Virus record (IMG/VR): IMGVR_UViG_3300025635_000053
Location: 1 to 40,069 of that record
Origin: a virus
Taxonomy: Duplodnaviria > Caudoviricetes
DNA: 40,069 nt
Direction: 5' to 3' (one strand)
Part shown: positions 1-40,069 of the stretch, piece after piece
Layout: each line of letters starts with the position of its first letter
Numbering within the stretch: position 1 is the stretch's first letter
Translations under genes and position numbers: made by a program
The notes under the pieces: model-generated
The model's input: only the letters and a program-made list of their open reading frames with translations
Databases searched by the model: none
What the model was told of the DNA's origin: nothing

Positions 1-1
1 T

Positions 2-127
2 AAGACTGGCTCAACAATGAGCGGTGCTCTTGCTATGGGAACAAATAAGATTACAGGTCTTGGGGACCCAACCAACGCTCAAGATGCTGCAACTAAGAAC
101 TACATTGACACAGCAACGATTGCACCT
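2..127. repeat. Terminal direct repeat, left copy (126 bp identical to 39944-40069)
   Basis: AAGACTGGCTCAACAATG...GATTGCACCT occurs at both ends; the preceding base differs (T at 1, C at 39943). Confidence 0.95.
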
Positions 128-757
128 AGCAACCTAACTGGTCCAATCACATCTGTAGGTTCAGCAACATCTATTGCTTCACAGACTGGTACTGGTTCTA
201 CATTTGTAGTCCAGAACACACCAACTCTTACAACTCCAGTTCTTGGTGTGGCTACTGCTACATCTATCAATGGCACGACTATCCCATCATCTAAGACGCT
301 TGTAGTTACTACAGATAAGTTAAGCGTACACGCTGCAACAACATCGTCTGAACTGGCAGGAGTTATCTCTGACGAGACAGGTACTGGTGCCCTTGTATTC
401 GGTACATCACCTGCTATCTCTGACCCTAAGATTGCTCAGTCAATCAACGCTCAGACTGGAACAACATACACATTCGTTCTTGCTGACCAAGGCAAGTACA
501 TCACAGCATCTAATGCTTCTGCTCAGACATATTCAATCCCAACTAACGCATCAGTTGCGTTCCCAATCGGAACCAGCATTGACTTGATTCAGATTGGTGC
601 AGGACAGGTAACTGTATCTGCAGCATCATCAGGCACAACAACTATCTACTCAACTGGTGCAACAGCAGCAGCCCCTAAGACGAGAGTTCAATATTCTGCT
701 TTGACTTGCAAGAAAATCGCAACAGATACTTGGCACGTCATTGGAGATATTGCCTAA
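2..757 (+). CDS. Tail fibre protein, C-terminal part (continues from 39017-40069 across the terminal repeat)
   Basis: Same frame as the open end of 39017-40069. [21 protein letters not shown] fibre motif and a C-terminal INAQTGTTYTFVLAD...FPIGTSIDLIQIGAGQVT...WHVIGD domain typical of phage fibres. Confidence 0.8.
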   Translation, partial: KTGSTMSGALAMGTNKITGLGDPTNAQDAATKNYIDTATIAPSNLTGPITSVGSATSIASQTGTGSTFVVQNTPTLTTPVLGVATATSINGTTIPSSKTLVVTTDKLSVHAATTSSELAGVISDETGTGALVFGTSPAISDPKIAQSINAQTGTTYTFVLADQGKYITASNASAQTYSIPTNASVAFPIGTSIDLIQIGAGQVTVSAASSGTTTIYSTGATAAAPKTRVQYSALTCKKIATDTWHVIGDIA

Positions 758-1335
758 TGCAAAATAATGTTGGCATTTATGCTTCACAGATAAGTGGGCA
801 TCTCTATGCTGGACCTTATGGTTCCTATGATTCTTTGGCTACTGTCACTGTGCCTTCAGGTGGAGTGGCATCAGTAACTTTTGCAGGCATACCATCAGGA
901 TACAAACATTTACAGTTACGTCTTTTGACTCGTACTAACCGAGCAGATACTAACGACTTTATGACTATCCGTTTCAACGGTGATTCAAGTTCTGTGTACG
1001 CATACCATTCGCTTTATGGCAATGGGTCAAGTGCGGGTGGAGGAGATACTGGAACATCGACAGGTACCCCTTGGTCTGGTGTTACAGCAGGTGGCAATGC
1101 AACTGCTTCTATGTTTGGTGCATCTGTTGTAGACGTGTTGGATTACTCCGCAACTACAAAATATAAGACAACTAGACTTCTTAGCGGTACAGACCAAAAC
1201 TCCACTACTGGTCGAATTTACTTTATGTCTAACTTGTGGCAAAGCACAGCCGCTATTACATCTTTAACAATTATTCCTACTTATGGAACATTGTTTTCAC
1301 AATACAGTTCCTTTGCATTATACGGGGTAAAATAA
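757..1335 (+). CDS. Tail fibre / receptor-binding-associated protein (paralog 1)
   Basis: ATG at 757 is coupled to the upstream stop (TAATG). The YDSLATVTV...VTFAGIPSGYKHLQLR...FALYG domain is shared with the next two ORFs. Confidence 0.65.
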   Translation: MQNNVGIYASQISGHLYAGPYGSYDSLATVTVPSGGVASVTFAGIPSGYKHLQLRLLTRTNRADTNDFMTIRFNGDSSSVYAYHSLYGNGSSAGGGDTGTSTGTPWSGVTAGGNATASMFGASVVDVLDYSATTKYKTTRLLSGTDQNSTTGRIYFMSNLWQSTAAITSLTIIPTYGTLFSQYSSFALYGVK

Positions 1336-1336
1336 T

Positions 1337-2641
1337 ATGGCTACCAATACATACGTTGCACTTGATAAAGTAACAACAAGCGGTTCTGCCACTTCGGTAA
1401 CTTTTTCATCTATACCGTCAACATACACAGATTTAGTAATAGTAGTAAATGGTTCAGTTGCAGGAGCGGACCGAGGTTGGCTTACTATGCAAGTTGGCAA
1501 CGGCTCTGTTGATACAGGCTCAAACTATTCTGATACTCAACTGTATGGTAATGGCTCAAGTGCTGGTTCTCAACGTGACACAAACATATCAACGTTTAGA
1601 GTTGGTGTAATAAGCAACGTTGTATGTACTGAAATTATTCATTTAATGAATTATTCAAATACAACAACATACAAAACTGCATTATCAAGGGGAAACTCTT
1701 TAGGTGTAACAGCATCACAAGATGTAGGCGCTTTTGTTAATTTATGGCGCTCAACTTCTGCTATAAATATAGTTACGTTTGCAAATACATCAGGGTATGC
1801 TTTTACAAATGGAACCACATTCTCGTTGTATGGCATCAAAGCAGACGCCAACTCAACAACTAAAGCATCTGGCGGAGTTATATCTTCTGATGCAAACTAC
1901 TGGTATCACACTTTTGGTATGTCAGGTACATTTACTCCATCACAATCACTAACTGCTGATGTATTAGTTATCGCAGGCGGAGGTGGTGGAGGTAACTTCG
2001 GTGGTGGTGGTGGTGGTGCAGGAGGTCTTCTTGGTTTCACATCACAATCTCTAACTGCAACTGGTTATACAGTAACCGTTGGAGCAGGTGGACCTGGCGG
2101 TGCAGCAAATAGCGCACTCTACGGAACCGCTGGAAGCAACTCTCAATTTGGTGGATTAACTGCTTGCGTTGGCGGAGGTCGTGGAGGTGGACGCGCCACA
2201 TCTTCCCCTGGTACAACTGGTGGTTCAGGTGGCGGTAACGCTTATTCTTTAGGCAGCCTTGCAGGAACATCTGGACAAGGTTTTGCAGGTGGCGCAGGAA
2301 CTGCAAACGGCGGTGGTGGCGGCGGTGGCGCTGGCGAAGCAGGCAACACTGATGCGGTGCAAGGCTCTGGTGGAGATGGTGTTTCAACTTATTCATCTTG
2401 GGGTGCTGCAACCAATCTAGGTCAAAACATTTCTGGAACATACTGGTTTGCTGGTGGTGGTGGAGGCTGGGGTGACAATGGAGTTGGCGGTACTGGAGGA
2501 GATGGTGGCGGTGGAACAGGTTCCAATACAGCCACTCCATCTGGAATGGCTTTCACAGGTAGTGGTGGTGGTGCTACAAGTCAGACAATTAACGCTGGCA
2601 ACGGCGGCTCAGGTATTGTCATAGTTCGATATGCGAAATAA
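1337..2641 (+). CDS. Glycine-rich tail fibre / receptor-binding protein (paralog 2)
   Basis: Same N-terminal domain (VTFSSIPSTYTDL...FSLYG), then YWYHTF...VLVIAGGGGGG...GGSGIVIVRY Gly-rich domain. Confidence 0.7.
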   Translation: MATNTYVALDKVTTSGSATSVTFSSIPSTYTDLVIVVNGSVAGADRGWLTMQVGNGSVDTGSNYSDTQLYGNGSSAGSQRDTNISTFRVGVISNVVCTEIIHLMNYSNTTTYKTALSRGNSLGVTASQDVGAFVNLWRSTSAINIVTFANTSGYAFTNGTTFSLYGIKADANSTTKASGGVISSDANYWYHTFGMSGTFTPSQSLTADVLVIAGGGGGGNFGGGGGGAGGLLGFTSQSLTATGYTVTVGAGGPGGAANSALYGTAGSNSQFGGLTACVGGGRGGGRATSSPGTTGGSGGGNAYSLGSLAGTSGQGFAGGAGTANGGGGGGGAGEAGNTDAVQGSGGDGVSTYSSWGAATNLGQNISGTYWFAGGGGGWGDNGVGGTGGDGGGGTGSNTATPSGMAFTGSGGGATSQTINAGNGGSGIVIVRYAK

Positions 2642-2654
2642 GGAGATTAACTAA

Positions 2655-4004
2655 ATGGCAGAAAACTACATACTCCTAGACCGCGTTACACTTACTGTGG
2701 CAGCGGCATCGGTCACATTCAGTAACATCCCACAATCGGGCTATACCGATTTGAAGATTGTTGCGTCAACTAGAGACAATCGTTCTGCAAATGCTTCTGA
2801 TTTTTTGTTGAACTTTAATGGCGTAACTACAAACTTATCATTTAAGCGTTTGTATGGAGACGGCTCGTCTGCTATATCAACAAGTGGAACAACTGGTGAA
2901 GCGGGAATTGAAGTTGCAGCAAACTCTACCGCTAATACATTCAGCAACATTGAAGTTTATATTCCAAATTATACTTCTAGCAACTATAAATCTTGGTCTG
3001 CAGATAGCGTAAGTGAGAATAATGCTACTACTGCGTACGCTCAATTAACGGCAGGTTTATGGTCTAGCACTGCTGCAATTACTTCCATAACATTTACAGC
3101 AGAAGCAAGTGCATCATTCGTCCAGTACAGCACCTTCTCACTCTACGGTCTAGCAGCAGTAGGCACTACACCTGCTATCGCTCCAAAGGCTAGTGGTGGA
3201 GATATAATTAAAACCGATGGTACATATTGGTATCACGCTTTCCTATCAACTGGTGCATTTGTACCTGCAACCAACTTGACTTGCGACGTCTTGCAAGTAG
3301 CAGGTGGTGGTGCAGGTGGTACAGCAGCAGGTGGCGGAGGTGCGGGTGGTGTACTTGCTTTTGCATCTCAGGCTTTAACCAATGGAACAAGTTATACCGC
3401 AACAGTTGGCGCGGGTGGCGCAGGTTTGGCTACTTATGGTGGACCTAATAGCGGAAGCAACTCACAATTTTCTTCACTAACAGCATCCGTCGGCGGTGGT
3501 GGAGGCGGTGGCTATAACGGTTCTGCTTACGTAAGTGGTGCTAATGGTGGTTCAGGTGGTGGTTCTGCTTGGGGTACTGGTAACACATACGGAACTGGAA
3601 CATCTGGTCAAGGTAACAATGGTGGTCTTGGCGGTCAAGATTCTAGTGGCGGCGTTGCACGAAACGGCGGTGGCGGTGGTGGTAAAGGCGCTGCTGGTGG
3701 CAATGGTTCTATTGGAACCCCCCCTCCTGGTGGTGCTGGTGTAAATACTGTAACCAACTGGGGAGCATTATCTTCTGTTCTTACCAATACTGGATTAGGT
3801 GCTAGTGGATACATTGCAGGAGGCGGTGGCGGCTCAGGCGCATCAGGCGCTGGAGGCGCAGGTGGCTCTGGTGGTGGTGGTGCTGGTGACGCAACAAGTC
3901 CAGTATCAGGAACTGCTGGCACAGGTTCTGGAGGCGGTGGCGGAAGCAGCGTATCTGGCTCAGGTGGTTCAGGTGTAATTATTATTAGATATTCAGCAGC
4001 GTAA
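2655..4004 (+). CDS. Glycine-rich tail fibre / receptor-binding protein (paralog 3)
   Basis: AAGGAG RBS; same two-domain architecture as 1337-2641, ending GGSGVIIIRY. Confidence 0.7.
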   Translation: MAENYILLDRVTLTVAAASVTFSNIPQSGYTDLKIVASTRDNRSANASDFLLNFNGVTTNLSFKRLYGDGSSAISTSGTTGEAGIEVAANSTANTFSNIEVYIPNYTSSNYKSWSADSVSENNATTAYAQLTAGLWSSTAAITSITFTAEASASFVQYSTFSLYGLAAVGTTPAIAPKASGGDIIKTDGTYWYHAFLSTGAFVPATNLTCDVLQVAGGGAGGTAAGGGGAGGVLAFASQALTNGTSYTATVGAGGAGLATYGGPNSGSNSQFSSLTASVGGGGGGGYNGSAYVSGANGGSGGGSAWGTGNTYGTGTSGQGNNGGLGGQDSSGGVARNGGGGGGKGAAGGNGSIGTPPPGGAGVNTVTNWGALSSVLTNTGLGASGYIAGGGGGSGASGAGGAGGSGGGGAGDATSPVSGTAGTGSGGGGGSSVSGSGGSGVIIIRYSAA

Positions 4005-4015
4005 AGGAAAATACA

Positions 4016-4360
4016 ATGGCACATTTTGCAGAAGTAGATGAGAACAATATTGTAACTCGCGTCCTTGTAGTTCCTGATGACCAGGAATATCGTGGAGAAG
4101 AATATCTCCGTGACGAACTTGGTCTAGGTGGACGATGGATTCAAACAAGTTACAACAATCGCATACGTATGAATTACGCAGGAGTGGGTTACACCTATGA
4201 CCCTGTAGAAGATTGGTTCGTAGCACCACAGCCTTATCCATCTTGGATTCTTACACGTGCAGCCCAATGGGTAGCACCAATCAAGTATCCGACTGATGGA
4301 GTTATGTATCAATGGAATGAAGAACTTGTAGATTGGGAGCCAATTAACTATGACAACTAA
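4016..4360 (+). CDS. Putative tail-fibre-associated/assembly protein
   Basis: AAGGA RBS; the MAHFAEVDENNIVTRVLVV...WIQTSYN...NYAGVGYTYD...PQPYPSW family commonly follows Gly-rich fibres in aquatic phages. Confidence 0.55.
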   Translation: MAHFAEVDENNIVTRVLVVPDDQEYRGEEYLRDELGLGGRWIQTSYNNRIRMNYAGVGYTYDPVEDWFVAPQPYPSWILTRAAQWVAPIKYPTDGVMYQWNEELVDWEPINYDN

Positions 4361-4586
4361 GCCTAAGAAACTGGTAGTCGATTTAGCAACAGGCAAGCAG
4401 GAGTATATCGACCTGACTCCTGATGAGATTAACGAACGTGAACTTGCTGGCATTGAAGCAGCAACACGTCGTGAAGAAGAAGAGGCTGCAGCAGCAGCAC
4501 TTGCTGCGCTTAAGGCATCTGCTAAGGCAAAGTTAATTGCTGGTCAAGCATTGACCGAAGAAGAAGCAGCAACAATCGTTCTTTAA
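4350..4586 (+). CDS. Hypothetical protein (tail module)
   Basis: Overlapping, co-oriented 78 aa ORF with an Ala-rich helix. Confidence 0.6.
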   Translation: MTTKPKKLVVDLATGKQEYIDLTPDEINERELAGIEAATRREEEEAAAAALAALKASAKAKLIAGQALTEEEAATIVL

Positions 4587-4612
4587 TTTAATTCTAGTAG
4601 TGGAGGTTCGCC

Positions 4613-6622
4613 TTGGCAGGCAGAGATATAACCGAAGGTCGAAGTACCCGTGCCGTTGCAGTTGACATTGGTGTAGTTTCCTCTACAGCAATCTGGCAAA
4701 ATACTGATATTGCATATGATACTGCAATTGGTGGGCTTCCATTTATTTATGCAATTAATGACACGCGTCCATACATTCGTCAGACTGCGCCATTTCGTAA
4801 AGACCAGTTTGATAATGGTACTGAACCTGGTGAGCAATCGCTTACTGGTTGGTGGATTCGCAGTCAGATGTCATTTCATTCTGGCTCAGGGATTAACTTT
4901 TACGACCCATTAACCAATGATGAACTAGGTCACTATCGTTTTAATGATAGCAAGGGTGTTAACGTATGGACTAAAGGACAAGTGACACTACTTAAGTCAT
5001 GTACTCAAGGTCATAATACAACAGGTCCAATTGCGTCTAATGGTGTTAGCCAACAGCAACTACGTTCTATTCAATGGACTACTAGTGGTACAACTTATCA
5101 AGGCTTGCTACTACATGATGAGTATGATGTAGATAAGATTAAAATAAATGACCCTAGCAATCCAGTTCACTTTATTGATTACAATGCAGGTTCTGGTGTC
5201 TATCCAGTATACGCAATTTGCGATGATGGAACCAATGCTTATTGGGTAACTAATAAAACATCTGGTGGAACAACTAAGATGACTGTGTATGCTAAGCCCC
5301 TTTCAGGGTCATCTGCTGATACATCAGATGAAGTAAAAATATTTGACACATCAGATATAATTACAAATGCTACTATTGAATACGTTAAAGAACGTATTAT
5401 CCTTTGTGCTGGAAATAAAGTATACGAATTTCCTACTGGCATAACAGCATTAACCCCTACACTTGTGTTTACAAATACAGTAACTGGTCACATCTATACA
5501 AGTATTACAGCATCTGGTCCTGCTATTTACATTTCAGGTTTCAATGGGTTACGTTCCTCTATTGAGAAGTACACATTGGTGACTAGCACTGGTAGTATGC
5601 CAGCGCTTACCGCTGCAATTGTAGCGGCAGAAATGCCCGCTGGTGAGCAGATACATAAAATTTTTTATTACCTTGACTACATGATGATTGGCACTAACAA
5701 GGGTATTCGTGCTGCCAGCATCTCAGACCAAGACGGTTCTATAAATTATGGACCACTTATTCTTGAGACATCTCAGCCAGTGTATGACTTCTGTGCACGT
5801 GACCGTTTTGTATGGGCAACAACATCTGTTGGTGGAGAGCCAGGTCTTACCCGTATTGACCTTGGCAACGACCTTGAAACACTGCGTCATGCTTATGCTA
5901 ATGACGTTTACTATGATGGAGTTACTGGATTCCAGACAACATCATGTTCTTTTGTTGGCAACACTAACCGTGTTGCTTTCTCTACTGCATACACAGGTAG
6001 TTCTGGTTATGTCTACATGGAAGATGAGTCAACCCTAAGAACATCTGGCTACTTAACAACAGGTAACATTCGTTATGGAACACTAGAACCTAAGAATTTC
6101 AAGCGTCTTCTTGGACGTGGTGACTTTACTTATGGCTCTATGACACTAGAGTCAGTAGATAAAAATGGTATTGAATACGACCACATTTCATACGATTCAA
6201 CTATTACTCCAGTAGAAGTAACAACATCTTCTCCTGCTACAGCACAAGAATATCTTGCTTATAAATTTATTTTATATAGAGATTCAACTACATCTAGCCT
6301 CGGTCCAATTTTCAAGGGCTACCAGGCTAAGGCTACTATTGCTACCCCGCGTCAGCGCGTAATGCAATTTCCTGTTTATTGTTTTGATATAGAAACAGAT
6401 AGGTTTAACGTACAGGTAGGTTACGAAGGAAGAGCATTGGCTCGTATTAATGCACTTGAAAATGTAGAAGAATCGGGTGACGTACTTACATGGCAAGACT
6501 TAACAACTGGTGAGTCACGTCAGGCTGTCATAGAACAAATCCAATTTACGCGTATGACTCCACCTGACAAAGGCTTTGATGGCTTTGGTGGCGTTCTACA
6601 GATTACGATTAGGACGGTGTAA
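4613..6622 (+). CDS. Tail structural protein (possible nozzle / tail tubular B-like, beta-rich)
   Basis: GGAGGT RBS before a TTG start; 669 aa and beta-rich; last gene of the tail module. The specific function is inferred from position. Confidence 0.55.
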   Translation: MAGRDITEGRSTRAVAVDIGVVSSTAIWQNTDIAYDTAIGGLPFIYAINDTRPYIRQTAPFRKDQFDNGTEPGEQSLTGWWIRSQMSFHSGSGINFYDPLTNDELGHYRFNDSKGVNVWTKGQVTLLKSCTQGHNTTGPIASNGVSQQQLRSIQWTTSGTTYQGLLLHDEYDVDKIKINDPSNPVHFIDYNAGSGVYPVYAICDDGTNAYWVTNKTSGGTTKMTVYAKPLSGSSADTSDEVKIFDTSDIITNATIEYVKERIILCAGNKVYEFPTGITALTPTLVFTNTVTGHIYTSITASGPAIYISGFNGLRSSIEKYTLVTSTGSMPALTAAIVAAEMPAGEQIHKIFYYLDYMMIGTNKGIRAASISDQDGSINYGPLILETSQPVYDFCARDRFVWATTSVGGEPGLTRIDLGNDLETLRHAYANDVYYDGVTGFQTTSCSFVGNTNRVAFSTAYTGSSGYVYMEDESTLRTSGYLTTGNIRYGTLEPKNFKRLLGRGDFTYGSMTLESVDKNGIEYDHISYDSTITPVEVTTSSPATAQEYLAYKFILYRDSTTSSLGPIFKGYQAKATIATPRQRVMQFPVYCFDIETDRFNVQVGYEGRALARINALENVEESGDVLTWQDLTTGESRQAVIEQIQFTRMTPPDKGFDGFGGVLQITIRTV

Positions 6623-6846
6623 TGTCTGCTGCAGAATGGGCAGGCTTTGCCGTTGCCGTAATGACTTTAATCGCTGGATTTACAGCAGCAATTCGATGGT
6701 TAGTTAAGCACTACTTAGATGAACTTAAACCAAATGGTGGCGGTTCAATGAGGGACGCAGTTAATATCAACACCGAACGATTGGACCGAGTTGAACAACG
6801 CGTTGACCAGATTTACCTTATCCTCTGCGAGAGGGAAGGCAAGTAA
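6622..6846 (+). CDS. Small membrane protein, one TM plus coiled coil (lysis module)
   Basis: WAGFAVAVMTLIAGFTAAIRW hydrophobic helix; LKPNGGGSMRDAV motif seen in actinophage lysis-region proteins. Confidence 0.6.
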   Translation: MSAAEWAGFAVAVMTLIAGFTAAIRWLVKHYLDELKPNGGGSMRDAVNINTERLDRVEQRVDQIYLILCEREGK

Positions 6847-8443
6847 GTACGCTGTATTCTTAATCTTATTTGGAACATCTTTATTTGGTTTACCTCAGTC
6901 AGCAATGTCCGCTTGTGTTACATCAGCACAGGCTGCAACTATTGCTGCTGCTATTGAGCCAACAGCACAAGGTGAGACACCAACTGTAACTACATTGGAA
7001 ACTTGTGGTGGAGACGATGTCTCTTATCAAGTACCAATTACTACAGCCATCACTTATGATGGCGTGCAATACGATAGAATATATGCAACAACCAATAGTG
7101 TTATTACATTTGGTCAGCCAGATGGTACATACTGGACATATCCAGCAACACCTAGTATCTCTATTCAGTCAATGGACTGGGTTGTATATCCTAACCAACG
7201 TAATGATGAGCACTTAATCATCAGTGCAAGTGATGGCGGATTTCAGGTAGATATTTCTGCTCGCCCTATTTTTTTGACTAGTGACCCTGAGACTACCAAT
7301 ATTGTTATTACCGCAGCAATTAATACTGATGGAACAGTAGCAATCTCTTATGTTTTAAGCGGTAGAGATTACAGCGAGTACAACTGGACCCGAACTGGTG
7401 CAGTATTAAATGATGGAACTGTTGTTCCATTAGAAGAAGCAAACATTACAAGAGTAGAAGAAGTACCAGTTCTGACACCAGAACCAGTATCTTCACCTAG
7501 CCCAACACCGAGCGATAGCGCTTCACCTTCTCCTTCTCCTGAGCCAACTCAGACTCCAACGCCTGAACCTTCTTTGCCTCCCACACCCACACCGACCCCG
7601 AGTCCTTCAGTAGAACCAGAGACAATACCGCTCCCGTCACCATCCCCAGAATTAAGCCAATCACCCAGCCCGACCCCAACTCCAGAACCAAATCCTGAAC
7701 CATCCCCTACTCCTTCTCCAATTCCAAGTCAGCCTCCAGTAGTGGAACCTGAACCAACTCCCGCACCTGCTCCGCAGCCAGCACCTCAACCTGCGCCTCA
7801 GCCACAGCCAGTGCGAGTTGAAACACCTTCTCCAATTCCTGTTGAACCAGCGCCTCCATTGGTTGAAGAACCTCCTGCGGAACTCCCAGTTCCAGTAGAG
7901 GAACCTCCTGCTCCTGCGGAAGAGCCTCCTGCTGTTGAGGAACCAGCGCCAGAACCTGCTCCAGAGCCAGAGCCTGTCGCTGAACCTGCACCAGAGCCTG
8001 CACCAGAAGTTGCACCTGAGCCTCCGACTGAGGTTGCCCCAGAGGTACCGCCTGTAGTAAATCCTGAGCCTTTGCCAGAGCCAACTCCAGCGCCCGTACA
8101 ACCATCAGTGCCTGATACTCCATTGCAACCCCCAAGTATTCATAATGTTAATCTAGAAAGTCTACCACCATCAACTCCAGTTGAGTTGGATAACGGCGTA
8201 GTAGTCACAGCGGAAGAAGCAATTGCTGTTGCTCTGTTGCAAGACCCTGCTGCACTAGTACAAGAATTGTTTACCAACCCAGGTGCTGCACTTGCAGCAC
8301 TCGGTAGTGTCGGTGCTGACCTACTTCCTGAAGTTAGAGAGACAGCAGAAGATGTAGTTGTATCTGCAATCATAGCAGGCGGCATAGCAACACAGGCAGC
8401 AGCATCGGCTGCTGCTGTATCAGCATATAGGAGAAAGCCATAA
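6791..8443 (+). CDS. Secreted/membrane-anchored Pro-rich protein with NIDO-like N-terminal domain
   Basis: Signal-like segment (KYAVFLILFGTSLFGLPQSAMSA), GDDVSYQVPI..ITYDGVQYDRIYATTNSVITFG motif, a >200 aa P/E/T/S linker, and a hydrophobic C-terminus ending YRRKP. Start codon uncertain (TTG 6791 or 6803). Confidence 0.7.
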   Translation: MNNALTRFTLSSARGKASKYAVFLILFGTSLFGLPQSAMSACVTSAQAATIAAAIEPTAQGETPTVTTLETCGGDDVSYQVPITTAITYDGVQYDRIYATTNSVITFGQPDGTYWTYPATPSISIQSMDWVVYPNQRNDEHLIISASDGGFQVDISARPIFLTSDPETTNIVITAAINTDGTVAISYVLSGRDYSEYNWTRTGAVLNDGTVVPLEEANITRVEEVPVLTPEPVSSPSPTPSDSASPSPSPEPTQTPTPEPSLPPTPTPTPSPSVEPETIPLPSPSPELSQSPSPTPTPEPNPEPSPTPSPIPSQPPVVEPEPTPAPAPQPAPQPAPQPQPVRVETPSPIPVEPAPPLVEEPPAELPVPVEEPPAPAEEPPAVEEPAPEPAPEPEPVAEPAPEPAPEVAPEPPTEVAPEVPPVVNPEPLPEPTPAPVQPSVPDTPLQPPSIHNVNLESLPPSTPVELDNGVVVTAEEAIAVALLQDPAALVQELFTNPGAALAALGSVGADLLPEVRETAEDVVVSAIIAGGIATQAAASAAAVSAYRRKP

Positions 8444-8613
8444 TGAAGAAGTTCTTTTCAGATATAGCAAACCAACTATGGACCCTGCTCGGAATGTTTG
8501 TAGCATGGGTAGTACTTGAAGGTTCTGCCAAAACCGTAGTTGGTTATTCAATTTTTATATGTCTAATTATCTGGTCACTCACATTTAAATTACGTAACTT
8601 AAAGGATGAATGA
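8443..8613 (+). CDS. Small two-TM membrane protein, 56 aa (not in ORF track)
   Basis: TAATG-coupled; MKKFFSDIANQLWTLLGMFVAWVVLEGSAKTVVGYSIFICLIIWSLTFKLRNLKDE. Confidence 0.75.
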   Translation: MKKFFSDIANQLWTLLGMFVAWVVLEGSAKTVVGYSIFICLIIWSLTFKLRNLKDE

Positions 8614-8705
8614 TGGCAATTGGATTTATAATTCCAGAACCAAGTTGGGGTATGCCAACTCCTGATATAGATATATCAGAGTGGATTGATGAAGAGGAAG
8701 ACTAA
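8613..8705 (+). CDS. 30 aa acidic peptide (not in ORF track)
   Basis: TGATG-coupled with AAGGA upstream; MAIGFIIPEPSWGMPTPDIDISEWIDEEED fills the gap to 8708. Confidence 0.5.
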   Translation: MAIGFIIPEPSWGMPTPDIDISEWIDEEED

Positions 8706-8707
8706 TA

Positions 8708-8947
8708 ATGGAAACATTTAAGAATGTAATGCTGCGTATTGTTGCAGTAATTGCAGCCGAATCACTTGGCGTAATCGGTGCTGGTTCATTGGTTGGCATT
8801 GAAGTATGGCAGGCAGCAGTACTTGCTGGCGCTCTAGGCGCAGCAACTGTAATCGAAGCACTTGCTCGTTTCTTTCTTGCTGATGGAAGTCTAACAGCAG
8901 ATGAAATTAACCAAGCATTTGCTAAAGTAGATAAGAAGGCAGAATAA
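8708..8947 (+). CDS. Holin-like two-TM protein
   Basis: Two hydrophobic helices and a charged C-terminus, directly upstream of the endolysin. Confidence 0.55.
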   Translation: METFKNVMLRIVAVIAAESLGVIGAGSLVGIEVWQAAVLAGALGAATVIEALARFFLADGSLTADEINQAFAKVDKKAE

Positions 8948-8948
8948 C

Positions 8949-9458
8949 ATGGGTCAGCGTAACGATTTTATTAAGACAGCACGTGCAGAGATTGGCGTGA
9001 TTGAAGGACCTAAAGATAACGAAACGAAATACGGAGCATTTACAAAGGCTAACTTCCTACCTTGGTGTGGGTCATTTGTAATGTGGTGTGCCAATGAAGT
9101 AGGACTAAAGATTCCTAATGTAGTCAGCACACTTGCAGGTGCGCAAGCATTTATTAAGAAAGGTCAATGGGAAAAAGTAGATGAAGCGACTCCACTACCT
9201 GGCGATATTGTTTTCTTTGATTTTCCCAACGATGGTATTGACCGCATTAGTCACGTTGGAATCGTGGCTAGGGACAACGGAGACGGAACTGTAATCTGTG
9301 TTGAGGGAAATACTAGCCCAGATAAAAAGGGAGACCAACGCAATGGCGGAGAAGTCTGCCTAAAGAAGCGTGCATATAAGGTCAAGAATGGACCAGCACT
9401 TAAGAAGTCCCTGCCAGTTTATATCGTAGGCTTTGGCAAGCCTGTCTTCAAATCATAA
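8949..9458 (+). CDS. Endolysin, CHAP-type cysteine amidase/peptidase
   Basis: PWCGSFVMW (catalytic Cys), PGDIVFF, SHVGIV (His) and EGN motifs. Confidence 0.88.
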   Translation: MGQRNDFIKTARAEIGVIEGPKDNETKYGAFTKANFLPWCGSFVMWCANEVGLKIPNVVSTLAGAQAFIKKGQWEKVDEATPLPGDIVFFDFPNDGIDRISHVGIVARDNGDGTVICVEGNTSPDKKGDQRNGGEVCLKKRAYKVKNGPALKKSLPVYIVGFGKPVFKS

Positions 9459-9466
9459 GGAGCATC

Positions 9467-9658
9467 ATGGATAGCAAGAAGTTAGTAGCAATTGCAACAA
9501 CATACGCACGCGCAGCCGTGCCATCAGTGGTGGCACTCTACGCAGCAGGGGTCACAGACCCTAAGACACTAGCATATGCATTTGCATCTGCATTTATTGC
9601 CCCACTTTGGAAGGCTTTGGACCCTAAGTCCAAGGAATTCGGACGCGGAAGCAAGTAA
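9467..9658 (+). CDS. Holin-like membrane protein
   Basis: AAGGAG RBS; hydrophobic helices and the LDPKSKEFGRG ending typical of small actinophage holin-like genes. Confidence 0.6.
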   Translation: MDSKKLVAIATTYARAAVPSVVALYAAGVTDPKTLAYAFASAFIAPLWKALDPKSKEFGRGSK

Positions 9659-9699
9659 AAACACCACGATTTAGGGGCGTAGCAGCCCCGTAGAGACAC

Positions 9700-9753
9700 A
9701 AAAGCCCCCGTTCAGGTACATTAACCTACCTGACGGGGGTCTTTTTCTGTTTT
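9700..9753. terminator. Bidirectional intrinsic terminator between the converging arms
   Basis: AAAAG-CCCCCGT(T)CAGGTA...TACCTGACGGGGG-TCTTTTT with A/T tracts on both sides, at the point where the arms converge. Confidence 0.85.
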
Positions 9754-9976
9754 ACTTACGCTTTGCTGCTGGCTTCTTCTTGACCGCAGCCTTCTTGCGA
9801 GGCTTGGCTGACTCAAAAACGTACTCGTCTTGGTCATCATATAGGTCAAGCATTTCTTTAATGTAGTTCTGTGTGCGCTTGATATTGACACGACGAGCAA
9901 CCTCGATTGATAGGTACTCAACAAAGTCATATAGTGCCAAGGCAATAAACGCTCCTACTGCAATTTCATAAATCAT
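9752..9976 (-). CDS. Small membrane protein with Lys-rich tail
   Basis: N-terminal hydrophobic helix; C-terminus KPRKKAAVKKKPAAKRK; abuts whiB. Confidence 0.65.
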   Translation of the reverse strand: MIYEIAVGAFIALALYDFVEYLSIEVARRVNIKRTQNYIKEMLDLYDDQDEYVFESAKPRKKAAVKKKPAAKRK

Positions 9977-10243
9977 TTATGCTATCCATTTCTCTGAGAC
10001 TAGTACTGGTTCTGGTGTGATATTAAGTTTTTGTCGTAATTCTCTGCGTGTTTTTTCTGATGTCCCACCCCACCAACCTAGCACTGCATGGTGCAAGGCA
10101 TAGTCAAGACACTCGACTCGTACTTGACAGTTACCACATACTCTTTTAAGAAGAGGCATCTGAGGGTAGGTCTTACTTTCATCTGTAAAGAATAGTTCTG
10201 TGTCAATACCGTTGCAATTGGCTTCAGTCGTGAAGTCGTACAT
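9977..10243 (-). CDS. whiB: WhiB-family Fe-S transcription regulator
   Basis: C..DTELFF...CGNCQVRVEC..YAL...GWWGG.SEK.R: four Cys plus the GxWGG turn; GGAGG RBS. Confidence 0.95.
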   Translation of the reverse strand: MYDFTTEANCNGIDTELFFTDESKTYPQMPLLKRVCGNCQVRVECLDYALHHAVLGWWGGTSEKTRRELRQKLNITPEPVLVSEKWIA

Positions 10244-10245
10244 CT

Positions 10246-10407
10246 TTATCCTCCTGTTGAGTAGAAGCCTGGTGCATTAAACTTAATCCCTGGAGCAGAC
10301 CATATGCGCTGCATAGTGCTACTACATGTAGAACAAATCGGTGGTATGTTCTCATTTATTTCTACTACCTCACTACAAGTTGTGCATTTGAAATCATATA
10401 AAGGCAT
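10246..10407 (-). CDS. FmdB-like zinc-ribbon protein, 53 aa (not in ORF track)
   Basis: MPLYDFKCTTC...PPICSTC...MQRIWSAPGIKFNAPGFYSTGG; TAATG-coupled. Confidence 0.85.
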   Translation of the reverse strand: MPLYDFKCTTCSEVVEINENIPPICSTCSSTMQRIWSAPGIKFNAPGFYSTGG

Positions 10408-10604
10408 TACTCGCAATCCATCCAATCAATAGGCGTTGGTGCTGTTGTTACTGTCCCACATTCTTTGCACTTCTGAGCAAGGTCATACCATGATACTTCC
10501 CTTGTCTCTTGGTCCCACATTACAGTAACTTCAAACATAAGACAACCACATATGCAAGCAAATGTAGGTGTCCCTCTTAAGTCATTCGTCTGCTTCATAC
10601 TCAT
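10407..10604 (-). CDS. Zinc-ribbon hypothetical protein
   Basis: DLRG.PTFACICGC...CKECG..TTAPTP; coupled on both sides. Confidence 0.75.
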   Translation of the reverse strand: MSMKQTNDLRGTPTFACICGCLMFEVTVMWDQETREVSWYDLAQKCKECGTVTTAPTPIDWMDCE

Positions 10605-11287
10605 GCATCGTCAGCCACTCTAGATAATTCACTATCATGCTCTGTTCCGCCTTCGCTTTGTGGCTCTGATTCAACATTGTCCGCGTCATGATATGGTCTC
10701 CATCCACCAAGATTTTTAACTAAAGAACCTATTGCTCTTTGAACTTTCATACGTGCGCCATCTGGCGTACTGTCCATCTCTTTTGCTAGTGATGACCAGT
10801 CTGGTTGTTCTATGCTAAAGCGCAAGCGTAATATGTTTTGCTTTGCTTCTGATAGTTTGTAGTAAGCCGATGCTATATCTGAGCGCAATGATAACCAATT
10901 GTTACCATCCGAAATCTCAGTAGATTTAATAGCATTACCTAAGTCTTTAATCTTTGTTGGGATTTCATATGATTCCCCAATGATTGATGGTAAGAAAGCC
11001 TCGATAACAGACACGTCATAGTAGTATAAATCAGACATATCGTATCCAATTTTCTTTGCTTTCTCTTTCTCACAGAACTTAAGAGCAGCGTTACGCAATG
11101 ACTTAGCAATAAGTTTGTCTCGGTCTTTCTGTTCTAACTCAGACCATTCTTTGTACTTGCGCGGATGTCCAACAAACCACACCCACAACTCTTGCCCGAT
11201 GTCATCACGTTCAACCATACTGTATCTACGTGCATATTCAGATGCAAGGTTTTGTACCAAATCGTTATACTCATTAATGTAATTCAT
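10601..11287 (-). CDS. Sigma-factor-like / HTH transcription protein
   Basis: Region-2-like LASEYARRYSMVERDDIGQELWVWF and region-4-like LSEAKQNILRLRF...LAKEMDSTPDGARMKVQRAIGSL. Confidence 0.75.
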   Translation of the reverse strand: MNYINEYNDLVQNLASEYARRYSMVERDDIGQELWVWFVGHPRKYKEWSELEQKDRDKLIAKSLRNAALKFCEKEKAKKIGYDMSDLYYYDVSVIEAFLPSIIGESYEIPTKIKDLGNAIKSTEISDGNNWLSLRSDIASAYYKLSEAKQNILRLRFSIEQPDWSSLAKEMDSTPDGARMKVQRAIGSLVKNLGGWRPYHDADNVESEPQSEGGTEHDSELSRVADDA

Positions 11288-12024
11288 TAGGGCAAGATTA
11301 CCTCGCCATTAATAATTGGCACAGCATAAGGCACTACCTTCTTGTTGTCCTCCACCAAGATGCCAATGCCTTGCTGCCAATTAGCGGTGCCTGCTGATAG
11401 GTAATCAGCCTGCTTTATGTCCATCATATGCCCGACTTCTAATCCGAATAAGGTAGATGTTTTACCATAGAAGCCGACAGTTTCATGTTGTAAACCAACT
11501 CTATGCGTGTGTCCACACACAATTGATTTGCCTAGACGTTTTGCTAATGACAGTGCTGTGCTTCCTGGAGTCTGAGATAACTTACCCTCATCTCCATGCG
11601 CCATAACCCAACCAGGTAGTAACTCATGCATCTTATGTAAGTAAGTTACCCCTAAAGAGTTATACCCCAGTAGTTCTTCAATCTCTAATGACTTGAGACT
11701 GCTGAACGCTGGGGCATACTTACGAATATAAGTATCAATACGGTCCGTGTGATTAGACCGTTGGATATAGAATGGTTTCTTGCCTAGTGCTTTTTTAAAT
11801 CGAGATACAATTTCTTGTGTATCATCTATGCCTTGCTGAAGAGTACCTGCGTACTCGCCAGCCATGCCTTTGTTCCAACGACTAGGTTCTGGTGCATCTA
11901 GTTCATCGCCAACACACCAGAGTTCATCTGGTTTGTAGTACTTAACAAAGTCTATAACGGCATCTACTGTTTTGTTGTCTTGATAAGGAATCTGTAAGTC
12001 ACTAAGGACGACGACTCTCTTCAT
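11287..12024 (-). CDS. Calcineurin-like metallophosphoesterase
   Basis: SDLQIP, VGDELD, SNH, HGD and GHTH motifs; likely start ATG 12024 (MKRVVVLSD). Confidence 0.88.
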   Translation of the reverse strand: MKRVVVLSDLQIPYQDNKTVDAVIDFVKYYKPDELWCVGDELDAPEPSRWNKGMAGEYAGTLQQGIDDTQEIVSRFKKALGKKPFYIQRSNHTDRIDTYIRKYAPAFSSLKSLEIEELLGYNSLGVTYLHKMHELLPGWVMAHGDEGKLSQTPGSTALSLAKRLGKSIVCGHTHRVGLQHETVGFYGKTSTLFGLEVGHMMDIKQADYLSAGTANWQQGIGILVEDNKKVVPYAVPIINGEVILP

Positions 12025-12316
12025 AACTGTCTCCGTTTGACACGCCAGCCCACTGATTGCGCTGAACAAGTAAACCAATTATAGCGTAGTTTGCAAGGTC
12101 AAGTAGAGTATCTTCAATTGATTCATACTTTGGCGTGTCGCCAGTATCTAACAAGTTATTAAGTCTTGCCAACTTGTCATACATGCGCACACGCAGTCCG
12201 TTCATCGGACCGCCAGGTGCGCCTGCAATATTCATAGGACCGTAGTCTTTATGCTTGTCGTAAAGGGTCTGAAGTAGGTGATTTACAATGACTTTAGCGT
12301 CATCAGGATTTTTCAT
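12002..12316 (-). CDS. DUF1599-like (nucleotide-modification-associated) protein
   Basis: KHKDYG...RMYDKLARL...ESIEDTLLDLANYAII pattern. Confidence 0.75.
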   Translation of the reverse strand: MKNPDDAKVIVNHLLQTLYDKHKDYGPMNIAGAPGGPMNGLRVRMYDKLARLNNLLDTGDTPKYESIEDTLLDLANYAIIGLLVQRNQWAGVSNGDSYEESRRP

Positions 12317-12611
12317 TTAATATGTTTTCGATTCCCTTATCAAAGTTTTGCATGGTGTCCTTCACCATAAACTCTTCAAAGACTAGGTCTGCCTTGTCGT
12401 CTTTAACTGCTGTCAGAATTGCAGCCAATCCTATAAGTAACTCTTTGCCACCTTGTGGATTGTCCTCAAGTGTATTATAAATGTCTTGCAATGCACCTAA
12501 GATATTGAGTACGCGTGTCTCTGACACGGGTATCCCAACTGTGTATTGCATATGATTAATGTGGTCCCAAATACTTTCATCCAGCGGAAATGCACTCGTT
12601 GATTCGCTCAT
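12303..12611 (-). CDS. Hypothetical protein
   Basis: 102 aa ORF overlapping both neighbours in the operon. Confidence 0.65.
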   Translation of the reverse strand: MSESTSAFPLDESIWDHINHMQYTVGIPVSETRVLNILGALQDIYNTLEDNPQGGKELLIGLAAILTAVKDDKADLVFEEFMVKDTMQNFDKGIENILNEKS

Positions 12612-13209
12612 CTACCCACTCGCTCCCTCTCTTGACCATCATGCTGTTAACGTCTTCGCCTTCAGGCATGCTGATGATATTGACATTACCTAGTTCTCTA
12701 CTTATTTTCTTGCCGAACTCTAACCCTGCTGCATCTCCATCTGCTAGCACAATAACTATCTCGAAGTCATCTAGTATCTTTGCATAGTGTGGCTTCCAAT
12801 TGTTTGCACCTGGAATACCAATGGTTGGATGCTGCGTCTTAACGCTCATCATAATACAGTCGAACTCACCTTCGGTAACGCAGATATATTTATCTGCAAC
12901 AAAGCAAGCCTTAGTATTAAACATTGTAGTTTTAGCACCAACTAATCCCATGTACTTAGGGTCTTCACCATTCATTGCACGGAATCGTATATCAACTACA
13001 CCTGATGGTGTTATGTATGGGATTGCTAGTCTACCTTTATATGGTTCATGACCTGGAAGAGGGTCTTCGACCACTCCCAGATGAAATATGTTTGCCTCTT
13101 CTACCGAGAGATGACGGCTTGACAGATACTCTGTTGCTAGTTCTATCGTTCCCCCGTATCTCTGTGTTGCCTGAAGCAAGAACTGACGTTGCGAACTTGA
13201 CAGCCTCAC
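12577..13209 (-). CDS. DNA primase, catalytic/TOPRIM part
   Basis: GRLAIPY, DIRFR, PKY, VTEGEFD, GIPGA, ADGDAAG; likely GTG start at 13209 after AAGGAAGGTGG. Confidence 0.9.
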   Translation of the reverse strand: MRLSSSQRQFLLQATQRYGGTIELATEYLSSRHLSVEEANIFHLGVVEDPLPGHEPYKGRLAIPYITPSGVVDIRFRAMNGEDPKYMGLVGAKTTMFNTKACFVADKYICVTEGEFDCIMMSVKTQHPTIGIPGANNWKPHYAKILDDFEIVIVLADGDAAGLEFGKKISRELGNVNIISMPEGEDVNSMMVKRGSEWVDERINECISAG

Positions 13210-13420
13210 GGTAATCGCCACCTTCCTTATACATAATTAGAGAAAAGGTATCGCCCTTGACACCACAGCCGTGGCATACAAAGGCGTTCTTATCAAAGTT
13301 TACTGCTGCACTTGCATGTGTATCTATATGGAACGGACACTTCATCTTGCGCCAACCGCTGCCCATAGCGGGCACGGTTGCGCCTATGTAATGAAGATAT
13401 TCTTCAATGCTTGGTTTCAC
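13046..13420 (-). CDS. DNA primase, CHC2 zinc-binding part
   Basis: CPFH..THAS...FVCHGCGVKGD.FSLIM..EG..YREA. Confidence 0.88.
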   Translation of the reverse strand: MKPSIEEYLHYIGATVPAMGSGWRKMKCPFHIDTHASAAVNFDKNAFVCHGCGVKGDTFSLIMYKEGGDYREAVKFATSVLASGNTEIRGNDRTSNRVSVKPSSLGRRGKHISSGSGRRPSSRS

Positions 13421-13754
13421 CTATGGCTCTTTTCAATAAGTCTAACCACACATGTCCAGGCATGGTGCAGTACCACTCGCTTGGGCTCCGCTTCCCTTTA
13501 CGTTTGTGCCACACCACGCCTGTCCATGCCCCGTCATTGCTCATTTCAACGAGCAATTCTTCTAGCCAACCAGCCAAGTTCATCTTGGCATGATTCTTGA
13601 TTTCGATTGTAACTCCAGGTATACCTGAGATGTCACCTTTATCTAAGGTAGCACCAGCCAATCGTCTATCAGCATACTTGAAGCCATTCTCTTTGAGGTA
13701 TGCAACTACATCTCTCTCTGCTCCACTGCCTTTAGCCTTGGCTGCACTACTCAT
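13404..13754 (-). CDS. Holliday junction resolvase-like PD-(D/E)XK nuclease
   Basis: KAKGSGAERDV...GDISG...IEIKN motif. Confidence 0.8.
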   Translation of the reverse strand: MSSAAKAKGSGAERDVVAYLKENGFKYADRRLAGATLDKGDISGIPGVTIEIKNHAKMNLAGWLEELLVEMSNDGAWTGVVWHKRKGKRSPSEWYCTMPGHVWLDLLKRAIGETKH

Positions 13755-14566
13755 ACTGTCATCTCTACCTGTCTATAGTCACGGACTACATCTTCAAGAT
13801 ACATAGAGCCAGGCTCAAATGATAATGAAAGATATGTAGCACCAGTATGGTCTGCTTTACCATAGCGATTCTTGACAGCGGCTACACACAAGTATGCATC
13901 TTGCCCCTGCATCATCTGACCTACGGTTAGAACCATTGCTGGAATTTGTGCAACCTTACCTTGCAACGCAGAACGTGGCTGACAAGGGAAACCTTGTGCG
14001 CCTTCCTGTGTATGGTGCAAGACAAGGACTGCTGCATTGGTATCACGTGCAAGATATTTTAACTCTTTCATAACTTGACGCATACCAGCAAACTCTTCAT
14101 GCCCATCAATTGCAATATCCATAAGGTTATCTACAACTATAAGTGTTGGGCTTCTACCCCACATGGTTTCAAATGCAGATACTTCTTCATCTAAATCCTT
14201 AAGGGTAGGGCTAGGCTCAAAGGACCAGTAAAGATTACTAAACTCTCGAAGGAGTCCTTCTGCTTTAACTGGGTCTGTCTTGAGCATGTACTCAGCATGA
14301 GCCTGAGTAATCTTAGCCTTCATAGCAAGCAAACGCATTGCCATTGTATGTGCATTGGTATCAGCAGAAAAATATAATGTCGGTTGTTTTAGTCTTGCTG
14401 CGATATGCAATGCAATAGATGACTTACCTGCGCCTGGAGTACCTGCTATGACGGTGACTTCTGCTCGACGCAGAATGATTCCTTCTCGCTGGAAAGCCTG
14501 AAAAGGTGGGGGTAATGGTTCTCCCCCCACCTCTGGCTTGCCGATACTACGGCGTAATGTTTTCAT
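13751..14566 (-). CDS. DnaB/RecA-like helicase (ATPase domain only)
   Basis: Walker A GTPGAGKS, Walker B LIVVDNL, LKYLAR, VKNRYG. Confidence 0.88.
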   Translation of the reverse strand: MKTLRRSIGKPEVGGEPLPPPFQAFQREGIILRRAEVTVIAGTPGAGKSSIALHIAARLKQPTLYFSADTNAHTMAMRLLAMKAKITQAHAEYMLKTDPVKAEGLLREFSNLYWSFEPSPTLKDLDEEVSAFETMWGRSPTLIVVDNLMDIAIDGHEEFAGMRQVMKELKYLARDTNAAVLVLHHTQEGAQGFPCQPRSALQGKVAQIPAMVLTVGQMMQGQDAYLCVAAVKNRYGKADHTGATYLSLSFEPGSMYLEDVVRDYRQVEMTV

Positions 14567-15022
14567 TTATCCCTTTGTGTTATCTGGCTGGAATGTATTC
14601 CACTCAGGCTGGTTCTGCTTAACATACTGGGTTGTGCACTTAGTTGGGTCGCCTTGCTGTGCTGGACAGAAGTGACCCTTGTATGGACCGAACTTACCTG
14701 TTAGTCCATGAATACGTGTCATTGTTCCGTGAGGACACATGCGCTGTCCGCCACCGTTACCTGCTGGTGCTCCAATACTCTGTTCAGATACGACAACACC
14801 GCCTAGTGCGTTGGCTGCATATGCAACTGCTGGTGATGGTGGTACTGCTGCATTGCCTGCTCCACGTACATTAGTTTCAATCTCTTTGACTGCATCTGCA
14901 ATTGCAAAGATACCTTGTGCTACTAGGTTGCCTAAATCTTCTGCTGTTTCTGCACGCAGTGTAACCAATGTACCTGCTGCTGTCTTAGCAGTGATGCTGA
15001 TAGGTGCTTCTGTTGATGACAT
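14567..15022 (-). CDS. Hypothetical replication-module protein with C-terminal Cys/His motif
   Basis: AAGGAG RBS; CPHG.M...GPYKGHFCP...C. Confidence 0.7.
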   Translation of the reverse strand: MSSTEAPISITAKTAAGTLVTLRAETAEDLGNLVAQGIFAIADAVKEIETNVRGAGNAAVPPSPAVAYAANALGGVVVSEQSIGAPAGNGGGQRMCPHGTMTRIHGLTGKFGPYKGHFCPAQQGDPTKCTTQYVKQNQPEWNTFQPDNTKG

Positions 15023-15023
15023 A

Positions 15024-15797
15024 TTACTCCTTGATTGATGTGACGAGATTTTTCTTTGTGTCTCTGAAGGCTCTCACCTTCATCGCTAATTGTATACCCT
15101 TCCAACCTTCTTTAATATCTACGAAATGTAATTCGCATTTACCTGAACCTGCTGGAAGATGGACGATGATTCCCTTGTCTTGGTTAACGTCGCCCCAACT
15201 GCCACGGGTTGCCGTAGCAGGGTCATACGGCAAGCCGTGTGCATAGACTGCTAGTTGCATCGCTATCTTGTTTGGATAAGAGATGCTACCAGTTTTAAGG
15301 TCAGAGATAAACAGTTCACCTTTGTATCTAACTATGCGGTCTGGTGTTCCTGCTATCTTGAACTTGTCTAGTACACAAAACTGTTCGATGTTTACATTCT
15401 CAAAGTCTTTAGTTGCGTCAGCATATGCTTGTATATCTGCAACATAATCCTCTGGTATTACGCCTAAGTCCTGACCTCTATCGTACTTCTCTGTCAGTGT
15501 ATGGATGGCTGTTCCAATTGTTGCCTGCTTGGTAGCACCTGCTGCTTCCATTGCATCTTCAACCAACTTGTCCATCTCCAACTTGTTGTCACGTTGTGCT
15601 GATGCAGCAAGCAATAGGTCAGGTCGTAATGTTAAACCTGCTGCAGCCATACGTAACTTCCATGCTACTAGTGCAGTGCCATCATCTAATGAACCTGCAA
15701 CTGTAGTAGTACGTGTATACGGAACTGGCTTACCGCCTTTAGGCGGAACAACCATTGGTCTACCGTATCTATCTCTTGGTATTTCTACTTCTGCCAT
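15024..15797 (-). CDS. RecB/Cas4-like PD-(D/E)XK exonuclease
   Basis: GTAIH, IAGTPDRIV, SDLKTG and QLAVY motifs; AAGGAG RBS. Confidence 0.85.
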   Translation of the reverse strand: MAEVEIPRDRYGRPMVVPPKGGKPVPYTRTTTVAGSLDDGTALVAWKLRMAAAGLTLRPDLLLAASAQRDNKLEMDKLVEDAMEAAGATKQATIGTAIHTLTEKYDRGQDLGVIPEDYVADIQAYADATKDFENVNIEQFCVLDKFKIAGTPDRIVRYKGELFISDLKTGSISYPNKIAMQLAVYAHGLPYDPATATRGSWGDVNQDKGIIVHLPAGSGKCELHFVDIKEGWKGIQLAMKVRAFRDTKKNLVTSIKE

Positions 15798-15800
15798 ACG

Positions 15801-15867
15801 TCTCCTTTGATTAAGAACTAGCGGGGGTAGGACAAGGAGAGAGCCAAAAACCTACCGCCCACTAGTT
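15801..15867 (-). promoter_or_regulatory. Structured leader: hairpin whose loop is complementary to the exonuclease RBS
   Basis: Stem 15816-15831/15851-15867; loop TCTCCTT (- strand, 15840-15834) complements AAGGAGA (- strand, 15807-15801). Confidence 0.5.
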
Positions 15868-15891
15868 GCCCCATCTTAGCATAGTGAACGG

Positions 15892-16266
15892 CTATGCATT
15901 GATGTCATTGCCGCAATGCGGACAAAACTTTTCTTTCTTTTTGTATGGTTCTACTTTAACTTCATCTCTGAAGTTTTGATGCACATATACTTTGCATCTG
16001 TTACGTGTTGTATATGTACGTACTACTGCACCTGATTGGTGCAGTACTGAAAGAATACCACTACATGTACCATGATGCCAACCTGTTTCAGTTGCTATCT
16101 CTTTCCATGTAGCACCTTCAGTGCCTCTGTTTTTTAATATGCTTAACGCTAACTGCTGGTTGTTTAATTCCCGACCAGAGTGAATATTATCTAGCGCTCT
16201 CTGTCTAGATGTATCTGTACCTGACCAACCAGCAGTACCGTTGTATGGTACGTATGCTGATGACAT
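15892..16266 (-). CDS. Putative winged-HTH protein with C-terminal CPHC
   Basis: GATWKEIATETGWHHGTCSGILSVLH helix-turn-helix-like segment. Confidence 0.6.
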   Translation of the reverse strand: MSSAYVPYNGTAGWSGTDTSRQRALDNIHSGRELNNQQLALSILKNRGTEGATWKEIATETGWHHGTCSGILSVLHQSGAVVRTYTTRNRCKVYVHQNFRDEVKVEPYKKKEKFCPHCGNDINA

Positions 16267-16697
16267 TAGTTATCTTCTTCTACATCATGGACTTCAATGT
16301 TATCTACATCCATATCAGCAGACCAGTTGGAGATTTCAGTATTGTTTACAATTACATCTTCAACTTCATCTTCATCTTCTACTTCGATATTAAATGTTCC
16401 TGTAATAGTGAAGGTTCCACGATATGTTGTGGTGAGTTTGTTGCTGCCGATACGTTCGAGTAGGTCATTGACCTCAGGCTTGTTGACTGTCTGCTCACCG
16501 TCTGACCATTCACCTTCACTGAAGAAGTCACGTACGTTATTACGTAGGTCACGGATGTCTTTGCGCTGTTGGTCGTTGACTTGTTGGATTGCATCTACTT
16601 CCTGTGCTCTCTTCTTGAAATGAATTACTTCTGCTTCGGTATATGTAACTGTGTTTACTTGACCATCTGTTTCTGTATTGATTGTGATTGTGTTCAT
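16266..16697 (-). CDS. Hypothetical acidic protein
   Basis: GAGAGGG RBS; 143 aa; TAATG-coupled to the next gene. Confidence 0.7.
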   Translation of the reverse strand: MNTITINTETDGQVNTVTYTEAEVIHFKKRAQEVDAIQQVNDQQRKDIRDLRNNVRDFFSEGEWSDGEQTVNKPEVNDLLERIGSNKLTTTYRGTFTITGTFNIEVEDEDEVEDVIVNNTEISNWSADMDVDNIEVHDVEEDN

Positions 16698-16699
16698 GT

Positions 16700-16896
16700 T
16701 TCCCTCTCGTTGTTTGGATGAGCAGTTTAATCACATGCTCAGGTGAGGCATAAACTACCTGCATCTCGGTCTTCACGCGGGACCTTACGCTGGTTCACTA
16801 TGCCAATGGCGGTACTGACTACAGTACTCTTACTCGGGTATCATTGCGAGCCAATTGGTGTGTACTTCCTACCACCCCTGGTGGTTGGCACCAATA
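16700..16896 (-). ncRNA. Candidate structured intergenic RNA / leader ending in an H-type pseudoknot
   Basis: Consecutive stems (ATTGGTG/CACCAAT, CTCG/CGAG, GTACTG/CAGTAC, GGCATA/TATGCC), then TCAC-CTGAGCAT-GTGA-TTAAAC-TGCTCA. Confidence 0.45.
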
Positions 16897-17919
16897 CTAT
16901 GCAAGCACTAGGCTTAGTGCTTTGCTTTTGATTTTGTCGCTGCGTCCACTGAGGGTGGCAACGGCGAGCCGTTCGGAGCCACCCGATGCATGATGGTCAG
17001 CATATTCTACTACTGCTTGCCATGCACCAAACGCTGTGCCTCGAATGTTGGCTTGTGTTTCTGATTCATTGTATACTTGCCATGCTTTATCACGTGCAGT
17101 AATAGCAAGAGTCTGTTGTCTACGCTCACCTTGTGTGAGCATGTGGTATGGCTTGTCCTCTACTGTAGAAGGCAATGCCCATACACGCTTGAAGTAATCA
17201 CGCACTTGTGCTGATGATACTTCACGTTGTAGTAGACCACTTGCTGTCTGCTCGTACTCATCAATGGCTTGATATGTAAGTTGTGTGATGTTACGAATAT
17301 CATTTACAGATAACTCTGAGTTAGTTGTATGCTTCATGACATAAGTAAAGTCATTTGTTTTCTTGCCTTTAACTAATGTATTAATTTGATTGGCACAAAA
17401 CAAGCGCTCAATGATAGGACGGATACGTACTGCGCATGAACCATCATGTGATGATTGAACTAGTAAGAACGCAGCATGTGGGTCATTGGCTACGTTTACA
17501 CCAAGAGGTAGTTCCATAACCATCCAGATGTTAGCACCATTGTTATACTCACCTGCTGCTGTATAGCGTGCATCACCTGAATCTACTAGTGTATCTAGCG
17601 CACTAAATACTTCCATGTTTTGTACTACCTTATACTTGTCACCGACTACACCAATGACTTCATTGGTATTATCCTTGCCAAGTTTAATTACTGCCTGCTT
17701 CTTAGGTACAGGGTAGTAATCTGTCACTGACTCAAAGTCATTGACCTTATTGGAAACATATGCCTGCATATCTGCAAGCATTACATTCCAGTCAAGACCA
17801 GCCTGTCGTGCTGCTTCTGATGCAGAGCCAGCGTTAACAGCAGTGCCTGCTTTTACCCAAGCCTGCTTGTTTAGTTTAGCAATTGCTTTATTGTTATATG
17901 ACTCGCTAACTTCTATCAT
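16897..17919 (-). CDS. DUF932-family (phage/plasmid) protein
   Basis: AGLDWNV, IGVVGDKYKVVQN, SSHDGS, PIIERLFCANQ, KHT, GTAFGAWQAVVEYADH; likely start 17919 after AAGGGAG. Confidence 0.88.
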   Translation of the reverse strand: MIEVSESYNNKAIAKLNKQAWVKAGTAVNAGSASEAARQAGLDWNVMLADMQAYVSNKVNDFESVTDYYPVPKKQAVIKLGKDNTNEVIGVVGDKYKVVQNMEVFSALDTLVDSGDARYTAAGEYNNGANIWMVMELPLGVNVANDPHAAFLLVQSSHDGSCAVRIRPIIERLFCANQINTLVKGKKTNDFTYVMKHTTNSELSVNDIRNITQLTYQAIDEYEQTASGLLQREVSSAQVRDYFKRVWALPSTVEDKPYHMLTQGERRQQTLAITARDKAWQVYNESETQANIRGTAFGAWQAVVEYADHHASGGSERLAVATLSGRSDKIKSKALSLVLA

Positions 17920-17929
17920 TGCTCTCCCT

Positions 17930-18286
17930 TTACCATGATGCCTGATACTCAAACCGAGCATCGTCGTCTGTTTCATTTATAATTGTATTTAGTTTTTCAA
18001 GTGTGGATTTTATATCATCCCAATACCACTCGTCAATCTCTGTACTGCCAAAGAAGAAGCCACTTGTTGGAGGTAGTAGTTCCCATGCCATGTCTTGTGT
18101 GCCTTCATCTAGTACCTTCTGGCAGTCGTCTCGCAACTGAACAATGTCCATCTTGGTAAGATGAATAGGTGTGCAGTCATCTACTGACTTAGTAGTTCCG
18201 ATAATCCAACCATGAATAGCATTAGCCTTACGCCAATAGGCTACTTCATGTGTATCTTTTTGATATAAATACATGTCAAGACCCAT
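17930..18286 (-). CDS. Conserved phage hypothetical protein
   Basis: MGLDMYLY...AYWRKANAIHGW...LLPPTSGFFFGS...YQASW, a family recurrent in phage early regions. Confidence 0.75.
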   Translation of the reverse strand: MGLDMYLYQKDTHEVAYWRKANAIHGWIIGTTKSVDDCTPIHLTKMDIVQLRDDCQKVLDEGTQDMAWELLPPTSGFFFGSTEIDEWYWDDIKSTLEKLNTIINETDDDARFEYQASW

Positions 18287-18288
18287 GA

Positions 18289-18792
18289 CTATGCATCCTC
18301 TCCGAAGATACCTGCTGTTACTTTAGGATGTAATTCCTCACGCATACGAGCGAATGAACTTGGGTCCCAACCTGATGTATATACACGGTATAACAACTGA
18401 GCCAATGAGTAGTCCTCACTTGCATTGCTTAGGGCTATCATTGAATCTGATGGGTTACGCATCTCAAAGTACATGAGTGATAGCAACGAAGCAGGCGCGT
18501 TGATGTAAATAGTATCTGTCGGCGCTGCATCTAATAGGTGGGTAAGTGCAGGCAGAATACGCTCTGACTTATCTTTATTTATCAGACCAAGAGCATAGTC
18601 ACGCACTTGAATGTCTGTTAGATAATACAAGATGTTGGCTGTCGTTTCTGCATCTGGCAGCCATTGTTCATTGAATGAATCAAAGAGATGCTCAACCATA
18701 CGTGCGCCTACACGCTGGACTGCTGTCTCTTGATTGTCTACTAGCGTACCTAACTCTACGAGTTGGTCATTGATTGTTAGTGTTTGTTCCAT
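18289..18792 (-). CDS. DUF4192-like protein (C-terminal half)
   Basis: LTDIQVRD...AAP...APASLL...ALSNA..DYSLAQLL...GWDP resembles actinobacterial DUF4192. Confidence 0.6.
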   Translation of the reverse strand: MEQTLTINDQLVELGTLVDNQETAVQRVGARMVEHLFDSFNEQWLPDAETTANILYYLTDIQVRDYALGLINKDKSERILPALTHLLDAAPTDTIYINAPASLLSLMYFEMRNPSDSMIALSNASEDYSLAQLLYRVYTSGWDPSSFARMREELHPKVTAGIFGEDA

Positions 18793-18940
18793 TGTTGCTC
18801 TCTCTTTCTAGTCGTGTATCTATCCACCGATGAATAGACATTGTTGCGCCATACATTTGTACTGCATCTTTCACCCAGAACAAAGCAGCATCATCATCGT
18901 CTGCTTCAACTGAGATTTCTACTTGTACTATGTAGTTCAT
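18767..18940 (-). CDS. Small hypothetical protein
   Basis: ATG 18940 is coupled to the upstream stop; MNYIVQVEISVEADDDDAALFW. Confidence 0.6.
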   Translation of the reverse strand: MNYIVQVEISVEADDDDAALFWVKDAVQMYGATMSIHRWIDTRLERESNNGTNTNNQ

Positions 18941-19383
18941 TAGTACCAACCATGCTTTCTCCAATGGGACCATGCAACTGATGGTCTCTCGTATCTGTGA
19001 GCGATATACTCCAGCCCCTTCTCAATCTGAAGAGGGGCTGGGGTTCCAGGCTTTGTGTTTAGTACTTGCGCTACACCATAAGCAGTTGACTCAGGGTTAT
19101 CGGCAGTATGATTCCATGCTGATTCCTTACCCCATAACTTAAGCAGTGCACGCCATTCGGCACGTCCCCAACGTGGGTATTCAATTGCAATGAACCCACG
19201 TGCATATGTCTTGGACATGTAAGGGTTCCAGTAATTAGGGCAGGTTGCCTCGTTATTACCTAACTCTTTAACATCATCTTTAACATGCTTAATATAAGAC
19301 TTAACTGGAATACCAATCATGCTACTAAATGCAAGCAAACTTGCACTTATAATTACTTGGTATCTTTTTATTGCACCGTTCAT
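18940..19383 (-). CDS. Lytic transglycosylase (SLT / lysozyme-like) with N-terminal signal/TM
   Basis: LWGKESAWN (catalytic Glu), NPESTAYGVAQ, QIEKGLEYIAHRY...AWSHW...GWY; AAGGAG RBS. Confidence 0.85.
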   Translation of the reverse strand: MNGAIKRYQVIISASLLAFSSMIGIPVKSYIKHVKDDVKELGNNEATCPNYWNPYMSKTYARGFIAIEYPRWGRAEWRALLKLWGKESAWNHTADNPESTAYGVAQVLNTKPGTPAPLQIEKGLEYIAHRYERPSVAWSHWRKHGWY

Positions 19384-19391
19384 GTTACTCC

Positions 19392-19523
19392 TTAATCAGC
19401 ATAGATTACATCGAATGGTTCATCTGGCTCACTGCATACACACTCAAAGATAAAGTTGCCGCAGTCTTCGCACTCGCCATCTTTGTCTAGTGCAATGTCA
19501 TCTTCTTCACGTGGCTCACTCAT
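19392..19523 (-). CDS. 43 aa acidic Cys-rich peptide (not in ORF track)
   Basis: MSEPREEDDIALDKDGECEDCGNFIFECVCSEPDEPFDVIYAD; TAATG-coupled. Confidence 0.65.
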   Translation of the reverse strand: MSEPREEDDIALDKDGECEDCGNFIFECVCSEPDEPFDVIYAD

Positions 19524-19696
19524 TAGAAAGGAACCTCAGTGTGGCTATACATACAGTTCTCTCTGTACTCTTTGAAGCGTAGTCTAACTTGGCGTTCCTG
19601 CTTAATCAATACATGATTAGCAAACAACAAGATACCAATGGTACTAAGCATAAGTGTAGATGAAAATATAACAATAAGCATTTCGAATGTTGACAT
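19523..19696 (-). CDS. 57 aa single-TM protein (not in ORF track)
   Basis: AAGGAG RBS; MSTFEMLIVIFSSTLMLSTIGILLFANH...SHTEVPF. Confidence 0.7.
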   Translation of the reverse strand: MSTFEMLIVIFSSTLMLSTIGILLFANHVLIKQERQVRLRFKEYRENCMYSHTEVPF

Positions 19697-19714
19697 AATA
19701 CAATCTCCTTGATT

Positions 19715-19729
19715 CTAGTAATTATCGGT
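19715..19729 (-). promoter_or_regulatory. 15-bp motif ACCGATAATTACTAG, copy 1 (putative promoter/operator)
   Basis: Exact copy at 20744-20758; both lie between a terminator and an RBS. Confidence 0.6.
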
Positions 19730-19750
19730 CATGTTTCTAATTGAACATAT

Positions 19751-19791
19751 AAAAAAACAGGTGGCTAGCATAGTAGTCTAGCCACCTGTTT
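19751..19791 (-). terminator. Intrinsic terminator after SSB-like gene 2
   Basis: AAACAGGTGGCTAG/CTAGCCACCTGTTT stem with a T7 tract on the - strand. Confidence 0.88.
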
Positions 19792-19796
19792 GTATA

Positions 19797-20141
19797 TTAG
19801 TTAACTTCTACTGCATGTACTTCGAACTGCACCATTGGTGCACGACGCTGACTCTCAGCAATATCCTGACGACGGTCAAAGCGTGTAACTAAACGACCTG
19901 ATAGAGTAACCAAGTCTGTCTGTTCTGTACCTGCACGGCTCAAGCCAAGGATTTCTCCTACTGTTGAGTCATCTAGTGCAACAACATTAATACCAACAAC
20001 ATATACCTGTCGGTCAGCACCACCATTACTAAAGGTGCTTACTTCACGCTGGTCAAACCAAGCCGTTACCATAGTTCCTTTTGAACCATTGTATGTCTTG
20101 ATGTTCTTCAACTTACCTGTTAGTTTAACTGTATTTTCCAT
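19797..20141 (-). CDS. SSB-like OB-fold protein (no acidic tail)
   Basis: MENTVKLTGKL...INVVA...LVTLSGRLVTR...QFEVHAVEV matches the SSB strand pattern (NxVxLxG...VxVxGRL). Confidence 0.65.
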   Translation of the reverse strand: MENTVKLTGKLKNIKTYNGSKGTMVTAWFDQREVSTFSNGGADRQVYVVGINVVALDDSTVGEILGLSRAGTEQTDLVTLSGRLVTRFDRRQDIAESQRRAPMVQFEVHAVEVN

Positions 20142-20183
20142 TTGTTTTTTCTTCTCTCTTTGATTGATTAGTTGTTAACGAAT

Positions 20184-20224
20184 CTGTTCAGACCCGCTAG
20201 CGCAAGGCGTAGCGGGCTGAACAG
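20184..20224. promoter_or_regulatory. GC-rich hairpin upstream of SSB-like gene 2
   Basis: CTGTTCAG(A)CCCGCTA..TAGCGGG-CTGAACAG. Confidence 0.55.
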
Positions 20225-20235
20225 CCACAACATAC

Positions 20236-20685
20236 TTAACGTACGTTGTGTTCCAATGCACCATCACATGACTGACAGTCATTGAATACTTTTGGTGTCA
20301 AGATATGGCACCATCTACACTCAACTTCTCTTGAACGTTGGCGTTCATCATCCAACTCCCATAAATTATCAAGCACACCACCATCCATTAGGTTTACAAT
20401 TGGTGGTATATATTCTTCACGCTCATACTTTACAGTACCATCTGGCATAAGTGCTGGCTTAACTAAGGCAGTGGTTGAACTTATCCAGTCGTGACCACTA
20501 GGTTGTTCTTGATTATAAGATAAGGTCAATTTGTATTGAAGGTTGCCCTCATCTACTAGTTCCCAAGCACGGTCAGTCAACTTAGCATCCTTACTATCCT
20601 CACACTCTTGGCATACAGCATCCATGAGCATGCAAGAATAGCAACTATTACTGATTGTTAGATTGTCTTGTGTATAGTCGTACAT
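20236..20685 (-). CDS. Zinc-finger-containing hypothetical protein
   Basis: AAGGAG RBS before ATG 20685; CYSC..CQEC and CRWC..CQSC pairs. Confidence 0.7.
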   Translation of the reverse strand: MYDYTQDNLTISNSCYSCMLMDAVCQECEDSKDAKLTDRAWELVDEGNLQYKLTLSYNQEQPSGHDWISSTTALVKPALMPDGTVKYEREEYIPPIVNLMDGGVLDNLWELDDERQRSREVECRWCHILTPKVFNDCQSCDGALEHNVR

Positions 20686-20743
20686 CTGTCTTACTCTCCT
20701 TTTCGTGAAACCTGCTGGCACTCTGCTCAGCAGGTTGAACTTA

Positions 20744-20758
20744 CTAGTAATTATCGGT
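20744..20758 (-). promoter_or_regulatory. 15-bp motif ACCGATAATTACTAG, copy 2
   Basis: Exact repeat of 19715-19729. Confidence 0.6.
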
Positions 20759-20815
20759 GATATAATACCAATCCTTACCATCTTACCGCCACTGTCCATA
20801 TTAGACAGCGGGCAT

Positions 20816-20848
20816 AAAAAAACCCTATCCTTTCGGATAGGGTTTTTC
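20816..20848 (-). terminator. Intrinsic terminator after SSB-like gene 1 (possibly bidirectional)
   Basis: AAAAACCCTATCC-GAAA-GGATAGGGTTTTTTT on the - strand. Confidence 0.92.
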
Positions 20849-20854
20849 TACTGT

Positions 20855-21250
20855 TTAGATAGATACAGACTCTACCATGAAGGCTGTATCCCATGTGCCA
20901 TTGCTGCTCTTAGTGGTTCTGAACCAGCCAGACACATCAACCTGTGGACGTGCAGTTGCTTTAGCAACTGTGCGGTCGCGGGTTTCTGTGCTCTCTGCTT
21001 CGCGCTCAACGAAGTGCAGGTCGCCGCCTGAATTATCAGGCTGCGCAGCGTCCTTGGCAAAGTACTGTAGTTCGAGTGCTCGCAACGCATCAACCGCGTT
21101 GAATGAACGGAACTTTAGCGATGCTTCGAACTTGCCGTTCTCATCGCGTAGGATTAAGATACCACTTGCGTAGGTATTCCCGCTCTTGGCGGTGCGAGTC
21201 TCAACGTGTGCCAATTCAGCACGGTCGAAGGAAATGTCATGTTGTGACAT
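20855..21250 (-). CDS. Divergent SSB-like / OB-fold protein, first gene of the early arm
   Basis: Likely start ATG 21250. VETRTAKSGNTYASGILIL...SLKFRSF...VDVSGWFRT...WDTAFMVESV resembles the SSB strand order; no acidic tail. Confidence 0.5.
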   Translation of the reverse strand: MSQHDISFDRAELAHVETRTAKSGNTYASGILILRDENGKFEASLKFRSFNAVDALRALELQYFAKDAAQPDNSGGDLHFVEREAESTETRDRTVAKATARPQVDVSGWFRTTKSSNGTWDTAFMVESVSI

Positions 21251-21296
21251 GATTGCCTGCTTTCTCTTTGTAGTTGTTGCTCGGATGAGCAGAGCA

Positions 21297-21395
21297 GCAT
21301 CAGGCTGGGGTTCTGGAGCAGTGTCATAAGCCACGCGGGGTCCCGCTTGCGGGTCGCGTGGTCGTTGACACAAGCCAGGTTCCCTGCCAGATTGC
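21297..21395 (+). promoter_or_regulatory. ~100 nt imperfect hairpin carrying TTGACA-N17-CAGATT on its 3' arm (candidate ssDNA promoter)
   Basis: GTGTCA/TGACAC, CCACGCG/CGCGTGG, CTGG/CCAG, GGGG/TCCC and GCATCAGGC/GCCAGATTGC pairings; -35 at 21365-21370, -10 at 21388-21393. Confidence 0.5.
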
Positions 21396-21830
21396 GCGGC
21401 GCATCTTCCGCGCTACAACACATAGAGACAGCGCTTAGGCAGTCATGACGCGACATGCCTTTGAGCGGGATGAATCAGGCGCATGGGGAGCGAGCCGCCA
21501 TGAGACGGGTGTGCCGTACGCAGGTGGTCACCCTATGCGATGGCAAGGTCGGGCTTCGCTTCCGTTCAGACAACAAGGTCATGCGGCGTGCCGAACTGCA
21601 GTGCTAGCAAGGATGCTAGCCCTGATACTTCTGGCACGGCATGCCTTCGTGCGAAGCAACAGGAACCCGTGGACGCACTGGCTTAGCCAGCGTCCACAGG
21701 TCATGTGGCTGGTGGTCAGAGCCACTAGCAATGCAGGGGATGCAGTCTATCTGTAGAGTATATCTATTTAAACAGTAGATAGACTATGCCCCCTGTCAGT
21801 CAGGCAGACTGACTACCGTAACAGTTACGC
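21394..21830 (+). other. Dense array of stem-loops (structured ssDNA element or ncRNA)
   Basis: GCGCGG/CCGCGC, AGGCA/TGCCT, TGCCGT/ATGGCA, GCTAGCA/TGCTAGC, GTGGACG/CGTCCAC, GTGGCT/AGCCAC, AGTCTATCT/AGATAGACT, GTCAGTC/GACTGAC, CGTAAC/GTTACG. Confidence 0.6.
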
Positions 21831-21836
21831 CAGCAT

Positions 21837-22121
21837 ACTGCTATCTGTACCACAATTAAACAGTCTACAGGGTCAGTATGACCCCAGACTGTTTAATACA
21901 GCACCAGTTATATTACAGTATCTCTATAAACAATTTTCTGTTACTATAGTTACAGGGGGGAATATACTGTCTGACCTGCGGTTTTAAAATAGTTCTGTAG
22001 AAATAGTTCGTTTTACCTATTTGAACGGATTAAGTATATATAGAGCAGTAAATATCTTCGCAAGTCTTTTAATAGCCTTGCTCAGATACTGTACAAACAA
22101 CTGTACAAACTGCTATCTGTA
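21837..22121. repeat. AT-rich repeat/palindrome region (candidate pac site, origin or late promoter)
   Basis: ACTGCTATCTGTA at 21837 and 22109; tandem CTGTACAAAC; 12-bp inverted repeat ATTAAACAGTCT/AGACTGTTTAAT. Confidence 0.5.
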
Positions 22122-22161
22122 GGGCGGGCATAGTCTGCTTACAAACTGTTGGGGGACGTAC

Positions 22162-24063
22162 GTGGCGACAAAGGGTGGCTTTCAAAAGGGTGGGGAACAC
22201 TTCGCCGCCAAAGGTGTCGCTGCGGCAAAAGAGGAAGTACTTGAGTCCGTAAGGGCGGGTATGTCACTCCAGTCGGCAATGGTCAAGGCAGGCAAGAAGC
22301 CAGACACCGCCCGAATCTGGATGATGCGCGACCCAGCATTTGCGCGTTCATTGGAAGAAGCCCGTGAGGACGCGGAGCAAAAGTCTTTCAAGAATCTTGG
22401 TGTGGAGAAGGAGTCGATTCCTTTCAAGGACTTCTCGAAGTTGTTCTTGGACCAGACTGTATTTCCACACCACCAAGATTGGATTGACCTCCTTGAGGGG
22501 CAGGAACCTTCGTGGCTCCACCCAGGGATGAAGTACGAGCCAGGACAGCCGAACCGCCTATTGGTGAACGTTCCTCCTGAGCATGCTAAATCCACCGTTA
22601 TCACGGTGAACTACTCAACTTACCGCATTGCCCTCAATCCAAACATCCGCATCATTGTGGTATCAAAGACCTTGGTTAAGGCGCGAGAGTTCGTATACGC
22701 TATCAAGCAACGACTGTCCCATCCACGTTGGCTTAAACTGCAGACCGCATATGGTCCAGAAGGCGGCTGGAAACAGGACGCAGATACTTGGCGCACCGAT
22801 ACGGTCTATCTTGGGGGCGATGCGCGTAACTCATCTGAAAAGGACCCTACGCTTCAGGCGCTAGGTATGGGTGGACAGATTTACGGCGCACGCGCCGATT
22901 TGATTATTCTAGATGACTGCATTACCACGGCTAACGCACATGAGTGGGAACAGCAAATTAACTGGTTACAGAAAGAAGTTATTACCCGTTTGGGTAAGAA
23001 CGGCAAATTGCTAGTGGTGGGGACCCGAATTGCAGCGAATGACCTTTACAAAGAACTTAGGAATCCTAAGCACTGGTCTGGGGGTCAGACTCCGTTTACT
23101 TATATGGGCATGCCTGCTGTTCTTGAATATGCGCCTGACCCAAAGGATTGGGTTACGCTCTGGAAAGAGTCGGATGTCCCTTGGGATGGCGATGACGATA
23201 CTCCGCAGGAGAACGGCTTCTTCCCCAAGTGGGATGGCAATGCGCTCTTCCGTAGACGAAGTGAAGTAACTCCCTCAACATGGGCGCTGGTTTACCAGCA
23301 AGAAGATATACAAGAAGATTCAATCTTTCCACCTGCTCTAGTCCAGTCGTGTATGAACGGCAGACGCAAGATAGGCACACTTAAGCCTGGCGCTGTAGGA
23401 CACCCAGAGCATGTGGAAGGCTATACAGTCATTGGATTCGACCCTGCTATGGGTAGAGGACATGCAGCCTTTGTGGTTGCTCACTATAGCAAGATTGAAA
23501 AGAAGATTTATATTCTTGATTGTGTAAATATGGCGGACCCAACGCCGCAGAAGATTCGTGCGGCAATTGAGGACTTGACTGTTAAGTACAGCCCTCAAGA
23601 GTTTAGAGTGGAAATCAACGCTCATCAGAAAGCATACTCGCTTGATGAGGACCTACGTCAGTGGCTATCTATGCACGGGGTTAAACTTGACTCACACTTT
23701 ACTGGTAAGAACAAATGGGATACATCATTTGGTGTTGCATCTATGTCAACACTTTTTGGCACAATGCGTAATGATAAGTTTGAAGACAACAATGTCATTG
23801 AGTTACCTTCTAGCGAAGGCTCTGAAGGAATCAAGGCACTGGTGCAACAACTCATTACATGGAAGCCAGATACAAAAGGCAAGACAGACTGTGTTATGGC
23901 TATGTGGTTTGCGATTATTCGCTGCCGCGAATTCATGCAGCAGTCAGCCTTTAGTGCAAGATATGCAAACAACCGTTGGGCTACTCGTACGCAGAAAGCC
24001 AACAGATATTCAATTAACCTCACTGATGCCATGAACGAACAATGGCAAGAGAACTACGGATAG
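22162..24063 (+). CDS. terL: Terminase large subunit with N-terminal HTH-like extension
   Basis: FPHHQDW Q-motif, VPPEHAKST Walker A variant, GARADLIILDD Walker B, VGTR, LVYQQ, IGFDPA nuclease motif, DCVMA. Confidence 0.92.
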   Translation: MATKGGFQKGGEHFAAKGVAAAKEEVLESVRAGMSLQSAMVKAGKKPDTARIWMMRDPAFARSLEEAREDAEQKSFKNLGVEKESIPFKDFSKLFLDQTVFPHHQDWIDLLEGQEPSWLHPGMKYEPGQPNRLLVNVPPEHAKSTVITVNYSTYRIALNPNIRIIVVSKTLVKAREFVYAIKQRLSHPRWLKLQTAYGPEGGWKQDADTWRTDTVYLGGDARNSSEKDPTLQALGMGGQIYGARADLIILDDCITTANAHEWEQQINWLQKEVITRLGKNGKLLVVGTRIAANDLYKELRNPKHWSGGQTPFTYMGMPAVLEYAPDPKDWVTLWKESDVPWDGDDDTPQENGFFPKWDGNALFRRRSEVTPSTWALVYQQEDIQEDSIFPPALVQSCMNGRRKIGTLKPGAVGHPEHVEGYTVIGFDPAMGRGHAAFVVAHYSKIEKKIYILDCVNMADPTPQKIRAAIEDLTVKYSPQEFRVEINAHQKAYSLDEDLRQWLSMHGVKLDSHFTGKNKWDTSFGVASMSTLFGTMRNDKFEDNNVIELPSSEGSEGIKALVQQLITWKPDTKGKTDCVMAMWFAIIRCREFMQQSAFSARYANNRWATRTQKANRYSINLTDAMNEQWQENYG

Positions 24064-24070
24064 GAACACA

Positions 24071-25831
24071 ATGGCATTAGATATTGACCAGATTGCGGCA
24101 CGCGTTGCCTCGCTGCGCTATCGCAATCATGAACGCGATGCCCGCAACCTTGACGTACTTGCAGTTCGCAAGGGTAAGATTGCAGAAGTTTATCCAGATT
24201 TTTTCCCAGATGGTATTGATGCTAACGTTGTAGCCAACTTCATTGATATTGTTGCACGCGATTTATCAGAAGTCATGGCTCCGCTTCCAGCCGTAAACTG
24301 CTCATCTGCTAATCAGGCAGATGACAAGGCACGCAAGTTCTCTGACAAGCGAACTCGCATTGCCTCTAACTATTTTGCACACTCTGACCTAGCAGTACAA
24401 ATGTACTCAGGCGCAGATTGGTACATTACATATGGTTTCCTCCCGTTCATGATTGAACTGGATGAAGAAGCAAAGATGCCGCGTATCCGCTTAGAAAACC
24501 CAATAGGTGCTTACCCTGAGTTTGACCGCTATGGACGCTGCGTTGCCTTTGCTAAACGCTACACAATGACATTAGGAGAACTTGTCGCAGAGTTCCCAGA
24601 GTATACCTCGCAGTTGCTAGGTATTGATGGCTACGAACAAGACCTTAATGCACAGATTGAAATGATTCGTTACTACGATGAAGACCAGTCTGTCATCTAT
24701 ATTCCAAATCGCAAGAACCTTATTCTCTCACGTGCCAAGAATCCTATTGGTAAGATGATGGTTGTTGTGGCTCGCAAGCCATCTGTTGATGGCGACTTGC
24801 GTGGACAGTTTGATGACATTCTTGGTATCCAGTTGCTTCGCAACCGTTTTGCATTACTTGCAATGGAAGCCGCTGAAAAATCAGTACAAGCGCCAATCAT
24901 TCTTCCTGATGACGTGGACGAACTGCAACTCGGTGGAGATGCAATCATTCGTACACGTAACCCTGCAGGTGCTCGTCGTCTTGAACTATCAATTCCACAA
25001 GGCGCATTTATTGAGCAGCAAGCACTCAATCAAGAACTTCGTATTGGTGCGCGTTATCCTGAAGGTCGTACTGGAAACATTGATGCTTCAATCGTCACTG
25101 GACAAGGCGTTCAAGCACTTATGGGTGCATTTGACACACAGGTCAAATCAGCACAGGCAATCTTTGCAGCAGCAATGCGCGATGTTATTACTCTTTGTTT
25201 TAGAGTTGATGAAGAAATCTTCCCAGAACAAAAGACTATTCGCGGTGTAGATGCTGGCTCACCTTATGAAATTACTTATAAGCCATCAAAAGACATTAAG
25301 GGTGACTTCACCGCTGATGTTCGTTATGGCATGCTTGCTGGTCTTAACCCAGCACAGGGACTCATTTTTATGCTGCAGGCACTTGGCGGTGGACTTATCT
25401 CCGTTGACATGGCTATGCGTGAACTACCATTTGGAATTAACGTAACACAAGAGCAAGAAAAGATTGAAGTTGAAGGCATGCGCAAAGCGCTTGTAAGTTC
25501 AATGCAGTCATACGCTCAGGCGATTCCGCAAATGGCTATGCAGGGACAAGACCCAACTAAGATTGTGCAACAGTTTGCTGAAGTTATTAAAGCGCGTAAG
25601 GCGGGCAAACCAATCGAAGAGGCTATTGAAGCCGTCTTCACTCCAGAAGAACCTCCTGCTGGGGCACAACCTACAGTTGAGCAACCCGTCCCCGCTGCTC
25701 CTGGTGCTCCAGTAGGAGGCGCTCAACCTCAGTTGCCTCCACAAGACCAAATGCAAACTCTTTTGGCTCGCCTATCTGGTGGTGGACAAGCGTCATCCAG
25801 CGTACAAACAGAACAACGTAGACCAATTTAG
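24071..25831 (+). CDS. Portal protein
   Basis: 586 aa, immediately after terL, helical, with a low-complexity P/Q tail. Confidence 0.8.
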   Translation: MALDIDQIAARVASLRYRNHERDARNLDVLAVRKGKIAEVYPDFFPDGIDANVVANFIDIVARDLSEVMAPLPAVNCSSANQADDKARKFSDKRTRIASNYFAHSDLAVQMYSGADWYITYGFLPFMIELDEEAKMPRIRLENPIGAYPEFDRYGRCVAFAKRYTMTLGELVAEFPEYTSQLLGIDGYEQDLNAQIEMIRYYDEDQSVIYIPNRKNLILSRAKNPIGKMMVVVARKPSVDGDLRGQFDDILGIQLLRNRFALLAMEAAEKSVQAPIILPDDVDELQLGGDAIIRTRNPAGARRLELSIPQGAFIEQQALNQELRIGARYPEGRTGNIDASIVTGQGVQALMGAFDTQVKSAQAIFAAAMRDVITLCFRVDEEIFPEQKTIRGVDAGSPYEITYKPSKDIKGDFTADVRYGMLAGLNPAQGLIFMLQALGGGLISVDMAMRELPFGINVTQEQEKIEVEGMRKALVSSMQSYAQAIPQMAMQGQDPTKIVQQFAEVIKARKAGKPIEEAIEAVFTPEEPPAGAQPTVEQPVPAAPGAPVGGAQPQLPPQDQMQTLLARLSGGGQASSSVQTEQRRPI

Positions 25832-25839
25832 GAGTAAAG

Positions 25840-26079
25840 ATGGCAACCCCAAAGAAGAAGCCAGTTACTCGCAAGCGTACAGTTAAAGATAATGATTACA
25901 CAAAGTTAGACGAACATTCAATTTGGTTAAATGAATACTTTAAATCATTGCGCCGTTCTGGATTTAATAGAGATGATGCGTTGTGGTTAATTTCTACACC
26001 TGAATCATTTCCAAGTTGGGTTGAACTTCCGACTAGACAAGATATTGCAAATCACATAGAAGATGAGGAGGACGAGTAA
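25840..26079 (+). CDS. Small hypothetical protein
   Basis: AGGAG RBS; YFKSLRRSGFNRDDAL motif. Confidence 0.7.
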   Translation: MATPKKKPVTRKRTVKDNDYTKLDEHSIWLNEYFKSLRRSGFNRDDALWLISTPESFPSWVELPTRQDIANHIEDEEDE

Positions 26080-26495
26080 TGGCACAAGGCGGTTATAGAA
26101 AGCCAGAAAATCCTGCACCTGTCTCTGGTCCTGGTGCGCTATCACAGCGCACAGATGGTGGTCCTACACAGCCTGCTCAATATATTTCGGGACTTCCTTA
26201 TGGAGAGGGACAAGCAACATATGACCAACAAACTGCTGCTCCTATGGCTAGTAACAATGCCCCACAGCCAGCAATCCAGTTACCAGAACCAACTCCACTC
26301 ATGGCTCCGACAACTCGACCAGATGAACCTATAACTTCTGGAATTGATATTGGAGATGGACCTGGTTCTGAAACAATGATGGACCGTCCTAATCAGTCTT
26401 ACACACTTGCTCAGACACTACAACAACTTATCAAGTATGACCCAAGTGGTGATACTGAAATGATTTACAGAGCCTTAGTTGATGAAGGATACTAA
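26079..26495 (+). CDS. Hypothetical virion-associated protein
   Basis: Coupled on both sides; GGYRKP..PAPVSGPGALSQRTDG. Confidence 0.7.
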   Translation: MAQGGYRKPENPAPVSGPGALSQRTDGGPTQPAQYISGLPYGEGQATYDQQTAAPMASNNAPQPAIQLPEPTPLMAPTTRPDEPITSGIDIGDGPGSETMMDRPNQSYTLAQTLQQLIKYDPSGDTEMIYRALVDEGY

Positions 26496-29400
26496 TGGCT
26501 TACAATGTAAACTATGTCGTTGCAAAGACGAGCCCGAATCTTTATGCTGCTGCTAAACAAGGCAACCTTAACGAACAGCAGACAACACAACTAGAACAGT
26601 TTAGTTGGACTATCCAAAAGAACAAGAACCTTATGCAACTTCCAGTAGAAGATGCACGTAAGGAGTTCTTTAAACTAGAAGCAGATGCACAGGAAAAGAT
26701 TAAGTTTCTTTACCCAGATGCTACTTATGCTAAGGAAGCAGATACAACAAGCGACTACGCTGTTGCTGCCCTTAAGACAACTGCTAAGATTGCGGCAAGC
26801 CCGCTTATTGGATTGTTCAAAGGGCTTACAGCATGGACACGTGTTATCAATACTCCGTATCTTATGGCTCGTCAGGCTGCACAAGGCGAAGGTTTATTTA
26901 ACAAGAAGACATTTACTGATGCTTGGGATGGTCGTCGTGTTTACGACAACGGAGCATTAGATGAAACAATTAAGTATTTTGGTGAAGAGCGTGTATCTGT
27001 AGCAAGGGGAATTCTTTCTGGATTAAAGCCAGGAGAGATTGTTGCACAGAACGGCGAAGTAACTCAGAAAATGCTTGAGGCTTTGCAGGAAGCATACAAC
27101 GAGCCAGAGAAGTTTAAGCAAGTTATGGACGGAGTTAAGTACGCACAGGTATCACCTGGTCGTGACATACTTCGTATGTTTGATACTAAGCCTACTAACT
27201 CTAACTTACAGCAAGATTACATTGACGGCAAAACAAAATTTGCTTCTGGGGCTATTGATTTTATTTATCAGTTAGCAATTGACCCACTAAGTTATCTTAC
27301 ATTTGGCGGCTCTAGCCTTCTTAAGCGCGGAGACAAACTTGCTGAGATAGTCCAAAAGCATGGTTCTGCTGGCGTACGCCAAATCTTTGCTACTGAACCA
27401 GATGTTGCAAAACTATGGGATGGACTTGGTTCAGAGATTAAGCGTCTTAAGGACGCTCCAGATACAGCAGCACGCTCTACTATTATTCGTGATATTAAAA
27501 CCAACTTTCCTGCCTACAATAACGATGAAGCAATTAAGTTGCTTGAGCGTAATGACATTGTAGATGCTAAGTCTGCGCTTGGATACTTTGAACAAGTAGA
27601 AAATGTTCCGCTATTTCTTTCTGGTCGCGTAGATGGTGTTCAGTATTTCCGCAATGGTGTTGCTACTGCTCGCAGTCAGCGTCGCATTGGTGAGGGTATG
27701 GCACGATGGTTAGACAAAGAACTTAACTATAGCGGTCGTACTACAAAAGAAATTGCTGCAGACGGAGAAGACGCGTTCAAAACTTTATCTACTCTTGGTA
27801 AAGAAGGCGAACTCTGGGCAGAAAACATTGATGACATTAAAAAGTTTTACAAAGGAATGTCAAACAAGGAAAAACTTGCGCAGCGTTTTGCACGCAGCCC
27901 TCAAGGTTCTGTAATCCTTCTTGGAGAAGATGCATATAAGACTGCAGATAACTTCCGTTCTGTTGCACGTCAGGTTTTGCCACGCGATTTGGCTGATTTC
28001 GTAACACAAAAGTTCATTACATCAGAGGCTAATGACCAGGTTGTAATTATGCGCAACATGTATGTTGGCATTATGCAGCGCTTTGGTCTTGACGGACATC
28101 CAGATGGCAAGAAACTTATGGATGAAATCTTAAAGTCTAAGTTTGGTGACAAAGAAGGCTTGTCAATTGTTTCTCAACTAGAAGTCAATCCAGCATTTGC
28201 TGAGGAGATTGGAAAAGTTGGGCTTAAGATGGAAGATGACGTACTTAAGTACGAGTCATCTGGAATTATTCACCCATTCCAAGAGGCTGGCGCTATTGGT
28301 TCTCTCAACTATGTTGAGATTGCACAGATGGCTGGACAGATTAAGAGCAAGAAGAACCTTATTGGTGCTATGGGTGGCGCTACACAGTTAAAGATTGCTG
28401 ATGATTTTGTAAACGCATGGTCTGTTCTCACTTTGTTCCCACGATTGGGTATCCGAAGTGCAATTGATGAAGCATTTATGTTTGCTCTCACTGCACCAGG
28501 ACGAGAAGTGTTCGACCTTGCGCTTCGCAGGGGACACCGTTTAGGTAAAATGGCTACTGCTTATACTGGTAGCAGAACAGCAGAACCACTTCGTGAAGGA
28601 CTTAAGAAGTGGCTTGGCAAAACACGTACATCAGAAACTCTAACGCTTGCTGACCGCGCTTCTAAGCGTGCTCAGATTGCTGCTAGAGAACCTGGTCTAA
28701 GCGAAGATATGGTTCGCAACCTCGATGTTGCATTTGGCACAGCAGAAGATGCTTCTATGCCATTCCGTAAAGGTGCTGATGACTTAGAGGCTGATTTAAT
28801 TGTTGAAGGACTAGCGCACAGCGCACACCTTCTTAACTCTGCTACACGTTCTATGGCTGGTGCTGCTAGCATTACAGGTAAGTTTGAGCGTGAAATTGTA
28901 GAAGAACTTATTGACCCTAATAACTATGACCTAATGCTCAAGGAACTTGACACAGTCTCTGGTCGTGGTGGTCAGGCTATCTCAACCACTGACCTTGCAG
29001 ATGCAAAAATCTTTGGCGGTCGTGGAGTAGCAGCAGTTCACTTTGAAAATTGGATTAAGCGTTTTTATGGAAACGCTAAGTCACTAGACGGAACAGATGC
29101 TAAGCGTTTGTTTGACCCAGCAACCAACTTCCTTTCTAACAATGGACTAAAGACTACTGCTGATTTCCGTAAGGCTAAAGACGAAGCACTTGCTGCTATT
29201 GGTATACGTCGCAATACTCAACTTGTTGAGGAAATTGGCGAAGACGGTGTCAAGTTGCTTAAGCCAAGTTCTGTCTATGTAATTGAAGACCCTAAGTCTG
29301 TCCAGCAATTTATTCAGATGTCATCACGAAGCAGTGAACTAGCACAACGTGGTGTAAGCAAAGTAGATATTGTTGTTGACCAAGTTGACCGCGTACTGCT

Positions 29401-31573
29401 TGACCTATATGCAACCTTCCATGGTTCTGCTGGCAAGTTTAATGATGAACTATTTGACCTAGTTCGTTCACGTCATGCTACATTGGTAGATGAAGAGTCA
29501 AAGGCTCTTGCTCCGATTGCTGACAAGTGGCATAAGTCTACTAAGGCTATTACATTCGAAGAGTTCCAGAAAGCAACTCAAGGTTTCCAGCCTAAAGGCA
29601 AGATGTTCACAACCCTTCGCATTGAAGGACTGACTGATGATGCAGAGAGCGTATTATCAAAGTATGGAAATCGTGCATTTGAATTAATGGACCGTCAGGT
29701 TACTGCCGCTTTCCGTCAACCAGCAGTTATGTTAGGGTATGTACGTGTCCGAAAGAACCTTATGGTTCTTCAGAAAGAAGAAACCGCTAAGGCGGTTAAG
29801 CGTGCAATCAGCGATTTAGGTGATAATGCACCTGCTTGGAAGATTAGAGAAGCAACAGAGAACGCTACTGAACTTGTGGTTCGTAAATATGTACAGATTG
29901 CAACACAACAGGCTGCAGATACAGTACTAAAGTTTGCAGATAACCCATCTATTCGTTCTAACTTTGCACTTGCTCAACGTAACGTAAGCCGATTCTATCG
30001 CGCTACAGAAGACTTCCATCGCCGTATCTATCGCATGCGTGATGTGCCACTACGTGTTGCATATCGTATTCGTTTGATGCACTTGGGACTAGATTCATCT
30101 GGATTCATTCATAATGATGCTAAGGGTGACCCATATGTAATGATGCCTATGGATAACGTAATCTTTAAAACAGTTGATGGTACAGTGCGTACACTTACTG
30201 GCAATGGTGCTTTCCAACAGCCTATCTTCAATGAGTTCACAATGAAGTTGAAGTTGGCTAACCCGTCATTCAGCCCTGATGCTGGTCTACCTACACTAAG
30301 CGGACCTATCTCAGCGCTAGGTGTTCTTAGCATGAAGGCATTGCTTGGTAAGACTGGTGCAAAGGGTGAACAGTTTGGCGAAGAACTAGATAACTACGCA
30401 TTAGGTAACATTGGTGAAGGCATGGATGTAGTTCGTGCGCTTGTACCTGCATCAATACAAAAGGCTTGGACTATCCTAAACAAGGATGAGAAGAACCGTC
30501 AAGAGGCTACTGCTGCTATGGCAGCAATTGCATACAATGCATCTCAAGGACGCGGTCTAGACCCTAATGCTACAGAGTCAGAGAAGTATGAGTACCTAAA
30601 GCAGATTCGTATATCTGCTCACAACATTATTGCTATGCGTGGAATCCTTGGATTCCTTTCACCGCTTGCTCCTTCTATGCAAGAAAGCATTGGAGTCCCA
30701 GACTACCTTAAGGATGTTGGTATTACAGGGCTACGCCCAGAGTTCTATGACCTAGTCAATGGTGTCATGAAAACATACAATGGCGATGTACAAGACCCAT
30801 ATGAGATGGCACTCGCTACATTCATAGGCAAGAACCCTAACAAGTTGGTTTATACAGTAGCACGTGATGAGAAGCAGACTAACACTGTTATCCAGAAGAC
30901 TAAAGAACTTAAGTCTTGGGCTATTGAAAATAAGAATATGATTAAGACATACGGTGAAGCAGCCTTTATCTTGGCTCCTTACACTGGTGAATTCGATGCT
31001 GCTACATATGCTTGGCTAGAAGCAGCAGAGTTTATTAAGGACAAGGATGTAGAGAAGTACTACACAGATGTTCTTGTGTCACAGGATAAGCAGGCTTACT
31101 ACGAAGTTGGTCGCAATGAACGCGAACTGCTTAAGAATACGTTCAGCATCTCTGAACGTAGGGCTATCATCCAGCGTTCTACTAACCAGCGTGCAGCATT
31201 AAAGGCTTCTAACCCATTGCTTGAGGCAGCACTTACTTCTGGTGGCAATGAAGTTGCATCAGAAGAGCGCATGCTTGTCAGCATGGAGCAGATGCTTGTA
31301 GATTTAAACGTGAAGTTGCCTAAAGAAACACGTGCAAAGATGCTTAATGTCACCACACAGATTCGTGACTTTATTAATCTATCACTTGATTCTACTGCAC
31401 GTCAGTCAACTAACTTTTCTGATATTAAACGTACACGAAAAGAACAGATTGAGGCGTTGATTCAGGACCTATCAATTGGTGACCTTATGCTTAAGGAAGC
31501 CAATCGTGCAATCTTCCGTGCAATTCTTAACTATTATTCACGTGACACATATGTCGCAATACCGAGAGGATAA
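26495..31573 (+). CDS. Large (1692 aa) putative internal virion / ejection protein
   Basis: Size, helical character, DPLSYLTFGG motif and position between portal and scaffold. The function is inferred. Confidence 0.6.
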   Translation: MAYNVNYVVAKTSPNLYAAAKQGNLNEQQTTQLEQFSWTIQKNKNLMQLPVEDARKEFFKLEADAQEKIKFLYPDATYAKEADTTSDYAVAALKTTAKIAASPLIGLFKGLTAWTRVINTPYLMARQAAQGEGLFNKKTFTDAWDGRRVYDNGALDETIKYFGEERVSVARGILSGLKPGEIVAQNGEVTQKMLEALQEAYNEPEKFKQVMDGVKYAQVSPGRDILRMFDTKPTNSNLQQDYIDGKTKFASGAIDFIYQLAIDPLSYLTFGGSSLLKRGDKLAEIVQKHGSAGVRQIFATEPDVAKLWDGLGSEIKRLKDAPDTAARSTIIRDIKTNFPAYNNDEAIKLLERNDIVDAKSALGYFEQVENVPLFLSGRVDGVQYFRNGVATARSQRRIGEGMARWLDKELNYSGRTTKEIAADGEDAFKTLSTLGKEGELWAENIDDIKKFYKGMSNKEKLAQRFARSPQGSVILLGEDAYKTADNFRSVARQVLPRDLADFVTQKFITSEANDQVVIMRNMYVGIMQRFGLDGHPDGKKLMDEILKSKFGDKEGLSIVSQLEVNPAFAEEIGKVGLKMEDDVLKYESSGIIHPFQEAGAIGSLNYVEIAQMAGQIKSKKNLIGAMGGATQLKIADDFVNAWSVLTLFPRLGIRSAIDEAFMFALTAPGREVFDLALRRGHRLGKMATAYTGSRTAEPLREGLKKWLGKTRTSETLTLADRASKRAQIAAREPGLSEDMVRNLDVAFGTAEDASMPFRKGADDLEADLIVEGLAHSAHLLNSATRSMAGAASITGKFEREIVEELIDPNNYDLMLKELDTVSGRGGQAISTTDLADAKIFGGRGVAAVHFENWIKRFYGNAKSLDGTDAKRLFDPATNFLSNNGLKTTADFRKAKDEALAAIGIRRNTQLVEEIGEDGVKLLKPSSVYVIEDPKSVQQFIQMSSRSSELAQRGVSKVDIVVDQVDRVLLDLYATFHGSAGKFNDELFDLVRSRHATLVDEESKALAPIADKWHKSTKAITFEEFQKATQGFQPKGKMFTTLRIEGLTDDAESVLSKYGNRAFELMDRQVTAAFRQPAVMLGYVRVRKNLMVLQKEETAKAVKRAISDLGDNAPAWKIREATENATELVVRKYVQIATQQAADTVLKFADNPSIRSNFALAQRNVSRFYRATEDFHRRIYRMRDVPLRVAYRIRLMHLGLDSSGFIHNDAKGDPYVMMPMDNVIFKTVDGTVRTLTGNGAFQQPIFNEFTMKLKLANPSFSPDAGLPTLSGPISALGVLSMKALLGKTGAKGEQFGEELDNYALGNIGEGMDVVRALVPASIQKAWTILNKDEKNRQEATAAMAAIAYNASQGRGLDPNATESEKYEYLKQIRISAHNIIAMRGILGFLSPLAPSMQESIGVPDYLKDVGITGLRPEFYDLVNGVMKTYNGDVQDPYEMALATFIGKNPNKLVYTVARDEKQTNTVIQKTKELKSWAIENKNMIKTYGEAAFILAPYTGEFDAATYAWLEAAEFIKDKDVEKYYTDVLVSQDKQAYYEVGRNERELLKNTFSISERRAIIQRSTNQRAALKASNPLLEAALTSGGNEVASEERMLVSMEQMLVDLNVKLPKETRAKMLNVTTQIRDFINLSLDSTARQSTNFSDIKRTRKEQIEALIQDLSIGDLMLKEANRAIFRAILNYYSRDTYVAIPRG

Positions 31574-31575
31574 CG

Positions 31576-33054
31576 ATGGCGCAACAGCCTACTAATTCAC
31601 GCGTTGTACAAGTCATTAACTTTGGCGTTGACAAGCGTCTCCCGCTTGGTGTTGTCAATCAAGTCATTGATAAGAATACAAGCAACCTCCTTGGCTATAT
31701 GAGTGGTGGCAAGTTCTATAAACTTGGAACTGATGTTGCTACCGTTGAGTCTGAAATTGAAATGGGTAAAGCCAAGAAGGAACAAGACGCTGCTATTGAG
31801 CAGAAGAGAAAAGAAATTCAAGACCCATTCTTAAAGCCATTTACTGATATGAAACTTGGCGTAACTGTTGACCCACAAACGGGCAAGACAATGGTTATGA
31901 ATGACAGCGGTGAAGTATTTATTTATGTTGGTCCTAGTGCTGCGGCTAAGAAGCCTAGCGTAGTTCTTAAAAGTGGATTCGAAGAAAAGCCCGCTGGCAT
32001 TGATACAGATATTGAAGTACTCAATGACTTCGAGGCTATCCGTAAAAAGATGCTTGTTGATGCAACAGCACGTACTGGTGGCATTGATGATTTGTTTGAC
32101 AAACTAAATAAGACTGGCTTGCTTTCAAAAGAAACATATAACAAGCGCGATATATCAGCAGAAGATTTTAACAAAGGCTTGCTATACGCAGTCCGTAAGT
32201 TCTCTATTGAGACAGTAGATAAGTACATGATTAAGGGCGATAAGAAGCCCGTCAACTTTACTGACTATCTAACATCAGGTTTCCAGTCTGCTAAACCAAC
32301 AAGTAAAACTGCATATGATGCAATTGTTACTAAGCGTCAGGACGCAGCAGAAGATGCCGACCAGTTCTTTATGGCTAATCTTGGTCGCAATGCAAGCAAA
32401 GAAGAAGAGAACGCATATTATGAATTACTTCGTGACGCAGAAAAGAAAGCAATTCAGTCTACTACTACTAAGTATGACGCTGAAGGTAACAGGATGGGTA
32501 GTACTCAGACTGGTGAACTTATGTCTGAACTGGACAAAACCTTACTTCTTGGTAAAGTTGCTGGGAAGGCTCTTGCAGGTAGCGATATTAATACACTGCT
32601 CAGTGCTGGAGGCGGAGCGGCAAAGGACGTAAACTCTATTCTTTCTTATGCTAAGAACTATGGAGTTGTTCTTACTAAAGAACAGGCTATGAACTATGTA
32701 GCAAGCAACCTTAAAAAAGGTCAGAACGTAGATGCAACTAAAGCAAAGATTCTACAGATTGCTAAGTCACAGCCACAGTATGCTGCTATTGCAGACAAGA
32801 TTTCAAATGATGTGAGCGTTAAGGAACTTGCTGGTAATTATATCTACCAGAAGGCACAGACACTTGAACTTAATATGGATGCCATTGATGTATTCGATAA
32901 GGATATTCAAGATGGTTTAACTGGCAACCTATCTATGACAGATTTTAATAAGAGACTTCGTCAAAACCCCGTATGGGCTAACACAAAGAACGCTAAAGAA
33001 GAAGCCGCTAACTATGCGACTGACATTCTTAAGTCGTTCGGATTGATGGCATAA
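31576..33054 (+). CDS. Putative internal virion protein (492 aa)
   Basis: Helical and charged; in an operon with the 1692 aa gene; ends ILKSFGLMA. Confidence 0.55.
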   Translation: MAQQPTNSRVVQVINFGVDKRLPLGVVNQVIDKNTSNLLGYMSGGKFYKLGTDVATVESEIEMGKAKKEQDAAIEQKRKEIQDPFLKPFTDMKLGVTVDPQTGKTMVMNDSGEVFIYVGPSAAAKKPSVVLKSGFEEKPAGIDTDIEVLNDFEAIRKKMLVDATARTGGIDDLFDKLNKTGLLSKETYNKRDISAEDFNKGLLYAVRKFSIETVDKYMIKGDKKPVNFTDYLTSGFQSAKPTSKTAYDAIVTKRQDAAEDADQFFMANLGRNASKEEENAYYELLRDAEKKAIQSTTTKYDAEGNRMGSTQTGELMSELDKTLLLGKVAGKALAGSDINTLLSAGGGAAKDVNSILSYAKNYGVVLTKEQAMNYVASNLKKGQNVDATKAKILQIAKSQPQYAAIADKISNDVSVKELAGNYIYQKAQTLELNMDAIDVFDKDIQDGLTGNLSMTDFNKRLRQNPVWANTKNAKEEAANYATDILKSFGLMA

Positions 33055-34259
33055 TGGCTATAGCACCAGGAGATGGTCTTACAAGAGCGCAGGCTAATGC
33101 CGCTACTATTGCTGCACAGAAAGCCGCTGCCGCTAGAGCGGCACAGGCAGCAGCAAAGGCGCCATCTACTCTGTATGGTTCACCAGTTGCTGGTTTTAAA
33201 CCAACAGTTACTTTTAATACAGCACCTGCCGACCAGCAGATTGGACCAATGATTGGTCCTAATCTAGGCAAAGATGCTGCTGCTGTTATTTCTTCAGGTG
33301 GAACATTAACCACAGAACAAAGAGCCGCTGGAGAATCATACAATGTTGCAAAAGGTTTGAACCCTGATGGCACTCCAGTTGTTGTTAAGAAAGAAATTGA
33401 CAAGAACACGAAAGATGCATATGCATTGCTTGAAGAAGCCTTTAAGTTATACGGTCTAGAAAGTTTAGTTCCCGTAATCCGTGGGTACATGGAAAACGAC
33501 CTTGGTGTAGAACAGGCTAAGTTAAAGTTAAAGACAGAGCAGGCTTATAAGGATAGATTCAAAGGCAATGAATTGCGAGTAGCAAAAGGACTTAATGTTC
33601 TTGGCGAAGACAAGTATCTTGAACTTGAGAATGACTATAGCGAAACTCTTAGAGCCTATGGTCTTTCAGATTACTTTGGTACACCAACGGATTCTGCCAG
33701 CCGCCTTGCTCGTCAGCAAAAGATGGCTGATGTTATTGGTAACGACATATCAGCAACTGAGTTTAAAGACCGTATCTCTACTGTGGTTACACGTGTGAAT
33801 ATGGCAGATACAAATACAAAGACAGCGCTTAGAAGTCTTTATAATATTACCGATACAGACCTTGTAAAGTACTTCTTGAATCCAGCAGAAGGTTCTGCTC
33901 AATTGAAGCAGAAGGTAACTGCTGCTGAGATTAGTGGTGCGTCTATGACGCAAGGACTAGGGCAGACAAGTCTTGGAACTGCAGAAGAACTTGCACGTCT
34001 TGGTATTGATAAGGCAGAGGCTCTTGCTGGTTATAGCAAAATTGCTGGCTACCTACCAACATCAGAAAAACTTAGTGCCATCTATAAAGTTGAAGGCATT
34101 AACTACGATAAAGCCACAGCAGAAGAAGAAGAGTTTAAGGGCTTGGCTTCTGCCAAGCGAAAGCGTCAACGTTTAGTTGAACGTGAAACATCTGCTTTCT
34201 CTGGCTCATCTGGCACATCTCAGGTTAGTTTAAAGACTAACACTAGAGGTCAAATCTAA
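33054..34259 (+). CDS. Putative internal virion protein (401 aa)
   Basis: TAATG-coupled; YKDRFKGNELR...YLELE..Y...LRAYGL; ends FSGSSG..GQI. Confidence 0.55.
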   Translation: MAIAPGDGLTRAQANAATIAAQKAAAARAAQAAAKAPSTLYGSPVAGFKPTVTFNTAPADQQIGPMIGPNLGKDAAAVISSGGTLTTEQRAAGESYNVAKGLNPDGTPVVVKKEIDKNTKDAYALLEEAFKLYGLESLVPVIRGYMENDLGVEQAKLKLKTEQAYKDRFKGNELRVAKGLNVLGEDKYLELENDYSETLRAYGLSDYFGTPTDSASRLARQQKMADVIGNDISATEFKDRISTVVTRVNMADTNTKTALRSLYNITDTDLVKYFLNPAEGSAQLKQKVTAAEISGASMTQGLGQTSLGTAEELARLGIDKAEALAGYSKIAGYLPTSEKLSAIYKVEGINYDKATAEEEEFKGLASAKRKRQRLVERETSAFSGSSGTSQVSLKTNTRGQI

Positions 34260-34379
34260 TATCCTGAACGGACCCACCAGCCCCGTCAGCGTAACAGACT
34301 GGTAGCAAGAGCCAGTCCATTTCCCCGAATGGATACTGTGGCTTGCGAACTCAAACAAATAGAAGGGTGGATAGTTGCT
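34260..34379 (+). promoter_or_regulatory. Structured 5' leader (pseudoknot plus hairpin) of the scaffold-capsid operon
   Basis: CTGA(A)CGG/CCGTCAG stem; loop ACCAG pairs with CTGGT (34299-34303); second stem CAAG..GCC..TCCATT/AATGGA..GGCTTG. Confidence 0.55.
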
Positions 34380-34856
34380 ATGAGCAACAACATATGGGAC
34401 GACGAAGATGACGAACTAGATACCGACCAATTCTCGGGCGATGGCAGTGACTTGTTAAAGAAGTTGCGCAAGGCTAAGCGTGCTGACGAAAAGCGTATCA
34501 AGGAACTCACAGAACAGTTGGACGGTTTGTCCAAAGTTCAGCGTGAACGTACAGTCAAAGAAGTCCTAGAAAAGAAAGGTGTAAATCCTAAAGCAATGCG
34601 TTTAATCCTTAAAGACATTGACGATGTTTCTGAAGAGTCAGTTAATAACTGGCTTGAAGATAACGGAGACTTGTTCGGATTAACTGTAGAGCAGGATGCA
34701 CCAAGAGTAAGTGAAATCGACCGTGCTGCATTACGTCAGCAGGACGTTATCACTCAGGGTGCAATTACACCTGACCGAGCAGAAGACCTAGAACTCCGCA
34801 TGGACAATGCGCAGTCTGAAGAAGAGTTCCTCGCGGTTCTTCGCTCACAATCATAG
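34380..34856 (+). CDS. Capsid scaffolding protein
   Basis: Acidic N-terminus and coiled coil, directly upstream of the capsid gene; likely start ATG 34380 after AAGGGTGG. Confidence 0.75.
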   Translation: MSNNIWDDEDDELDTDQFSGDGSDLLKKLRKAKRADEKRIKELTEQLDGLSKVQRERTVKEVLEKKGVNPKAMRLILKDIDDVSEESVNNWLEDNGDLFGLTVEQDAPRVSEIDRAALRQQDVITQGAITPDRAEDLELRMDNAQSEEEFLAVLRSQS

Positions 34857-34887
34857 TTTCCAACTAGTCACTTGGAGGTGACAAACG

Positions 34888-35841
34888 ATGGCTAATGCCT
34901 ATACATCAACTGGCTCGTCCTCATTCGGAGGTACAGTCGGTTCAGCAGGTTTGGTTCAAAAAGCCTATGACCGCCTCTTGGAGTTCGCACTCCGCGATGA
35001 GCCGCTCATTCGCTCTATCGCTGATAAGCAGCCTACAAACCAGACACAACCTGGTTCTACAGTTGTTCTACAGCGTTACGTAGACCTTTCAACACAGACC
35101 ACTGCTCTTACTGAAGATGCAGACCGCGACTCTGTTGCACTTGCTACACCAACATCAACAACTATTACTCTTGCAGAGTATGGTAACTCAACACTCGTAA
35201 CACGTGCTCTTCAACTCTTCAGCCTTGCTGACGTTGACCCAGCAGTTGCGAACATTATTGCTGTAAACCTCGCAGATTCTATTGACGAACTCGCAATGGC
35301 AACATTGCGTGGTGGTTCAAACGTTCTCTACTCAGGTTCAACTGCAACATCAACAGCAACAATTACTGCTGCTGCTACAATGTCAGGTGCTAACATCCGT
35401 AAGGCTGTTCACAAGTTGCGTACTAACAAGGCTAAGGCTCGTAAGGGTTCACTTTACTGGGCTGGTATGCACCCAGACGTAACATTCGACCTCATGGCAG
35501 ATTCAACTGCTACAGGCTGGCTCATTCCTAACCAGTACGGTGCTTCACAGGACCGCGTTTGGGCAGGAGAAGTTGGTCAGTACGGTGGAGCGTTCATCGT
35601 CGAGACACCACGTATGTACGTAGGTACAGACGGTGCATCATCTGCTAAGAACTACCGCACAATTCTTTGCGGTAAGCAGGCGCTTGCACAGGCTGTGGCA
35701 GAAGAGCCACACACAGTCATCGGACCAGTAACAGACAAGTTGATGCGCTTCCGTCCAATCGGATGGTACGGCGTACTTGGCTTTGCACGTTACCGTGAAG
35801 AAGCACTATACCGAATCGAATCAGGTTCATCAATCGCTTAG
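34888..35841 (+). CDS. Major capsid protein (HK97 fold, N4-gp56-like)
   Basis: GGAGGTG RBS; GSTVVLQRY, ITLAEYGN, MHPDVTFDL, GEVGQYGG.FIVET, DKLMRF..IGWYG. Confidence 0.9.
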   Translation: MANAYTSTGSSSFGGTVGSAGLVQKAYDRLLEFALRDEPLIRSIADKQPTNQTQPGSTVVLQRYVDLSTQTTALTEDADRDSVALATPTSTTITLAEYGNSTLVTRALQLFSLADVDPAVANIIAVNLADSIDELAMATLRGGSNVLYSGSTATSTATITAAATMSGANIRKAVHKLRTNKAKARKGSLYWAGMHPDVTFDLMADSTATGWLIPNQYGASQDRVWAGEVGQYGGAFIVETPRMYVGTDGASSAKNYRTILCGKQALAQAVAEEPHTVIGPVTDKLMRFRPIGWYGVLGFARYREEALYRIESGSSIA

Positions 35842-35851
35842 TTGATTGACG

Positions 35852-35879
35852 GGTAGGCAGGGAGCAATCCCTGTCTATC
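35852..35879 (+). terminator. GCAA-tetraloop hairpin after capsid gene (terminator or mRNA stabiliser, no U tract)
   Basis: GGTAGGCAGGGA-GCAA-TCCCTGTCTATC with G.U pairs on the + strand. Confidence 0.65.
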
Positions 35880-35902
35880 AGTAAGTCCATTAAGGAGGAC
35901 GC

Positions 35903-36172
35903 ATGGCAAACTACATCTTTGAGACACCAACAGTGGCTGAAGGTCCAGCAGGCGGTCATCGTCTATTTGACTTTTACACTATTGACCGTGGTATCACTAT
36001 TATCAAAACTGGTGGTACATATCGTCAAGTGCGTTATCCATCACAAGATGACTTAGTTACATATGACGAAGTCTATATTGGTGGTACTAAGAATATTGTT
36101 AATGATGCTACTAAGGCAGCACTTATTGCTGGCAACGTAGGGGTAACAGAAGCAAACTTTACAGCAGAGTAG
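35903..36172 (+). CDS. Hypothetical virion protein
   Basis: AAGGAGG RBS; 89 aa. Confidence 0.75.
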   Translation: MANYIFETPTVAEGPAGGHRLFDFYTIDRGITIIKTGGTYRQVRYPSQDDLVTYDEVYIGGTKNIVNDATKAALIAGNVGVTEANFTAE

Positions 36173-36179
36173 GGACACA

Positions 36180-36608
36180 ATGAGTTGTAATCATATTACT
36201 AAAGTTCTTGAATGGGGATTTAGCGAAGACCATAATTTTACTGTAGCCCTTTGGGGCTGCGTACTATGTGACGCTACATCAGATAAACCATTTAAGAATG
36301 AAGATGCTATTGAGATAGACCACACTTTATGTGGTCCAGATTGTTTTGGTTGCAAAGCAAAAGGACTTCAACTTAATGCTGGCGATGCAACTAGAGATAT
36401 ATCTAAAAAGGATTGGAACTCAAGACTTAATGGATATGCAGATGCAAAGGCACAAGGTATACAACCTGGTGGAACTTCACCAGAAAAAGTAAGGGCAGCC
36501 TACGAAGCAAGTGAGACGTTAAACCGTCCTTACAATGCAGAGAAGATGCCACCAGCACACAAGGTAAACAACAAAGTAGCCGAAGTTATGAAGGAAGTGG
36601 GAATATAA
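36180..36608 (+). CDS. Cys/His-rich hypothetical protein
   Basis: CNH, CVLC, HTLC..DCFGCK; GIQPGGT. Confidence 0.7.
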   Translation: MSCNHITKVLEWGFSEDHNFTVALWGCVLCDATSDKPFKNEDAIEIDHTLCGPDCFGCKAKGLQLNAGDATRDISKKDWNSRLNGYADAKAQGIQPGGTSPEKVRAAYEASETLNRPYNAEKMPPAHKVNNKVAEVMKEVGI

Positions 36609-36745
36609 TGATGAAGAAGAAGATGGCTGGCAAGGCTGGCAAGATGTATTCAAAGGCAGAATCAATGGAAGAAAAAGCCATGATGATGAAGTTTGCCAAG
36701 AAGAAGGTAGCCAAGAAGGTTGCTAAGAAGAAGGTGAAGAAGTAA
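36608..36745 (+). CDS. 45 aa Lys/Met-rich peptide (not in ORF track)
   Basis: TAATG-coupled at both ends; MMKKKMAGKAGKMYSKAESMEEKAMMMKFAKKKVAKKVAKKKVKK. Confidence 0.7.
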   Translation: MMKKKMAGKAGKMYSKAESMEEKAMMMKFAKKKVAKKVAKKKVKK

Positions 36746-36969
36746 TGGCTATGGCAAAAAAGGCTACGCCTTCTCCTAAGCCAAAGGCTACACCTAAGCC
36801 TACAGTCAAGCCTACTGTAAAGCCAAAGGTTACACCAATGCCAAAGTTCACAGCGCCTAGCGTTGCTGAGTTTAGACAGTCTGCTGCATATAAGACAGAC
36901 TCTATGACATACAAGCAGTATGTAGACACAATGTATCAAGTTTTTCAGGCAAAGAACAAGAAGAGATAA
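36745..36969 (+). CDS. Lys/Pro/Thr-rich basic protein
   Basis: KATPSPKPKATPKPTVKPTVKPKVTP repeats. Confidence 0.7.
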   Translation: MAMAKKATPSPKPKATPKPTVKPTVKPKVTPMPKFTAPSVAEFRQSAAYKTDSMTYKQYVDTMYQVFQAKNKKR

Positions 36970-36970
36970 C

Positions 36971-37228
36971 ATGGCAGACCCAAGACTAAAGCGAGCAGGA
37001 GTATCTGGGTTTAATAAACCAAAGCGTACACCGAGCCACCCTAAGAAATCACACATTGTTGTGGCTAAAGAAGGAAGCAAGGTTAAGACTATTCGCTTTG
37101 GTCAGCAGGGTGTTGTTGGCGATAGAAAGCCAACTAAGCGTCAGGCATCATTTAAGGCACGTCATGCTAAGAACATTGCTAAGGGCAAGATGTCTGCAGC
37201 ATATTGGGCAGATAAGGTTAAGTGGTAA
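36971..37228 (+). CDS. Conserved small basic phage protein
   Basis: FNKPKRTPSHPKKSHIVVAKEG..VKTIRFGQQG...SFKARHAKNIAKGKMSAAYWADKVKW. Confidence 0.8.
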   Translation: MADPRLKRAGVSGFNKPKRTPSHPKKSHIVVAKEGSKVKTIRFGQQGVVGDRKPTKRQASFKARHAKNIAKGKMSAAYWADKVKW

Positions 37229-37377
37229 TGAAGAAAGCATTTTGGGATAAGAAGAATCCTAAGAAGAAGTCAACACCACTGACACCTGCTCAAAAGGCAA
37301 AGGCTAAAGCAATGGCTAAGAAGGCTGGAAGACCTTATCCAAATCTTGTAGATAACGCAAGAGCAAAGAAAAAGTAA
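37228..37377 (+). CDS. 49 aa basic peptide (not in ORF track)
   Basis: TAATG-coupled; MKKAFWDKKNPKKKSTPLTPAQKAKAKAMAKKAGRPYPNLVDNARAKKK. Confidence 0.75.
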   Translation: MKKAFWDKKNPKKKSTPLTPAQKAKAKAMAKKAGRPYPNLVDNARAKKK

Positions 37378-37391
37378 GAAAGCAGGGGACA

Positions 37392-38072
37392 ATGGAAAAC
37401 AAATTGGCTATCGCTTGGTGCGATAACGGTATGGTAGATGGCAAGTTTATGCAGGGTGTTACAGATGTAATGATTCACTCTGGTGTAGAAGTAACAACAA
37501 CACTGCGTAGTCAGGGTAACCAGATTGCTAGACAGCGTGACAAGGTTATTAATCATTGGTACGAGACCAGTAAGGCTGAATGGATTCTGTGGGTTGACTC
37601 AGATGTAGTCATCAGCGTAGATACATTTAAACTTTTATGGGATAACAAGGACGTAGTTGAACGCCCAATCTTGACTGGTGTTTACTTTACTACCGACCAG
37701 CCAGAAGAGAGTCTTATGACTCCAATGCCTACACTGTTTAACTTTGTAGAGAACAATGGCAATATTGGTATTAACAGGATACACCCGCTACCTAAAAATA
37801 AATTAATGCAAGTTGGTGCTGCAGGTATGGGCTACGTGCTTATGCACCGTAGCGTAGTTGACCGCATTAGAGCAGTACTTCCAGATGCTCCATTGTTTTC
37901 TGACATTGGACACGGCAAGAACTTTATGGGCGAAGACATCTACTTCTTTGCTTTATGCGACAAGGCAGATATTCCTGTCTATGCACACACTGGGGCTACT
38001 GTCCCACACATGAAACGTTTCTCGTTTGATGAGCACTACTACGATGCTTTCGTAGGACAAAAAAGAAAGTAA
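37392..38072 (+). CDS. Glycosyltransferase, GT-A fold (GT2-like)
   Basis: IARQRD, WILWVDSDV (DxD), GAAGMGYVLMHRSV, MGEDIYFF, VPHMK. Confidence 0.82.
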   Translation: MENKLAIAWCDNGMVDGKFMQGVTDVMIHSGVEVTTTLRSQGNQIARQRDKVINHWYETSKAEWILWVDSDVVISVDTFKLLWDNKDVVERPILTGVYFTTDQPEESLMTPMPTLFNFVENNGNIGINRIHPLPKNKLMQVGAAGMGYVLMHRSVVDRIRAVLPDAPLFSDIGHGKNFMGEDIYFFALCDKADIPVYAHTGATVPHMKRFSFDEHYYDAFVGQKRK

Positions 38073-38080
38073 GGTAAACT

Positions 38081-39004
38081 GTGGGTATCACATTAAATGA
38101 ACTAGCAGATGAGGTTATAATTAATCTTGCTGGCTATACATTACAGCAAGACCGCGCTACGCATTTGCGTACCGACCTAGCCGCTACTTTGTCTACTGTT
38201 GATGCGCCAATTACCATGTCATTGGGTTCTAGCGAATCTGTTGGCAAGGGCACAGTTGAAATTGATGACGAACTTATTTGGGTAGATGCAATTGACCGTG
38301 TTGGTAATACAGCAACAGTTTCTCCTTATGGTCGTGGTTATCTTGGCACTGTTGCTACTACACACAGCAAAGGTTCAAAGGTTACAATTAGCCCTACCTT
38401 CCCACGCTTTGTAATTAAGCGTGCAATTCAAGACACAATCAAAGCACTTGGCTCTGTAATCTATGCAGTCAAGCAAACATCATTTACTTTTAATCCAGCA
38501 GTTACAACATACGAACTTGATGGACTTAATGTCCAGAACATTCTTAGCATGCATTGGGAAGAGATTGGTTCTTCTAAAGAGTGGATTCGTATTAGACGTT
38601 TTGATTTTGACGCAAATCCAGATGCTACTACGTGGGGTTCTACAGCACAGACTGTAACTATTGGAGACCGTGTATCACCAGGACGTACCGTTAAAGTTAC
38701 ATACGCAACTGCTCCAGTTGAACTTAGCACAACGCTAACAACTTCTTATTCTGCTCAGACTGGGCTGCCAGAATCTACACGTGATGTAGTTATTCTTGGT
38801 GCTTGCTATCGCTTGCTTGCATATCTTGACCCAGCGCGTGCAGCACAAACCAGCCCACAGGCTGATGAGACAGACAACAAACGTCCATTTGGTTCATCAC
38901 AAAATGCAACTAAACAACTATATGCTCTTTATAGTCAGCGTCTTGCTGAAGAAAAATCTGCACAACAAAAACAATATCCACCTCGCGTTCACTTCTCCCG
39001 TTGA
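38081..39004 (+). CDS. Head-tail adaptor / tail tubular-like protein
   Basis: AAGGT RBS with GTG start; IDDELI..RGYLGT.A.TH insert; LPES..DVVILGACYRLL typical of adaptors. Confidence 0.6.
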   Translation: MGITLNELADEVIINLAGYTLQQDRATHLRTDLAATLSTVDAPITMSLGSSESVGKGTVEIDDELIWVDAIDRVGNTATVSPYGRGYLGTVATTHSKGSKVTISPTFPRFVIKRAIQDTIKALGSVIYAVKQTSFTFNPAVTTYELDGLNVQNILSMHWEEIGSSKEWIRIRRFDFDANPDATTWGSTAQTVTIGDRVSPGRTVKVTYATAPVELSTTLTTSYSAQTGLPESTRDVVILGACYRLLAYLDPARAAQTSPQADETDNKRPFGSSQNATKQLYALYSQRLAEEKSAQQKQYPPRVHFSR

Positions 39005-39016
39005 TAAGGACCAGCA

Positions 39017-40069
39017 ATGACAACTAGAAAATATTCCTCACGTTCTCAACAGACAACTTTAACGGGTACACTATCATCATCTGATACCTCTGCTACTGTT
39101 GTATCAGGTACAGCCTTACTTGGTGGTGTTACCATTTCCGCTGGTGAAACCTTTACAGTTGTTATTGACCCAGATACAGCAATTGAAGAAATTGTAGATG
39201 TTACTGCAGTATCAAGTAACACTCTTACAATTACACGTGGCGTAGACGGCTCATCAGGGCAGGCTCACTCTGCTGGTGCAGTAGTTCGCCATATGGCTAT
39301 TGGTCGTGACTATCGTGAGTCCAACACCCACGTTGAGGCTAGTACAGGCGTACACGGCGTTACAGGTGCTCTAGTAGGTACTACAGATAGTCAGACTCTA
39401 ACCAACAAGACTATCAATGCTGCTAACAATACCGTCACAGGCATCACATCAGCAATGATTACAGATGGCACAATCGTCAACGGAGATATTTCAGCCTCGG
39501 CTGCTATTGCTTACAGCAAGTTGAACCTTTCTGGTGGAATCGTCTCTGCCGATATTGCTAACGATACTATCGTTAATGCTGACATCAACACTGCTGCAGC
39601 GATTGCTGCTACTAAGATTGCTGGAACTGCTGTAACACAGGCGGACACTGGCACAGTGACCAGCACAATGATTGCAGATGGAACCATTGTAAATGGTGAC
39701 ATCAATGCATCTGCCGCTATTGCATTCAGCAAGATTGCTACACCTGCTGCAGACTTTGCTATGGGTGGCTACAAGATTACAGGGTTGGGTACACCAACAT
39801 CTAACACAGATGCTTCGACTAAGTTGTACGTAGATACTTCTATTTCAAACCTTATCGATGGAGCACCATCTACTCTTGATACACTCAACGAGATTGCTGC
39901 TGCTCTTAACGACACAGCAAACTTTGCAGACACCGTAGTTCTCAAGACTGGCTCAACAATGAGCGGTGCTCTTGCTATGGGAACAAATAAGATTACAGGT
40001 CTTGGGGACCCAACCAACGCTCAAGATGCTGCAACTAAGAACTACATTGACACAGCAACGATTGCACCT
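39017..40069 (+). CDS. Tail fibre protein, N-terminal part (open at window end; not in ORF track)
   Basis: AAGGA RBS, ATG 39017, 351 codons with no stop. [19 protein letters not shown], 3x TIVN.DI...AAIA..K repeats, [15 protein letters not shown]. About 560 aa if joined to 128-757. Confidence 0.85.
39944..40069. repeat. Terminal direct repeat, right copy
   Basis: Identical to 2-127. Confidence 0.95.

Follow-up and report, generated by a model that had tools for sequence, protein, structure and literature searches.

A long imperfect hairpin whose base lies at the start codon of a gene for a predicted single-strand-binding protein probably acts as a promoter for host RNA polymerase only when its DNA is single-stranded. 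The hairpin was found in a 40,069-nt virus sequence from a podovirus-like phage, referred to here over its whole length as the window. Comparison with relatives argues with good confidence for a folded-DNA promoter in some role; the full reading, in which an Frpo-like ssDNA promoter drives the SSB-like gene and is exposed at a genome end, is held with less assurance, and it is the account we favor. The original prediction of an ssDNA promoter at this site gains support from a conserved hairpin, sigma boxes on its 3′ arm, a broken −10 on its 5′ arm, a bias towards the plus strand and an SSB/PriB-type fold modeled for the adjacent protein.

The rightward genes of the window include the terminase large subunit gene (terL, 22162–24063, plus strand) and those for portal and capsid. 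The leftward arm starts at 21250 and encodes a PD-(D/E)XK exonuclease, a DnaB helicase, a primase, RusA, a sigma-like factor and WhiB. terL is the divergent neighbor of the SSB-like gene and lies outside the one-gene unit described below. PHROG and Pfam searches found no DNA polymerase among the scanned window proteins, no relaxase was found among the 35 and 23 window proteins scanned, and a 1692-aa protein considered as a possible N4-like virion RNA polymerase had no PHROG or Pfam match. Sequencing runs containing this phage are mostly freshwater metagenomes. WhiB and the nearest cultured relatives, which are 43–45% identical in terminase, point to an actinobacterial host.

The hairpin, or rod (21248–21447, plus strand), contains approximately 73 Watson-Crick pairs and folds at −54.0 kcal/mol, compared with −33.1 ± 3.1 kcal/mol for shuffled sequences, none of which reached as low a value in 200 trials (z approximately −6.8). 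It is the top inverted repeat in the window (score 111; runner-up 87), and its basal stem pairs the ribosome binding site and start codon of the leftward gene. A smaller fold had been proposed at 21297–21395; the fold is real, but its extent was underestimated, as the full rod reaches the start codon. When both strands were folded, the sub-stretch 21290–21400 gave nearly equal values (z −3.25 on the plus and −3.19 on the minus strand), so this short stretch alone cannot name the folding strand, and the minus strand of the entire rod folds at −51.6 kcal/mol. The plus strand is favored across relatives, as described below. No Rfam match was obtained for the rod, and in a fixed-grid scan of 200-nt segments it was not ranked top, with 21501–21800 folding better (approximately −50 kcal/mol).

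Promoter elements occupy the 3′ arm of the rod. A −35 box, TTGACA (21365–21370), is separated by 17 nt from CAGATT (21388–21393), which together with TG at 21385–21386 forms an extended −10, TG-c-CAGATT (21385–21393). In the fold, TGTCA at 21322–21326 pairs with the −35 box, the first T of which faces T21327, while the −11 A (A21389) is mismatched against A21302. All coordinates given in the earlier description, including the A·A mismatch, were correct. A bulge claimed for the −7 T is present in the centroid fold, whereas the minimum-energy fold places the bulge at −8. Within the spacer, GTT at 21310–21312 faces GTT at 21379–21381 in a G·T/T·T/T·G internal loop that is kept in the window's cluster. 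The 5′ arm partner of the promoter (21297–21327) is the predicted template; as duplex DNA its minus strand reads ATGACA-N17-CCTGAT, without a −11 A, in agreement with the earlier claim that the ordinary duplex lacks a usable −10 in this direction. Leftward transcription would start at 21290–21293 (minus strand), giving a leader of approximately 41 nt (31–51 nt in relatives), and a Shine-Dalgarno-like AGAAAGCAGG lies at 21256–21265 (minus strand) within the basal stem. In duplex DNA the 3′ arm box constitutes an intact rightward promoter, and a sigma-70 scanner run on the window did not list it.

Relatives were collected in three scans that yielded 100 loci, 10 of which were dropped because no ATG was found or fewer than 200 nt were available upstream. 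The remaining 90 loci comprise 65 distinct upstream sequences, one of them identical to the window, with identities to the window of 45–83%. A long inverted repeat of 46–84 Watson-Crick pairs was present in all 65, showing that the hairpin is kept, and the start codon marks the end of the stem in most loci; nine of the 65 were individually refolded. A strand-neutral count of oppositions across the 65 loci gave 318 G·T versus 92 A·C, and 210 T·T versus 68 A·A, on the plus strand. G·T was ahead in 54 loci and A·C in 5, with 6 ties, and the excess recurred by cluster (26/28, 14/15 and 10/11) and in the basal stem (99 versus 23). The plus strand was also more stable than the minus strand in 63/65 loci. 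Both the G·T excess and the stability identify the folding strand as the template strand of the adjacent SSB-like gene. Because a G·T bias fits plus-strand RNA equally well, it is only the sigma boxes and the absence of an antisense promoter that argue for DNA. Across 22 folds, 7 loops have the form gCNNGc and presumably belong to a known class of stable DNA loops; they are strand-neutral and were not counted as evidence.

The promoter boxes are conserved along with the fold. A simple sigma score was higher on the plus than on the minus strand in 61/65 loci. Among the 56 loci with the best site on the 3′ arm, TTG was found in 55, TG in 54, and the −11 A and −7 T in all 56, a figure that is partly circular as the score rewards those bases. 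In a MAFFT alignment blind to the promoter score, T21366, A21389 and T21393 were invariant in 32/32 loci. The 3′ arm consensus is TTGNC/TGn/[CT]ANNNT. The nine remaining loci were read by hand: their 3′ arm always carries TGn-[CT]AGG[CA]T, with a weak −35 in four, and the other five are short rods with none. Overall, a −35-like hexamer at a spacing of 16–18 nt was present in 60/65 loci, a few being weak (e.g., CTGTTG and TAGCAG). A short variant of 118–124 nt (longer in L116), with TGn-TAGGCT alone near the apex and no −35, lies upstream of the start codon in L035, L036, L038, L041, L042, L108 and L116.

In the gene-facing duplex counterpart, a −11 A together with a −7 T was found in 0/56 loci, so that the gene-facing −10 is broken in every scored locus, and the breakage is lineage-specific, arising by substitution (CCTCAT, CCGATG, CTGATG) or by insertions of 2–5 nt (TATTTG, TAAAAG, CAAAGC). 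In 22 cluster representatives, positions 3–6 of the −35 are paired in 21–22, with several pair types, and positions −14 to −12 in all 22, while the −11 A is paired in only 9; these counts, like the pair counts for the 65 loci, derive from per-locus arm alignments, which lean towards complementarity. The boxes stay on the 3′ arm and the −35 core is held by several pair types. RNAalifold, run on 20 loci aligned with MAFFT, missed the rod (13 pairs, −5.4 kcal/mol), as indels misalign the arms. A scan for leftward promoters gave 10.2 versus 10.0 expected by chance in 52 loci with the gene and 10.5 versus 10.5 in 68 loci without it; as there was no excess in the latter either, the scan has little power against an ordinary leftward promoter, although it did pick up 2–3 in each of four BF phage right ends. 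A strong leftward match (12.7) was seen in L023/L068.

The gene downstream of the rod, P0001 (20855–21250, minus strand), encodes 131 aa. An AlphaFold model built from a 32-row alignment (pLDDT 77; loop 67–98 disordered) matched M. tuberculosis SSB in Foldseek (E 2e-4), and structural comparison gave Z 11.2 for PriB (rmsd 2.5, 85 aligned) and Z 10–11 for SSBs. The model thus bears out the SSB-like gene proposed at 21250, with a predicted OB fold of the SSB/PriB type, and suggests that P0001 binds single-stranded DNA. No acidic C-terminal tail was found in any of the 32 aligned homologues, and P0001 ends FMVESVSI. A conserved GGDLxF motif (residues 74–81) lies inside the disordered loop; our guess is that it stands in for the absent tail as a protein-contact motif. 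P0001 belongs to no PHROG or Pfam family, and its relatives were found in none of the cultured phages, 50,697 phage records or 185,579 species genomes. A computed intrinsic terminator (20815–20850, minus strand) closes the one-gene unit, and a terminator lies at most 90 nt past the stop in 59/61 loci with enough sequence. A second small beta-rich protein (19797–20141, minus strand), shared by relatives whether or not they have the rod, showed weak OB-fold matches (best E 0.03; low-confidence model, pLDDT 52) and no profile match to P0001; it is possibly the regular SSB of the family.

A source of single-stranded DNA is suggested by the position of the rod relative to what appears to be the right end of the genome. 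A motif, GACCC-N8-TTAA-N21-GTA (21880–21920, plus strand), resembles the last 40 nt of the terminal repeats of cluster BF phages, and from this likeness we infer a right genome end near 21920, where the plus strand would have its 3′ terminus. The termini of Streptomyces BF phages are 253-bp direct repeats (PMC9753666). In FlowerPower the pattern stops precisely where each of the two terminal repeats does, and in three further BF records it runs to the final base; the motif was found in 74/75 freshwater loci and once in the window. The 40-nt pattern was written after these sequences had been seen, and the BF terminase is 43–45% identical. The putative plus-strand 3′ end lies 470–670 nt from the rod, and in every locus reaching that far the rod lies to the left of the putative terminal repeat, a few hundred bases away. 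terL is divergent and 826–1201 nt from the ATG in 69/90 loci, the other 21 being short contigs. No clustering of contig ends was seen at the putative terminus, and contigs of relatives from an RNA run showed neither genome ends nor transcript starts. For a fork running to the right end, the plus strand is the lagging template. Break-processing machines leave or displace the 3′ strand (PMC5314763). With a right end near 21920, the folding strand would therefore be the strand that remains as a 3′ tail after resection or incomplete replication. Three origins had been suggested for the single strand, namely entry, resection and strand-displacement replication, and it is end resection and end replication that gain support from the putative genome end.

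The association between rod and gene was measured in a terminase-side sample. Of 200 records fetched, the end motif together with at least 1000 nt beyond it was present in 110, giving 94 distinct loci. A rod score of at least 90, a threshold chosen after seeing the data, was reached in 26/26 loci with the gene and in 2/68 without it; shuffled loci scored at most 80 (188 shuffles). In a quick tree built from the TerL sequences of 89 of these 94 loci, the rod/gene trait switches state 18 times, and strongly supported branches back at least 12 of the switches. The rod is missing from most same-terminase relatives, even where TerL fragments are identical. Between phages that have the gene and those that lack it, almost no DNA is shared over the entire end region, and a clean insertion cassette was rejected as the flanks are not shared. 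The rod and gene may be an exchanged block, in which case linkage alone could produce their co-occurrence. Other long hairpins occur at the same position without an SSB-like gene in L269 (614–393 nt from the putative end), L109, L182 and L264; in L269, GTCAA is paired with TTGACA ahead of another gene.

Taken together, these data suggest the following sequence of events. The 3′ arm holds a −35, TG and −10, while the 5′ arm pairs with them and, as read from the sequence, offers no usable gene-facing −10. At a linear genome end near 21920 bearing the plus-strand 3′ end, the DNA would be resected 5′-to-3′ or unwound by an AdnAB-type machine of the host or by the PD-(D/E)XK nuclease of the phage, or alternatively lagging-strand copying would remain incomplete at the right end; either would free 500–700 nt of the plus strand. 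The freed strand would fold, and actinobacterial sigmaA holoenzyme is predicted to bind the paired −35 and TG, capture the unpaired −11 A and initiate near 21291 on the 5′ arm. The resulting short transcript, with a free ribosome binding site, would end at the 20815–20850 terminator, whereas in any read-through RNA arriving from the right the ribosome binding site and AUG would be folded away. The protein would coat the tail, and refilling of the duplex would turn the promoter off. As a tentative extension, the element might be a resection sensor, in which attack or unwinding by host break repair creates the promoter and the tail-less SSB shields the 3′ tail as a counter-defence.

Among other explanations, the same folded-DNA promoter might mainly make an RNA from which complementary-strand synthesis is primed anew at the genome end, in the manner of sso, with the SSB-like gene as a helper. 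The predicted direction of transcription suits refilling of the minus strand, no DNA polymerase was found among the scanned proteins, and Frpo transcripts prime complementary synthesis (bioRxiv 10.64898/2026.01.09.698686). Against this role, leader length, ribosome binding site and terminator are all conserved, a primase and a helicase are encoded by the phage itself, and the rod is lacking in 66/68 relatives without the gene. We consider this role unlikely.

It is also quite unlikely that the box works principally as an ordinary rightward duplex promoter, for instance in transcription-linked concatemer processing or to make a non-coding RNA, the left arm being an inverted copy produced by template-switch correction. 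The box on the 3′ arm stays intact in the duplex, 21501–21800 to its right folds strongly, and in T7 transcription through the terminal repeat is required. Set against these points, template switching would erase the −11 mismatches and give no G·T bias, and relatives lacking the rod have the same terminase and end motif as those that carry it. A rightward open reading frame at 21445–21756 is not conserved in relatives; ATG or GTG is found in 37/56 loci, with frames of 2 to 93 aa. A rightward duplex promoter, giving a non-coding or packaging-linked transcript, may nonetheless be real alongside the ssDNA promoter that we favor.

A structure acting as RNA, either in the mRNA of the gene, where it would hide the ribosome binding site and AUG, or as an antisense plus-strand RNA, appears improbable. 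The stem does stop at the start codon in most loci, and in the window the minus strand folds nearly as well as the plus strand. The wobbles, including those in the basal stem, favor the plus strand and not the mRNA; an antisense promoter inside the gene did not exceed chance (10.3 versus 10.1; a score of at least 11.5 in 1/63), Rfam gave no match, and an RNA element leaves the −35 and −10 at 16–18 nt spacing unexplained. Highly improbable is a packaging hairpin for terminal-repeat duplication, like the M-hairpin of T7, or a cruciform extruded from supercoiled duplex: the rod does lie to the left of the putative repeat, a few hundred bases from it, wherever a locus reaches that far, but most same-terminase relatives have no rod, even with identical TerL fragments, extrusion would cost approximately 195 kcal/mol (duplex −300.7 versus −54.0 and −51.6 for the two hairpins), and a cruciform would favor neither strand.

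Among known systems, the closest are Frpo1 and Frpo2 of plasmid F, ssi1–3 of ColIb-P9 and the class 2/3 ssDNA promoters of pESBL, with Frpo2 driving an ssb gene (PMC9849209, PMC11541004, PMC12672017). Like Frpo and ssi, the rod is a long stem-loop of the template strand that rebuilds a −35 and −10 just upstream of a gene; they are inactive towards the gene as duplex, and in the window the gene-facing −10 is unusable. Unlike them, the rod has an actinobacterial-type extended −10 (TGn-[CT]ANNNT), belongs to a one-gene unit with a terminator and sits in a tailed dsDNA phage for which no single-stranded transfer step is known; its single strand must therefore come from end processing or replication. 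Nor does the rod lie in a conjugative leading region, its genome being that of a phage with terminase, portal and capsid genes. It shows no sequence likeness to Frpo or ssi, and blastn against 72,556 plasmids returned one 37-nt match (E 0.6).

Host RNA polymerase also recognizes a folded single strand in the sso of rolling-circle elements and ICEBs1 and in the f1 minus-strand origin, as proposed for the rod. Those origins make primers and have no dedicated open reading frame, whereas the rod unit keeps a leader, ribosome binding site, gene and terminator. The early promoters of coliphage N4 are tiny hairpins with a 3-nt loop and no sigma boxes, read by the virion RNA polymerase and linked to SSB; the rod shares with them a hairpin promoter in a dsDNA podovirus and an SSB connection, but at 60–80 bp (46–84 pairs) it is far longer and carries host sigma boxes. 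The open-access literature yielded ssDNA promoters in plasmids and conjugative elements and the own-polymerase hairpins of N4, none with host polymerase in a tailed dsDNA phage, and nothing relevant on the phage group of the window. The Streptomyces cluster BF podoviruses (Beephvirinae, PMC9753666) resemble the window phage in gene order, terminase (43–45%), end motif and leftward early arm. Unlike it, four BF right ends have no such rod (best scores 72–81) and instead 2–3 ordinary leftward TTGACA promoters each. In these ends (L101, L103–L105), a gene-free region of 1.4–1.8 kb holds multiple copies of a leftward TTGACA-N17/18 promoter that has TG and departs from the canonical −12 (GAGNGT).

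Host-polymerase ssDNA promoters have been described for conjugative and rolling-circle elements, where the single strand is obvious. The rod would add a case with a concrete source of ssDNA, the right polarity and a predicted product acting on single strands. If the reading is true of a lytic-type dsDNA phage, its genome end is single-stranded long enough for transcription, which would bear on the fate of linear phage DNA just after entry and on the replication of terminal-repeat genomes without a phage polymerase, and would provide an actinobacterial genetic sensor of DNA-end resection.

Several further features were observed around the rod. Compared with shuffles, the non-coding end region (21450–21920) is more stably folded on both strands whether or not the phage carries the rod, and relatives without the SSB-like gene have many small hairpins there. 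A 24-nt inverted repeat (88%) at 20842–20865 and 21761–21784 flanks the gene and hairpin, with more TAAACAGT copies at 21855–21897. An invertible switch was considered for the rod and rejected, as its arms are approximately 80% complementary with a fixed asymmetry and no recombinase was found among the scanned proteins. Finally, a motif 5′ of terL, GTTCG-N9-TTTGAACRGRTTAA (22008–22035, plus strand), is strongly conserved, with approximately 370 stretches in the viral collection, and is probably either a late promoter used by the phage sigma factor or a signal for packaging.
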